A DNA stretch of 64,000 nucleotides from an uncultured archaeon (GCA_963782915.1 CAWALK010000022.1:256001-320000), one strand, 5' to 3'. Shown: positions 1-64,000, counted from the first letter of the stretch. The notes: generated from the sequence alone by a model not told the origin. Made by a program: numbers and translations.

Positions 1-1
1 T

Positions 2-91
2 GCAAAGCTACAGTTAATCGAAGAAAAACGTGCATTGCAAGCCGAAGAAACCAAAAAGCAAGACGACAAGAAAACAACGTATATTTCTTAA
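2..91 (+). CDS. 3' end of an unidentified gene truncated by the window edge
   Basis: Open frame AKLQLIEEKRALQAEETKKQDDKKTTYIS* ending at TAA 89-91, convergent with wecB. Confidence 0.5.
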   Translation, partial: AKLQLIEEKRALQAEETKKQDDKKTTYIS

Positions 92-1179
92 ACAAAATTT
101 TCTTTTATTATTTGTACTATTTTTTGGGCTGCTGTGCCGTCACCAAACGGTGACACTGCCGGCAACGGCTCTTTTTCTGAAAGGGCTTCATTCATTGCTT
201 CTAAAATGCGGTTTTTGTCTGTGCCCACAACCGTAGCAAAGCCTGCTTCCACAGCTTCCTGACGCTCCGTAGACAACCGAATAACCAAAACACGCTTTCT
301 GATCTGCGGCGCCGTGGCTTCCTCTTGGATACCGCCTGAATCAGTAATAATTAATTTACAATGTCTTTCCAGAATCAAGAAGTCAAGGTACCCCAAAGGC
401 GGCAAAATCAACACATTCCCCAACGCCTCCATCTTGGATAGCAACCCGTTTTCTTGCAGCCGTTTGCGTGTCCTTGGATGCATCGGGTAAACAATGGGCA
501 ACGGCGACTTCGCAAAAACCTCCAAAAAAGACTCTAAAAAGGCTGTGTCATCTACGTTTTCAGCCCGATGCGCAGTAGCCAAAGCAAAGGATTCAAAGGG
601 GATTTGCTGCATTATCTGGGATTTTTTCTCTGCGATTGGCAGATGCTCGTTGACTGCGTCGATGGCTGTGTTGCCGGTTAAGAAAATTTTGCCCCAAACA
701 TTCTCTTTTAACCAAATTTGTTTTTGAGCGTTCGGTGGGGGCGAAGAGGTACTCGGATATGTGATCCGTTAAGCGACGGTTGTGTTCTTCGGGCATGCGT
801 AAATCATAGCTGCGTAAACCCGCTTCCACATGCCCAATGGGGACTACGCGTTTGTTCGCCGCTAAAGCAGCCGCTAAAACCGTGTTGGTGTCGCCTTCAA
901 CCAAAACTATGGAAGGCTCGACTTTGCCCAGCAACTCATCCATCTTAGCCATTATCTCAGCGGTTTGGGCTCCGGGCGAAGCCAGACTCAATTTTTAACC
1001 AGTAATCAGGCGCCGCCAACTCCAAGTTTTCAATAAACTGCTGCGCCATGTTATAGTCGTAGTGTTGGCCGCAATGCACAAACACACGAGGGCAAACTGG
1101 CTCTGTTTAAGGCACGCAGAATTGGCGCCATCTTTATTATTTCAGGCCTAGTACCCGTGACAACAACTATTGGCTTCAT
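88..1179 (-). CDS. wecB: UDP-N-acetylglucosamine 2-epimerase (non-hydrolysing), split by frameshifts
   Basis: Start MKPIVVVTGTRPEIIKMAPI read at 1179; GDTNT, HVEAGLRS, PEEHNR, HRAEN and TDSGGIQEEA motifs across ORFs 593-991 and 88-612. Confidence 0.92.
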
Positions 1180-1192
1180 AGCGGTATCCTGC

Positions 1193-3224
1193 TTAAGTCT
1201 TCTTTAAGCAACCTTCCCGCGGCTCATAAACCGTTCCTTCACGCAGCAGTTGGCTAATCATGCGTTCGATTTCGCCTTTAGGAATCTTATGCTTAGTCTC
1301 CAATTCGTTGACTAATGCGTCGCGTTCTACGATGCCCGTTACTTTCTCCATATCCATGATGGTTGAGATAACGATTCCTAATCTGTCGCGGATGCTCTTG
1401 GGGCGGCCAGTCATGATTAAGTCAATGTCAACTTTGTAGTTGGATAAGTCGATGCCGACTTCTTCAAGCGACCGCTTCATGATGATAATGGCTGCTTCCG
1501 CATCTTCAGCAGTAACAGTGCTACGCAACGCAACACGTGCCCTGGCTTCCGCGATTCGGACAAGCGATTCAAGCTGACGCGCAGTAATAGCAACAGGTGA
1601 ACCTTCGGTTTCGCTGGCTGAACGCATCGCCAAATAGAAATCACTAAGCTTTTTCATTGCATCTTCGCTGAGTTCAGGCTTAACAGTTTTAGCAAAACTA
1701 ACATATTTCCGCAACAACTCCGCATCAACACTAGCTTCGACTGGGCTTCTGCCACGTCGGTGAATTTCCAGAATGTGCCGCGTCATTTTAGCGTCGGAAT
1801 CTTTGCTGGGAACATCTCGAAGCACGAAAATTAAGTCAAAACGTGAAAGGATAGTGACTGGTAACGAAATGTTTTCTGCCACAGTTCGGTTGGGTTCATA
1901 TCTGCCCAAAGAGGGGTTGGCTGCTGCTAACACTGCGGTTCGGGCGTTTAGGGTGGCGACGATGCCTCCTTTAGCGACGGAAACGGTGTGTTGTTCCATG
2001 GCTTCGTGGATGGCAACTCGGTCTTCAGGGCGCATTTTGTCCATTTCGTCGATGCAGGCAATGCCTTTGTCGGCTAAGACGAGTGCTCCTGCTTCGAGAC
2101 TCATGCTGCCGCCTTTCTCGCGGACGACGGCGGCGGTTAAACCTGCAGCGGTGGTTCCTCTGCCCGAAGTATAGAGGCCTCTTGGCGCAATTTTTGAAAC
2201 ATACTGGAGTAACTGTGATTTGGCTGTACCTGGGTCACCGATGATGAGTGCGTTCATTTCGCCCCTCACAGTCATGTCTGGGAGAGCTTCTGGATACTCC
2301 TCCAAAGAGTAGGTACATTACTGCTTCTTTGAGGTGCTCGTTTCCAAAGATGGAGGGTGCAATGGAAGTCATGATTTTTTTGTGCACTAAGGGATCTCTG
2401 GATAATTCGAGGATTTTTGCTTCCTCTTCTGGAGTGGGCGGTGAAGTTTCAGGTTCTTTACCCAATACTTCTATGGAGTTAGCGTCTAATTGGAGGATGA
2501 ATGTGCGTAGTTTACCCATTCCCTGCAGGGAAGGCGCGAAGGCGCGTACGATGCCAACTATGGAAACGTGGTCTCCTGGGCGTGCGACGTCAACTATTTC
2601 GTCGCCGATCAACTTGACCGCTAACATTCGTGGAAGCTGTCCTGGCGGGAGGTCTTCGGGTTTTTCTTGCAATCGAAGGTCTTGTGAGTCGATGAATGAT
2701 GATTCTTCTTGTGAGAATTCGAATGGGCCGTCTCTGCCGCAGTCTGGTGCCATGCAGATTGAGGGTGCTTTGAGGAATTGGCCGTTTTGGTCAACTTGGT
2801 TCATGGTGCCACAGCGTTTGCATTTGAACGCGGCGATTTGAACCATAGGCCGGACAGGTGTAGCTCGGACAACGATGCCTTCGACCATGACAAGTTTAGT
2901 CATGTTTCTGGAGCCGAGTTTACGCAACTGCTCTTTGCCCAGAAGCTTTACGATTCGAACGATGATTTTCTCGATTTTCTCTGCATATTCAGAATCTTCA
3001 ATGCGTAACTGTTCATAGGCGCCTTTAGCTGCATGCAACAGAAACTCTTCAGGCTTAGCCAAAAGCCTCTCTGAAAGTGCCAAGTCAAATCCGTAGAGTT
3101 CCTCAAAATCGATAGTTAACGAGTTTCTGCCGCTAATCGCTAGTTGCGCTATGCGTTGACGATACTTTTCTTTCTTGAAGAATTCTTGAAAACGCTGAGT
3201 TGGCTCTACAGCTTCGAGACTCAT
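1193..3224 (-). CDS. mcm: MCM replicative helicase (frameshift near 2270-2300)
   Basis: N-terminal Zn finger CKRC/CMAPDC; GDPGTAKSQ Walker A, IDEMDKM Walker B, SRFD arginine finger. Confidence 0.96.
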
Positions 3225-3783
3225 TGTTTGTCAACTCCGTTTTCCAAGATTTTAGCTTTCCATTCAGAGATTATTTTTACAAGTTGGTCATAAACGATTT
3301 TTTCTTCGGTGGTTAATTTTTTGAGGACCTGTTCACCCTGGGACGGTGCAGCAGAGAGGGCGACGATTTTTTTTAGGCGGGAATTCACTATGTCGCGTGC
3401 TAACTGTTTTGTGCGGTCATATTCCTGGAATTTCTCGGATTCCTGGGTTTGGGTTGCTTGGTCTTTTAGGTCTAATAGGAATCTGCGTAGTTTAGGGTAG
3501 AAATCGCCCTGTAACTCGCTGATTTGCCCGGAATCTGCACGCCTTCCTTCCATTGTGCTTTGAATAGTCTGGTGGCGTCCAAGACGTCGTCTTCACGGAA
3601 ATGCACCATAGCGGCGGAGGCGAGTTCTTTTGCTACCCAAAAATAAATTTCGTATTCGTTACCTTCGTCGAAGGGGCCAACGGTTAATCCTGCCAATTTG
3701 ATTTCTGGGCAGTTGCGGTTTGCAACAATTTTTACCATAGAATTCTCGAAACAAAAGTCTAAGGTATGTATTTTTGCCGCCAA
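3221..3783 (-). CDS. GINS23-like subunit (frameshift near 3540)
   Basis: Overlaps mcm start; B-domain-like GPFDEGNEYEIYFWVAKEL, then helical SRLKKIVALS and LTTEEKIVY. Confidence 0.8.
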
Positions 3784-3939
3784 CGCTGTTGTCCCTCTCT
3801 AGTTAGTTCCCTTTCGGGGTTCAAAACATATGGTGGTAGAGCGTTTAAGCCTTGCTAGGCAAATCAAAACTTATGAACTGTTGAACTCTAATGCTGTCTG
3901 GGCACCTATAATCCCTTATTTATGGTGGTTGCACTTGTT

Positions 3940-4085
3940 TTGTGTTGTTTTCTAGTATAGTAGTTGTTGCCGAAAAGCCCCTATACACAACAACAACCGC
4001 AGCCAACGGATTGCGCTGTAACGTCTGTTTTGATGTTGGCTGCTTTTTGCGTTTCTAGATTGGTTGTGGTTGATTCTGCAAGCAA
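3940..4085 (-). repeat. Dispersed intergenic repeat family B, copy 1
   Basis: TTTTCTAGTATAG..GCCGAAAAGCCCCTATAC (3948-3986) and GGCTGCTTTT..GTTTCT match copies near 8450 and 17065. Confidence 0.6.
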
Positions 4086-4224
4086 ATGCGCTTTGTGTGT
4101 TTGGGGGATGCTTTTGTATACGGCAGCTACGCTATCGTGGAATAAATATAAAAAAGCCAACTTCAAGTGGTGGACAGTTAAGACTTAACTAAAAACAAAA
4201 AAAGAAAAAAGCTGATTAAGCTTT

Positions 4225-5565
4225 TTAGAGAACGCCTTGGTCTAGCATCGAGTCAGCTACTTTTATGAAGCCGCCGATGTTTGCGCCGTTGACGTAGTTC
4301 ACGAAGTCGCCATCCTTGCCATATTTGACACATGTGGCGTGGATTGCTTTCATGATGTTGTGTAGTCTTTCGTCAACTTCCTCTCTGGTCCAGGATAAAC
4401 GTTCGCTGTTTTGAGACATTTCAAGACCTGAGGTTGCTACTCCGCCTGCGTTTGCTGCTTTGCCTGGTGCAAACAAGACTTTGGCTTTGATGAAGACTTC
4501 GACGCCTTCTGGTGTAGTTGGCATGTTTGCGCCTTCAGCGACACAGAAGCATCCGTTCTTTACAAGGAGTTTTGCATCGTCGCCGCTGACTTCGTTTTGT
4601 GTTGCGCATGGTAATGCAACTTGGCATTTTATGCCCCATGGGCGTTTGCCTGCAAGGTATTCGGCGCTCTTGTATTTCTTTGTGTATTCGCTTATGCGTC
4701 CGCGTTTGTTGTTCTTTAAGTCCATGACAAATGCTAGTTTGTCTGCATCTATGCCGTCTTTGTCGTAGATTGTTCCGTCAGAGTCAGATAATGTTACGAC
4801 TTTGCCGCCTAGTTGGGTTACTTTTTCAACTGCGTATTGGGCAACGTTGCCTGAACCTGAGATGCATACGATTTTGCCTTTGAATGATTCTTTGCGGGTT
4901 TTTAGCATTTCATCAGCGAAGTATGTGCAACCATAGCCTGTGGCTTCTGGTCTGATGAGTGATCCACCCCAGTTGAGGGCTTTGCCTGTTAAGACGCCGG
5001 TGAATTCGTTGCGTAGTTTCTTGTATTGGCCGAACATGAAGCCGATTTCTCTTCCGCCTACGCCGATGTCGCCTGCTGGAACGTCGGTGTTTGGTCCGAT
5101 GTGGCGTTGTAGTTCAGTCATGAATGCTTGGCAGAAACGCATAACTTCAGCGTCGCTTTTGCCTTTTGGATCAAAGTCTGATCCGCCTTTTGCGCCGCCC
5201 ATTGGCAGAGTGGTTAATGAGTTCTTGAAGACTTGTTCGAATGCTAAGAATTTGAGTATGCTCATGTTGACTGTTGGGTGTAAGCGTAAGCCGCCTTTGT
5301 ATGGGCCGATTGCGCCGTTCATTTGGATACGGAAGCCTCTGTTAACTTTGACTTCGCCTTTGTCGTTAACCCAAGTTACTCTGAACGTGATGAAGCGTTC
5401 GGGTTCAACAATCCGTTCTAGAATGTTTGCTGCTTGATATTGTGGGTTTTTCTGGATAACTGGCCAGATGGATTCCATAACTTCCAAAACTGCTTGGTGG
5501 AATTCAGGTTGGCCGGGGTTTTTCTCTTTGACATAATTCATGAATTCTTCAACAGAATTGTACAA
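4225..5565 (-). CDS. gdhA: NADP-specific glutamate dehydrogenase
   Basis: GPYKGGLR, GGAKGGSDFDP, DVPAGDIGVG, GSGNVAQY, AEGANMP motifs. Confidence 0.97.
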   Translation of the reverse strand: MYNSVEEFMNYVKEKNPGQPEFHQAVLEVMESIWPVIQKNPQYQAANILERIVEPERFITFRVTWVNDKGEVKVNRGFRIQMNGAIGPYKGGLRLHPTVNMSILKFLAFEQVFKNSLTTLPMGGAKGGSDFDPKGKSDAEVMRFCQAFMTELQRHIGPNTDVPAGDIGVGGREIGFMFGQYKKLRNEFTGVLTGKALNWGGSLIRPEATGYGCTYFADEMLKTRKESFKGKIVCISGSGNVAQYAVEKVTQLGGKVVTLSDSDGTIYDKDGIDADKLAFVMDLKNNKRGRISEYTKKYKSAEYLAGKRPWGIKCQVALPCATQNEVSGDDAKLLVKNGCFCVAEGANMPTTPEGVEVFIKAKVLFAPGKAANAGGVATSGLEMSQNSERLSWTREEVDERLHNIMKAIHATCVKYGKDGDFVNYVNGANIGGFIKVADSMLDQGVL

Positions 5566-5775
5566 TCGATTTCCCTCTTTAGTTGCACATTTGTTTAGTT
5601 GAATGCTCGACTTTGTTATTTAATAGTACTCAATATATAACATGTGTAAGAAAAGGCATCTGACTGCTCGGTAAATGAAACATGTGTCGATTGAATATAA
5701 ATACCCATGAACGATTCATCCAGCCATCCATGGTAAACCATTTACATTTAACCGCTAAAACAGCTAAACAACCGT

Positions 5776-6114
5776 CTAAAACTTCGTTAAATACTCCTCA
5801 AACTGTTTCCTATCCCGCAGACACTGTGGACAGACACAGCTAAACGGCAGATTCTTCGTTGTACACATGTCAAAATAGTTGCATCCCTTACATGGAAACG
5901 CTTTGCCACAGCGGATGCAGTTCTGCTGAAAAACCACTTCATCCCCCAAGATGTCGCTTACGGCGTCGATTACTGCTTCGATGTTGTTATAGCTTTTAAT
6001 CGAATACAAGTAGGTGTTGCGGTCGTAATCTAACCCCAAGTGAATCAAGTTTACGAATTTTTCTTTGTCCAGCCGAGGAAGCTTAAACCCTTTACTATTC
6101 AAAACAATAGTCAT
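5776..6114 (-). CDS. Cys-rich hypothetical protein, likely metal-binding, downstream of rfcL
   Basis: CIRC..CKGC..C..CVCPQC C-terminus; begins 5 nt after the rfcL stop. Confidence 0.7.
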   Translation of the reverse strand: MTIVLNSKGFKLPRLDKEKFVNLIHLGLDYDRNTYLYSIKSYNNIEAVIDAVSDILGDEVVFQQNCIRCGKAFPCKGCNYFDMCTTKNLPFSCVCPQCLRDRKQFEEYLTKF

Positions 6115-6119
6115 AGCAC

Positions 6120-7361
6120 TCAGTACCTGCCCATTTTTACCAAGAAATCGACTTCTTCAGGAGTAAACTTGAACCAAGCTATAAGTGGACTTTTAGGTTT
6201 CTTCTGCAGAATCGCCTTTATGTAGGGTACAAAATCGTGTTTTGCAATGCTATGTGATACGTGGCATTGTGCCCCGATTTTTCCGCAGATAGTGTCAAGC
6301 ATGGTGCGTTTGCCCTTCGTCCAGAACAATGTCATAATGCGTATTGGCGGGGTGATGAATGTGAAGGGTTTGCAGGATTGGGGGTTGACTGCGGAGGCTT
6401 CGGCTAGGGCGTTGAAGAAGTATTTGAGGAGGTGCCAGTTTTCTGTGCCGATTCTGCCTCGGAACAGGTCAGCGCGGGACACGAAATCGTATGCTTTCGC
6501 AAGTTCGGTTGGGTCTGTGTAGCGTTTTGGCAGGTTGTCACTTACTGAAAGCAGGAAATCGTCATAGTCTATGCTTGAGTAGCTGAGTAAACTTGAGGTT
6601 TCACCGATAGACTGCGCCGTAAAATACCGCCGCAAGGTTTCGTCCATGCTGATGTCTCTGTTGCGGCTACTCAGCATCATAGTATCCTGCAAGGTTAAGG
6701 AATGGTTTTCTTCGCTCAGGCTTTGCAAGTCGTTTATGGCTGAGCGTACGTCGCCTTTGCTGTTCTGGGCAATACGTTCCAACGCCTCAAACTCTGCTTT
6801 CACATGCTCCAGCAAACAAATCTTCTGCAGTAGCGCGATGATGAGTGGGATGCGGACTTGCTGAAAACGCACAAGCAAACAAACCTTTTTGAGCGGTCGC
6901 AATTTCTCGATGTCGGGGTCGTTGGCAGCCATAATCACCGGAACAAGCGATTTCTCGACGATTTCAATTATTGCGCTAACGCCGCCTCTGTCTTCGTTGC
7001 CAGCTATGCCGTCAACTTCGTCGAGGAATAAAACGTTGCCGAGGGTTTTGGGTCCACCGGAAAAATTATCCAGTGACCTGTAGGATGTGGCGGGTTTTGC
7101 GACGGCGTTGATTGCTTTTTCTGAGCGGGTGTCGCTGGCGTTCATCTCGATAACTGAAAACCCTAACTCCCTCGATGCAGCCAAAACCAACGCGGTTTTG
7201 CCCACGCCGGGCGGACCATAGAGGAGCACCGCTTTTTTGGTGTGCTTCTTATTTTTTAGCCACTCAAGAAACAGAGCTTTAGCTTCATCGTTACCTGTTA
7301 TATCTTCGATTTTTTTTGGGCGATACTTTTCTACCCAGAGTAGGTTATTTTGCTGGAGCAT
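6120..7361 (-). CDS. rfcL: Replication factor C large subunit
   Basis: WVEKYRPK, GPPGVGKT, EMNASDTR, LDEVDG, GDVRSAINDLQ. Confidence 0.95.
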   Translation of the reverse strand: MLQQNNLLWVEKYRPKKIEDITGNDEAKALFLEWLKNKKHTKKAVLLYGPPGVGKTALVLAASRELGFSVIEMNASDTRSEKAINAVAKPATSYRSLDNFSGGPKTLGNVLFLDEVDGIAGNEDRGGVSAIIEIVEKSLVPVIMAANDPDIEKLRPLKKVCLLVRFQQVRIPLIIALLQKICLLEHVKAEFEALERIAQNSKGDVRSAINDLQSLSEENHSLTLQDTMMLSSRNRDISMDETLRRYFTAQSIGETSSLLSYSSIDYDDFLLSVSDNLPKRYTDPTELAKAYDFVSRADLFRGRIGTENWHLLKYFFNALAEASAVNPQSCKPFTFITPPIRIMTLFWTKGKRTMLDTICGKIGAQCHVSHSIAKHDFVPYIKAILQKKPKSPLIAWFKFTPEEVDFLVKMGRY

Positions 7362-8358
7362 AATTTTCCTCTATACCCTTCCCAAACTTGGCCAGTTGAG
7401 CCAGAAGCGCGCTGAGTTGGATGTCGGTGTTTGCGCCTTCTGTTAAGCGGAAATCGTATTCGCCGATTACTCCTGAGATGTCGGCTTTCTGTTCGGGGGT
7501 GAGGTCACTCATCTTAAAGATTTCACGTTGGATTTGGCGTATGATTTCTGTGCCCGAGAAGCCAAAAGATCCCATTATGTCGTACATGACTTTTCTTGCT
7601 TCCATAAAGTCGCCGTAGAGTGCTTTGCGAATCATTTTCTGCACTTGGCTGGGGCTGGCTTCGCCGATTACTAGTGACACGGTTTTTTCGTCTATGATGC
7701 CTTCCTTGTAGGCTGAAGCGGTTTGCAGCGCGTTTATGGCGTGTCGTAGGTCGCCTTCGGAGAATTCAACGATTCTGTCTGCTGCTTCGGGGAGTAGGGT
7801 GTAGTTTTCTTTTTTTGCGAGGGTGATGAGGTGTTCTTTCATGGCTTGGCGGTCTACGCGGCTGAAGCGGAATATTGCGCATCGGCTTTGGATGGGTTCG
7901 ATGATTTTGCTTGATTGGTTGCAGATGAGGATGAAGCGTGATGTGCGGGAACCGATTTCCATGATGCGGCGCAGTGCGGTTTGGGCTGGGCCGGTCATTT
8001 GGTCGCATTCGTCAAGGATGATGAGGGCGAATGGGATGGCTTCGCCGAAGCCAGTGCGGCTGTAGCGGCTGAAGTCTTTGATGCGGTCGCTGACGGTGTC
8101 GATGCCACGCTCATCCGAGGCATTCAATTCTAATGTGAAGCTTTTCCAGTTCGGCCCATACAATGTGTGGGCGATGGCGAGTGCAAGAGTGGTTTTACCC
8201 GTACCTGGAACACCTGCAAACATTAGGTGCGGCATAGTCTTTGGATTCTTCATGAATGCCTTTAGGCTGTCAACTATGTCTTTTAAACCGACGACTTCGT
8301 CAAGCGTTTTTGGGCGGTACTTCTCAACCCACATAAGTGCATCTTCGGATACTGCCAT
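7345..8358 (-). CDS. rfcS: Replication factor C small subunit
   Basis: WVEKYRP, GVPGTGKTT, ELNASDERG, LDECD, IQSRC. Confidence 0.96.
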   Translation of the reverse strand: MAVSEDALMWVEKYRPKTLDEVVGLKDIVDSLKAFMKNPKTMPHLMFAGVPGTGKTTLALAIAHTLYGPNWKSFTLELNASDERGIDTVSDRIKDFSRYSRTGFGEAIPFALIILDECDQMTGPAQTALRRIMEIGSRTSRFILICNQSSKIIEPIQSRCAIFRFSRVDRQAMKEHLITLAKKENYTLLPEAADRIVEFSEGDLRHAINALQTASAYKEGIIDEKTVSLVIGEASPSQVQKMIRKALYGDFMEARKVMYDIMGSFGFSGTEIIRQIQREIFKMSDLTPEQKADISGVIGEYDFRLTEGANTDIQLSALLAQLAKFGKGIEENYAPAK

Positions 8359-8444
8359 TAACGATACTTCCACAAGTAAATTACTTAGAATAACCTTTGG
8401 CGTAATTAATTTAACTTTTCTGTAGGCGCTCGGCTAGATTCAGG

Positions 8445-8585
8445 GTTAGTTTTTCTAGTAGTAGAGAAGGCGGAGAGCCCTCTATACTCTTCTTCTTCCT
8501 AGTGGGTTTGGCATGGCGACTGTTTTTCGTGTCTGCGTCTGGTTTAGGTTGCAGGTTGGTTGAGGAGCAAACTACAGGCAGAACC
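8445..8585 (-). repeat. Dispersed intergenic repeat family B, copy 2
   Basis: Colinear similarity over about 130 nt with 17060-17195 (e.g. CTATACTCTTCTTC, TTGGC.TGGCG.CTG.TTTT, TCTGCGT). Confidence 0.75.
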
Positions 8586-8901
8586 AAAGTCAACATATCA
8601 CGTGCCTATTGTTTTAGCGTTGACCCCATATCCATATCGAAGGGTCTTTGTGCTAGTAGTAGTATAGTCTTCATAAAGACAAATTGCGGTGATCTAGCGC
8701 TCCATTTTTGGCAAACCTTAAAAGACCACAGCTAATTACCGATTACTTAGATAGAAGTGTTCAAAATGAAACACCCGTTTTTTTAATTCAATCCTAACAG
8801 CTCTACCAACTTCTCGCAACGACCAACCCCTAACCCTGAAGCTCACATCTCATATGGGCAACCGAAGAAAAATCTGATAACAACCGCTTTTTTCTAAAAC
8901 C

Positions 8902-8932
8902 ATAAATACTTGTAAACATAAAGTTGTTTACA
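8902..8932 (+). promoter_or_regulatory. TATA box (ATAAATA) plus perfect palindromic operator TGTAAACA-N6-TGTTTACA
   Basis: TATA-like 8902-8908; inverted repeat 8911-8918/8925-8932; ATG at 8942. Confidence 0.75.
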
Positions 8933-8941
8933 GGTGTTGTC

Positions 8942-9425
8942 ATGAGCCTAAACTGCATCGCCTCGCCCCTAAGCCAAAGCCAAAAAACCATCTGGGCACT
9001 CCTCAGGCACAGGCCACACAGTAGCCAACATAGCAGAAAAACTAAAAACCACACGCCAATACGTCAACCAAACCCGCCTCACCACCCAAACCAAACTAGC
9101 CACCACACTACTCGAAGTCGCAGCCGTCAACGAACTCCAAGTCACCAAACTCAACCCCCAACAAGCCATCCTACTCGGCTACCACCCCGGGCTCCAAAAG
9201 AAAGCTATCATCACCTACACCACCAGCCACGGCCTAAAAGTCTGGTACTGGCACGACAACCCAGAAGAAATCACCGACACAGCATTCCTGAACCAAACAA
9301 GGCAATACCTGATTGACATCGCCAAAGAAAGAGGAATAGAAATCGAAGGCTGGGAAAAAATCCATCCAGCAAAACTGGCGCATATGGTTTTTAGCAAGTT
9401 AATCCCGGAGTTAACCAACCAATGA
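8942..9425 (+). CDS. HTH DNA-binding regulator (sigma70-r4/LuxR-like N-terminal HTH, about 160 aa), one extra base near 9007
   Basis: Reconstructed MSLNCIASPLSQSQKTIWALL.TGHTVANIAEKLKTTRQYVNQT...HGLKVWYWHD...HPAKLAHMVFSKLIPELTNQ*; TGA overlaps next ATG (ATGA 9422-9425). Confidence 0.8.
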
Positions 9426-10149
9426 ACACCAAAAGAAGTCTACAGAATCGAATCAGAGGATGGTATCCGCAAGAACCCGCATTAAGCATTATAAAAAACG
9501 CCAGTTCAAAGATGAAAAGAAGAATGACAACTGGGCCCTATGCCCATACTTGGTACCGGGAGCTTTAATGATTTTTGCAGCCCTATTATCAGCAAACTTT
9601 GGACTAACCCTTGTATCCGTGTATGTACAAGGATTTCCTGCAGGAGACACCGTTTTTTACTCAGGTCTCTACATTGGAATCTTGAGCGTAAGCGGGTTTA
9701 TTTTAGGATTAATCTGCGGAGGTCTCCTGTTAGCGGGAAAGCGCATACACATAGCGGTAACAGGCATAGCTATAATATTCTGTTTTGGGCTTGCGACGAT
9801 CATTTTACCAACATTGGAGGGCTTAGGATGGACGAGCGGTTTAATTGTGGCTTCGCCAATGATTGCCTTTCCTGTTATATCGTTAATCCAAGTAGGATTA
9901 AATTCTAAGAAGCTCAAAGCATATAACGCCATTCAGGAACCTAAGCTAACAATCGAAGTGGAATCGCCAATCAATCGAAGACCGGTGGCCGCTGGATTAG
10001 GCGCTGCTGGTTGCGGATTCATCTTAGTAGGATTACTAGTATATTTTATGGCACCCATATTCCCCGGAATGATAAATTCAATTCTGATTGTCACAGGGGT
10101 TTGCTTACTTGTGGTAGCGTACCTCGAAAAGAGAACATACAAACACTGA
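9422..10149 (+). CDS. Array membrane protein 1 (about 6 TM), RGWYPQEP motif; frameshift near 9480-9550
   Basis: ATG 9422 reads MNTKRSLQNRIRGWYPQEP; hydrophobic body in ORF 9460-10149. Confidence 0.75.
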
Positions 10150-10161
10150 GGCATATAACCG

Positions 10162-10425
10162 ATGAGAAGAACAGAGCCACCGTGTATAGAGACAAAAGCT
10201 AAATTGGACAAGAAAATGCGCAAAGCAGGCATGGCTGCGAATTCAGTGTTATACTTGGGGTTTGGGGGCGTCTACTTTTTGGTAGCTCAACCTGCCTATC
10301 ACTATGACGTGAGCTTGGAAGTGACTACTTTGACTTTAACCAGCTTTGTGGTAACGTTAGCTGCCGTTAATTTTGCGATTTATAGACACTACAAACAGCG
10401 AATACTGACTAAAGGGAGGATTTAG
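10162..10425 (+). CDS. Array membrane protein 2 (2 TM), lacks the RGW motif; likely paralog of 12049-12414
   Basis: Two hydrophobic segments; C-terminal VNFAIYRHYK resembles VNFLLYMNYK. Confidence 0.65.
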   Translation: MRRTEPPCIETKAKLDKKMRKAGMAANSVLYLGFGGVYFLVAQPAYHYDVSLEVTTLTLTSFVVTLAAVNFAIYRHYKQRILTKGRI

Positions 10426-10427
10426 AG

Positions 10428-10976
10428 ATGGGGTTAAAGCAGCGTTCAAAAGAATTCTTCAGGGGCTGGTTTCCACAAGAACCGATGTTACCAAGAGGCT
10501 TCACTTCAAACTCATCAAACCTTGAGGGCAATACTCTGCCCACCGAAAAAGAGTTCATGTCTCTTCGATTGCAACACAAAAAAATCTACATTCCCGTTGC
10601 CGCCTTCTTCCTGTCAAGCATGATGCTTTGTCTTTATTTGCTGATTAACCGATTAATCGACGAAGAATTAGCATTCGCAGGTCTGATGACAATTCTAATT
10701 GGGCTGCTTTACAATGGCCTTGCATTGGACGTTTACATAAAGAGAAAAACGGCTCTGCGCGCTACGATTGACAAGATGGTCTTGCCCGTCATCACCAGCG
10801 CAACTCTAGCTATCGCCGGTCTTTGGATTTTAGCCAGTGCAAATCTAGTAAGCTTCAAGGATCTTGCTTTCCCGATTTTAATCATTGGTTTTTCAGTTTA
10901 CGCATATCATTTTATCGTTGATTCTTCGGCTAAATCGAAGATACGTCAGCAAAAGCGAGCGGAGTTACGATTATGA
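10428..10976 (+). CDS. Array membrane protein 3 (4 TM), RGWFPQEP motif
   Basis: MGLKQRSKEFFRGWFPQEP; GGAGG upstream; ATGA overlap with next gene. Confidence 0.8.
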   Translation: MGLKQRSKEFFRGWFPQEPMLPRGFTSNSSNLEGNTLPTEKEFMSLRLQHKKIYIPVAAFFLSSMMLCLYLLINRLIDEELAFAGLMTILIGLLYNGLALDVYIKRKTALRATIDKMVLPVITSATLAIAGLWILASANLVSFKDLAFPILIIGFSVYAYHFIVDSSAKSKIRQQKRAELRL

Positions 10977-12070
10977 ATGAAAAGAAAAACCTGTGGTCGC
11001 ACCTCAGAGGCTGGTTCCCTCAAGAACCAGTTCTAAAAGTTCCTCAGATTCATTTCCTCATAAAACAGTCCAGTAAACCGTGGAATCTGAGCAAAAACAT
11101 CAGTAGTTTCTTTTATGGACAATTATTGCTTGGTTCATTCATCATAAACTTGTTCATGGTTAGTTCAACAAACGAATTTCTTGCCCTTATCTTGTCCTGC
11201 TTCATAGTTGCATTCATTGGGATAACTGTTTACAATTTACGAAAATACCACGGATTACAAGATTTACTCAGCGGCGGTTTGTTTGCAGCGTCTATTGGAG
11301 TAGTAATTGTCAGTGCCTTCCTTTTTTCGCTTAAGACCTTAAGCGCAACGAACAGTATAATATTAGTAATTTTCAGTATGGCTGTTTTTACAATATTATA
11401 TGCTCTGGTACAAAGTGCTGGGAAGATAGGAATACGCCTTCCCCATAAGGCAATGGTTTTTTCTCTTGCTTTAATCGGCATTATCGCTCTCGTGCCATCA
11501 TTATCTGTAGCTTATCATGACGAAGACAAAACCGAAGTAACCCATCAACAAAATATTTTCAGCGAATATTTCAATCTAAGTAGACAACTTCCCGATGAAG
11601 TCGTCAACATCAACTTGACCACCGCTGACAAAATTGAGATTGACATGACCAAACAGCATGGCGCAAACGTAGACTCTTATGCCAGCATTGTTTTTACGGT
11701 TAGTGACCGGAATCTAAGTTCCAGCGCAAAAATCTATTTTTCTTCAAACACCATCGACAGCTGGTTTACTCAAACTTGGACTCCACCCCAAAACGGAACT
11801 TACGTGTTCACCCTTCATTTTAATCATATAGCCTCAAATTACGTTTGGGTAGGTGTAACTAGGGTTTGGTCAACGATTGAAATGAGACCATCGGTGGTTG
11901 CAAGGCCTCTGCTTGCCCAGTTCATGGCACCCACATTGATTCTTGCAGCTGCTTTACTCGCCGCTAGTGTCGCAATTCCAATCCGAAGCCTCAAAGGACC
12001 AAACTTCAGAGGGGCAATTAAGCAGAAATGGAAGGAGACATGGTTGCAATGGAAAAAAAGCTATTTCTAA
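10973..12070 (+). CDS. Array membrane protein 4 (multi-TM plus extracellular beta-rich domain), RGWFPQEP motif
   Basis: MNEKKNLWSHLRGWFPQEP; about 5 TM, then a domain with several NxS/T sequons (WTPPQNGTYVFTLHF), then a final TM. Confidence 0.8.
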   Translation: MNEKKNLWSHLRGWFPQEPVLKVPQIHFLIKQSSKPWNLSKNISSFFYGQLLLGSFIINLFMVSSTNEFLALILSCFIVAFIGITVYNLRKYHGLQDLLSGGLFAASIGVVIVSAFLFSLKTLSATNSIILVIFSMAVFTILYALVQSAGKIGIRLPHKAMVFSLALIGIIALVPSLSVAYHDEDKTEVTHQQNIFSEYFNLSRQLPDEVVNINLTTADKIEIDMTKQHGANVDSYASIVFTVSDRNLSSSAKIYFSSNTIDSWFTQTWTPPQNGTYVFTLHFNHIASNYVWVGVTRVWSTIEMRPSVVARPLLAQFMAPTLILAAALLAASVAIPIRSLKGPNFRGAIKQKWKETWLQWKKSYF

Positions 12071-12414
12071 GGGCCATCATTAGAGGTTGGCTTCCAAAGG
12101 ATCAATCTTTCCAAAACATAGCCTGTGAAACCAAGAAGCCAACAAAGATTAACCAAAGCCCAAAAAATAACGAAAACGAAGACAGACCCATGACGAAGGG
12201 ACAGATAAGAGCATTAACAGTACTGGGCATAGCGAACATAATTATGCTTATCAGTTACTCAAGCTATCTTGTCATCTACCTGATTACGCCCAGCCTTTGG
12301 AGCTCTACGCTCGGTTTCAGCTTGTGGGTTTTTATTGTGTTCTCACTGCTTTTCGTTAACTTTTTGCTGTACATGAACTACAAGAGGCAGACAAGAATGG
12401 CGGAGGGTGTGTAA
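12049..12414 (+). CDS. Array membrane protein 5 (2 TM), RGWLPKDQ motif
   Basis: MEKKLFLRAIIRGWLPKDQ; AAGGAG upstream. Confidence 0.78.
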   Translation: MEKKLFLRAIIRGWLPKDQSFQNIACETKKPTKINQSPKNNENEDRPMTKGQIRALTVLGIANIIMLISYSSYLVIYLITPSLWSSTLGFSLWVFIVFSLLFVNFLLYMNYKRQTRMAEGV

Positions 12415-12416
12415 GA

Positions 12417-12719
12417 TTGGATTTGGATCGCTTGCAGAATCGTCTCAGAGGCTGGCTTCCCAAAGAGCCAACGCTCCAAGTCCATCAAACACGGATAGAC
12501 CAAGAGAATTCGCTTATGGTTCGATGGATGGCAAGAGCCATTGTTGTGGGGGCCGTTGCAAGCGGATTGCTGGGAGTTTTCGGGGCAGAGGCAGGTTTAG
12601 ACCGCGGAGTCGGCGGATATGCTTGGTCCACGTTAGTGATAGTAATTGCTCCAGTTGCAGTGGCGGTTGCCGCTGTTTTTGGCAAACGAAAAATGAAGCA
12701 GCAAAAGCGGACTTGGTAA
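12417..12719 (+). CDS. Array membrane protein 6 (2 TM), RGWLPKEP motif
   Basis: MDLDRLQNRLRGWLPKEP with TTG start, GGAGGG upstream, basic C-terminal tail. Confidence 0.8.
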   Translation: MDLDRLQNRLRGWLPKEPTLQVHQTRIDQENSLMVRWMARAIVVGAVASGLLGVFGAEAGLDRGVGGYAWSTLVIVIAPVAVAVAAVFGKRKMKQQKRTW

Positions 12720-12728
12720 TGTCTGAAG

Positions 12729-14942
12729 TTATTGCTTAATTGTTATTTCGAATTTTGCGCCCTTATTGGGTAAGCCGTTTTCTTGTATTGACCAACCGTA
12801 AACTTCAACCATTTTTTTGATAAGACGCAAACCTAAACCTGAACCGTTGCCTGTAGTGAAGCCTTCTGTGAAAAGCTTCGGCTTATTAACCTCCGATATG
12901 CCAACGCCGTTGTCCTCATAGAACAGTTTTACGCCGCCGTCTTCAAGTTTGGCGAAATGCACTTTTATCTGGGTTACTTTTACGCCATGCTTCAACGAAT
13001 TATCTAAGAGGTTATAGAAGAGTTGTCTTAGCAGCGAATCAGCCATCACCGATAAGCCCCCGAATTCATTAACGATTTCTACTCCAACCAGATTTGGCAT
13101 CAGAGAAACTGCCTCGTTGAAGCATTCCTCAACATTAACTTGCGTTAACTGTTCAGCACCGATTTTCTCGTATAATCGGCTAAATTCAAGCAGCTTATCC
13201 GATGAATTAACGGCTGCGTTGATTGAATCAAGATACTTCGCCAATTCGGAGTCGTTGGCAACGCGTTTTTTTAGCAAGTAAACATTAGCGCTTATGATTG
13301 AGAGCTTATTTTTTACGTCATGGCGGGTTAAGCCACCGACGACGCGGAGTTTTTCATTCATTGTTCGTATTTTTCGGCTGCTTTCTTTGAGTTCCTCTTG
13401 AGCTCTCTTGTGTTGGCTTGTATCGCGTATTATCATGCTTACACTTGAGTTACCGTTGGGTTCCGTGAAGCGGGTGGATGTTAGGTCTCCTTCGAATTCG
13501 GATCCGTCTTTGCGCCTAAAGGTTAACTCGGCTTTGGCTTGACCTGTTGTCTCACGTTCCCTAATAGCAGATTTGGCTCGGTCGTCAAGAACCATTATGC
13601 CATCGCGGCCAACTTGGGTAAGTTCTTGTTCATTCCAGCCGAACATGCGACAAGCCGTGGGGTTAGCAGAAACAATTTGGCCAGATGGCTTCATGAGCAC
13701 AACAGCGTCGTAGCTGTTGTCGTAGAGGGCTCGGAAATGCTCTTCACTGCGCCTAAGTGCTTCTTCAGCCCTCTTACGCTTCGTTATGTCACGTTCCATA
13801 GAGAGGAACCAAATGTCCGAGCCAATCTTCACAGCCTTTACAGAAGCCTCAACATCAATGGTTGAACCGTCTTTTCGCCGTTGTGTTGTTTCAAAGGAAT
13901 ACTTGTTTTTTAGTTTAAGATTTTGAACTAGGCGTTCAGTTTTTGGCATGTCTGCTGAATCATCGATAAAAGAGATTGGTTTACCGATTAACTCATCTTT
14001 TGTGTAACCGAGAGCACGGAGGGCTGCAGAGTTGGCGTCGTGAATGATTGGAAGCTTACCGAAGGGAATCTCCATCAGCAGTATGTAGTCGGCGGCTTGC
14101 TCAAACAGTGCCCGGTATCGTTCTTCGCTAATCCGCAAAGCTTCCTGAATGAGTTTACGCTCGCTTATGTCTCGTTCAATAGCAATTGCCCAGATTTCCG
14201 ACCCAAAATTTATGGCTTTAATGTGCACTTCAACGTTAAACAATGAGCCATCCTTTCGTTTATGAAAGGTTTCGAAGTGGACTGATTTGCCCTGTTTAAC
14301 GTCACAAGCGATTTGGTTTATTTTTTGCTCATCAAAATAGCCGTCGACATATGTTATTGGTTTCCCGAATAGTTCATCCATTGAGTAGCCATGAACATTC
14401 AAGGCTGCTGTGTTTGCATCCCGTATTATAGGCGGACCATCAGTGGGATACTCTAACACTAAAATATAATCTGCAGCCTGATCCATCAACGCCCGATAAT
14501 GCTTCTCACGCTCTTCTAAGGCATGTTTGGTTCTACGTTCATCTGTAACCATTTTTATGCCATGAACAAGTTCGCCGAAAACAGTTTCGGTCGAGCCATG
14601 CTTGTTATAGTATCCGTCGGCTCCTAGATTTAGAGCGGTTATCGCGACCTCTTCTCGGCCCTTGCCAGTGAATAACATAAAGGCAACATCGTTTTTTTGG
14701 CTACGCAACTCTTTGAGAAATTGCAAGCCATCCTTCTGGGGCAATTCGTAATCACATACGATTACATCGTAGGGTTTTGTTTTGATTTTCTCTGAGGCTT
14801 CTTCGGCGTTCAATGCGCAATCGACTTCAAAGTCGCCGCTGATTTTTATTATCTGTTTTGAGATCAGCAAAAAGTCAGAGTCATCGTCAACAAACAAAAT
14901 ACGAATCGGGGTTGGCGAAGAAAAGGTCTTGGTATTATTCAT
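12729..14942 (-). CDS. Hybrid sensor histidine kinase REC-(PAS)x3-HisKA-HATPase
   Basis: ILFVDDD/CDYELP/FTGKG receiver; three RKDGS PAS/PAC repeats; TRHDVKNKL H-box; NLLDNSLKHG, EDNGVG, GSGLGL. Confidence 0.93.
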   Translation of the reverse strand: MNNTKTFSSPTPIRILFVDDDSDFLLISKQIIKISGDFEVDCALNAEEASEKIKTKPYDVIVCDYELPQKDGLQFLKELRSQKNDVAFMLFTGKGREEVAITALNLGADGYYNKHGSTETVFGELVHGIKMVTDERRTKHALEEREKHYRALMDQAADYILVLEYPTDGPPIIRDANTAALNVHGYSMDELFGKPITYVDGYFDEQKINQIACDVKQGKSVHFETFHKRKDGSLFNVEVHIKAINFGSEIWAIAIERDISERKLIQEALRISEERYRALFEQAADYILLMEIPFGKLPIIHDANSAALRALGYTKDELIGKPISFIDDSADMPKTERLVQNLKLKNKYSFETTQRRKDGSTIDVEASVKAVKIGSDIWFLSMERDITKRKRAEEALRRSEEHFRALYDNSYDAVVLMKPSGQIVSANPTACRMFGWNEQELTQVGRDGIMVLDDRAKSAIRERETTGQAKAELTFRRKDGSEFEGDLTSTRFTEPNGNSSVSMIIRDTSQHKRAQEELKESSRKIRTMNEKLRVVGGLTRHDVKNKLSIISANVYLLKKRVANDSELAKYLDSINAAVNSSDKLLEFSRLYEKIGAEQLTQVNVEECFNEAVSLMPNLVGVEIVNEFGGLSVMADSLLRQLFYNLLDNSLKHGVKVTQIKVHFAKLEDGGVKLFYEDNGVGISEVNKPKLFTEGFTTGNGSGLGLRLIKKMVEVYGWSIQENGLPNKGAKFEITIKQ

Positions 14943-14954
14943 CGGTTATTACTA

Positions 14955-15269
14955 TTACCTACCTTGTAATGGGACCAAGTTGACCCCATGATTGATTTCT
15001 TCTGCTGAAACCCGTGCACCCTCAGAGAGGTACCTAAAGACACGAATTCCTCGGGAGGTATTTTTGTATACTATGCCATTGCTGACACTTCTTGGTTGTA
15101 CCAGACGTTGCTGTTCTAAGAATTTCATTGCAGCTGACAGAATTGGTCTATCGATTTTTGTTATGCCCTGAATCGCTTTGATATTGAGCGATTGTGCTTC
15201 CCCTAGAGTCTTGAGTACTTCGACATAAAGCTCTAATCTGGATTGTTTTTGGTTGCTCAAGTCTTTCAC
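14955..15269 (-). CDS. Small winged-HTH regulator (ArnR1/HTH_45-like)
   Basis: SRLELYVEVLKTL...MKFLEQQRLV...YKNTSRG pattern. Confidence 0.7.
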   Translation of the reverse strand: MKDLSNQKQSRLELYVEVLKTLGEAQSLNIKAIQGITKIDRPILSAAMKFLEQQRLVQPRSVSNGIVYKNTSRGIRVFRYLSEGARVSAEEINHGVNLVPLQGR

Positions 15270-15565
15270 AGACTCTCGTATGGCTGTTGTACAATTAAAT
15301 GATTATGTGTGTGTGCCTCTCCACTTACAGGCAAGCGATGAATCAAAAGCTAAGCGGCCCCCAAAATTAGGTTGCAACAGCAAGCAATCACTCATATGTT
15401 TACCATACCAAAAAGTTCCCCCGCTTTTAGAGGTTTCTTACCAAAAAGCTAGCCGTTAGAGAGTAGCCTCAACGTTTTTTTGCCATAAAAATTGGCATAA
15501 TATAGAACGACACAACAGAATTGGGACTAAACATTTCACCGATCAATCCGTCTGGCTTCGTTCAT

Positions 15566-16834
15566 CTACAGCTTTAGTGCTTCGCCCTCTTGCCAAAGAC
15601 TCTCAAAAGCCCTACGCAATATACCCACATGCATCTGATCATTAGTCCACAGGAAACGAGCATTCATTTTTCCAGATTTAGTTTCGCCCCAAAGCGCTTC
15701 TTTTCGGTCAACCACAAGCAGCTTGAACGGAGTCTTATCCACACACTTTAGATCAACGCTGCAGTTGGCTTTGGATGATAATAAGCGAAGGCGTCTTAGA
15801 AAATCAGTGTAATCCGTTGAATCCACATCCGCTAAATCGCCTTTGTTTATGATGGTGCGAATTTCCATTTGCCCCTCAGTCGGGTCTTCCTTTGATTTTG
15901 CAATAAGGATTTTTTCTAACTCATCCGTGGAAGCAGTGAACATCAGGGAGTTGCGTGTTTTCTTAATCATCTGGGCAATGCGTTTTTCAACATTATCCTG
16001 ACGAGCTAATGCTTCTATGGTGTTCTCTTCATAGACGCCAAAAGAAGTATTCGATAATCGAGAGATAAGATCATCTTTTTTCAGCTTGAGTGCGTCTATC
16101 TCTCGTTTCATTATGTCTGTTTTCACTTTTTCCAGGAGTTCAACAGAAGTTAATGGATCGGTTGCCATGAATCTTCGAGGCGCATCCAGTTTGCTGGTAA
16201 CGATTCCAGTTTCTTCTAATTCGGGTAGGATGCGGTAGACTTCTTCTCGTCGAATTTTAGATAGTGAAGCAATCTCTGAAGCAGTTGCTGCTCCCAAGAC
16301 GTTTAGTGCTATGTAGATTCGGGCTTTGGTTTTGTTGAGGCCGAAACTGGCGAATATTGTTGCGATTTCATCGGCGAATTTGTTGTATTCGTTTAATTGG
16401 ACTTTGCTGATTCTTAGTTTGACCCATTGGTCGAGGTTTTTTTCTGTGCGTGTTTTTTTGTCGCGTTCTTGAAGTCGGTCTTTAATGTTTTTGAGCAGTA
16501 TGGTGAAGTCGACTGGTTTTGTGAAGAATGCGTTGGCGCCTGTGTTGAGTGCTTTTATGGCGTTTTCTGTGGAGGCTTGACCTGACACCATGATTTTTAC
16601 GGATGTTGGGTCGCTTTTTTGTAGTTCAGCGAGCAATTCGGTGCCTTCCATGTCGGGTAGGCGTATGTCGATGAGGAATACATCGAAGTAGGCTGTTTTT
16701 GCTTTTGCTAGGGCTTCTTGGGCGGTGGCGGCTGTGTCAGTTATGTATCCTTCAAGTTGCAAGATTTTTGAGAAAACCCGCAGTATATCGGTGTCATCGT
16801 CTATTATGAGTATTCGGTATGATCGTTGGGTCAT
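15566..16834 (-). CDS. Response regulator: REC domain fused to TrmB-type HTH and C-terminal TrmB/PLD-like domain
   Basis: ILIIDDD, IDIRLPDMEG, FTKP receiver; FGLNKTKARIYIAL..TASEIASLSKIRREEVYRIL TrmB HTH; FKLLVVDRKEALW. Confidence 0.88.
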   Translation of the reverse strand: MTQRSYRILIIDDDTDILRVFSKILQLEGYITDTAATAQEALAKAKTAYFDVFLIDIRLPDMEGTELLAELQKSDPTSVKIMVSGQASTENAIKALNTGANAFFTKPVDFTILLKNIKDRLQERDKKTRTEKNLDQWVKLRISKVQLNEYNKFADEIATIFASFGLNKTKARIYIALNVLGAATASEIASLSKIRREEVYRILPELEETGIVTSKLDAPRRFMATDPLTSVELLEKVKTDIMKREIDALKLKKDDLISRLSNTSFGVYEENTIEALARQDNVEKRIAQMIKKTRNSLMFTASTDELEKILIAKSKEDPTEGQMEIRTIINKGDLADVDSTDYTDFLRRLRLLSSKANCSVDLKCVDKTPFKLLVVDRKEALWGETKSGKMNARFLWTNDQMHVGILRRAFESLWQEGEALKL

Positions 16835-17059
16835 AGATACTAATCCTTGAAGCCTTGCAGCCATGCCATGGGTTACAGACAGGAGAGCAGTAGCACGTCT
16901 TTCGCCTTAAGATACATATAATACTTGTTGTCAAAAATTAACCATAGAAGCAGGAAAATCAACGTAAAAACAGGCATGATTGAGCTAAATGACTAGTTTT
17001 TGGTGCTGAGGTTTGGATTTGGAGTCTTATGAACAGGTGGGGCTCTTTTGTTGTTCTTG

Positions 17060-17195
17060 TTTGTTTTTTCTATAGCAGATAATGGCGGGAGCGCCTATAC
17101 TCTTCTTCCTGTGACCTTGGCGTGGCGGCTGCTTTTCAGTTTCTGCGTTTTGTGACGATTGCACGCTGGTTGTGCAGACTTCCTCAACCAGAACG
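17060..17195 (-). repeat. Dispersed intergenic repeat family B, copy 3
   Basis: TTTTCTATAGCAGATAATGGCGGGAGCGCCTATACTCTTCTTCCT aligns with 8451-8500. Confidence 0.75.
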
Positions 17196-17202
17196 GCTAC
17201 TT

Positions 17203-17589
17203 CTATTGATTATCCTCGATTTCCATAGCTTCCCGAATTAACTCGACCTCACGCACAGTCAAAGGCTTGTTGGTAGCCCTCAAGACCAAACGTTCCTGCC
17301 AGCCGCAGTCGGGACACTCATAACTCGGTGGCAGCATTCCCAAATGGCCCCACATGTCTCCGCCCGTACTTTTTGCCCGCCTCACTTTTGGGCTTTTGCA
17401 TTTGGGGCAAACCTGAATGTCTAAGCGAACGCCCTGCTTCTCAAGTTCTTCCAGTGCCTGCGTTACTTCAACGGCGTTTTGAACCGCAGTTTCTTCCTGC
17501 ACCTGCTCCAAAGCCGTAAGCTGCTGTTTTTTTCGTTTTTTCTTCTGAACCTGCGTTTCAGCCATATCATATTCGCCTTTATTAGGCAT
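17203..17589 (-). CDS. Zn-ribbon hypothetical protein
   Basis: CPKCKS...YECPDCG. Confidence 0.75.
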   Translation of the reverse strand: MPNKGEYDMAETQVQKKKRKKQQLTALEQVQEETAVQNAVEVTQALEELEKQGVRLDIQVCPKCKSPKVRRAKSTGGDMWGHLGMLPPSYECPDCGWQERLVLRATNKPLTVREVELIREAMEIEDNQ

Positions 17590-17699
17590 GAATAGGCTGT
17601 AAGCTAAAGAAAGGGTTTCTGGTACAAGACTTTACTTTTAGTACAGTGGTTTACAGAATATGATAAATAGCGGGACAGGGAACGTTTGCATGATACAGT

Positions 17700-18347
17700 T
17701 TGAACCAGAAAGTCGCTTTAGCCGTTGTTCTCACTGCGCTGACGCTCAGCGTATGTTTTATTGCGGCAGCCTCGGCGTCCGATAGGCCGTACTTTTTCAG
17801 CGACATCCAACATATCGGCAGCTTGCAAGAACTGTCAGCATCAATCCCTATCGTCGTCGGCACAACCCTGCATAGCAATCCCCTTGACCAACCGACAAGA
17901 CATGAAATATACAGCTACATCAAAGATAATCCAGGCGTACATTTCAGAGGTATATGTGATGGGCTGGGCTTATCGGTGGGTGTAGTACAGTACCACCTTA
18001 ACGTGCTTGAGCATGCAGGCCTAATCAACACAGTTACGGATGGGCAAAACAAGAGATATTTGGAGCACAGCGCCTTCACAAAAACCGATGTCCAGCTAAC
18101 TGTGCTGATGAGGCATAACACCACCGCCAAAATTCTGGTAATTTTAGCTCAAAACGGGTCAGCCCTGCATAGAGACATAGCATGCTGTTTGGGTATTTCG
18201 TCTCAGGCATTAACTTGGCAGATGAATCAACTCAAAAACGAAGGAATAGTCAGCGCTGAAAAAGCCGGCGTAAACGTTAGGTACAGCTTGATTGATGCAG
18301 AAGTAGGTAAACTAATCGTTGACTTAAACCATCAATTCAAAAATTGA
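17700..18347 (+). CDS. Double winged-HTH transcriptional regulator with N-terminal hydrophobic segment
   Basis: TRHEIYSYIKDNPGVHFRGICDGLGLSVGVVQYHL; second HTH DIACCLGISSQALTWQM. Confidence 0.85.
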   Translation: MNQKVALAVVLTALTLSVCFIAAASASDRPYFFSDIQHIGSLQELSASIPIVVGTTLHSNPLDQPTRHEIYSYIKDNPGVHFRGICDGLGLSVGVVQYHLNVLEHAGLINTVTDGQNKRYLEHSAFTKTDVQLTVLMRHNTTAKILVILAQNGSALHRDIACCLGISSQALTWQMNQLKNEGIVSAEKAGVNVRYSLIDAEVGKLIVDLNHQFKN

Positions 18348-18360
18348 TTTTTGCTACCGC

Positions 18361-18396
18361 GGTAAGATTTGAACCCACATACCCATGCGGGATAAG
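18361..18396 (-). repeat. Degenerate copy of the tRNA-Leu 3' half (att-like scar)
   Basis: GGTAAGATTTGAACCCACATACCCATGCGGGATAAG vs tRNA GGTGGGATTTGAACCCACGAACCCCTGCGGGATAGG (19016-19051), same orientation. Confidence 0.8.
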
Positions 18397-18491
18397 CTCA
18401 CCACTTATTTTATAGACCATTGAGGTCCGCTTAGTCGTTATTATCCATTTAGTTGCAGTAAAGAGAAAGCTTAAGAATTTCCTAAACCATA

Positions 18492-18704
18492 ATGCAAGAT
18501 ATGCTTAGTTATAGGGTAATAATAGAGAAAGACGAAGACGGCGTCTTTGTCGGCAGGGTTCCAGATTTACCTGGTTGTGCTACCGAGGGAAAAACACGAG
18601 AGGAGCTTATGAAAAATGTTAAGGAAGCAATCCAGGCATATCTTGAAGCTCTAAAGCAGCATGGCGATCCAGTGCCGATTGAAACGGTGCAAGTCAGTGT
18701 CTAA
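18492..18704 (+). CDS. hicB: HicB family antitoxin
   Basis: IIEKDEDGVFVGRVPDLPGCATEGKTREELMKNVKEAIQAYL. Confidence 0.93.
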   Translation: MQDMLSYRVIIEKDEDGVFVGRVPDLPGCATEGKTREELMKNVKEAIQAYLEALKQHGDPVPIETVQVSV

Positions 18705-18953
18705 ATTAGCATCTGTCGATTATGATAAGGCAATTAAGGTTCTTCTAAAGATTGGTTATGCTGTTACCCATCAGAAAGGCAGTCATGTAGTTATGCGGCT
18801 CGTGGATAGTCAGAAGTATATTTCTTTGTTTGGCTGTAGAAAAAACGAGACTATGGTGGTTATTCCAGCACATAAGCCACTTGGAAAGGTATGCTTCGCA
18901 CTATTATCAAAGAAATTGATCTTTCAGTTGAGGAATTCAACAAGCTTCTTTGA
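18697..18953 (+). CDS. hicA: HicA family toxin (frameshift near 18886)
   Basis: GTG start; HQKGSHVVM, VIPAHKPLGK, then shifted GMLRTIIKEIDLSVEEFNKLL*. Confidence 0.85.
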
Positions 18954-19005
18954 GCACTCCGACTGATTATTCACTTGATGTTAATTTTTTTAAAAAGTAG
19001 TGTAA

Positions 19006-19093
19006 TGGTGCGGAGGGTGGGATTTGAACCCACGAACCCCTGCGGGATAGGAGCCTCAGTCCTACGCCTTTGGCCATGCTGGGCGACCTCCGC
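19006..19093 (-). tRNA. tRNA-Leu(GAG), CCA encoded, no intron
   Basis: GCGGAGG acceptor, anticodon arm TAGGA-CTGAGGC-TCCTA, long variable arm, GTTCAAATCC T-loop, CCGCACCA end. Confidence 0.96.
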
Positions 19094-19192
19094 TCAAATA
19101 CAACCACTTTGAGGCTTAGCGGAGATATAGAAACATTTAGCCCATTTAAAGGCTTTACCGTTGAAAAATGCGCTGTTGAGGCAGAGCTAACA

Positions 19193-19787
19193 TCAAGTCC
19201 TCGTTTTTGACAGCAAAAAGTACCCGAATTCAGCAAGCAAGTTGGGCAGGAGCTTAACTTGGCGATTGTCGGTTTTATAGAAAGTCCGTTCGATGGTTAT
19301 GCCCTTGTTTTTGCAGTAGTCACGGAAGTCGTTTAGGCTTAGGAAGTGCAGGTTTGGTGTATCATACCATTGATAATGGCAGTGAGGGCGTAACGGGAAC
19401 TCGTCCTTTGAAGAATATGCTTGCCCGCGCTTTGTAGTGTGCAAAGTTGGGGATGCCAACGATTACTTTTTTGCCCACGCGCAATGCTTCTTGTAGGGCG
19501 AAGTCTGGTTTTTTGACTTGCTGAAGCGTTTGGTTGAGGATTACGTAGTCGAATGAGTTGTCTGCGTACTCGGAGAGGCCAGTGTCGATGTCTTGTTGGT
19601 AGACGTTTAAGCCTTCGGCGACACAACGGATTATAGCATGCTCGTTTAATTCTATGCCTTGCGCATGTACTTGCTTGGTTTTGGTTAGGTATGCTAAGAG
19701 TTCGCCGTCGCCGCAGCCGAGGTCCAACACTGATACGCCTGGGGGAATCCAGTCTGCTAAGGTTTTGTAATCAACTTTGTTTGCCAT
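19193..19787 (-). CDS. metW: Methionine biosynthesis protein MetW (frameshift near 19375)
   Basis: VLDLGCGDGELL, FDYVILNQTLQ, GIPNFAHY, shifted WYDTPNLHF. Confidence 0.92.
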
Positions 19788-19789
19788 TG

Positions 19790-20890
19790 TTATGTGCTTC
19801 CGTTGCTGTTGTTGACGCCTTTGAGAAAGCTGCTGATGAGCCGCCCCTCCTGTTCTGTTTCCACTAGGAAAGAGTCATGTCCATAGGTGGCATTGATTTC
19901 GCAGTAGCTTGCATCGACGCCCTGAGAGTTTGCAGGCTTTTACGATTTCCTGGGATTGGTAGGTGGGGTAGAGCCAATCTGACTTGAAGGCGATGACTAG
20001 CACTTTTGCGTGTAAGCCCCTGAAGATGTCTGCCGAGGCTGTGCCCGTTTAAGATGTTGAAGTAGTCTATGGCTTTGGTTATGTAGAGGTAGCTGTTTGC
20101 GTCAAATCGTCTGACAAAGCTGTCGCCTCTATTGTGGAGGTATCCTTCGACTTCGAAGTCAGCGCCAAACTTGAATGGTGCCTTGTCAGAGCGGAATTTT
20201 CGCCCGAACTTTTCAGCCATCGAAGCGTCACTCATGTATGTTATGTGTCCTATCATCCGTGCTATGGCTAAGCCTTTGGCGGGGATGCTTTTGCCATAGT
20301 AGTTGCCGCCCTGCCAGTCGGTGTCTGCCATGATTGCTTGGCGTGCCGACTTCGTTGAAAGCGATTTGCTGTGGATTATGCTGCAGAGCGGTAGCGATGG
20401 GAACTGCTGAGCGGATTCGTTTTGGATATTGAGTCATCCATTGCAGAACTTGCATGCCGCCCATGGAGCCGCCGATGACGGATAGAAGCTGCTGGATGCC
20501 TAAGTGGTCGATTAGGTGGCGTTGGGCTTTGACCATGTCGCCGATTGTGATTAAGGGGAAATCGGTTCCGTATGGTTTGCCCGTTTTTGGGTTGGTTGAT
20601 GATGGTCCTGTGGAGCCGCGGCAGCCGCCGACGACGTTGCTGCATATGACGTAGTACTTGTCGGTGTCGATGCCTTTGCCGCTGCCGATTAGGTTGCTCC
20701 ACCAGCCGCCTTCGCCAGCGACATGTGCGTCGCCGCTAAATGCGTGCAGAATTAGGATTGCGTTGGATTTGTCGCTGTTTAGTTTGCCGTAGGTTTCATA
20801 GGCAAGCGTAACTGGGCCGAGTTTTTCGCCTGACTCGAGCGTTAACTCGTCGAAGGTGAACTGTTGGGTTTGTTGGGTTGTTATTAGCGT
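19790..20890 (-). CDS. metX: Homoserine O-acetyltransferase (several frameshifts; start codon not resolved)
   Basis: [39 protein letters not shown]. Confidence 0.9.
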
Positions 20891-20920
20891 TGTTTCCTCC
20901 TACAAAAAGAAAAAAGTTTG

Positions 20921-22360
<1,440 letters not shown>

Positions 22361-22400
22361 TCAGAAGAAAGAAAGTTAGAATAGCGACTTGGAACTCAAG

Positions 22401-23450
22401 TTAGTGCGTATGGTTTTCCATTTTATAGATTTGCTCAGGCTTTGAAATAGTAATTTTTGTGCCTGGAGCAACAGGTCCAGTAACCCAAACGTTCCCACCG
22501 ATAACAGAGTTGTCGCCAACTACAGTTTCTGCACCCAGCAAAGTAGCGCCTGAATAGATAACGACGTTGTTGCCGACGGTTGGGTGGCGTTTGCGCCCTT
22601 TTATGATGTTGCCTTTCTCGTCCTTGGGAAAACTCAACGCGCCCAATGTGACGCCTTGGTAGAGTTTGACGTTGTCGCCGATTTCGGCTGTTTCGCCGAT
22701 GACGACGCCTGTGCCGTGGTCGATGAAGAAGTTTTTGCCGATTTTTGCGCCCGGATGAATATCTATGCCTGTCAATGAATGCATGTGTTCACTCATGATG
22801 CGTGGAATCAACGGCACGCCGCTTAAGTAGAGTTCGTGGGCTATGCGGTAAGTGGTAATCGCTAGGACACAGGGGTAACTAAGAATAACTTCGTCATTAC
22901 TGACGGCCGCTGGGTCGCCGCTGTATGCAGCTTGGATGTCTCCGCTGAGTTTTGAGCGGATTTCAGGCAGTTTATCAAGGAGGTCACGTGACACAACGTG
23001 CGCCCGTTTTTGGCAGAGGTCCTGTGGGCATTCGCTGATTTTTCTGCAAATATATTTCAGGCTCTTTTCAGTTTCATCTGTGAGCCGAGTGTAAACTGAG
23101 GTAATTTTGAGTCCTAAATGATACTTGATGTTGGCTTTGGTGACTTCTGAATCACCTAAGTAGCCGGGGAAAAGAATACTGAACAGGTCTTCGAGGACTT
23201 CGATGACGACTTTTTTGGATGGGAGGTCGCGTCCTTCAAGATGGTCCATGCCGCCGAATTTTTCGTAGCTAACCATTATGTCGTCTACGAGTGCTGGGAC
23301 ACCTTTTAGCACCCAGTCTTGCTCTACAGTTTGGTTGTTACGCATAAGTGTGTCTAGCATGCGGTCTGGGTTCCAGCAGTCAATGTCCTTGTTTTTTTCT
23401 AGGCATTCTTTGCAGTCTTTTGGTCGAGGCTGAGTGGGGTTTATCGTCAT
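22401..23450 (-). CDS. cysE: Serine O-acetyltransferase
   Basis: [44 protein letters not shown]. Confidence 0.95.
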
Positions 23451-23523
23451 GTCTTTTCCCTTTCCCTCTGTATTGTCGAGGGGGAAATATAAGAGAAGCG
23501 TCTTTCAAAAGGAAAAAAGGGTT

Positions 23524-24468
23524 TTAGATGGTTGGTGGTGGAGTTGGCTCCTGGAATAGTGGTGTGCTTAGGTAGCGTTCGCCTGTGTCTGGTAGGATGA
23601 CAACGATTAGTTTACCCTTGTTTTCGGGGCGTTTTGCAACTTCAATTGCTGCCCACGCTGCTGCTCCCGCGGAGATACCGACCAGTAAGCCTTCCTTTTG
23701 CGCAAGTGCTCGAGCCGTTTTTAATGCATCATCGTCTGTTACTTGTACGATTTCATCAACCAAGTTTAATTGCAGCACATCGGGTTTGAAGCCTGCGCCT
23801 ATGCCCTGGATTTTGTGTGGACCTTTCTTTCCGCCGCTCAGTACTGGTGACCCTGCTGGTTCGACAGCTATTGCTTTGAACGAGGGTTTTTTTGGTTTGA
23901 TGGCTTCTGCGACGCCTGTTATGGTTCCGCCTGTGCCGACACCTGCAACTACGAAGTCCACTTTGCCGTCTGTGTCTTCCCAGATTTCGGGACCTGTGGT
24001 TTCTCGGTGGACTTTGGGGTTGGCGAGGTTTTTGAATTGTTGGGGCATGAAGCTGTTGGGTGTGGCGGCGATGAGTTCTTCTGCTTTTTTGATGGCTCCG
24101 CCCATGCCGTCTGGTCCGGGTGTGAGGACGAGTTGTGCGCCGTATGCTTTGAGGAGGTTGCGGCGTTCGATGCTCATGGTTTCGGGCATGGTTAGGATGA
24201 GTTTGTAGCCTTTGACGGCTGCGACCATGGCGAGTCCGATGCCTGTGTTGCCGGATGTGGGTTCGATGAGTGTTGCGCCGGGTTTTATTATGCCTTGTTT
24301 TTCGGCTTCATCTATCATGGCTTGGCATATGCGGTCTTTGACGCTTCCGCCGGGGTTTTTGGATTCGAGTTTAGCTACGACGGTGGCGTTTGTGCCTTCG
24401 GTTAGTTTGTTTAGTTGGATGAGTGGTGTTTTTCCGATTGTTTCTAACACGTTTTTGTTTATTTTCAT
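23524..24468 (-). CDS. cysK: Cysteine synthase A
   Basis: [42 protein letters not shown]. Confidence 0.97.
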
Positions 24469-24482
24469 GTCACTACACTTTC

Positions 24483-24497
24483 TATAACACTGTTATA
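24483..24497. promoter_or_regulatory. Perfect palindrome TATAACA-C-TGTTATA upstream of cysK
   Basis: 7-1-7 inverted repeat 14 nt before the cysK ATG. Confidence 0.75.
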
Positions 24498-24627
24498 AGT
24501 TTTAGGTGTTGCTTAAAAACCTTTTCGGCAACCTAAGAAGCCCCAAAGAAAAACATATTCTCTGGCGGCAAACAAAGACCACCAAAACATAAACGCAATA
24601 GAAAGAACCAATACTTAAAAAATACCC

Positions 24628-25183
24628 TCAAAGCATCCTAAGCAAGTCAGCCTTCGTAATAATACCAATGACCACGCCTTTCTTGGAAACCAAAACAGCC
24701 GAATAAGTCTGCAACAAGCTGGTAATCAACGACAAGGGGCGCATCATCGTTTATCTGCGGGAAAGCTTCCTCCATAATTCTCTCTGTGGGTTGCTTAGAA
24801 ATTTCATCTAAATCTTGCCCCGCTAAAATTTGGCGTAGAATTGCTTTTTCTGAAATGCTGCCCACGGATTGTTTTCCGTCAAAAACGGGTATTTGCGAGT
24901 AGCCGTGTTCCTTCATGACTGTGACGGCTTCGGAGATTGGCTGGCTTCTTTGTACGCTTACGACTTCGGTGTGGAGGATTTTTTCTGTTTGGACTTTGGT
25001 TTTGAATTCTAAGCGTTCGAGCACGTCGAAGATTGTTCTTACTTTGGTGTATGATGAGTCGATGGTTCCAGCTTCGAGTTTGGCGATGAGGGATTGGCTT
25101 ACGCCTGCGGCTTTGGCTAATTCGGATTGTTTTAAGCCTAGTTGGCGTCTGCGTTTGCCTATGTCTTCTAGTGTGGGGAACAT
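24628..25183 (-). CDS. XRE-HTH plus CBS-pair transcriptional regulator (frameshift near 24730)
   Basis: RRRQLGLKQSELAKAAGVSQSLIAKLE; GYSQIPV; shifted GIITKADLLRML*. Confidence 0.9.
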
Positions 25184-25198
25184 GGATTTTAATTGATA

Positions 25199-25213
25199 CT
25201 TAACACTGTTATA
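25199..25213. promoter_or_regulatory. Operator CTTAAC-ACT-GTTATA upstream of the HTH-CBS gene
   Basis: 13 nt (TAACACTGTTATA) identical to the cysK site, at nearly the same distance from ATG. Confidence 0.72.
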
Positions 25214-25301
25214 TATTCTTTTTGGAATAAGCCTTTTGCCTCAGAAGAGAACAACCCACAGAATACGAGGAAAAGTTTGTCCGATTGAAATGACTTATAA
25301 G

Positions 25302-25316
25302 TATAAGTGCGTTATA
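25302..25316. promoter_or_regulatory. Operator TATAAG-TGC-GTTATA upstream of the divergent HTH regulator
   Basis: One mismatch to the arm consensus, 14 nt before ATG 25331. Confidence 0.62.
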
Positions 25317-25330
25317 ATGGAACGATACTC

Positions 25331-25687
25331 ATGGACCCACAATGCGAAATAATCGGCAAATACGTCCTACCCATATTCAGCTCAATGCTAGCCAAAGAAC
25401 TCGTCCAGAAATACAAGCTTTCACAGACAGAAGCAGCAAAAAAACTGGGCACCACCCAAGCCGCAGTCAGCCAATACCTCAGTTCTAAACGTGCCTACAA
25501 AGGCGTTGAACACGTGGAGGAGTATCTTCCAAAAATTCAAGCGATGGCAGAGGAAACCGCAAGAAAAGTAATCAACAAAGAAATCAGCACAGGAGACATC
25601 ACACCGGATTTCTGTAGCCTTTGCGCAACCTTCTGCAAAAAAGCAACACCAGCACCTGAATCTTCTAAGCCTGAATATTACATTTAA
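25331..25687 (+). CDS. Small XRE-type HTH regulator with Cys motifs (COG2522-like)
   Basis: MDPQCE; LSQTEAAKKLGTTQAAVSQYLSSKR; FCSLCATFC. Confidence 0.85.
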   Translation: MDPQCEIIGKYVLPIFSSMLAKELVQKYKLSQTEAAKKLGTTQAAVSQYLSSKRAYKGVEHVEEYLPKIQAMAEETARKVINKEISTGDITPDFCSLCATFCKKATPAPESSKPEYYI

Positions 25688-25755
25688 GCTCTCTTTGGAT
25701 TCAGCATCGAGTTTCTAGCAGAAACCCTAATATGATTTTTTAAGTTAATCGATGC

Positions 25756-26562
25756 TTAATGGTTCTGTAGCCAATTCTTTATGGTAGCGATGAATTGTTC
25801 CCGTTTGGCAGCATCGCATTTGCGGCGGGGCGGTACAGGGCTTAAATCGTCATAGAACCAGTGGCCAGCATCACCGAAAAACTCCAGCTTCTTATCCTTG
25901 GCTGCAAGTTTGGCATAGAGTTGTTTAGCTCCTGCCGGTTGCACTGTAACGTCTGCTTCTCCCTGCAAAATCAACGTTGGCACCTCAACATGGCAAGCGT
26001 TAGAGAGAGCGGTGTCAATTAGCTGGTGTTGTATGTTTGAGAGGTAGCTTTCTGTGAGCGCCCACGTTTCGAGGGGGTCGCTTTGCATTATTTTAATTTC
26101 TTCTTGGTCCCTGTTTTGATCCGTGTAGATGTTGCTTATGGCACAAGCTACGGCTGGGGCAGCAAGTACCAAACCGCCAACATTGGTCGGGTGATTGGCT
26201 GCATACCAGACGCTGTAGATGCCGCCTAAGCTGTGGCCAAGCATAAACAACTTTTTCCCTTTGTGGCTATTGCGCAGATGCACTACAAAATCATCTATGT
26301 CTTGCAAATGTCGCTGAAAATCACTCACAAAACCCTTCTGCGAACCTGCCTCCGAAGATTCGCCAAACCCCCTCAAATCCAACGCGTACACTTCACTGCC
26401 ATTAGCTGCCAACTTAGGAGCTATGTTTCTGAACCACCCTGAGTAGTCGCCTAAGCCATGAATGCAAACAACCAATCGTTTTGGTGCAGTGGCTTTCCAG
26501 TAGCGGTAGGCTAAGTAGAAGCCGTCGGTGGCTTGGAATCTTTGGGTTGAATTATTGCTCAA
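25756..26562 (-). CDS. Alpha/beta hydrolase (lysophospholipase-like)
   Basis: IHGLGD, DLRGFGES, GHSLGG, QGEADVTV, AGHW. Confidence 0.9.
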   Translation of the reverse strand: MSNNSTQRFQATDGFYLAYRYWKATAPKRLVVCIHGLGDYSGWFRNIAPKLAANGSEVYALDLRGFGESSEAGSQKGFVSDFQRHLQDIDDFVVHLRNSHKGKKLFMLGHSLGGIYSVWYAANHPTNVGGLVLAAPAVACAISNIYTDQNRDQEEIKIMQSDPLETWALTESYLSNIQHQLIDTALSNACHVEVPTLILQGEADVTVQPAGAKQLYAKLAAKDKKLEFFGDAGHWFYDDLSPVPPRRKCDAAKREQFIATIKNWLQNH

Positions 26563-27137
26563 CTCGTGTTGGCACCAGTATGGTTAGGCAGTTTTAGCTG
26601 TTGGATTTCTTGGTAGATTTCATTCCAGTTGTACACTCGTTTGGTTAAGTTTTTGACGTTAAAGGATTGGTTATAGGGGTGATCATAAACCAGAACTTTG
26701 TTGACTTTTTGGGTCCACTCTAAGGCGTCCTCCAGTGAATCCTCAACTATTACATCCAGTTTTGAGATGTTAGCTTGATACTTTTTGCCGATATTTAAAA
26801 GGTGTAGTTCATTGTAGGGGACGCCTTTGTTTTTGAGCCAACCCTGGGTGATCTCTCTAAGGTAGCTCCATCTGCCGGTCAACAGAAAGATACTGTGACC
26901 TTCTCTGCTGAGTCGTTCCAGTGTCTCTTTAGCGCCAGTGTAGAGTGGCAAGTCTTGCTTGAGGATTTCTGTAATAAGTGCTGTTTCTTCTGCACGAGTT
27001 ATTCCTAGTACGATGTTTAGGTCAAAGCAGTAAATATCCTTCTCTGTTAGAGTCACGCCATAGTTTGTTTTGATTGTGTTGATTAGGGGACCTGCAAAGT
27101 TGGCGATTACCCCGTCTATGTCGAAGCCTAAATTCAT
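26559..27137 (-). CDS. HAD-family 5'(3')-deoxyribonucleotidase-like protein
   Basis: FDIDGV, LTGR, VEDS, HPYNQ. Confidence 0.85.
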   Translation of the reverse strand: MNLGFDIDGVIANFAGPLINTIKTNYGVTLTEKDIYCFDLNIVLGITRAEETALITEILKQDLPLYTGAKETLERLSREGHSIFLLTGRWSYLREITQGWLKNKGVPYNELHLLNIGKKYQANISKLDVIVEDSLEDALEWTQKVNKVLVYDHPYNQSFNVKNLTKRVYNWNEIYQEIQQLKLPNHTGANTS

Positions 27138-27318
27138 CGATGTTTCTTCCTGAATAATACAATGAGTTTGAGCCTTTGGGTTATATGGCTTCTTGAAAAA
27201 ATTATTCCAAAACAGGTTTTCCCGTTAAAGCCATAGCGATATCGATTTCTTTAGAAATAACTAAAAAATTAAGAAAAATGAATAAGCACTCAACCCCGAA
27301 GGGTCAAGCTGCCACACG

Positions 27319-27763
27319 CTAAAGCAAACGGAAGTTTTCTTTAACCGTCGTCAACACTACATGGGTGTTAGTCCGTTCAATGTAGGGCAACGCAAGCATC
27401 TTCTTAGTGAAAGCGCCAAGGTCTTCTCGGCTCTTGAATTTAGCAATGATGACGGCATCGGTTAAGCCAGTGACGTCGTATACTCCGCAGACGTTTGGGA
27501 TTTTAGCGATTTCATTCTCTGTCTCAACTAGCCTGCCTTTTGGAAACGGTGATTTCGGTGACAACCGTTAGTTGATAACCTAATTTTTCGTGGTCAAGTA
27601 TGACTGAGTAACCCTTGATTAAGCCTTCATCTTCCATCTTTTTGATTCTGGACAAGACGGTGCCGACTGAAACGCCGACGTTTTTGGCGATTTGGCGACT
27701 GGAAAACCTTGCGTCTTCTAGGAGGCCTTGGAGGATTTTAACATCTGTTTCGTTTAATTCCAT
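27319..27763 (-). CDS. Lrp/AsnC family regulator (frameshift near 27540)
   Basis: DVKILQGLLEDARFSSRQIAKNVGVSVGTVLSRIKKM; VYDVTGLTD RAM domain. Confidence 0.92.
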
Positions 27764-27981
27764 ATGATCATTTCCTGCACGTTCTTTCAATTAAACCCTA
27801 TTTTATGGAACACGCTTTTGATATTCAGACGATTAAGTTTATAAAAGTTTAGTTTCTCACTCGCCAAGACACCCAGCCTATTTAGGTTGATAAACCTTGG
27901 AGGACAGCTTGGCTTTAATTATAAAAAGTGAGAGTAATCTTAAATTAACCCCGAAACCCCAATAGTCCTGAGCCAACCACT

Positions 27982-29532
27982 ATGCCAGCTAAATACGACA
28001 CCATACTCGTCCTAGATTTCGGCGGACAATACTGCCACCTAATCGGTAGAAGAATCAGAGAACACGGTGTCTTCTCAGAAATCGTGCCCCACGACATCTC
28101 ACCCGAAGAAGTCAAGGCACTCAACGAAAAATTCAACGTTAAAGGCTTAATATTATCAGGTGGACCCTCAAGCGTTTATGAACCAAACGCGCCTAAACTC
28201 CACCCACGAATTCTAGAAGTAGATTTACCAATCTTAGGCTTATGTTATGGCCACCAGCTTTTAGCCCAAATAGTTAACGGCAAAGTTGAACCTGCAACCT
28301 GCAAAGAATATGGCATAGCCCAAGTCAACATCGACAAGCCCGTGGGCATCCTCGAAGGCTTGAGCATGAAAGAGCAGGTTTGGATGAGCCACGGCGACAC
28401 CGTCATGGCACCCCCACCAGAATTCGAATCCTTAGCACACACCGACAACTGCCCAGTCGCAGCTTTCCGCCACAAAACCAAACCCATCTACGGCCTGCAA
28501 TGGCATCCAGAAGTCATCCACACCGAAAACGGCATGCGCATGCTACAAAACTTTATTTTCCAAGTCTGCAAAGCCCAAGCTAACTGGCAAATGGAAGACC
28601 TCATCGGCAAAATGGTAAAGAACTCCAAGATGAAACAGGCGATGCCAGAGCCATCATCGGCTTAAGCGGCGGCATAGACTCGAGTGTCGCCACAGCATTG
28701 GCTGCTAAGGCGCTTGGAGAAAAATTAACCGCAGTCTACGTTGACCATGGTTTTATGAGGGAAGGAGAAACCGAAGCCATCCGTAAAACCTTCGAAAAAT
28801 TCGACATCAATTTCGTAGTCGCTGACGCCCAAGAACGCTTCATGAATAAATTAAGAGGCACAACAGAACCAGAGACTAAACGCAAGATAATGGGTGAAGA
28901 ATTCATCCGAGTCTTCGAAGAAATCGCCGCCAAATCAGGCGCAGAATACCTAATCCAGGGCACAATCTACCCAGATAGAATCGAATCGGGCTTCCGCAAA
29001 AACAGCGACAAAATCAAATGCCACCACAACGTCGCTGGCTTACCAGAGAAAATAAAGTTCAAAAAAATCCTCGAACCACTCCGTGACCTCTATAAAGATG
29101 AAGTGAGAAAAGTCGCGCGCATGCTTGACCTTCCCAAAGAGCTCGTTAACCGTCAACCATTCCCGGGACCCGGCTTAGCGGTACGCATCATCGGACCCCT
29201 AACTGATGAGAAAGTTGCCATCGCAAAGAAATCCGACCTAATCGTACAGAGAAGAAATCGAACGCTGCGACTTCGCCGAGAGCCTATGGCAGTACTTCTC
29301 AGTAGTAACCGACACCAAAGCTACGGGCGTGAAAGGTGATGCACGGGCATATGGTTACGTGGTTGCTGTGCGTGCAATGGAGAGCCGAGAAGCTATGACA
29401 GCCAGCTTCGCCAAGATACCTTACTCGGTACTGGAGAAGATTTCCACTCGGATTACCAATGAGATTCCGCAGGTTACCCGCGTAGTATATGATGTTACGC
29501 ATAAGCCTCCTGCAACTATCGAGTGGGAATAA
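27982..29532 (+). CDS. guaA: GMP synthase, GATase and ATP-PPase apparently fused (2 frameshifts)
   Basis: [55 protein letters not shown]. Confidence 0.95.
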
Positions 29533-29664
29533 CTCAATTTTCCTTCTATTTTAATTAGAAAACATCGCTGCTGTTAAGCAACCCCAAAGCAGCAGAGCAC
29601 GCTTTATCCATACTATTTTATATAAAAAACAACAGTTACAGTACTCCATACTCAAGGTGACAAT

Positions 29665-30720
29665 GTGAAAGCGTTGATATTAGCAGGCGGCTTTGCCACA
29701 AGACTCCGACCCCTAAGCTGTGCGCGCCCAAAAACACTTTTCCCAATAGTCAACAAACCCCTACTCCAATGGGTGTTTGAGCGATTGGCACAGGACGGCG
29801 TAGACGAAGCCATACTCGCAGTCAACGCTTTAACACAATTCTACATCCGCCAGTATAAGCCATCGAAATGTGGCTTACGAGTCAGATTCTCCATTGACCC
29901 GCCAAAAAAGCCTCTTGGAACCGGCGGTCCTGTGAAGAAGGCGGAGAAACTCATCGGCCGCGATGAACCATTCATCGTTTTAAACGGCGACATATTCGCA
30001 GACATAGACTACAAGAAACTGCTGGAGACTCACAAAAGAAATAACGCGCTTGTCACAATGGCGCTTTGCAGCGTAGAAGACCCCTGCAGCTTCGGTGTAG
30101 TGGAAATCCACGGCGACAACATCAAGCGGTTTGTTGAGAAGCCAGCTAAAGGGCAGGCGCCAAGCAACCTCATCAACGCCGGCGCATATGTTTTCAGCCC
30201 CGAAATCTTCGATTATATTCCCGAGGGCAGAGCAGTCTCTATTGAACGGGAAGTTTTCCCACAAATCGTTGAAGCAAACAGGATGGTCGGCTGCTGCATC
30301 AACGGCTTATGGATGGACATAGGAAAACCCCAGGAATACTTGCAGGCAAACAAAACAGTACTGGACCATATCAACGGCACCTTAGAGAAGCCTAAACCTG
30401 ACGGTTTTAAAGTAAACTATCCGGTTGCAGTAGATCACGGCGTTTCAATCGGCGAAAAATCAGTCATCGGCCCCTACGCAATCATAGGTAAAAACGCGAA
30501 AATAGGCAAAAACGTCACCATCATTGACTCCGTTATCTTCCCGGACGTAGAAATCGCAGACGGGGCCATCATAAATGGTGCAGTAGTAGGCGAAGGAGTA
30601 CATGTAGGCAAAAACGTCACATTGGAAAAAGGCTGCATAGTCGGTGACCAATCAAAAATCAAAGACAACGTACATCTGCACGATGGCTCAGCCGTGTGTC
30701 CGGCAAAGGAGATTTCTTGA
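29665..30720 (+). CDS. Sugar-phosphate nucleotidyltransferase (NDP-sugar synthase, mannose-1-P guanylyltransferase-like)
   Basis: LAGGFATRLRPL, NGD, FVEKP, WMDIG, hexapeptide LbH C-terminus. Confidence 0.92.
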   Translation: MKALILAGGFATRLRPLSCARPKTLFPIVNKPLLQWVFERLAQDGVDEAILAVNALTQFYIRQYKPSKCGLRVRFSIDPPKKPLGTGGPVKKAEKLIGRDEPFIVLNGDIFADIDYKKLLETHKRNNALVTMALCSVEDPCSFGVVEIHGDNIKRFVEKPAKGQAPSNLINAGAYVFSPEIFDYIPEGRAVSIEREVFPQIVEANRMVGCCINGLWMDIGKPQEYLQANKTVLDHINGTLEKPKPDGFKVNYPVAVDHGVSIGEKSVIGPYAIIGKNAKIGKNVTIIDSVIFPDVEIADGAIINGAVVGEGVHVGKNVTLEKGCIVGDQSKIKDNVHLHDGSAVCPAKEIS

Positions 30721-30780
30721 AAACTTTTTAAAACCGAACCTCGCTGTTAAATGGTACGAACAGTTACGAGTTGAAATCGT

Positions 30781-32155
30781 ATGAGTACAACTACTAAACT
30801 TTTTGGAACAAACGGTATCCGCGGCCTAGTAAACATTGAATTGACGCCTGAAATGGCAATTAAAATGGGTGCATCGATTGGAACTTTTTTCGGAAAAGAC
30901 AAAAACATACTCATTGGGTACGATGCACGAACCAGCGGTCCAATGTTCACTAAAGCTGTTATTTCTGGTTTGATGGCGGCTGGATGCAACGTATACGCAG
31001 CCGGTATGGCTTCTACTCCGGCTATTCAATTCGCTACTAAAAATCACAAATTCGCCGGCGGAGTAATCATATCTGCTTCACACAATCCACCGGAATATAA
31101 TGGTATCAAAGTTATCTGGAGCGACGGCATCGAAACCTCACATGAACAAGAGGTTGAAATCGAGAGCATTTACTTCGAAAACAAAATCGTTTATGCCCCA
31201 TGGGATAAACTCGGAGCCAAACATGATTTGCCCGGAATAAACGATGAATACAAAGACGCAATGAAAAAGCATGTTGACGTAGCAAAAATCGCTGCCAAAC
31301 ACTTCCACGTCGTAGTAGATGCAGCTAACAGTGTCGGAGGAATAGCCCTACCACCACTTCTAAGGGAACTGGGCTGCAAATGCACAACCATAAACGCCAA
31401 CATCGACGGCACCTTCCCCGGCAGACTCCCCGAACCCCGACCTGAAAGCCTCGGTGACTTATCTGCAACCGTTAAAGCAATCGGCGCAGACATGGGCGTC
31501 GCCTTCGACGGAGACGCAGACCGCTCAATTTTCTGTGACGGAAACGGCACCATCTACTGGGGAGACAAAACCTTCGCCGTAGTCATAAAACAGTACCTAA
31601 TCAAGAATCCGGGCGCAAAAATCGTAACACCCGTAAGCTCCTCCACCCTAATCAAAGACACCGTGGAAGCTTTCAAGGGCGAATTAATCTGGACCAAAGT
31701 CGGCAGCGTAACAGTTTCACAAACAATGAAGGCGGAAAACGCCAATTTAGGAGGAGAAGAAAACGGCGGCATCTTCTATCGCCCACACCAAGCCGTACGC
31801 GACGGAGCAATGACAACCGCGCTGCTACTCAACATTATGGCGGATACTGGAAAATCATTGGCTGAACTCGTCGCTGAACAGCCTCAATACTTTATTGAGA
31901 AAGGCAAAATCGAGTGCCCTAACAACAAAAAAGAGCCGCTGCTAGCAGAAAATCTATGAAGAAGTCAAAAACGAAAACGTCAGCACGATTGACGGGGTCA
32001 AAATCTGGTTCAAAGACGCCAGCGCTATCCTCATTCGACCAAGCGGTACTGAACCTGTCTTTAGGCTTTATGCTGAGGCAAAAGACCAAGGGAAAGCATT
32101 AAAGCTAGTAAAAGACTACACTTCAAAACTTGAACAACTGCTAGCAACCATATAG
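30781..32155 (+). CDS. glmM: Phosphoglucosamine mutase / phosphohexomutase (frameshift near 31945)
   Basis: FGTNGIRG, SASHNPPEYNG, FDGDADR, GGEENGG, shifted DGVK..RPSGTEP. Confidence 0.9.
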
Positions 32156-32182
32156 ACAAGTTCAAGCCTGAGGAACTACCCC

Positions 32183-33511
32183 TTGCCCCCAGTTTTACAC
32201 CTAACACCCATAGAGGTGGATACCGACGAGAAACGCTCAAAAATCAGCGTTGCCGTCGTCGGATGTGGGCACAAAGGAATCTTTTATGCCAACGCCTTTG
32301 CAGACGCAGGCTACAGAGTAATCTGCACGGATGCTGATGCTAGCGTTGTTAAGAAAATAGCAAAAGGGAAAACTGGGTTTGTAAACCCTGAAGCTGAAGC
32401 CAAACTAAAAAGCCACATAGCATCCGAAAAAATTGATGTTACAAGCGAACGCAAAAAAGCTGTTTCTCAAAGCGACATAATAGTCATAGCCATCACCGCC
32501 AAGGTGGATGAGCAGAAAAAGAACGATTACACAGGCGTAATCAGCACCAGTAAACAGGTTGGGGCAGCCATGCATCAAGGTACGCTTGTGATTTACGGTG
32601 GCATCGCAGGTTTAGGCTTCACTGAGGGAACAATGAAGGAGCTGCTGGAGAATACTTCTGGGTTTAAAGCTGGAATCGATTTCGGTTTAGCATACAGCCC
32701 CATCCTAAACGCCACTGTTTCGCTTGGGGATTTGGAGCTTAAGGTTGCAGCAACTGACCAAACCAGCCTCGAAGCCGCAGCCACCATCCTTAGAACCCTA
32801 ACAAGTAACGTACGGGAAGTCAGCGACCTAAAAACCGCAGAAACAGCCGCACTATTCACAGTTGCCAAACAGGACGCAGCAACCGCATTAACCAACGAAT
32901 TAGCAGTGTTCTGTGAAACAGCAAAAATCGACTACTTCAAAGTCCTCGACACCCTCAACCTAAACAACCCAAGTTTCCGCCCAACCATCGCCGAAGAAGA
33001 AAACAAAAATGAAGCCTACCTCCTACTCGAAGCAGCCGAAAACTTAAACGTTAAACTTAAAGTTGCAGCATTATCCAGACAAATCAACGAGGACATGGTT
33101 AAGCACGCTGTGAATTTGACGCAGGAAGGGCTGCGAAACTGTGGCAAAAGTTTGCGGCGGGTGAAAGTAGCTGTTTTAGGTCCAGTAACTCCAGCTTCAG
33201 ATGCGAGCGCTTTTGTAGCGTTGCTTGAGCAGAAAGGCGCCAAAGTAGCGCTCTATGATCCAACCTCAAAGAAGGAAACACTGGATTCAGATGCAGTTAG
33301 ATCAAATCTTAATGAGGCTGTGGAAGGCGCTGACTGCATCGTTGTGTTATCAACTAAGGAACAGTTTAATCATTTGAACTTAAAGAAGCTCAAAGCATTG
33401 ACAAAGAATCCTGCGGTTATTGTGGATTTAGTTGGCAAATTTGAGCCTGCGCAGGTGGAAACAGAAGGATTCATATATTCTGGATTGGGAAGAGGAACTG
33501 ACCAGAAATGA
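32183..33511 (+). CDS. UDP-sugar dehydrogenase-fold protein with degenerate active site
   Basis: VVGCGHKG Rossmann; SGFKAGIDFGLAYSP; YDP..EAVEGADC; GGxC catalytic motif absent. Confidence 0.8.
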   Translation: MPPVLHLTPIEVDTDEKRSKISVAVVGCGHKGIFYANAFADAGYRVICTDADASVVKKIAKGKTGFVNPEAEAKLKSHIASEKIDVTSERKKAVSQSDIIVIAITAKVDEQKKNDYTGVISTSKQVGAAMHQGTLVIYGGIAGLGFTEGTMKELLENTSGFKAGIDFGLAYSPILNATVSLGDLELKVAATDQTSLEAAATILRTLTSNVREVSDLKTAETAALFTVAKQDAATALTNELAVFCETAKIDYFKVLDTLNLNNPSFRPTIAEEENKNEAYLLLEAAENLNVKLKVAALSRQINEDMVKHAVNLTQEGLRNCGKSLRRVKVAVLGPVTPASDASAFVALLEQKGAKVALYDPTSKKETLDSDAVRSNLNEAVEGADCIVVLSTKEQFNHLNLKKLKALTKNPAVIVDLVGKFEPAQVETEGFIYSGLGRGTDQK

Positions 33512-34460
33512 CTAAACTTGGCGTTGCAGTTATCGGAACGGGGCAGTGGGGTAAAAACCACGCCAGAGTCTACAAAGAATTACCTTCGACTGAACTTGTG
33601 GCAGTATGTGACGTTAATGCTGAGCGAGCAAAAGCGATGGCACAGCAGTATGGTGTCAAAGCCTACTCAGACAGCACCGAGATGCTCAAAGACAAAGACA
33701 TCCAAGCCGTAAACGTCTGCACATGGTCCACGATTCTTAGCTCAGGAAGCTATGAAGGTACTAAACGCAGGCAAACATGTGCTTGTCGAGAAACCCATGG
33801 CAACCAACCCCGAACAGGCACGACAACTTGTTAAAACCGCCGAAGAAAACGGTCTTCACTTAACCGTTGGCTTCCTCATGCGTTTCATCCCCGGATTGCA
33901 ACATATCCGCCAATCAGTTGAGAACAAAAAAATCGGCGAACTCGTCTGCGTCACCGCAAAACGCGTCTCCCAATGGCCCGAACGCATAGGCGACGTCGGA
34001 GTCGTCAAAGACACCGCAATACACGACATAGACGTCATGCGCTATCATATCCAAACAAGACCCAGTCTCTGTCTACGCTAAAATGGGCAGCAAAAGAATA
34101 CAGAAATTCGAAGACTACGCCCACATAATGCTCACCTACGAAAACGGCGAATCCGCATTCATCGAAACCAACTGGCTAACACCCTACAAAACCCGCACAC
34201 TCATCGCCACAGGCACTGAAGCCATAATGCGCCTAGACTACAACACACAAGACTTCTGGATAGAAGAAAAAACCCAAAGCATCCAACCACGGCTGCCATT
34301 CCAAGAACCCCTAAAAGCCGAGCTTCAACACTTCGTCGACTGCATCGTAGAGAAAAAGAAGCCCATAGTAACAGGTGAAGACGGCGTCAAAGCCTTAGAA
34401 GTAGCCACTGCAGCAATGGAGTCCTCTGCCAAAAACACAGCGGTACAATTAAAAAGATAA
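33508..34460 (+). CDS. Gfo/Idh/MocA oxidoreductase (UDP-GlcNAc 3-dehydrogenase-like), 2 frameshifts
   Basis: IGTGQWGKNH, HVLVEKPM, GDVGVVKDTAIHDID, NWLTPYKTR. Confidence 0.9.
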
Positions 34461-34471
34461 AAAGAAAATAT

Positions 34472-34741
34472 TTATTTTAGGTTGAATGGTTTGCCTTCAG
34501 AAACAGTTTTTTCTGGGGCTTTTTCCTTCCATTTCTTCAAGAACGGCAAATCGTCTGCTTCTTTGCGAAGTTCGTCTGGGAGCATTTCTGGGATTTCTTC
34601 GCGGATTGGGTACCAGCGGTTGCATTTTGGGCAGACAATTATGCCTTCGACGATTTCGTCTTTTTCTTCGAAGACGGTGAGTTCAAGCGGATGATACTTG
34701 TCGATTGGGCAAGCGAGGATGTCCATTAGTTTGCGTTTCAT
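34472..34741 (-). CDS. trm112: Trm112-like methyltransferase activator
   Basis: LMDILACPIDK..CPKCNRWYPIREEIPEMLP. Confidence 0.9.
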   Translation of the reverse strand: MKRKLMDILACPIDKYHPLELTVFEEKDEIVEGIIVCPKCNRWYPIREEIPEMLPDELRKEADDLPFLKKWKEKAPEKTVSEGKPFNLK

Positions 34742-34778
34742 GTGAATTCAACAAAGAGATAGGTAAGGGTTTGTGTTA

Positions 34779-35642
34779 TTAAGATTTGCTGGATATAGCG
34801 GCTACTTGGATATCTAGTACTGTTTGGTACCAGTTTGGTCCTGTGCTGCGGATTATGCGGGAACACGCAAACATGTAGGGGACGCCTAAGCTGTCGAGTT
34901 TCTCAGCGACTTTCCGCTCTGTTTTTTCCGTGGGATCCTCCTTGCCGGGGGCATGTTGGAAATCGTAGTAGTGTATCCATCCACCCGTTTTTTTAAGCGC
35001 TGAGACTGCGGCGGGGAGGTATTCAAGCGCTTTTTCTGGGAGAAGCATCAACACGCGGTCAGCGACTCCCTGTAGCTTTGTTTGGGCTATGTCTTGTGAA
35101 TCTCCAAGCAGTGGCTCAACCCTACCGAAGACGCGGTTTACCCGAATGTTTTCTTGCATGAATTGATAGGCGGTTGGGTTAATGTCGATTGAGTAAACTT
35201 TGGTTTCAGGTACGGTTTTGGCTATGATTATGCTAAAGCAGCCGACGCCCGCGAACATGTTAACGACTGTTTCATGGGGCGAGACTTGGCTGGCTATGCG
35301 TAGACGTTCATGTTTGAGTCTTGGTGAAAAATAGCATTTCTCTATGTCCACTGAGAAGATGCAGCCGGCTTCTTTGTATTTAGTGACGGTTCTGTTTTCG
35401 CCCGCGAGCAACGTTAATTCTCGGGTGCGGTGGTCGCCTTTTATTGGGCTTGTTTGAGAAAACACTGTTTTTACGCCCTTATGAACCGCCATAATTTGCC
35501 TTGCAACCGCTTGTGCATCTGAGGCGTTGTTGGGGGCTTTGATGATGGCTATGTCGCCCACTACGTCAAATGAGCTGTAAACTTTGCTTAAGCCTTCTGG
35601 TGATAGTGCGTTTGTAAGCTTTTCTTTAAGGCGGACTCTCAA
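34779..35642 (-). CDS. trm5: Trm5/Met-10+ family tRNA methyltransferase, short form lacking the D1 domain
   Basis: FDVVGDIAI, YKEAGC, YFSPRL..ER, NMFAGVG, IDINP. Confidence 0.82.
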   Translation of the reverse strand: MRVRLKEKLTNALSPEGLSKVYSSFDVVGDIAIIKAPNNASDAQAVARQIMAVHKGVKTVFSQTSPIKGDHRTRELTLLAGENRTVTKYKEAGCIFSVDIEKCYFSPRLKHERLRIASQVSPHETVVNMFAGVGCFSIIIAKTVPETKVYSIDINPTAYQFMQENIRVNRVFGRVEPLLGDSQDIAQTKLQGVADRVLMLLPEKALEYLPAAVSALKKTGGWIHYYDFQHAPGKEDPTEKTERKVAEKLDSLGVPYMFACSRIIRSTGPNWYQTVLDIQVAAISSKS

Positions 35643-35720
35643 CTGTATATCCTCATTGTGCGATAGTATTGGAAATGTTTAAAAGTAAAATGCTTTTCTT
35701 TGTAGGACAGGCGTTTCCAT

Positions 35721-35882
35721 ATGGAAAAATCTGGAATTGTTTACGAATGCATGAGATGCGGTTCAAGAGTACCAACTGAAGAATTAGAGTTAAGAGGCGG
35801 AGAAACCAAATGCATCATCTGCGGATACAGGATTCTCAAGAAAGTTAAGCCGCCAGTTGTTAAACGGGTTCAATCAAAATAA
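35721..35882 (+). CDS. rpoP: RNA polymerase subunit Rpo12 (P), not in the ORF track
   Basis: MEKSGIVYECMRCG...KCIICGYRILKKVKPPVVKRVQSK, 53 aa. Confidence 0.92.
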   Translation: MEKSGIVYECMRCGSRVPTEELELRGGETKCIICGYRILKKVKPPVVKRVQSK

Positions 35883-35893
35883 GATTGGGATAA

Positions 35894-35911
35894 CTCGTGC
35901 ATTTGCACGAG
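35894..35911. terminator. Inverted repeat between convergent genes
   Basis: CTCGTGCA-TT-TGCACGAG followed by T-rich sequence. Confidence 0.4.
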
Positions 35912-35938
35912 CACTTTTGTTTCTAAAAATTTTTGTTT

Positions 35939-36253
35939 TTAGTAGAAGTCTTGGTCTCCAAGTTTCCTTAGCGCTTTTCCCTTCAGCTTAACGGCAGAGT
36001 TGTCTTCTTTATCTTTGAAGAAATCGTCGTCTAAATCATGTTCAGCGGTTTGACGTTTAACGGTTTCACCGCAGATTGCGCCAGGCAACATACGCCGCTT
36101 AAAGCACATGGAATATGTGCATTTTGCTACGCTGCATGGTTCTTCTCCATCTCTGCACCAAACTGAGTCGCGCCTAAATACGGCTGAGTTTTTGCCGCAT
36201 TTAAAAGATTGACATGTTGGAGAACAAGGTTTTGTTTGAGCCAACAGATACAC
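35939..36253 (-). CDS. Cys-rich conserved-type archaeal hypothetical protein
   Basis: CSPTCQSFKC..WC..C..KCTYSMC..IC. Confidence 0.7.
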   Translation of the reverse strand: MYLLAQTKPCSPTCQSFKCGKNSAVFRRDSVWCRDGEEPCSVAKCTYSMCFKRRMLPGAICGETVKRQTAEHDLDDDFFKDKEDNSAVKLKGKALRKLGDQDFY

Positions 36254-36347
36254 CTCAATGATAAAATTTTTGATGGTTTGTGTGTTTCTTGTTTTTCTTA
36301 TTGTTCTTTAGATACAATATAAACTTTTTTCCAATTAAGAGGAGAAA

Positions 36348-38462
36348 TTAGGTTGCAGATGGGGTAGCTGGTTTAGTTTTTCGTCGTCGGTAGACTTCTA
36401 CTGCTACAAAGAGAACGGCAATGACCAGTATTATGATGATGGTTATGAGTGTGCTTGCCTGTGTTAGCATTCCGCCGATTGAGACGTATTTGTCTAGTTT
36501 TATCTGTACGGTGGTGGGTTCGTTGACGTTTACTGTTATGGCTTGTGAGGCGTCCTGTGTGCCTTGGGCTTGGGCGATGATTTGCATGTTTCCGCCGATG
36601 ATGTTGTCAAATGTTGCGATTCCGTTGCCTTGCGTGGCTGCTGTGGCTTTTGCTGCTCCGTTGAGGGTTACGTTAGCGTTTGGTATGGGTGAACCGAAGA
36701 AGTCAACGACTGAAACGGTTAGTTGGATGCCGTAGAGTGTGCATTGGATTTGTTGTTGGTTGTCGTTGAAGACTTGTAGGCTTGTTTCGTTGACTAATGA
36801 GTTGTCTTTGTAGATTCTGAGGCGGTACATTCCAAAGGTTGCTTGTGTTGTGGCTACTCCGTTGCTGTTGCTTGTGGTTGAGTAGAATAATCCGTTGGAG
36901 AGTTCTACGAGTTCTACGCGGGCGTTCTGTACTGCTTGGTTATCGTGGCCTTTTATGGTTAATGTTACGTTTTTGCTTGGGCAAATAATTGTAGCTTGTG
37001 CTGTTGGTTGATCGGTGTAGCTGTTGAAGGTGTTGTTTGCTCCACTGAAGATTTGCCCATAGAGTGAAGCATCGATAGTGTATGTTGCTCCGGCTATGGT
37101 GGATGTTAATGTGTAGGTTCCTGATGGGTCGGTTTGTCCTGTGGAGGATCCGCTTTTGGATATGCTGCCGCTTTGGTAGCGGTAAGAGATGGCTAAATCA
37201 ACAAAGGGCATTGGGATGCCATCTTGGGTTTTAACTGTAACTTTTAAATTGTTTAGTTGGCAACGAATTGTAAATGCTCCATCGCCGGTGACTGTTATGT
37301 TTGTTTGGCCGATGTTAACGTCGTTCCAGTAGGCGACGACACCATGTGGACCTTTTTCAAGGCCAAAGTTCGCTATACCTGCCGAGTTGGTTGTTGCGTT
37401 AGATTCTGTGCCCGTTACTGAATCGGTAACTCGAATATTAATGCCTGAAATAGCTGATCCTGCCAAGTTGGTTGCTTCTATATTTACGCTGTAACCGACG
37501 ACCGTGAAGGTTTGTTGGTCTGGCACTGTTTTTTGGGTGCCGGTTGGAGTGATTTTTACGGTGCAGTCGCCGATTGGGGCGTTAGAGGATACTGTCCAAG
37601 AGGTGGAGATTACACCGTCTGCTGAGGCTGTGGTGGATATTGTATCAAGAGTTTCGCTTGTCTTGACGCTGGTAATTGTTATTGTGGCAGCTTGGTTTGC
37701 TTCATAACCGGCTGCGCGGATGCTTGCTGTTTGTCCTCGGTGATATGTTGTTGAATCGAGGATGTTAGCGCTGAATTGTGTTGAGGCTAAGGTGGAGTTG
37801 AAGGTGACTTTGTATGTGCCAGCAGCTAAGGTGTCGCCTGCTGGGGAAAAGCTGCTGCCTGGAAGAGTAATATCTGTGCTGGCGGTGCCTTTTACGTTTG
37901 GGGTTCCTAAGGCTACGGTTGAGGTATAGCTTGTACCGCTTGGAGAGGTAACTACTATTTTTGCGCCATAAGAGGTGCCCAGTGAACCGCCGGTAACTGC
38001 GGCAGTTAAGGTAACAGTGTTGCCCTCCTGTACTGTTGATGGAGAAGCAGTGACTGAGTAACCGATGCTAACTGTGAATTGGTCAGATGCGTTAACGTTG
38101 ATTTTTGTGTCTCGTAGTATTAGTGCGTAGGTTGCTGCGGGTAGTTCGGGAACGGTAAAGTTTGTATCTACGTAGTATCCGTCTGCGGTTCCGCTTGCAA
38201 CCAGGGTTTTACCGATGAATATTTGGTAGGAGCCGTTTGAAGTGTAAATGGTGCCTAGCAAGTTGCAACTTGTTCCCATGGCTCCGCTTTTTGAGTCTGG
38301 GGTAACTTGGAGAATGTTTAGATCCAGACCTTTGACTAGCGGCCCCATAGGTGCTAATACCAATGCAAATGCGACAAAGAATAGAAGGGTTACTGCAACA
38401 ATTTTGTGGTTCAAACGTCTCTGCTCTCCCGAGTTAAGATAGCTTAATAGCTTAATGCTCAT
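36348..38462 (-). CDS. Secreted, C-terminally anchored surface protein with tandem Ig/carboxypeptidase-regulatory-like domains
   Basis: Signal-like N-terminus; Thr/Ser-rich beta repeats (TTNSAGIANF, TSNSNGVAT); C-terminal TM then RRRK. Confidence 0.85.
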   Translation of the reverse strand: MSIKLLSYLNSGEQRRLNHKIVAVTLLFFVAFALVLAPMGPLVKGLDLNILQVTPDSKSGAMGTSCNLLGTIYTSNGSYQIFIGKTLVASGTADGYYVDTNFTVPELPAATYALILRDTKINVNASDQFTVSIGYSVTASPSTVQEGNTVTLTAAVTGGSLGTSYGAKIVVTSPSGTSYTSTVALGTPNVKGTASTDITLPGSSFSPAGDTLAAGTYKVTFNSTLASTQFSANILDSTTYHRGQTASIRAAGYEANQAATITITSVKTSETLDTISTTASADGVISTSWTVSSNAPIGDCTVKITPTGTQKTVPDQQTFTVVGYSVNIEATNLAGSAISGINIRVTDSVTGTESNATTNSAGIANFGLEKGPHGVVAYWNDVNIGQTNITVTGDGAFTIRCQLNNLKVTVKTQDGIPMPFVDLAISYRYQSGSISKSGSSTGQTDPSGTYTLTSTIAGATYTIDASLYGQIFSGANNTFNSYTDQPTAQATIICPSKNVTLTIKGHDNQAVQNARVELVELSNGLFYSTTSNSNGVATTQATFGMYRLRIYKDNSLVNETSLQVFNDNQQQIQCTLYGIQLTVSVVDFFGSPIPNANVTLNGAAKATAATQGNGIATFDNIIGGNMQIIAQAQGTQDASQAITVNVNEPTTVQIKLDKYVSIGGMLTQASTLITIIIILVIAVLFVAVEVYRRRKTKPATPSAT

Positions 38463-38568
38463 GTGTAGCCCAGTGATGATTTTAAACTTTATCCCAAAAC
38501 TGCATTTTGCACAGGGATTTTTAAAAGGCAGTGTTTTCTTAGTCTAACAGAAAATTCGGTGTAGAGTC

Positions 38569-39531
38569 TTGGAAGAAACTGATGCATCTCCGCTCCTAGC
38601 TTCATTAAAAAAGCAAAAATACCACCTAATCGGGGCACATTCAGCGGTGAAAAGATGCAAATGGCTCTACGAATCCATAGTCAACAATAGACCCTGTTAT
38701 AAACAGAAATTCTACGGCATACAATCCCACCGATGCATCCAGATGACGCCCTCGCTTTACTATTGCACTCAGCAGTGCCTGTTTTGTTGGCGGGCACAAA
38801 GCGGCGACATGGAAACCAAATGGGATGAGATGCGAAACCCCAACAAAGACACCCCCGAAGAGATAGTTGAGGGCTGCTTTAAAGCTCAAGCAAAAATTAT
38901 TTCAGGCTACAAAGGCAACGAGAAGACGGATTGGCGCAAATTCCAAGAGGCACAACGACCCAAACAAGTCGCTATAAGCTTGACTGGAGAACCTACACTC
39001 TATGAGCCACTGGGCGATTTGATTGGGCAATTCCGTCAGAAGGGCTTAACTACTTTTTTGGTTACAAACGGAACTTTGCCCTCGAAGCTTTCCAAACTTA
39101 GCCATGAACCCAGCCAACTTTATGTTTCTCTTTGCGCACCCAACGAAGAAGTCTACAATAAAGTCTGTCGACCACAGTTCCCCCATGCATGGGCTAAACT
39201 AAACGAGACATTGGAGACTTTGCAGAGTTTCCGTTGCCCAACCGCAGTACGCATGACGATGGTTAAGGACCATAACATGAACCTAATCAACCAATACGCC
39301 AAATTAGTTGAGAAAGCAAACCCCACCTACATCGAGATGAAGGCTTACATGCATATTGGCTTCTCGAACCTCCGTTTAGGCTTCGACCAAATGCCGATGC
39401 ATCATGAAGTAAAGGATTTTGCAGCTCAGTTGGCTCAAGCAACGGGGTATAAGGTTATCAATGAGGCACCTGAGAGTCGAGTGGTTTTGCTTAGTAAGCT
39501 TGAGAAGCCCATTCAGTTGGGCAGCAGTTAA
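38569..39531 (+). CDS. taw1: 4-demethylwyosine synthase (radical SAM)
   Basis: HSAVKRCKW, CYKQKFYGIQSHRCIQMTP, CTQQCLFCWR, SLTGEPTLY. Confidence 0.95.
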   Translation: MEETDASPLLASLKKQKYHLIGAHSAVKRCKWLYESIVNNRPCYKQKFYGIQSHRCIQMTPSLYYCTQQCLFCWRAQSGDMETKWDEMRNPNKDTPEEIVEGCFKAQAKIISGYKGNEKTDWRKFQEAQRPKQVAISLTGEPTLYEPLGDLIGQFRQKGLTTFLVTNGTLPSKLSKLSHEPSQLYVSLCAPNEEVYNKVCRPQFPHAWAKLNETLETLQSFRCPTAVRMTMVKDHNMNLINQYAKLVEKANPTYIEMKAYMHIGFSNLRLGFDQMPMHHEVKDFAAQLAQATGYKVINEAPESRVVLLSKLEKPIQLGSS

Positions 39532-39730
39532 CCAAGTCATATTTGGGTCTAATCGAAGCGCTATGCTGAAAATATATGCAGGTAGTTAACGCACACTTTT
39601 TACTGTTAATACAGTTGTAAATCGGTTATAGTCGGTCCGCTCATGTACATACCAAGAGGATTTGGATAAAAATTTAAATAGCCATTTCAAGCCATTAATA
39701 ATTCTAATAATAACCAAGCGGTAACCACAC

Positions 39731-39913
39731 ATGGTAAGCGAAGGAAAAGGAAGACTGTTTCGAAGAAAAGACGGCAAATACCTAGTCTATCTGCCCAAAG
39801 ACTTAGCGGAAGACAGCATGTTTCCATTCAAAGGCTCAGACACAATCTTTGTCAAAGTCAGTTTCGCACTTGGCGACAGCAAACTGATGGTTGAAAAGTG
39901 GGCCCAAGAATAG
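39731..39913 (+). CDS. Small AbrB-like putative DNA-binding protein
   Basis: GRLFRRKDGKYLVYLPKDLAEDSMFPFK swapped-hairpin-like pattern. Confidence 0.65.
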   Translation: MVSEGKGRLFRRKDGKYLVYLPKDLAEDSMFPFKGSDTIFVKVSFALGDSKLMVEKWAQE

Positions 39914-39966
39914 GCAAACCATATTTTTAGAAATTAAAATAAACAACCCAAACCAATTCTATTTAG

Positions 39967-40648
39967 TTGGTGCATTTCTTGTCATCCCTAGAAAATGTTA
40001 TTTCACAAATCAAAACCGACCTCATGGCTAACAACGAAGTCCGCGAGGAAACCCATGAGAGCATGCGTAAAGCCACAAGCCTCTCCAAACAAGCAATACT
40101 GCTAATCCACCAGAAGAGGCTCTCTGATGCTGAGCAGATGGTTGCGAATGCTAAAGAAATTATATCCAGTCTGCAAACAAAAGCGGAAGAGTGCCCCGCA
40201 ATCATTTATGGTGGCATGTTTAGCGCCGCTTTGCAAGAATACGCAGAAGCCAATATTCTCTTGATTTTGGTGAAGGAAAACAGGTTTCTTACACCCTGCC
40301 GAAATAAGCGTACCCCCAGTCGATTACGTCTTGGGTTTAGCGGATGTCATTGGCGAATACAGGCGGCTTGCTTTGGATAGCCTGCGGGATGGCGAAGTTG
40401 AAAGGGGCGTGCGGTGCCTTGAAATTATGGATCAAGTCTTCATCCAACTCTTAGCCCTCGACGAAGCTTACATGCTCGTGCCAGGGCTCCGACATAAATC
40501 TGACATTGCAAGACGCATAATCGAATCTACACGCGGCGACATCACATTGGAAGTTCGACGGAAATCGCTTGAGGATTACCTCAAAAAGTTCACGCCCCCA
40601 GAAGCCGAAGCTAAAGGCGGGCGTAAACGGGCGAAGGCTAAAGAATAG
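39967..40648 (+). CDS. Translin family protein (frameshift near 40295)
   Basis: ALQEYAEA; YVLGLADVIGEYRR; GLRHKSDIARRIIESTR. Confidence 0.88.
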
Positions 40649-41308
40649 TTGCCTAAACTGCCCTCTAATTTTTCAATTAAAAAAGCGCATGACATACAAG
40701 TTTGCTTATCCAAACGGGTTATTCGTGAGGATAAGCTGCCCAAGCAAATCCGTACGGTCGGCGGAGTAGATGTTTCCTACGTTGGCGACTTGGGTGTTGG
40801 GGCAGTAGTAGTTCTTGATTACGAAACGCTTGAGATTCTTGAGACAACGGTGGCGACGTGTCCAGTTAAGATGCCCTATGTGCCGACGCTACTGTCGTTT
40901 CGGGAGCTCCCGCCTGCCATAGCAGCCATTAAGCAATTGAAAGTGCAGCCTGATGTGTTTTTGGTTGACGCACAGGGCTATGCGCATCCGTATAGGTGCG
41001 GGTTTGCCAGCCATCTGGGATTGGCATTGGGAAAGCCGACGATTGGAGCTGCAAAGAGCAGGTTAATCGGCGAACCCACCGAACGTGATGGCAGGACTGT
41101 TTTGGTGGATAAGGGTGAAGTAGTCGGTGAAGTAGTGACTACAAAGCAGGGTGCCAAACCAGTCTACGTAAGCATCGGGCACATGGTATCCCTCGAAACC
41201 GCTGTCCAAATCGTGCGCCACTGCTCAAAAGGCAGAATCCCAGAACCGCTACTTTTAGCACACAACTTAGCAACAAAAACAAAACTGGAACTCCCAGCAC
41301 AGGCATAG
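40649..41308 (+). CDS. nfi: Endonuclease V
   Basis: GGVDVSY, PYVPTLLSFRE, VDAQGYAHP, IGAAKSRL, PVYVSIGH, RIPEP. Confidence 0.95.
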   Translation: MPKLPSNFSIKKAHDIQVCLSKRVIREDKLPKQIRTVGGVDVSYVGDLGVGAVVVLDYETLEILETTVATCPVKMPYVPTLLSFRELPPAIAAIKQLKVQPDVFLVDAQGYAHPYRCGFASHLGLALGKPTIGAAKSRLIGEPTERDGRTVLVDKGEVVGEVVTTKQGAKPVYVSIGHMVSLETAVQIVRHCSKGRIPEPLLLAHNLATKTKLELPAQA

Positions 41309-41317
41309 AACCCATGG

Positions 41318-41599
41318 TTAGGCTATGATTGGAGGAAAAGTGTAGGGCAATATTGCGACAAGTGCGATAATAGAAATTATTACTGAGACAAACAGGACAA
41401 GGATAAAATTCTTGGCTAAACGATACTCTTTATGACCATACAAGTTCTTAACTTCAAATGCGGCAAAAACCAAGACAATGACAAATAAAATCATAGACAC
41501 GAACAGGCTAACAGGACTATAATGTAAAATTCGAGTTAAAGGAATGATTAGGAAAATACTAACGATTGCTGATAGGATTATGCCTGCTTCCTTAAGCAT
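41318..41599 (-). CDS. Small membrane protein (3 TM)
   Basis: Three hydrophobic segments; GGAGG upstream. Confidence 0.65.
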   Translation of the reverse strand: MLKEAGIILSAIVSIFLIIPLTRILHYSPVSLFVSMILFVIVLVFAAFEVKNLYGHKEYRLAKNFILVLFVSVIISIIALVAILPYTFPPIIA

Positions 41600-41686
41600 G
41601 AATCGATATTTGGAGGTTTAACTATAAAGCTTTTACAGCAAGTTAATATTTCCAGAGACAAATACTAGCGCTTAAGCGTGAGTTGC

Positions 41687-42052
41687 ATGGCAGAGGAAAC
41701 TAAACCGACAGAAGAAAAGATGACTGAAGAAATAACCTTTGACTACTTCGAAAAACTCGACCTACGCGTCGGAAAAATAATTGAGGCAGTTGCGGTTCCT
41801 GCATCCAAGAAGCTTCTCCAAATGCAAGTGGACTTCGGTACAGAGAAACGCCAATGCATCGCTGGACTGCAGAAATACTACAAGCCCGAGGAATTGGTGG
41901 GCAAAAAATGCGTTTTCCTCCTTAACCTTCAGCGACGGATGATTGCAGGTTTGGAATCACAGTGCATGGTTATGGCTGCTGAGGACGCGGCAGGTGTTGT
42001 GTCTGTGTTGCAGCCTGAGAAGGATATTGCGGAAGGCAGCAAAATCGGATAA
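41687..42052 (+). CDS. tRNA-binding OB-fold protein (MetRS C-terminal/CsaA/Trbp111-like)
   Basis: FEKLDLRVGKI, KLLQMQVDFG, NLQRRMIAGLESQCM. Confidence 0.9.
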   Translation: MAEETKPTEEKMTEEITFDYFEKLDLRVGKIIEAVAVPASKKLLQMQVDFGTEKRQCIAGLQKYYKPEELVGKKCVFLLNLQRRMIAGLESQCMVMAAEDAAGVVSVLQPEKDIAEGSKIG

Positions 42053-42629
42053 TATAGACATAATATAAACCGACAACGTTACAATAGGTTTTTACCCCCT
42101 TAACATAGTCAAAGCACTTCAAAATGGCAAGCTTCATACCACTCGTAAATTCGAGAATAAGTCTGTAGCATTTGCAAGCACTCATGTAATAAACGTTAAA
42201 TTGATAAAGTATTTAGTGGACAGGGAAATTAGTTTTTGACTGGCCCTAATATTGCAATCGTGATATAACTGCTCTGGAATAGCTGAATTGACTAAATTTC
42301 TTTAAGTCTTTGAGGGCATAACCTTATTCGCGCAAACTTTTCAGTGTAATAATCATTCAATATTTGTAAATAATCCAATTCATGACCTTATTGTTATAGT
42401 TTGCGAATACTCGTTAATTTTTTACAGAAGTCCCTCATTGAAGAACTATCGCAAAATTGTTATTTTTCTTAGTAGTGGCAGCATATATCCACGATCAGGC
42501 ACGCCGATATCCATGAGCTTCTTATAAGTAAAATTTTCAAGATTGGTGGCAAAAAACCCGTTCATAACGGGAATTTAATGAACATATATCGGAGAGGTTG
42601 ATAAACGAGCAATACACACCTTCTGAAAA

Positions 42630-43178
42630 TTGAGAATAATTTTCAAGCTTCTATTTTCGAATCTCGATGGTAGCGAAACCAGCTTCAGCTTCCACTGTGA
42701 CGTTAACCCCGCCAACAAAAGCAGCTTAATATTTAACCAGAAAGGGGTGCCTCTTTGCGCAGCCAATCTTACCGTCGGCGACAGTGTACCCACGGACGAG
42801 ACCATCATAGATGAAACCGTAAACAGGCCTTATGCGAGCGGTTTTCGGGAGACTAATCATGCCTTCTGGAACAGTTCAACTGATTGGGGTGACATCTACT
42901 TTGACGGGGAGACGGGGATGCTTGTTGAGCTCCATCGGACACATCGGTTTGTAGGTAACAGCAGCGAAGAAACTGTGGACAAGACAGACGTCATTATAAT
43001 AACTGGTACTAACCGCTGGCAAGTAACCGCCGTTGAGCAGCAGCCGTTTACACCTCTTTTCATCGCCTTAACCATTGGCATTTTCGCGTTGCTTGTATTC
43101 ATTGTGTTAATCAGCAGGTTTGTTACCAGAAAAACCCGCAATCGCCAACTCGGCAGACAGGCAGCAAATTACAAATAA
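42630..43178 (+). pseudogene. Probably 5'-truncated membrane-anchored surface protein
   Basis: No signal peptide; YFDGETGMLVE motif, C-terminal TM and basic tail; preceded by about 500 nt of AT-rich, ORF-poor DNA. Confidence 0.5.
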
Positions 43179-43218
43179 ATAGACCACCCATACTTTTTGG
43201 TTAAGGCGAAGTAGCGTT

Positions 43219-44761
43219 ATGACTGATGTCGTGTTTGTCTTTGAAGTCCATCAGCCCCACAGGCTAAGACGGAACCTGTTTTGGGAAGGAAAAGTGTTTA
43301 GGCGCCAAACCAAAGAGGAGCTATTCAACTACTATTTTGATAATGAAGTTGACCGCGAAATCTTCAAGCGTGCAGCACGTAAATGCTATTTCCCCTCAAA
43401 CCAAATAATCCTTGACGCCATAGACAGGCACAAACATGAGAAAAAACAAGCCAAATTCTCCTTCAGCTTATCAGGTGTCTACATAGAGCAGTGTGAAATG
43501 TTCGATAAGGACCTGCTTGAAACCTTCCGCCAACTCGCCGCGACAGGACGCGTAGAGTTCCTAGAGCAAACATACTACCACTCAATCGCTGGCCTCTACC
43601 CAGAAAAAGAAGAATTCATTGCCCAAGTCAAAATGCACAAGCAAATCCTAAAGGACCTACTCGGTTACACCCCAACAATTTTTGAGAACACCGAACTCCT
43701 CTATAACAACACCATCGCCAAAACAGTCGAGAGCATGGGCTACAAGGGCATCTATACTGAAGGCGTCGAAAAAATATTGGGCGAAAAATCCCCCAACTTT
43801 CTCTACACCCCAAAAGGTGCCAAAAAAATCAAGGTACTCCTGCGCAACTACAAATTAACCGACGACATCGGCTTCCGTTTTTCAGCAAGATGGTGGCCTG
43901 AGTGGCCCTTAACTGCACCCAAATATGCAGGTTGGCTAGCGACAACCAAGGGCGAATGCATCAACATATTTCCCGACTACGAAACTTTCGGGGAACATCA
44001 CTGGCCAGAAACAGGTATCCATAGCTTCCTCCAGCATCTCCCAGATGAGATTCTGAAATTCGATCATTTGCGGATGGTTACACCCTCAGAAGTTGTTGAA
44101 AAACATGCGTCTGAAGGTGAAATCGATGTGCCTGAGGCGAAGGGAACGGTTTCTTGGGCGGATGTTCAAAGAGACCAATCGGGTTGGCTTGGCAACGTTA
44201 TGCAGTGGGCATATTATACCACGTTGCGTAGGTTGGAACCGCTGGTTTTGGAGGCTGAAGACAGCGAGTTTTTGCGGTTATGGCGTGATTTCCAAACAAG
44301 CGATCACCTCTACTACATGTTTACTGCAGGCGGAGGACCTGGCGAAGTTCACTCTTACTTTAGCCCATACGAATCACCTATGGATGCTTTTGTGGCTGCG
44401 CAGACGCTACTTAACGATTTTGAAGCTCGGTTGCGACTTGCGATTTTAACTGCGAATGAGCCCTTCTTATTCCACACCAATGTAGGCAAAGAATACTTCA
44501 CAGGCATGATGGCTTGGAGTCTAAAGGGCTTCATAAAAGCGCTCAAAGAGGTTGATTTAGACGCTGTTGAGTTTCATATTGGCAACGGCGATTTTGAAAG
44601 CTGGACAAAATATTCCCTCAAAGACCCCATATTAGCTAGGCAGCATTAGCGCTCTTAAGGAACAGAAAGGCGAGAAACTGCGTCAAGCTCTCATTGAAGT
44701 CACGAAGAAACGGTTCATTACACAGAGCAAGCAGGTGATGGGTGCCACCCAGCTTTCATAA
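43219..44761 (+). CDS. GH57 family glycoside hydrolase with C-terminal DUF5752-like domain (frameshift near 44640)
   Basis: FEVHQP, QTYYHS, NTELLY, DYETFGEH, QTSDHLYYM; PFLFHT..VEFHIGNGDFESW. Confidence 0.92.
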
Positions 44762-44822
44762 TCCTCTCATATGCCTTTATAAACTAAATTGCGGTACTCT
44801 TTGGTAGTACGGTGCATTTGAT

Positions 44823-45074
44823 ATGAGAGAAGAGCTTCCGTTTCCAGACAAGGTTTTGCAGACGCTTCACAATTTATGTGCCACCGCAGCTGATTTAGCT
44901 AGACGCGGAGAAGAAGTGGCTCGGTTACTGCAGAAGGATCCAAGTGAAATCGAGAGTATACTTGACCGCTACAAGTCTGAAGGATTCGCTGAAAGCTTCT
45001 ATGATAACGAAGGCAAGAAACGTTATTATCTCAACGGACGAGGAATAATTAAAGTCTGCTCGCTCTTTACGTAG
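44823..45074 (+). CDS. Small winged-HTH protein
   Basis: EEVARLL..IESILDRYKSEGF..KRYYLNGRGII. Confidence 0.65.
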   Translation: MREELPFPDKVLQTLHNLCATAADLARRGEEVARLLQKDPSEIESILDRYKSEGFAESFYDNEGKKRYYLNGRGIIKVCSLFT

Positions 45075-45081
45075 TGAAAGC

Positions 45082-45711
45082 ATGCGTGCCATCGTTTTTT
45101 CTTGGGAGTATCCGCCTCGGGTGGTAGGACAACTTTCTGGATACGTCAAAGCATTAACGACGGAGCTTGCAAGTAACAAAGTGGATGTTAACGTTGTTAC
45201 GTATGATGACCGAGTAACGGGCGAAACAACAGAGCCAAGCGGCGTCAAAACTGTAAGAGTAAACAATCCCGTAAAAACCCACATTGGCGTACTAACTTGG
45301 GTACTCACACTAAATCAGGAAGTAGAGCGTGCTGCAGCCAACATTTACTATAACAGCCATAAAAAAATTGATTTAATAGACGTTTTTGACTGGCACTTCA
45401 TTCCAGCGGCAGTTACGCTCAAAAATGGGTTAGGCATCCCTTTTGTTTACTCAGTTGAAAGCTTAGAGGACCATCGGTCTCCAACAGCGAATTCATCTTA
45501 CAATATGGCGATTAAAAGCATAGAGTGGCTTGGATTTTACGAAGCACAGATGGCGATCGTAAAATCTGAGTGGATGAAGGATGAAATCGTTAGAATCTAT
45601 AAGGTGCCTCCAGAAAAAATCGAGGTTGTTTTAGCAGAATCTGACACCTGGATACAAGATGTCTTAGGGCTCTATGGCAAAGTCGCGGAGGCAAAGAAGA
45701 ATGCCCCATAA
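45082..45711 (+). CDS. GT4 N-terminal-domain-only protein
   Basis: FSWEYPPRVVG, IDVFDW; ends without a C-terminal nucleotide-binding domain. Confidence 0.8.
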   Translation: MRAIVFSWEYPPRVVGQLSGYVKALTTELASNKVDVNVVTYDDRVTGETTEPSGVKTVRVNNPVKTHIGVLTWVLTLNQEVERAAANIYYNSHKKIDLIDVFDWHFIPAAVTLKNGLGIPFVYSVESLEDHRSPTANSSYNMAIKSIEWLGFYEAQMAIVKSEWMKDEIVRIYKVPPEKIEVVLAESDTWIQDVLGLYGKVAEAKKNAP

Positions 45712-46927
45712 ACTCTCGGTTTTAATGTTGAGTTGGGAGTATCCCCCCCGAGTAATCGGAGGCATATCACCGCATATTTACTTCTTATCCAAATATTTAG
45801 CCCAGCAGAACGTGAAAGTATACGTAGTGACCTGCGATTTTCCAGGGGCACCCGCACACGAAGTCATCGACGGTGTAGAAGTATACCGCATCGATTCCTA
45901 CAAGAACCCCTCGCCTGACTTTGCCACTTGGGTTTACCTCATGAACATGAACATGCAAAGAGAAACTGCTGTGTTGATGAAGAAAATCTCCGCTAAAGTC
46001 GACGTAATACATGCCCATGATTGGCTCGTAGCAAACGCGGGCATCGGGTTAAAGCACATCTTTAGAAAACCCCTTCTAGTAACCATGCATTCAACCGAAA
46101 TGGGCCGACGCGACGGATTACACACCACCGCGGAAAAGATGATTCATGAAACCGAAGCCTGGCTCACCTACGAAGCTTGGAAAGTCATCTGCTGCAGCGA
46201 ATACATGATCTCCCACGTTCGATATGTCTTCGGGTTACCAAACGATAAACTCGTCATGGTACCTAACGGCGTAAACACCCACAGCTACAACGGAGACAGC
46301 GACCTCGAAACCTTCCGCGCCAAATTTGCGTTACCAGAAGAAAAAATCGTCCTATTCGTCGGCAGACTAGTATACGAAAAAGGCATTCACGTCCTCATCA
46401 ACGCCGTACCCAAAATCCTTGGCAAAGTCAACGCCAAATTCATCATTGTCGGTAGCGGCTACATGAAAGAACAACTCCTAAACATCGTGCGCAGCATGGG
46501 TTTGGAACATAAGGTGCTCTTCGAAGGCTTCCTCGATGAAGCAACATTGCTTAAGCTGCAGAAATGCGCAGATGTGTCGGTTGTGCCCTCACTGTTTGAG
46601 CCTTTTGGCATTGTGGCGTTGGAGGCTATGGCGGCGAAAAGCCCCGTTGTTGCCTCAGACACTGGCGGCTTATCAGAAATCATCGAGCATGACGTCACCG
46701 GCGTTAAAGTTTACCCAAACAACCCCGATTCACTGGCATGGGGCATCACCAAAATACTCCAAGATGAAGCATATGCCAAGCAAATCCGAGATAACGCCTA
46801 TTTGCGTGTGCTGGAACGCTATGATTGGGAAAAGATTGCCTCAGATACTAAGCATATCTATGAGGGTGTTTTGGGTGAGTACTCGAAGAGTTTCTGGGCT
46901 AAAACAACTGAGCCGGGGAATGGGTAA
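45701..46927 (+). CDS. GT4 glycosyltransferase (glycogen/alpha-glucan synthase-like)
   Basis: WEYPPRVIGG, HAHDW, FVGRLVYEKG, EPFGIVALEAM. Confidence 0.92.
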   Translation: MPHKLSVLMLSWEYPPRVIGGISPHIYFLSKYLAQQNVKVYVVTCDFPGAPAHEVIDGVEVYRIDSYKNPSPDFATWVYLMNMNMQRETAVLMKKISAKVDVIHAHDWLVANAGIGLKHIFRKPLLVTMHSTEMGRRDGLHTTAEKMIHETEAWLTYEAWKVICCSEYMISHVRYVFGLPNDKLVMVPNGVNTHSYNGDSDLETFRAKFALPEEKIVLFVGRLVYEKGIHVLINAVPKILGKVNAKFIIVGSGYMKEQLLNIVRSMGLEHKVLFEGFLDEATLLKLQKCADVSVVPSLFEPFGIVALEAMAAKSPVVASDTGGLSEIIEHDVTGVKVYPNNPDSLAWGITKILQDEAYAKQIRDNAYLRVLERYDWEKIASDTKHIYEGVLGEYSKSFWAKTTEPGNG

Positions 46928-47112
46928 GCAACAAAAAGACTATATCCCTCGTTTACTAGTACCAGTAGTTGTCTAACAGGCAAATAAGGACATGCAACGC
47001 TTTTCCAACGATTAACTTTTTGAAAGTATGCTTGCAATTTTAGCTCTGCTTCTAAGTATCATTAGCCATAGACACAACGTTTTAGGAGAGTAAAATTATT
47101 TCAAGAAAAAAC

Positions 47113-49674
47113 ATGGTTCTATTTCTAACGATTTTTCTTCTTCTCAGTTCAACATTAATCTATAATTACCAAGCACAAGCATCCATTAGCGAAATACAAA
47201 TCGATTCAGTGCCAAACTTTCCCAGCCAAATGTGCGGCTCCGCATTCATGAACAACGGCACCCTCTTCGCAGGAGACAACGATTACACCCTCTTTAGAAG
47301 CGACGATAACGGCGCAACATTCAGGCAAATCTACCAGTTTCCACTGCAACCAAACCCCAACAGCGCAGTAACAGGCTACGTCTGGACAATTTTTATAGAT
47401 TCAACAAACAACCTTTTCATCTCTATTCCCGGCACCAACCGAATGTATCGCAGCGCCAACTGGGGCACCTCCTTTAGACAGGTTCTAGTTACGAATGGAA
47501 CCCAAAACGACGGCTTCTACATAGCCATGACTGAAGACTCACAACGCAACCTCTATGCAGCCACCTACAGCAACAGCATCTACCCACAAGGCCCAGCAGT
47601 GCTAAAAAGCACAAACGGCGGCATAAGCTGGTCGATTATACACAGGTTTGCCGCTGTACACCTCCATAACATCAAATTTAACCCCGCAAACGGCTACCTA
47701 TACGTCAACACAGGCGAATGGACCAACGGCTTCAACAACGCTGAATGCGAACGAGTTTTCCGCAGCAAAGACCTCGGCCAAACATGGAACATAGCCGTAG
47801 ATCGACCCGAAGAAATGCAAGCGGAAGGCAACACTGTCTATCTTCCAATGCTGTTTAGCGGTAACTGGGTCTACTTGGGCACAGATCAAGCTTTTCAACC
47901 CAACTGGATAGACCGCTTCTACGACGACGGCTCAAACCAACCCTTCCAAACCCAAGAAGTCTACAGTTTCCCCTCTGACAGCAACTGCCCCGTATTATCC
48001 GGGGTTTGGCTAAACAGCATAATGCTGTTTGCTAGCACACCTGAATTCTACGATGGCACCACAAGAGTCATTGCATCCGAAGACGGCTTAAACTGGCAAG
48101 TCATAAAGGAAGCTACTCTTCCACAGTCGCTGCATCATACGAACTTTTTAACAGTTAACCCACGAGGCATGGTTTTTGGCTCTGACGGTCCAGGAGACAA
48201 CTTTGTTATCTCCGAAGGTGGCGTGCAGCCTCCTCCAACTCCAACGCCGACACCTACGCCAAGTCCGAGTCCAACGCCTACCGCAACTCCAACCCCGACT
48301 CCAACACCAACGCCTGGTGGTTTACTATTCCAAGACGGATTTGAAAGCGGCAACTTCAACAATTGGACCGGCACAGGCGGCTCAGGAACACACACCCAAA
48401 CCGTTGAAACAGCCAATCCACACCACGGCAGCTACGACGCCAAAATTACAATGGGCAGCAGCGGCGAAGGCTGGGCACAAAAAACCATAACCTCCTCACC
48501 AGTCGTCTATCTGCAACAATACATCAAATTAGCAAACCTGCCCTCCTCCGGAAATCGCATCTACCTTGGAACTATACAGAGCAGCAACTCAAACAATAAC
48601 GTAGACGTCTTTATCGAGAACTCAGGCGGACAATACTATTGGGGTACCTACTCCTCAATCAACGGCGCTGTCTATCATGACCGCGAATCTTCGCCAAGTA
48701 ACCCTCAGGCAGGCGTTTATTATTGTGTTGAAACCTGCCGCGATGTCACAAACAGCCGCAGTAAACTCTGGGTAGACGGTGCACTGAAAGTGGATGTGTC
48801 AAGACCGCATGTTGGAAACGCCAACAACATTTACAGTGGAATCAGCTATACCCCAAACAGCGCTACAGTGTACATTGATTGCGTTAAAGTATCAACGGCA
48901 TACATTGAACCTGAAGGCACTGGACCAACTCCAACTCCTACTCCAACGCCAACCCCGACTCCAACGCCGACTCCAACACCACCAACACCGACGCCTACAG
49001 CAACTCCGACACCAACGCCAACACCCACACCAACCCCCACCCCAAGCCCAACACCGACACCAACACCCGGCAGCTACTTATTCACCGCAGACTTTGAAAA
49101 CGGAAGCTTCAGCGAATACTCCACCATAGTCGGCACAGGCACACATACATTTACAGTAGAAACAGCCAACCCCTACCGCGGAAGCTACAACGCCAAATTC
49201 ACTACAAGTGCCTCCTCTGAATGCTGGGCAACTCACTCCATTAGCAGCAGTGCAGTAACCTACAGTCGCCAACTCATAAAACTTGGTAATCTGCCAGCGG
49301 TGGGCGGATTCATCTGTTTAGGCAGCATCCAAAACGGTGACTCCCAAAACACAGTAGATGCCTTCGTCGCCAATCGCAATGGTCAATACTATTGGGGTGT
49401 CGTTTCAGTCATCAATGGCTTCGCCACTTGGGACATGGAATCATCACCGAGCAACCCACAAGTTGGCACTTACTATACTGTGGAGTTCATGCGAGACGTA
49501 ACCAACCACAAAACTGACCTATGGGTAAACGGCGCTTTAAAACTGGATATTACACGCAATCACATTGGCAACAGTAACGTCATCTGCACAGGCATCACAT
49601 GGACGGATGCGGCTTCAACGGTTTATGTTGACTGCGTTAGAGTTAAGACCTCATACATAGGTATGGAGCCTTAA
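47113..49674 (+). CDS. Secreted modular protein: Asp-box beta-propeller, PT linkers and two homologous beta-sandwich domains
   Basis: SDDNGATF, STNGGISW, SKDLGQTW, SEDGLNW Asp-boxes; duplicated F.DGFE.G.F..VYxDCV modules. Confidence 0.85.
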   Translation: MVLFLTIFLLLSSTLIYNYQAQASISEIQIDSVPNFPSQMCGSAFMNNGTLFAGDNDYTLFRSDDNGATFRQIYQFPLQPNPNSAVTGYVWTIFIDSTNNLFISIPGTNRMYRSANWGTSFRQVLVTNGTQNDGFYIAMTEDSQRNLYAATYSNSIYPQGPAVLKSTNGGISWSIIHRFAAVHLHNIKFNPANGYLYVNTGEWTNGFNNAECERVFRSKDLGQTWNIAVDRPEEMQAEGNTVYLPMLFSGNWVYLGTDQAFQPNWIDRFYDDGSNQPFQTQEVYSFPSDSNCPVLSGVWLNSIMLFASTPEFYDGTTRVIASEDGLNWQVIKEATLPQSLHHTNFLTVNPRGMVFGSDGPGDNFVISEGGVQPPPTPTPTPTPSPSPTPTATPTPTPTPTPGGLLFQDGFESGNFNNWTGTGGSGTHTQTVETANPHHGSYDAKITMGSSGEGWAQKTITSSPVVYLQQYIKLANLPSSGNRIYLGTIQSSNSNNNVDVFIENSGGQYYWGTYSSINGAVYHDRESSPSNPQAGVYYCVETCRDVTNSRSKLWVDGALKVDVSRPHVGNANNIYSGISYTPNSATVYIDCVKVSTAYIEPEGTGPTPTPTPTPTPTPTPTPTPPTPTPTATPTPTPTPTPTPTPSPTPTPTPGSYLFTADFENGSFSEYSTIVGTGTHTFTVETANPYRGSYNAKFTTSASSECWATHSISSSAVTYSRQLIKLGNLPAVGGFICLGSIQNGDSQNTVDAFVANRNGQYYWGVVSVINGFATWDMESSPSNPQVGTYYTVEFMRDVTNHKTDLWVNGALKLDITRNHIGNSNVICTGITWTDAASTVYVDCVRVKTSYIGMEP
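48229..48315 (+). repeat. Pro-Thr linker repeat 1
   Basis: (CCN ACN)n. Confidence 0.9.
48925..49068 (+). repeat. Pro-Thr linker repeat 2
   Basis: (CCN ACN)n. Confidence 0.9.
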
Positions 49675-49706
49675 CCCCACTTTTCCCTTTTTGTTTTTAG
49701 TTTTGG

Positions 49707-51086
49707 CTATTTTCCGATTACCCGCATATTCTCAGCTATTACCCATGGAGCAATCATTGAGCCCATCTGCCGCTCGTTACCGCCGACTACAGTGATGTTT
49801 TTGAGTAACTCGAAGATGTTGCCTGCTAACATGACGCCCTTGCAGGGGTGGTCGATTGCGCCGTCTTTGATTTTCCAAGCGGGAGTTGCTACTACACTGA
49901 ATTCTCCGCTCACAGGGTTGCTGCTGTGTGCGCCTTGGAGGTAATAGATGATTAAGCCGTCGCCGACTTCAGATAGCATCTGTTCGCTGGTTTTGTTTTG
50001 GGGTATCACGTGGAAGTTGGTGGTGTCTATGCCGGGTGTTGAGAGGTAACCTGCTCTGGATGCGTTGCCTGTGCTTTCTTTGCCTTCTTTTTTGGCTGAG
50101 TAGTTGTCGTAGAGATAGTTTTTGAGGACTCCTTTTTCTATGACTGGGGTTTTTTGGTGTGGTACGCCTTCGCCGTCGAATACTGCGGTTCGGAGTCCGG
50201 TTGGGAATAAGCCGTCGTCATAGATGGTTAGGTTTTCTGAGGCGACTTGTTCACCGATTTTACCCTTAAAGGGTGACTGATTCCGTTGTACACTGTCGGC
50301 TTTAATTGCGCCCATCAAGGTGTATGCGAAGAGGTCTTGCAGTGCGTACTGGGTGAGAATGACTTTGGTTGTTTTGGTTTCGACCGGTTTTGGTTTAAGT
50401 GCGCTTGCTGCGAGTTTGGCTGCTTCTTTGCCTACCCATGTGGGGTCGAGGCTGTAGGTTCTTGCCGCGTTGAATTCGAAGCAGATGGGTGTAACTTCGC
50501 TGCCTGACTTTGCCAGCGCTGCTATGCTGCATTCTACGATGGTGCCTCTGTCGTATGCGACTATGCCGTTTGAGTTTGCGAGTGCGTTGGCTACGTATCC
50601 GCTGCCGACTCCGCCCTCGATTGGGAACACACGTTTGTCCACTTCCCCTGCTGCATCCAGCATAGTGGAGGTTACTTTGACCAGGTCCTCGGGGCTGAGT
50701 TCAACGATTTTTTCATCAAAGGTTCCTTCTGTTTGGCTGTAGGGTTTCTTTTGGGGGAGTTCATGCCAGTCCGGGTCAGATTTGCTTGCCCTTGCCGCAC
50801 TCAATGCGCGGGTTACGGCGCTATCGATTGCTTTTTTATCGTCTAAAATGTTGGTGTATGCGAAGCCGGTTGCTTTGTTTACAACGACACGGATGCCCAA
50901 TCCGCGGTCGATTATGCGGTTAGTCTTGCTGATTTGGCCCAACTCGATTCCGATGTTAGTTGCTTGCCCCTCGTAAGTGTAAGCTTCAGCTTCAGCCGCA
51001 CCCAACCGTAGGGCTGCCTTAACCGCCTCTTCTGCTAAATTGATCAGAATGTTTTTTTCAAGCACTGCCACCGACAACCACCTCAC
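49707..51086 (-). CDS. pmbA: TldE/PmbA family protein
   Basis: [30 protein letters not shown]; true start probably a little downstream of 51086. Confidence 0.92.
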
Positions 51087-52440
51087 TTAATCGTATGTGC
51101 GGTCCACCGTCACAGATAAACGCTGTCTGACCCTTCCCACAGCGGCCCGGATCAAGAGCGAAGTCTTTGCCCACAGCATCCACCTTATGCAACGTTTCGA
51201 GTGTGTTGCCGCTGATAGAGGCGTTGCGGACTGGAGCGCCGATTTCGCCGTTAACAATCTCATAGCCTTCCTGTATGCCGACTTGGAAGGTGCCGTCTAA
51301 GCTGGCTTGGCCGCCTCGGAAGCTTTTAAAGAAGTAGCCTGTTTTGACACCTTCGAGCAGTTCTTCGAGGGTTTGATCCCTGGGTGCCATGTAGGTGCAT
51401 CTCATGCGTATGATTGGTTCGACTCGGAAGTCTTCTGCTCTTGCGTTGCCTGTGGGTTCGGCATTGAATTTTTGTGCTGTATCACGGTTATGCATTAAGC
51501 CTGTGACGACGCCGTCTTTGATGAGGAGGGTTTTGTGGGTTGGGACGCCTTCGTCGTCGTATTTGAATGCGCCAAATGAGCCGGGTAGGGTGCCGTCGTC
51601 GTAGAAGGTGACGAGGTCTGAACCCAGTTTTTTGCCCATGTTGCTGGCTAACAATCCGCCGGAAAGCGCCAAATCCGCTTCTGCCAGATGACCAAAGGCT
51701 TCATGCACAAACACGCCGACCACGTTGGGGCCGAGCACAACTGGGGATTTGCCGCCTTTAGGCGACTTCGCATCCAATTGCTGCACTGCCCGAGTGGCTA
51801 CTTTCTTGCCTAACTCTTCAGGGATCTGCTCATCAAATAATTCGTAGCCTGAGGTAGAGCCGATTTCTTCGCGACTAAACGTAAACACACCATTGCTCTC
51901 TGCCGAAGCGGTGATGCGTGCCCAAACATAGAGCTTATCCTGCTCGATACTGGTGCCTTCGCTGTTGACAAAGAAGCTGCTGCCCATCAAATCCATGTAG
52001 TCAACTCCGCAGCTTTTGATGCGGCTGTCAAAGGTGAGGCTGGTTTTGTTGATGGACAGTGCGGTTTTAATTTTATCCTCCATCGTGACGTCGGAGGGGT
52101 TCTTTTTGGGTTTAGCGAACACACGGTCCTCAACGGTTTTCGCTGGAGCCAGCTTTATTGGGGTTTTTAGGCGTGTGCTCGCCAGCTTAGCCATGCGGCA
52201 GGCATCCGTAACTGCTTCCTCTAAAATCTGGGCATCCAAGGAACCCACTGAAGCGAATCCCCATGCGCCATTGACTAAGACGCGGATGGCAACGCCCGAT
52301 TCGATGCCCTGTTTGGCAGCTTCAACCCGCTCCTCCTTGAGCGTTAAGCTGGTTTTAGTTAACCGCTGCGCCCTAGCCTCAGCATACTGAGCTCCGAGGC
52401 CGGTGGCGGTGTTGTTGATTTTTGTTAGAAGGTCCTTCAA
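51058..52440 (-). CDS. tldD: TldD family metalloprotease
   Basis: [31 protein letters not shown]. Confidence 0.94.
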
Positions 52441-52520
52441 AGTAATCGTCCACTAAAAATTAGGTTTCTTGTGGAACTTAAACAATACGTTAAAAAATTG
52501 TTGTCGGTGTCTTGGCTGTT

Positions 52521-53811
52521 TTACCAGAAGTCGCTCATGCTCCGCTGTTGCACATGCGCAACCGGCGCTTTCACCTTAACTTTGAGCGGTTCGATGCCCA
52601 ATGCGAGTTGTCCATAGACGCCGTCGTAGCCAGGCGTAACTTTAGCCGTGCCATCGCGCACTTTAATGACTGCCTGAGCAATCGCGGGCTCTACTACAGA
52701 TGCCATCGCATCCATTGGTGCCTCGATGAGGACGCTGTATTCGTTGCCGAAACGCTCGATAAGTGCATTGTAGGGTTTCCACACTGCTTGAATAGCAGGC
52801 GAATCGGTTCCCATAACGGCGGCGATGATTTCGGAAAGCGGCAGCAAATGCATAAAGCCGGGTGCATTTTCGCGTTTGTAGTCTGCTGGGCGGTCGGCTA
52901 GTTCTTCGACGCGTTGTTCGACGCCTTTGGTTAGTTTTCGGCGGCATACTGGGCAGTTGTTGCCGAATTTTATGGCTTCCGAGGGTGCCAGAGAGATTTT
53001 GCAGTTGCGGTGCCCTGTCCAGTGGTATTTGCCATACGCTGGGTCGGTTTCGATGGTGGATTTGAAGCGTTCCGGGTCATTGTCGATTATGGCTGAAGTC
53101 ACCTGTTTATAGGTGAAGTCGGGTAGGTCGAAGACGTTGGCTTCTCTGCCTATGCGCCATGGCCAGAAACTATGGCAGTCACTGTTAGACAGCAAGCGCA
53201 TATTGGTCGAGTTTGCTTAGTCGCCAATTCATAGCTGGATCCGAAGACAACCCCGTTTCCAAAGCGTGGATATGTTTGGTCATGTCTTGGTAGCAATCCT
53301 CAACAGCGTCAAAGCCGCTGAAGGCGCCAAAGATGCTGAACCATGGTGTCCAAGCATGCGCTGGAAAAACCATGTTGTCCTCTGATACTGCCATGACTTC
53401 CTCGACAAGTTGTGGTGCGGTACAGTTGAGGATGGGTCTGCCATCGGAGGCTAAGTTGCCAAAGCGTTTGAGGCGTTCATTAATTTGGTCAGCCTCTTCA
53501 ACGCTGGGTGTGAGTATGACGTGGTGGATTTTTTTGGAGTCGCCAGAATAGTCGAAGATTGTGCAGACTTCAGTTTGAAGCATAAACCGCACAGGCGAAT
53601 CGCCGCTGACCAGTTTGAGAAGTCCCGTGTCCTGTTCGGCTGTGAGGGTTTCATTGATTTCTTTTAGCCACATAGGATGGGTGAAGTCGCCTGTTCCCAC
53701 CAAGTTGAGGCCTTTGATTTTTGCGTATTTCGCGATTTCAACTATGCTCATTTGTTCGCTGGTTGCGCGGCTGTATCGGCCGTGGATATGCAGGTCAGCT
53801 ATGACTCTCAA
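52521..53811 (-). CDS. Endonuclease Q family PHP-domain protein (frameshift near 53190)
   Basis: DLHIHGRYSRATS, GTGDFTHP, PAHAWTPW, ETGLSSD, SNSDCHS, GKYHWTGHRNC, CPVC, PGYDGVYG. Confidence 0.92.
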
Positions 53812-53882
53812 TGTTAGGGTTCGCCAAGCCTTAACGTGGCATCAGGGCATTTTAAGGCTTTGCTGACTCAACGCTATGAAGC

Positions 53883-54455
53883 TTAGGCAGGTTTTTGTTT
53901 TAGCTGTAGGGTCCACTGTGCGAGTGCTTCGAGCAGTTGGCGGATAAGCTGTCGAGTTGTTTCGTTGGTTACTTTTCCGTTTTCATCTATGTTGTGGGCT
54001 GCATCTGACATCATGATTTCGGGACGGTTAATGGGGTGCATGTTGAGAAAAACGAATGTTTGCCGCAGATGATATTGTGCTCTTCCACCGCCGAGCTTGC
54101 CTGTTGAGGCGCTCATTATGGCGACGGGTTTGCCTTCGAATGGGTTGCCTTCTTTGGGTCTCGATGCGCAGTCGATGGCGTTTTTGAGTACACCTGAAAT
54201 GGAATAATTGTATTCAGGGGATGCGATGAGCAGGGCGTCTGCTTCTCTGATTTTATTTTTGAACTCCGTTACCTTCGAAGATGGGGTAGCTTCGAGGTCT
54301 TGATTGTAGGCTGGAATGCCGTCTAAATCGAAAACTTCTATTGAAATGTTCTGCGGTGCCACTTCAACAGCGCAGCGTACGAGGGCTTTGTTGTAGGAGC
54401 CTCTGCGAAGGCTACCCGCGAAAGCTAAAACCTTAATTTGATCCACAAAAAACAC
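53883..54455 (-). CDS. NADPH-dependent FMN reductase (ChrR-like)
   Basis: GSLRRGSYN, SPEYNYSISGVLKNAID, GGGRAQYHLRQ. Confidence 0.93.
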   Translation of the reverse strand: MFFVDQIKVLAFAGSLRRGSYNKALVRCAVEVAPQNISIEVFDLDGIPAYNQDLEATPSSKVTEFKNKIREADALLIASPEYNYSISGVLKNAIDCASRPKEGNPFEGKPVAIMSASTGKLGGGRAQYHLRQTFVFLNMHPINRPEIMMSDAAHNIDENGKVTNETTRQLIRQLLEALAQWTLQLKQKPA

Positions 54456-54556
54456 CAGAGCTATAACTAATTTGAAGCTACATTGCAGATTTAAACCTGA
54501 TTGCTTTGCTTTGGCTGCAATATTCTTTTATTGCCGCAGTAAACCTAACTAGTTTT

Positions 54557-54961
54557 ATGCATGAATGGGCGTTAGCTGAAGCAATCTTGGCGTCTGCAAG
54601 GCAAATTGCTGAGCAGGAGCATTTGAGCTCGGTTTCTGAAGTGACGATTAGGGTGGGGGAGCTTCAGCAGGCTGAGCCGCCGATTCTAAGGTTTGCACTC
54701 AAACAGATGAGTGAAGGCATCTTTAAGAGTGCTAAATTTCGGATTCTTAAGGCTAAATCCACACTCAAATGTCGAGTGTGCGGTACAGTTTGGGATTATA
54801 ACTCTAAAAAGCTCGATAAAGCCACGGCTGAGGCAATTCATTTTGTTCCCGAAGTCGCGCATACTTACATTAAGTGTCCTAAATGTGGCAGCCCTGACTT
54901 TGAAATCGCCAGCGGACGCGGAGTTTGGCTCGAGGACATAAAAGGAGTTAAAACTGAGTGA
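54557..54961 (+). CDS. hypA: Hydrogenase nickel chaperone HypA
   Basis: MHEWALA, GELQ, CRVC, HFVPE, CPKCGS, GRGV. Confidence 0.94.
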   Translation: MHEWALAEAILASARQIAEQEHLSSVSEVTIRVGELQQAEPPILRFALKQMSEGIFKSAKFRILKAKSTLKCRVCGTVWDYNSKKLDKATAEAIHFVPEVAHTYIKCPKCGSPDFEIASGRGVWLEDIKGVKTE

Positions 54962-55707
54962 TTGATCCCAGAACAAGCATAATTACTGAACGTTTAGCGC
55001 GGATAAGGCGAATAATCGCAGTTTCAAGCGGCAAAGGCGGCGTGGGCAAAAGCATGGTAGCAACCGCATTGGCGCTTTCACTTGCAAAAGAAGGCTGCAA
55101 AGTCGGTCTCTTCGACGTCGATTTTACGGGTCCCTCAACCCACATAATCTTGGGCGTACCCAACTCTGTGCAGCCAACAGAAGACAAGGGCATCGTCCCA
55201 GCCACCTTCGCGGGCTTAGAGTACATGTCACTGGTTTACTTTGTGGGTGATAAGGCTGCGCCTCTGCGTGGAGCAGACGTATCCAACGCCCTCATCGAGT
55301 TGCTCTCTGTTACCCAATGGGGGGAACTGGATTTTCTCATAATTGATATGCCGCCTGGCATCGGCGACGCCGTACTGGACATAGTGCGCCTTGTTAGCCG
55401 AATTGAATTCCTGATTATCACCACACCCTCGCTGTTGGCGTTTGAAGTAGTCAAAAAACAAGTCGAATTACTCTGCGAACTCAAAATGCCCATTGTCGGC
55501 GTAATCGAAAACATGAAAGACGACAACTCAGCCATCATCAAACATGAAACCAAAAGGTTGGGCTTAAAGTATCTGGGAGCAATCGGATACGACGCAAAAG
55601 TCGAATCCTCAATCGGCAACCCAACAAAACTGCTGCAAACAGTCATCGGCGAATCAATGGATCAAATCAAAAAAGCCGCCGTAATAGAAAAGGGCAACAG
55701 CAAATGA
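54958..55707 (+). CDS. Mrp/MinD-family ATPase, probable ATP-type HypB
   Basis: SGKGGVGKS, IDMPPGIGD, GVIENM; lacks the C-terminal CxxC of Mrp/Nbp35; overlaps hypA. Confidence 0.85.
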   Translation: MIDPRTSIITERLARIRRIIAVSSGKGGVGKSMVATALALSLAKEGCKVGLFDVDFTGPSTHIILGVPNSVQPTEDKGIVPATFAGLEYMSLVYFVGDKAAPLRGADVSNALIELLSVTQWGELDFLIIDMPPGIGDAVLDIVRLVSRIEFLIITTPSLLAFEVVKKQVELLCELKMPIVGVIENMKDDNSAIIKHETKRLGLKYLGAIGYDAKVESSIGNPTKLLQTVIGESMDQIKKAAVIEKGNSK

Positions 55708-56435
55708 ACTGCAAAGCAGTAATCTTCGACTACATCGGCACCCTCGTCAACTGCCGCGGCTACAGTATGGCTGATTCAGAAAACAACCTCTACAACTCAC
55801 TCGTTGCTTCTGGCTTCAATGTTGAAAAACGCGGTTTTCTGGACGCCTACAACGTCGCCCACAAGAAGTACCGCATCGTCCGCTATGAGCACTACCAAGA
55901 AGTCACAAACGCGGTTTGGGTCGCAGAAGCCCTCACCAGCCTCGGATACAAAGTGACGCCTCAGGATGAGCGGATTAAGGCTGGGCTTAACGTTTTCTTC
56001 CAAGACTTCATTGACACTTTGGAGTTGCGGGAAGGCGCCAAAGAAATTTTAACAGAAACAGCCCAACAGTACCGCATTGGATTGCTCAGTAACTTCACGT
56101 TTGGTCCAGTTATCCACGATAGCCTCAGAAAAGTCGACATAAACCGATTCTTTAACGCTATCATCGTGTCAGAGGAGATTGGTTGGCGTAAACCCAGTCC
56201 CGTTATTTTCCAAGATATGCTGCAGCGGCTGCAGGTGACGGCTGACGAGGCGGTTTTTATTGGAGATAGCCCGCTCGAGGATATTAAGGGCGCATTGGAT
56301 ATGGGGATTCGCACTGTGTTTGTGCCGTCGCAGTTTAACAGCCGAAAGGATTTAGCGGAGAGCAAGTTGGAGCCTGATTACTTGGTTGATGACTTGTTGA
56401 TGCTTTCCAGCAGATTAGCCGAAATAATAACGTGA
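55704..56435 (+). CDS. HAD family hydrolase
   Basis: IFDYIGTL, LSN, RKPSP, IGDSPLEDIKGA. Confidence 0.9.
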   Translation: MNCKAVIFDYIGTLVNCRGYSMADSENNLYNSLVASGFNVEKRGFLDAYNVAHKKYRIVRYEHYQEVTNAVWVAEALTSLGYKVTPQDERIKAGLNVFFQDFIDTLELREGAKEILTETAQQYRIGLLSNFTFGPVIHDSLRKVDINRFFNAIIVSEEIGWRKPSPVIFQDMLQRLQVTADEAVFIGDSPLEDIKGALDMGIRTVFVPSQFNSRKDLAESKLEPDYLVDDLLMLSSRLAEIIT

Positions 56436-56502
56436 TAATCGCTGTTCAGTTTGTAGAACTGCCAAAACCATTTAAGCAGATTGTGTCTTATGGGTTTTAT
56501 AG

Positions 56503-57063
56503 GTGAATTATATTTCAAACGATACACAGGTACGGTTTGGGCACAAACAGCTTGCTGCGGTCTTAGTTACTGCTATAGTTGTTATCTTAATTGTGTCATT
56601 GTCGTTTAGTGGCTTGTTTGCTGCAATCCCAAATCAGTCCCCCGAGTCTACTCCAACCCCAACACCCACCACAACCATAACGCCTCTGTCGCCTACTCCG
56701 ACGGCAACCCCAGTCCCGACCCAAACAGCAACACCAAACCCAACCCGAATGCCAGTCCCAATAGATTTCACTTGCGGAGCATTTTCAGTAACTGTGGGAG
56801 TGGACTTGAATGATGGAATGGATAATGCGGAAGCAATCGCCGTTGCCACCGCTATCTTCGATCATGAGTTGCCCAATGCAGCGCATGAAGTCAAATCGGC
56901 ACAGGCAACTAGTAATGAAGTTTGGCAGGTAGGTTTCAACTGGGAGCTTAGTTCGTCGGCGACTCTGCCAAATGGAACAGCCGTTGAACTAAAACTTGGG
57001 CACGTCTTTGATGTAACTATATATGCGCAAAATAGAACGGTAACATACACTCGTTGCATGTAA
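56503..57063 (+). CDS. Membrane-anchored protein with PT linker and PepSY-like C-terminal domain
   Basis: N-terminal TM, PTPTPT tract, AEAIAVA..VWQVGF. Confidence 0.75.
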   Translation: MNYISNDTQVRFGHKQLAAVLVTAIVVILIVSLSFSGLFAAIPNQSPESTPTPTPTTTITPLSPTPTATPVPTQTATPNPTRMPVPIDFTCGAFSVTVGVDLNDGMDNAEAIAVATAIFDHELPNAAHEVKSAQATSNEVWQVGFNWELSSSATLPNGTAVELKLGHVFDVTIYAQNRTVTYTRCM

Positions 57064-57094
57064 GCGCTCTTTGATTAGCAGCTTCTGCTTCTAT

Positions 57095-57325
57095 GCTGCT
57101 TCATATAAGGGGAGGGGGGTCAGTGCAGAGCAACAAACTCACGCTACAGTTTTCAGAACTGGGTACTCGGGGCAGTTGCCTAGTAGCCAAAGATGCCTGC
57201 CAGCAGTCGCATAAAAAAATCGTTTACCAACCAACAAACGCCCACTTCAACCTTGTTTTTGTCTGCACTTGTTGAGCCTATAAATAAGGGAGGGGGTAGA
57301 GAGAAAAACGCAACAGAGCACTAAC
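57095..57325 (+). repeat. Dispersed repeat family A, copy 1 (MITE-like or ncRNA)
   Basis: Colinear with 63489-63721; right end TAAATAAGGGAGGGGGTA at 57281-57298. Confidence 0.8.
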
Positions 57326-57412
57326 CCCCAATCGCTGAAAAAGCTGTCTTTGACGACAAAACTTAATTATTAATTGCAATGTATGAGAAGCCATTAACAG
57401 GTGAAACTGTAA

Positions 57413-58066
57413 GTGAATGCTATTATCTTTGGAGCGCCAGGTGCGGGAAAAGGCACGTATTCCACGCGTATGCAAAAGCAACTTGGCGTTGACGTCATTG
57501 CCATGGGAGATATCTTCCGTGAATCCGTAAAACAAAACAGTGAACTGGGCAAAAAAGTCAAAAGCTACGTCGAAAAAGGCGCATTAGTCCCAGACGAAGT
57601 CGTTGTCGAAGTCCTCAAAGACCGCCTAAGCAAAGTTCCAAAAGACAAAGGCTTCCTCCTAGACGGTTTCCCACGCACCATCGCCCAAGCAGACACACTT
57701 GAGAAAATCACCAAAATCGACGTTATCTTAATGCTAGACGTCCCAGACCAGATCATCATCCAACGCCTCACCTCAAGACGACTCTGCAAAAACTGCGGCA
57801 CAGTCTACAACATCCGATTCCTAAAACCCAAAGTCGAAGGCAAATGCGACAAATGCGGTGGAGAACTCTACCAACGCGCAGACGACAACGAAGAAGTCAT
57901 CAAAAACCGCCTCAACGTCTACAAAACACAAACTGAACCAGTCGTTGCTTACTACAAGAAAAAGAACATACCCTTCATCGTAAACGTAACCACATCCATC
58001 GATCAACAACCAGAACCGATGGTTGAACACATGATGGCTGAGTTAAAGAAACTAAAACTCGCCTAA
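57413..58066 (+). CDS. adk: Adenylate kinase (Zn-lid type)
   Basis: GAPGAGKGT, LDGFPRT, CKNC..CDKC, QRADD. Confidence 0.96.
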   Translation: MNAIIFGAPGAGKGTYSTRMQKQLGVDVIAMGDIFRESVKQNSELGKKVKSYVEKGALVPDEVVVEVLKDRLSKVPKDKGFLLDGFPRTIAQADTLEKITKIDVILMLDVPDQIIIQRLTSRRLCKNCGTVYNIRFLKPKVEGKCDKCGGELYQRADDNEEVIKNRLNVYKTQTEPVVAYYKKKNIPFIVNVTTSIDQQPEPMVEHMMAELKKLKLA

Positions 58067-58105
58067 ACCAGAAAAAAGAAAATTTCTTTTCTTTTATCTT
58101 TTTTG

Positions 58106-58575
58106 TTAAATATCGAGGATGAATTCGAGAGTTACACTTTCAGGTTCACGGATAACAACCATCAAATGGTAAGTTATCGCTTTCACCCCGACTTTCTGCG
58201 GATGCTTTTTTGGGATCAAATTTTTCACCCCAAATCTTCGCTTCAAACTTGAAAGATTCAGGGGTTTCTCGGAAATTCTCGATTAAGAATTTGCTGTAGA
58301 GCATGCCTTGTGTTTCAGATTTTACCAGTAACGCTTCGAGCCAATTGTAGAGTAAGGCGTATTGGTCTTCGGCTTCAACCTCAAATGATTCCTCAACTGT
58401 TTGGGCGACTTTGCTGGTGTCAGTCATAGTCTCAAACATCGCTAAGGCAGCGTTTTCGTAGGCATCCCACATTTTTTGACCGAATGCCCTTACATAGACG
58501 TCTGCGGTGTGTTCTAGAAACTCGAATTTTCCAGCGAATTTATCAGGCTTCTGCGGCTTTGCTGTGTTTGCTCAT
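58106..58575 (-). CDS. Archease (frameshift near 58205)
   Basis: FEFLEHTADVYVRAFG, LLYNWLEALL, shifted VKAITYH..FILDI*. Confidence 0.92.
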
Positions 58576-58650
58576 GCTTACTCACTTAATCAATGAATAG
58601 GAGAAGGGTGGAATAAAAAACAGTTTCCCCCAAAAGACAACAAAAAAGGG

Positions 58651-59052
58651 TTAAGGCGCTTCAAGCGCTATGTATGCTTCGATTACTGACTCGACTAGCG
58701 CTGTACAAGCTTTTTTGTTTGCCTTAAGCTCTTTGCACAGGACACATCCATGTTGCTGCTCGAATTGGCGGTAAAGTTTTTGCGTATACTTGTTGGCTTG
58801 GGCACGTTTTTTGGGGTCAGCATCGTTTGAACCATATTCTATACCGACTGCCATGACACCTCCGATTAGGGCGCCGCAGACTGAACCGCATCCGCCCATG
58901 CCGCTGCCGAATCCAGCCGCGATTTTTGGAATAACCTCATTTTTGCTGTCTGGGCTAATGTGCTCAGCGAGTGCTAAGAGTACGCTTTGTGCACAGTTGT
59001 AGCCGCCTTTGAAGTTGGCGAGGGCTTTTTGGCTGAGCAACTCAGTGGACAT
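58651..59052 (-). CDS. C_GCAxxG_C_C family putative redox protein
   Basis: YNCAQSV, GFGSGMG, VCGALIGG, LCKEL. Confidence 0.9.
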   Translation of the reverse strand: MSTELLSQKALANFKGGYNCAQSVLLALAEHISPDSKNEVIPKIAAGFGSGMGGCGSVCGALIGGVMAVGIEYGSNDADPKKRAQANKYTQKLYRQFEQQHGCVLCKELKANKKACTALVESVIEAYIALEAP

Positions 59053-59064
59053 GGCTGGGTTTCC

Positions 59065-60108
59065 TTAGAAGTGTTTGGTTGCTTTTTGGATGGCTGCTGC
59101 TGCAAGTTTTGCGGAGTTTTCGATGTCTACTAGGTTGAGGATGCCGACTGGGCTGTGGATGTAGCGTGTGGGAATCGAGATGGTTCCGCTTGGGATACCC
59201 TGGCGTGTTAGGCTGATGCGTGCTGCATCGGTGCTGCCAAGTAAGCCAGATTCGAGTTGGATAGGAATGTTTTCTTCAGCGGCGGTATCCAGTATCCAAC
59301 GCATAATTTTTGGATGAGTAATAACCCCTGAATCAGAAACAGTCAATGAAGGTCCCTTGCCCATTTTGACGCTTGTGTCATATTCTCTTACGCCTGGAAC
59401 ATCACCTGCAATGGTAACATCCAATGCTAATGCAAGGTCTGGGTCAACGCTAAAAGCAGCAGTTCCTGCACCACGCAAACCCACCTCTTCCTGCACAGTG
59501 CCAACCGCGTAAACGGTGCAGTCAACGTCTTTGAGCAGCTTCATGGTTTCAACCATAGCGGCGCATCCAGCGCGGTTATCGAATGCTTTGCCCATCACGT
59601 TCTCTTTAGATAATTTAGTGTACTGCACGTCAAATGCGATAGCGTCGCCAATTGCTACACCCATATTGACTGCATCTTCTTTGCTTTCGGCGCCAATGTC
59701 AATGAAGAGGTCGTCGTAAGCCATAATTTTTTTGCGCTCCTCCTCTTTTTGAATATGCGGAGGTTTAGAGCCAACTGTACCTGGATAAGCGTCTTTTTTA
59801 GTGTAGACAACGACTTTTTGTGCGGCTAGGATGCGGTCGTCGATTCCGCCGAGTTTGCTGAATTGGAGAAAACCGTCTTTTGTGATGGTTTTAACCATTA
59901 AACCCACTTCGTCCATATGAGCTGCTAGCATGATTTTTGGTGCGTTTGGTTTACCTTTTTTGGTGGCTATGATGTTTTCCATTCTGTCAATTTGGATTTC
60001 GTCTGTGTAGGGTTTTAACATCTCGCCTAAGAGTTCACGGACTTTGTTTTCTCTGCCCGTTACTCCGCAGGCGTTTGAAAGTTTCTCCAGATTCTGGTTT
60101 AGTGACAA
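59065..60108 (-). CDS. M42 family aminopeptidase
   Basis: AAHMDEVG, KAFDNRAG, VQEEVGLRGA, RYIHSP. Confidence 0.95.
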   Translation of the reverse strand: MSLNQNLEKLSNACGVTGRENKVRELLGEMLKPYTDEIQIDRMENIIATKKGKPNAPKIMLAAHMDEVGLMVKTITKDGFLQFSKLGGIDDRILAAQKVVVYTKKDAYPGTVGSKPPHIQKEEERKKIMAYDDLFIDIGAESKEDAVNMGVAIGDAIAFDVQYTKLSKENVMGKAFDNRAGCAAMVETMKLLKDVDCTVYAVGTVQEEVGLRGAGTAAFSVDPDLALALDVTIAGDVPGVREYDTSVKMGKGPSLTVSDSGVITHPKIMRWILDTAAEENIPIQLESGLLGSTDAARISLTRQGIPSGTISIPTRYIHSPVGILNLVDIENSAKLAAAAIQKATKHF

Positions 60109-60175
60109 GTATAGTGTGCCTTCTAGTTTTTGTTGGATAGAAGCTTGAGGCAGTTGGTTATTAAACGGTTGCGGT

Positions 60176-60451
60176 TTATGGGTTTTCGGTTGGCGGCGCT
60201 ACTGGCGGCGTTTCGGGCGGTTCAGTGTATGGCGTGTAGGGTCTTGTGGGTGGTGCTTGTCGGCGGTTTGTATCCATGTAATCTACAACCAGCAGTATGC
60301 CTTGTATGATTAGGAATATACCGATTATGTAACCTACAAGCGCGGGGAAAATCAGCAACAGGATACCGAAGATTATGCAAATTATTGCTAGAACTGGTCG
60401 TGAAACTGATATGCCTGCTTTTTTTAATCCTTTATCGAGTACGTCTGCCAA
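60176..60451 (-). CDS. Small membrane protein (DUF3096-like) with Pro-rich tail
   Basis: IIFGILLLIFPALVGYIIGIFLIIQG. Confidence 0.75.
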   Translation of the reverse strand: MADVLDKGLKKAGISVSRPVLAIICIIFGILLLIFPALVGYIIGIFLIIQGILLVVDYMDTNRRQAPPTRPYTPYTEPPETPPVAPPTENP

Positions 60452-60590
60452 AAAGGGTTTCTCCTGCTAGGAACTTTTTGGTTCTGGATATTTTAAGGTT
60501 GGTTAGAAGCGGTTGATTCAGAAATACTGCTGAGTAAGGTTAAAAATGAAAAAAGTTGGTTTCCCAAAAAGACGTTTATCGCTTTTTGGT

Positions 60591-61142
60591 TTAGTTTAGT
60601 TGTCTGCCGCAGTTGGGGCAGAAGCGTACGCCTGGTTGCACTTGGGTTCCGCATTGTGGGCATGTGGTTGCCATTGGCTGCTGGTATGCTGCTGGTTGTG
60701 GTGGTGGTCCATAGTATGGTTGCTGTGGTGCATATTGTTTTGGTGCTCCTGCGGGTATTGGTTTGTAGGTTAATGCAAGGATGCCGCCGATGAAGCCCAG
60801 TATTGTGCCTAAAGATATCCGATGATGTGAGAAGATGAGGATGAGTAGACCCCATTTGGCGTGTTCTAGTGGGTTTGCTTTGAGTTTCTTTGCGAACATT
60901 AAGACGAGTATTGAGGATATGAGGCCCCATACGCCGATTCCGAAGTAAAGTGCCATTGCTGAGTCGACAGCGCTGCAGTGTAGTCATAGTAATAGCTGTA
61001 AGCAGTTAGAGTCTAATGAGTGAGTGCAAGAAGCGAGTGCGCCAAGTGCGAAAAGTCCAAGTGATATTAGTATGCCGAGTATGCTGCCGATTATTGATAG
61101 CCAGTATGCTGCTGATGGTTGGTTTTGAACTTGATTTGACAT
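60591..61142 (-). CDS. Membrane protein with C-terminal double Zn-ribbon (frameshifted)
   Basis: Start MSNQVQNQPSAAYWLSIIG at 61142; CPQCG..RFCPNCG end. Confidence 0.75.
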
Positions 61143-61237
61143 TTTTCTCCCTTAACTCCAGATGACGCTATTGTCTTGCGTAAGATGTATAAAAAATTTG
61201 TTAGCGCTAACATGCCTGAATAGGGCAATTTGGAGTG

Positions 61238-61706
61238 TTACTGTGGTTTCTTATATGCGCGGGCTTTTTTCTTTATCCAAAACCAAGTAACTATCAGTGC
61301 AACTATTAGAACGACAACAACGAACAGAATTATGCCCACAATAGATGAGACGGGGAACCCAACGAAGTTGCGTTCAGCAACAGCAGTTGCGGATTGTCCA
61401 TCAGAATCGAAGGCGACTGCTTTGATGCTATGAGTTCCCTCCGTGAAGTTAGCGGTATCGAAGTTCCAACTGAATGGTGCCGAAGTGTCGTTGACTTCAA
61501 GTTGATTATCTACGTAGAATTCTACGTCGAGTTACGTTTTGGGAGACTTGAGCGGTGATAGTCCATTCTCCGCTGATGTCGTTTCCCATACCGTAACCAT
61601 TGTTTTTATACCAACTTAAACTTAAAGTTGGTGTGGCATAAGCGCTAGCAACTGAACAAGCCATAACTATTAGGAAACAGGTGACTGCTAATCCTTTAAC
61701 GTGCAT
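61238..61706 (-). CDS. Secreted Ig-like domain protein with C-terminal TM (frameshift near 61530)
   Basis: Signal peptide; VEFYVDNQL..APFSWNFDTANFTEGTHSIKAVAFD; TM and basic tail. Confidence 0.8.
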
Positions 61707-61862
61707 CTAATGCTACCTCGTTTTAGAGAAAACAATAATCCAATTATATAAAGGCTGATGGCAGTTGGGGCATAGTTGAGTAATGCAAAGGCTTTGTTGG
61801 CAACAATAATTTTATAAGACCACTACAGGGTTGATGGTGGCTGTATTGGAGTTTCTGGTGTC

Positions 61863-62537
61863 GTGAAAAGCTTCAAACGTATCTTAGTCGTCGGTGAAGA
61901 GAACATCTTTGGGGAATTATCCCAAATCATAGTTATTGCAGCGGAAGCCAACACGATACTATACAACATGCTTAGTGACTGCAAAAACGAGAAATGCCTC
62001 GACACAGGCATGCAGGCTATACGTGTTTTAGAGGATAAATCGGATAAAATCGCATTCAAAGTAAACGAGGACATTACTACAGGTGCGGTTAGCCCCAACA
62101 TACTGGAGCATCTGCTGGAATGTGTCCACGTCGCTGACGACATCGTTGACACTTACTATTATCAGAGCCGCGAAATGAGTCGAATGTATAAAGCTAAATT
62201 CCCCTACTCCGAAGACATCCAAGACGCCGAATGGATTGCCATCTTCAAGAGCATGCTGGATTTAGCTGAAAAAGCACTTGTTAAAGTGAAGCAGACACTG
62301 CTGATTTCTGATTTAAGCGAAGTTTTGCAGTTGCGCAAAGAGATTGAGGCGCTTGAGCAACAGGGTGACGAAATTAAAGACAGAGGCTTCGACGTTCTCT
62401 ACCATGAAGCTCCACAAATGCATTACCTACAGTTCTACCATTACAGCGAGTTATTGCACAAGTTCGATGACATTTTGGATGGCTGTGAAGACCTCTCGGA
62501 TTTGGTACTTTCAGTAATTACTTCGATACTTAAGTGA
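61863..62537 (+). CDS. DUF47/PhoU-like phosphate transport regulator
   Basis: LEDKSDKI, DDIVD, LEQQGDEI, DDILDGCEDLSD; directly upstream of pit. Confidence 0.88.
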   Translation: MKSFKRILVVGEENIFGELSQIIVIAAEANTILYNMLSDCKNEKCLDTGMQAIRVLEDKSDKIAFKVNEDITTGAVSPNILEHLLECVHVADDIVDTYYYQSREMSRMYKAKFPYSEDIQDAEWIAIFKSMLDLAEKALVKVKQTLLISDLSEVLQLRKEIEALEQQGDEIKDRGFDVLYHEAPQMHYLQFYHYSELLHKFDDILDGCEDLSDLVLSVITSILK

Positions 62538-62544
62538 GTCAAAG

Positions 62545-63456
62545 TTGATTTTCGAAGTTTTATTGGTTGTTTTGGTTTTCTTGGCTGTGGCTTTGGTTGC
62601 GGGCAACAACCTTTCAGCCTGCGTTGGACCAGCCGTCGGCGCAAGAATTCTCACCAAACGCACTGGCGCATTTCTCGGAGCCGCAGGTTTTGCTACTGGG
62701 TTGCTTGTGCAAGGTTGGGGCATGGCTACCTCCATAAACAATCTTATGCCAAACGCTTCAATGGGACTTCAAGCCGAAGTGTTGGCGGTGGCTATTGCCA
62801 TCTTTTTTGTTGCTCTCTTAGCAAGGGTTCCCATGTCTTTGAGTATGTCGCTTGTGGGGTTGCTTGCAGGTGTCTCACTTGCCAACGGTTTAACCTCGCA
62901 GGTGCCATACATGACTGAGGTAGTCGCTATGTGGTTTATAGCGCCCGCTGTAGCGGCGGTTGTCGCGTTTTATCTTATCCGATTCATCAATAGCCGTAAA
63001 GCTAAAAATATCTGGGGCAGAATCCGCTTCTACAAAGCCCTACTTATCATACTGGCATTTACGACTGCATATGGTTTAGGCGCCAACACATTGGGTTTGA
63101 TTGTAGCGACAGGCGGTTTCAGTTATGCAACAGTAGCTGCGGCGGTAGTAGCGATTTTTGTTGGCTCATTCTTTTTGGGTGCAGGCGCGATTAGGCGGGT
63201 GGGCGAAGAATTCTACCTCATGCGCTACTCAAACGCTACAGTCGCGTTGGCTGCCTCCACGATTCTGGTTATAGCGGCTTCTTTTCTAAATATTCCATTA
63301 TCGAATACGCAGACCACTACAGCAGCAGTCTTCGGCGCAGGCATGTCCTACAAATCAAAATTCCTATCCCTAAAACCCTACCTGACCATTGTCGTTAGCT
63401 GGGTAGTGGCGCCGCTGCTAAGCTTCACCATAGGCTACTTCCTGATAAGCGCATAG
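62545..63456 (+). CDS. pit: PiT family inorganic phosphate transporter
   Basis: AGNNLSACVGPAVGA, VPMSLS, GANTLG, IPLSNTQ. Confidence 0.88.
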   Translation: MIFEVLLVVLVFLAVALVAGNNLSACVGPAVGARILTKRTGAFLGAAGFATGLLVQGWGMATSINNLMPNASMGLQAEVLAVAIAIFFVALLARVPMSLSMSLVGLLAGVSLANGLTSQVPYMTEVVAMWFIAPAVAAVVAFYLIRFINSRKAKNIWGRIRFYKALLIILAFTTAYGLGANTLGLIVATGGFSYATVAAAVVAIFVGSFFLGAGAIRRVGEEFYLMRYSNATVALAASTILVIAASFLNIPLSNTQTTTAAVFGAGMSYKSKFLSLKPYLTIVVSWVVAPLLSFTIGYFLISA

Positions 63457-63488
63457 CACCTATCAAGTCGTGCTTGCTTTGCGGTAGG

Positions 63489-63721
63489 TACCCTCTCCCT
63501 TATTTAAGGGGAGGGGGGTCCGCCGAGAGCAATAAACCTATCCTACACCTAAACCGCTGGACGCTCGGCACAACTGTCTATCAACCAAAGATGCCAGATA
63601 GCAACCGTATCAAAAAAGCCGCCGACAACCAACTAACGCCCACTTCTGCCTTGTTTTCCTCTGCATCCGTTGAGCCTATAAATAGAGGGGGGTATAGAGA
63701 AAAATCGCAAGTAGACCTAAC
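63489..63721 (+). repeat. Dispersed repeat family A, copy 2, with inverted ends
   Basis: Left TACCCTCTCCCTTATTTA (63489-63506), right TAAATAGAGGGGGGTA (63679-63694); interior homologous to 57105-57325. Confidence 0.8.
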
Positions 63722-63744
63722 TGGTCAGTGTTGAGGTTTTTTCA

Positions 63745-63855
63745 CTGCTTGCAGAATCGGCTGGAATCAGCCTGCGACCCAAACCAGACACCGCGCTAAA
63801 AAGCAACCATTAGCACAACCCATGGGTTGTTGTTGAAACAAGTGGGCTTCTCACA
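63745..63855 (+). repeat. Divergent copy 4 of repeat family B
   Basis: TGCTTGCAGAATC and GGTTGTTGTTG shared with the reverse complement of copy 1; CCTGC.ACC.AAACCAGAC shared with copy 2. Confidence 0.55.
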
Positions 63856-63905
63856 AATTCTGAAATTAAAAAAAGAAAATGATAACCAAAAAATAAAGGT
63901 GAAAA

Positions 63906-64000
63906 TTATTTAGAGCCGACTAATTCTTCAACTTCTTTTTTGCCAGCCTCATTTTCAACAACTTGCTCTTTATCATTCATGAGAAGCAGCGTCTGGAACT
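63906..64000 (-). CDS. 3' end of an unidentified gene truncated by the window edge
   Basis: Open frame FQTLLLMNDKEQVVENEAGKKEVEELVGSK*. Confidence 0.55.
   Translation of the reverse strand, partial: FQTLLLMNDKEQVVENEAGKKEVEELVGSK

Follow-up and report, generated by a model that had tools for sequence, protein, structure and literature searches.

Analysis of a 64,000-nucleotide stretch of DNA from an uncultured archaeon of the Bathyarchaeia (the window) revealed a conserved and compact module: a soluble protein that binds an operator apparently reads an N-terminal tag of 19 residues, which dozens of unrelated membrane proteins carry. A gene switch coupled to the membrane by such a shared tag is probably an undescribed arrangement, and no published description of a system of regulator and tagged membrane proteins was found in a literature search. 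Among the named records encountered, the module seems to occur in Bathyarchaeia, which are abundant and uncultured archaea of sediments and soils, and in MAGs labelled as Asgard. Transmembrane signal transduction in archaea is poorly understood; if the proposed reading is true, the module would represent an archaeal functional counterpart of sigma/anti-sigma signalling made of different parts, and its tag would be a natural one-to-many docking signal and a handle for finding the membrane proteins of one regulatory circuit.

Organisation of the locus and its relatives

The locus (8902-12719) consists of a TATA-like box and a palindrome, followed by the regulator gene and six co-oriented membrane-protein genes, five of which share an N-terminal motif, so that all elements listed in the initial annotation were found. 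The TATA-like box ATAAATA (8902-8908, plus strand) lies 3 nt upstream of the operator, a perfect palindrome GTAAACA-N6-TGTTTAC (8912-8931, no strand assigned) that ends 10 nt before the regulator ATG at 8942. The regulator gene (8942-9425) encodes a helix-turn-helix (HTH) protein of the LuxR/sigma-region-4 type with a C-terminal domain carrying HGLKVWYWHD. It is readable in two frames, of which frame 1 is open from 8942 up to about 9004 and frame 2 takes over at about 9006 and ends with the TGA at 9423-9425, which fits one extra base near 9005 relative to orthologues and agrees with the 1-nt indel initially assumed. All 20 of the invariant residues of the family alignment are present across the two pieces, and the orthologues, of about 160 aa and 60-84% identity, are intact.

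Like the regulator gene, the membrane-protein genes are on the plus strand. Tagged protein 1 (9422-10149) has six predicted transmembrane (TM) segments, and its body shares 44% identity with an intact tagged protein from locus L072 and 32% with one from L101; its gene contains a second frameshift between about 9503 and 9530, which was absent from the initial annotation. The next gene (10162-10425) encodes an untagged 87-aa, 2-TM protein, whose homologues in five related loci are tagged and 104-110 aa long (L054, L072, L061, L065 and L074; blastp E 4e-12 to 5e-16), and it is therefore regarded as an N-terminally shortened member of the array. Tagged protein 2 (10428-10976; 182 aa, four predicted TM segments) has no relative among the 152 partner bodies compared and forms a singleton cluster. 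Tagged protein 3 (10973-12070; 365 aa, six predicted TM segments), 54% identical to a tagged protein of L055, has about 140 aa between TM5 and TM6 that are predicted to lie outside the cytoplasm. Tagged protein 4 (12046-12414; 122 aa, two TM segments) is 59% identical to an L055 tagged protein; its start was taken as the ATG that gives Gly at residue 13, and an alternative upstream ATG is located at 12028. Tagged protein 5 (12417-12719; 100 aa, two TM segments) has a TTG start and is 74% identical to a tagged protein of L110. From the regulator onwards, the first junction is a 4-nt ATGA overlap of the regulator stop with the start of tagged gene 1; gaps of 12 and 2 nt come next, then overlaps of 4 and 25 nt, and finally another gap of 2 nt.

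The five tagged proteins begin M-x11-RGW[YFL]P[QK][ED][PQ] (RGWYPQEP, RGWFPQEP, RGWFPQEP, RGWLPKDQ and RGWLPKEP), the whole tag of about 19 residues comprising a basic amphipathic stretch and then RGW[FLY]P[QK]EP. Four of them have the tag Gly at position 13, and the remaining one has it at position 12. In the 3.28-Mb genome RGWxP has 21 six-frame matches, of which only five, all at this locus, continue with [QK][ED][PQ]; the looser GWxP occurs within the first 60 aa of 45 of the 21312 ORFs of at least 40 aa. Window copies of the tag differ by synonymous codons, and the selection on the peptide that this was initially taken to indicate is supported across 153 genes, in which all four codons of the invariant Gly and of the invariant Pro occur at about the frequencies usual for the genome.

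The same arrangement recurs in related loci. In 74 of the 80, an intact regulator is followed by one to seven tagged genes (153 tagged ORFs in total), with the ATGA overlap of regulator stop and first tagged start in 59 of the 74. No tagged gene was found within 5 kb in the other six window-type loci, some of which are short contigs and one of which (L086) has a degenerate tag. One further 10-kb locus carries nine tagged genes. Array content thus differs between relatives, ranging from no tagged gene to seven among the 80 loci and reaching nine in the additional one. Sequence clustering of 152 partner bodies separates the tagged proteins into at least 38 unrelated groups. A cytoplasmic N-terminus, as the docking idea assumed, is predicted by charge bias, since in 142 of 150 partners Lys and Arg are more numerous among the 15 residues preceding TM1 than among the 15 that follow it. 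No sensor domain was identified in the membrane proteins: among 145 related partners, 142 have no Pfam family over the cut-off, and the remaining three match NosD/Beta_helix only.

The operator is conserved as well. Of 80 promoters, taken from 79 related loci and the window, 77 contain GTAAAYA-N6-TRTTTAC, which is perfect in 64 and has one mismatch in 12 and two mismatches in one; the half-site spacing is always 6 nt. In 75 of these 77, a TATA-like word stands shortly before the palindrome; from textbook archaeal promoter geometry, ATAAATA probably serves as the promoter element. The exact operator is unique in the 3.28-Mb genome, where there is one site with one mismatch and 41 with two. Five relatives contain one or two exact copies each, six in total, whereas a reversed control pattern gave zero matches. 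Five of the six closely precede a regulator gene; the remaining one, in genome G030, precedes a stand-alone tagged gene by about 33 nt. Exact copies are therefore restricted to tagged-gene promoters, and no output regulon was found in this genome and the five relatives.

The regulator and predicted docking of the tag

The structure model of an orthologue (pLDDT 88) contains one HTH and a beta/alpha domain. The N-terminal domain has the compact LuxR/GerE or sigma-70 region 4 HTH fold and superposes on solved members, among them sigma-28 region 4 (Z 8.2), DosR (Z 8.1) and DesR (Z 7.9; rmsd 0.8 over 53 residues). Dozens of sigma region 4 and LuxR domains align at Z 6.4-8 over model residues 1-65, and because values below 8 are common in this comparison, these matches indicate the fold class only. 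The LuxR/GerE family PF00196 scores 13.5-20.1 bits in eight regulators, below its cut-off of 23.5 bits. A profile search of the PDB with the regulator retrieved RcsB (E 0.0027), NarL (E 0.0039) and EnfR (E 0.0078), while in a protein atlas the nearest clusters are unnamed ones of Bathyarchaeota and the nearest named one is Tfx (score 0.87), which is a lead only. The C-terminal domain is modelled as a four-stranded meander with helices; searched alone, it matched no solved fold and no Pfam family.

This second domain probably grips the tag, according to a complex model built from the proteins of a relative (genome G014) with alignments made for this analysis. The regulator-tag complex scored 0.63 (runs 0.39, 0.63 and 0.68), as against 0.01 for the best control; this mark was attained by 58 of 80 complexes of solved structure, but by just 2 of 110 mismatched pairs. 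The three runs share at least 86% of contacts, with a partner pLDDT of 47-50. Tag residues 11-19 are placed against regulator residues 100-109, 120, 142-148 and 151, an interface which takes in the family-invariant W102, Y103, P143 and A147. The idea that the tag is a docking peptide for the regulator is thus supported by the model and by the co-variation described below. The modelled site is on the C-terminal domain, away from the HTH, so that the regulator could bind DNA and tag at the same time.

Paralogous regulators with an invariant C-x2-C-x5-C (26 of 26 in their alignment) are commoner than the window type. Their partners carry W/Y/F-C-P near the N-terminus, which reads GWCP in L135. 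The partner tag is W-C-P in 9 of 11 Cys-type loci from genomes, and a Cys-tag partner is present in 62 of 70 assessable metagenome loci, the background of the loose pattern being 4.9%; the other eight have no recognisable partner. In L152 a Cys-type regulator is accompanied by a partner lacking Cys. None of the 153 tags of the Cys-less window type has Cys at the F/L/Y position. This position, tag residue 15, contacts T120 in the model, and T120 aligns with the third Cys of the paralogues. This genome encodes both regulator types, and each is accompanied by the tag type that belongs to it. One evolutionary switch between two clades may underlie the co-variation, which would make it close to a single observation.

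The Cys-type system may share a metal or Fe-S site between regulator and membrane partner. Three regulator cysteines and the single W-C-P tag cysteine would build one intermolecular 4-Cys centre, and retention of the regulator at the membrane would depend on redox state or on the supply of metal, which, if true, would be a tag-reading regulatory principle. The C-x2-C-x5-C spacing is reminiscent of the FNR and WhiB-like [4Fe-4S] sensors. In a tentative scenario, to which we give rather less than an even chance, this metal- or Fe-S-bridged tether is ancestral, and the window clade replaced it with a hydrophobic F/L contact and then expanded; freed from a one-to-one metal site, its regulator would read up to nine interchangeable tagged membrane proteins. 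We know of no counterpart of the 3+1 Cys ligand stoichiometry and the multiplexed arrays.

Proposed mechanism and alternatives

Gene order, translational coupling and conservation of tag and operator define the locus as described above, and an interpretation that we consider to have an even chance of being correct is that of one autoregulated operon in which docking at the membrane couples the partners to transcription. A dimeric LuxR/sigma-region-4-type protein would bind the palindrome, which the TATA box precedes and the start codon of the regulator follows, and would most likely repress the operon encoding itself and the variable, otherwise unrelated membrane proteins. Its C-terminal domain, as the complex model supports, would grip the cytoplasmic tag of about 19 residues, and this docking would hold the regulator at the membrane, linking the state or amount of the tagged proteins to their own transcription by an anti-repressor logic comparable to that of an anti-sigma factor or PtsG-Mlc. 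If all tagged proteins bound constitutively, a repressor made in a 1:n ratio to them would never repress, so that the model needs conditional exposure of the tag, which is hypothetical; dimer binding, repression, sequestration after docking and any signal sensed would all belong to this inferred part. The multi-input sensor system suggested in the initial annotation is retained as regards docking, tag and array. Its second part, several sensors feeding one transcription factor, is not, since exact operators occur only before tagged genes and an output regulon was not found; the tagged proteins look like regulated cargo.

The anatomy, the complex model and the co-variation would fit equally well if docking activated the regulator, the tag-bound protein being the DNA-binding or co-repressing form, as in a split ToxR-like receptor or a negative feedback loop. 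The operon would then gauge its own membrane-protein output or be controlled from the membrane. The restriction of exact operators to tagged genes suits such a homeostatic loop, the modelled tag site permits simultaneous binding of DNA and tag, and nothing computational separates this reading from sequestration. However, it would be mechanistically awkward for a promoter on the chromosome to be tethered to as many as nine different membrane proteins, and the operator position between TATA box and start codon points, by archaeal promoter geometry, to plain repression; we regard activation by docking as unlikely. Somewhat less likely again is that the tag is read by other machinery, such as that of membrane insertion, quality control, proteolysis or complex assembly, next to a co-transcribed repressor that does not touch it. 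The fixed distance of the tag from Met1 (Gly 13 in 99 of 153), as in targeting signals, and the extreme diversity of the partners (38 clusters among 152) are in its favour, but it leaves unexplained why Cys versus F/L in the tag tracks the Cys triad of the regulator and why the tag is modelled on invariant regulator residues with controls at 0.01; moreover, the tag is found at no other site in this genome.

Two frameshifts and one truncated N-terminus inside 1.3 kb could also mean that the locus is a decaying, non-functional copy in this genome. Yet at least four other genes are split between frames in the same window: those of the replication factor GINS, whose PSF2_N and Sld5 halves are encoded by overlapping ORFs, of an alpha/beta hydrolase and a GFO_IDH_MocA oxidoreductase, and probably one resembling translin. 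Since nearby essential genes are also frameshifted, both frameshifts of the locus may be assembly errors; public contigs aligned with the stretch span neither of the two sites. Both broken genes retain every conserved residue and have no additional stops, and the operator is perfect, which makes decay quite improbable.

Relation to known systems

ECF sigma factors are paired with membrane anti-sigma factors, some of which contain zinc-binding ZAS anti-sigma domains. As in these pairs, a small HTH regulator of the sigma-region-4/LuxR type is co-transcribed with a membrane protein in an autoregulated operon, a short cytoplasmic N-terminal segment of the partner is predicted to bind the regulator, and, as with ZAS, a Cys-containing variant exists. 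Unlike ECF factors, the regulator lacks sigma region 2 (no Sigma70_r2 match, and weak Sigma70_r4 or r4_2 matches at E 0.028-0.14 in two paralogues only); to our knowledge archaea have no sigma factors, so it must act as an ordinary operator-binding factor. The contact is predicted on a separate C-terminal domain and not on the HTH, no anti-sigma domain was found by Pfam in the window proteins and 145 related partners, and one regulator serves up to nine unrelated partners, with exact operators only before tagged genes. The Cys-type partner of this genome has a weak DUF4179 match (E 0.052), below the cut-off.

In Mlc-PtsG a repressor is held by the cytoplasmic part of a membrane protein, and CD4/CD8-Lck form a "zinc clasp". 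The proposed logic, a soluble factor held by the cytoplasmic tail of a membrane protein, is similar, and in Cys-type pairs a metal site may span two chains as in CD4/CD8-Lck, although there is no kinship of sequence or fold with either. Members of the Tfx family (Sigma70_r4/GerE-type HTH plus TFX_C, PF14601) are likewise small proteins of archaea, about 140-150 aa long, in which an N-terminal HTH of the regulator's type precedes a second domain. However, TFX_C was unmatched at E up to 10 in eight regulators, and the Tfx structure 1nr3 aligns to HTH residues 22-54 only (E 0.19).

The best structural match of the N-terminal HTH is EnfR (8hno; Z 8.7, rmsd 0.7 A over 51 residues, 29% identity). 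EnfR (TON_1525), a dimeric repressor from the archaeon Thermococcus onnurineus, acts on a promoter pseudo-palindrome, and the available part of its description mentions no tagged membrane partners (PMC10570040). The alignment covers residues 8-58 only, the whole chains compare poorly (Foldseek E 0.15, TM-score 0.35-0.41), and EnfR, with its "eighth note" fold, is not among the matches listed for the C-terminal domain.

The GWCP-type motif named in the initial annotation for DUF1673 is in print: DUF1673 (arCOG06827) of Methanosarcina is described as an expanded archaeal membrane-protein family with an "MGWCP motif" (PMC4158269). The initial annotation also proposed that in methanogens this family may lie near a HGxxVWY-type regulator. 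DUF1673 (PF07895) was rejected as an identity for the window proteins, of which eight pieces were unmatched at E up to 1; 145 related partners were unmatched at E up to 0.001, and no DUF1673 over the cut-off was found in the 81 genomes of a phylum search centred on G444. In the whole genome the best PF07895 match (12.3 bits against a cut-off of 30.4, E 0.19) is at another locus. The window tags differ from the motif in reading GW[YFL]P, with Cys in 0 of 153, while the Cys-type partners resemble DUF1673 in carrying W-C-P near the N-terminus.

Gene organisation and conservation of the array

The genome (3.28 Mb, 25 contigs) encodes in the window (contig C22:256001-320000) a regulator gene that starts with the ATG at 8942 and ends with the TGA at 9423-9425. 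It is preceded by a TATA-like word, ATAAATA (8902-8908), and by a perfect palindrome, GTAAACA-N6-TGTTTAC (8912-8931), termed the operator. Six co-oriented membrane-protein genes follow. The first (9422-10149) overlaps the regulator stop codon in the sequence ATGA, and next come a gene for an untagged 87-aa protein (10162-10425) and four further genes (10428-10976, 10973-12070, 12046-12414 and 12417-12719). Five of the six encoded proteins begin with a common motif, the tag, M-x11-RGW[YFL]P[QK][ED][PQ], its glycine being residue 13 in four copies and residue 12 in one. The regulator, the six co-oriented genes and the motif shared by five of them, as reported in the initial annotation, are all present in the window sequence. 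The homologues of the untagged 87-aa protein are tagged proteins of 104-110 aa at five related loci, which makes it a shortened member of the array. The proteins of the window locus gave nothing over threshold in Pfam, NCBIfam or PADLOC. A scan of viral contigs with the alignment of window-type regulators yielded no relative among 100 pattern matches, and a mobile or viral origin was rejected on this result. Convergent to the array lies a gene for a 737-aa protein (12729-14942, minus strand) whose translation, judged by eye, has a receiver-like start followed by repeated PAS-like stretches, and its C-terminus resembles a histidine kinase; its adjacency to the arrays is not kept in relatives.

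The regulator gene is read in one frame to about 9004 and in another from about 9006, and since its orthologues read uninterrupted at that point, it carries one additional base near 9005. The first membrane-protein gene contains another frameshift, between about 9503 and 9530. The window copy could be decaying, as two frameshifts and a tagless member lie within 1.3 kb. However, four other genes of the window are also split between overlapping frames, which makes assembly indels likely: a GINS gene divided into its PSF2_N and Sld5 halves (3221-3783, minus strand), an alpha/beta hydrolase gene (20228-20702, minus strand), a GFO_IDH_MocA oxidoreductase gene whose profile match covers positions 2-72 in one ORF and resumes at 80-120 in the following one (33508-34081, plus strand), and, probably, a translin-like gene (39967-40648, plus strand). 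This suggests assembly indel errors at about one per 10 kb. Eleven public runs match window words; none exceeds 0.18 of the words sampled or is recorded as RNA. Contigs from four public runs over 8850-10250 leave 8991-9084 and 9461-9507 uncovered and inform neither frameshift.

Relatives of the regulator fragment were found in 32 of 61 searched genomes, including its own, and in 26 of 36 genomes within the genus; the orthologues are intact, about 160 aa long and 60-84% identical. Scanning one genome per species yielded 163 relatives, and the best 80 of the 163 loci were examined; by title, the related records are Bathyarchaeia or Bathyarchaeota MAGs. At 74 of the 80 loci, at least one same-strand ORF downstream has GWxP among its first 60 residues. 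The number of tagged genes is zero at 6 loci, one at 33, two at 22, three at 7, four at 8, and five, six and seven at 2, 1 and 1, respectively, giving 153 ORFs in total, and a 10-kb locus outside the 80 (L037) carries nine, so that array content does differ between relatives, a point that the initial annotation had listed for checking. The regulator stop overlaps the start of the first tagged gene at 59 of the 74 loci, and the median spacing of successive tagged genes is 4 nt.

A small clade (L120, L121, L122, L129 and L130, also L050/L023) encodes, after the regulator, an ABC-transporter ATPase, a permease with six transmembrane segments and a protein of 173-222 aa; the single tagged gene comes last and has the variant tag T-[HQ]-G-W-L-P-Q-D-P. 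Two copies of the window-type regulator (E 1.3e-79 and 1.1e-74) occur in a record titled Methanocella sp. (L080/G444), a label that may mislead on the origin of the contig.

The tag and its membrane proteins

In the whole genome RGWxP has 21 six-frame matches, and the continuation [QK][ED][PQ] is found only in the five at this locus; of the 21312 ORFs with 40 aa or more, 45 have GWxP in their N-terminal 60 residues. The consensus of the 153 tagged genes is M-N-V-K-K-S-L-E-N-R-I-R-G-W-[LF]-P-[KQ]-E-P, in which the invariance of G, W and P reflects a search pattern that itself demanded these residues; the glycine is residue 13 in 99 of the 153. The five window tags differ from one another in synonymous codons, and for the invariant glycine and proline all four codons are in use among the 153 genes, so selection acts at the level of the peptide, as initially suggested. 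A DNA-level repeat or recombination cassette behind the shared 5' ends was rejected on the same codon evidence.

Beyond the tag the proteins are diverse: 152 partner bodies, taken without their first 22 residues, fall into 38 clusters (blastp E < 1e-4, coverage of at least half the length), and only three of 145 partners, all with NosD/beta-helix ectodomains, pass the Pfam cut-off. At least one transmembrane segment was recognised by a hydropathy script in 150 of 157 partners, the other seven being fragments of less than 50 aa, and the median start of the first segment is residue 42. Lysine and arginine are more abundant in the 15 residues before this segment than in the 15 after it in 142 of the 150, predicting a cytoplasmic N-terminus for the tagged proteins, in line with the initial annotation.

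The operator and the regulator

The operator, GTAAAYA-N6-TRTTTAC, was found in 77 of 80 promoters (79 loci and the window), 64 times as a perfect palindrome and always with a spacing of six. In 75 of the 77 it directly follows a TATA-like word, and some 10 nt separate it from the start codon. In archaeal promoters, a site placed after the TATA box and ahead of the start codon implies that transcription is repressed, and from this geometry we infer that the regulator acts as a repressor.

The genome has one exact operator, one site with one mismatch and 41 with two. Five relatives have one or two exact operators each, six in total, and none of the reversed control pattern. Five of these six are just upstream of a regulator gene and the sixth, in genome G030, precedes by about 33 nt a tagged gene that stands alone; thus, in the own genome and the five relatives, exact copies mark only the promoters of tagged genes. 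The initial annotation had envisaged many sensors feeding a wider regulon, a picture that is unsupported because these genomes contain no exact operator away from tagged genes. At the G030 locus (L247, G030:C1:45500-52500) the operator occupies 2956-2975 and the tagged gene, encoding a 167-aa membrane protein, 2420-2923 (minus strand); it lies just downstream of same-strand ABC ATPase and permease genes, and no regulator gene is adjacent.

For an intact orthologue, AlphaFold predicts (pLDDT 88) a helix-turn-helix (HTH) domain at about residues 13-63, followed by four strands (67-103) and helices (114-159). The HTH domain is most similar to EnfR (8hno; Z 8.7, rmsd 0.7 over 51 residues, 29% identity) and also superposes on many sigma-region-4 and LuxR-type domains. 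Sequence profiles match weakly (RcsB, E 0.0027; EnfR, E 0.0078; Tfx, E 0.19), and GerE scores 13.5-20.1 bits, below its cut-off. The C-terminal domain, modelled alone with pLDDT 86, matched nothing among solved structures (best VIA-align Z 3.7 over 48161 chains, best Foldseek E 0.24), which does not prove a new fold. Among 1.84 billion representatives, a profile search recovered only 460 proteins at E <= 0.001; the named members belong to MAGs of Bathyarchaeia, 'Ranarchaeia' and 'Hodarchaeales'.

Predicted docking of the tag, and the Cys-type paralogue

A complex was predicted between an intact regulator and the N-terminal 45 residues of the protein encoded beside it, both from genome G014, using alignments with 20 rows and 110 rows. 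It scored 0.63 (runs 0.39, 0.63 and 0.68) against 0.01 for the best control; of solved complexes 58 of 80 attain this mark, and of mismatched pairs 2 of 110. The runs share at least 86% of their contacts, with a partner pLDDT of 47-50. In the confident contacts, tag residues 11-19 meet regulator residues 64, 90, 100-109, 111, 120, 123, 142-145, 147-148 and 151, and the modelled interface includes W102, Y103, P143 and A147, invariant in both types of regulator.

The second type is represented in the genome that holds the window by a paralogue with 32% identity (C12:144518-145021; 1420-1926 in the excerpted locus L002) that contains the triad C-x2-C-x5-C. Its partner (L002 1895-2527) is a single-pass protein of 210 aa with an N-terminus ending in Y-C-P-Q-P. 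The triad is fully conserved in all 26 diverse Cys-type regulators compared and is the majority state among 43 pattern-caught representatives, 29 having all three cysteines and 7 none. The partners carry [WYF]-C-P (or C-R) at 9 of 11 genome loci; at metagenome loci, obtained with a narrower alignment, a tag cysteine is present in 62 of 70 assessable cases by a loose pattern with a background of 4.9%. In the window type the regulator has no cysteine, and cysteine occupies the matching tag position, residue 15, in 0 of 153 (L 54%, F 35%, I 5%, V 4%). In the model, tag residue 15 touches T120, aligned with the third cysteine of the triad, and E109, aligned with the first, is also within the interface. 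The initial proposal that the tag docks on the regulator is supported by the complex model and by this co-variation, which may be close to a single event if the two types diverged once. One Cys-type locus (L152, G345:C17), where the partner N-terminus has no cysteine, is an exception to the rule; together with the representative P0222 it forms a divergent subgroup with an insertion before the triad (…DSYGGKLC…).

Judging from the triad, the tag cysteine and their modelled proximity, the regulator and partner of a Cys-type pair may together build a 3+1 centre, either metal or Fe-S. FNR, WhiB-like proteins and the zinc clasp would be analogues of such a centre. For one Cys-type partner, a protein atlas pointed to STT3/PglB-core-like clusters (score 0.95, 157-169 shared features), which is a lead only, and returned no DUF1673.

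The best-supported interpretation is an autoregulated operon whose repressor would dock, through an apparently novel C-terminal domain, onto a cytoplasmic tag common to a set of interchangeable membrane proteins; this would probably take the repressor off the operator. In the literature passages covered, no description of this system was found, its sole trace being one table line, in PMC4158269, that names an 'MGWCP motif' of DUF1673. In a search centred on the Methanocella-titled record, PF07895 (DUF1673) was over the cut-off in none of 81 genomes.

Two relatives have genes for winged-helix-like N-terminal domains fused to three or four transmembrane segments (L033 4288-5028, minus strand; L047 3710-4414 and 4588-5535, both minus strand). 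These genes lie between a few hundred bases and about 1 kb past the tagged arrays, and their products would be covalent membrane-anchored regulators beside the non-covalent system.
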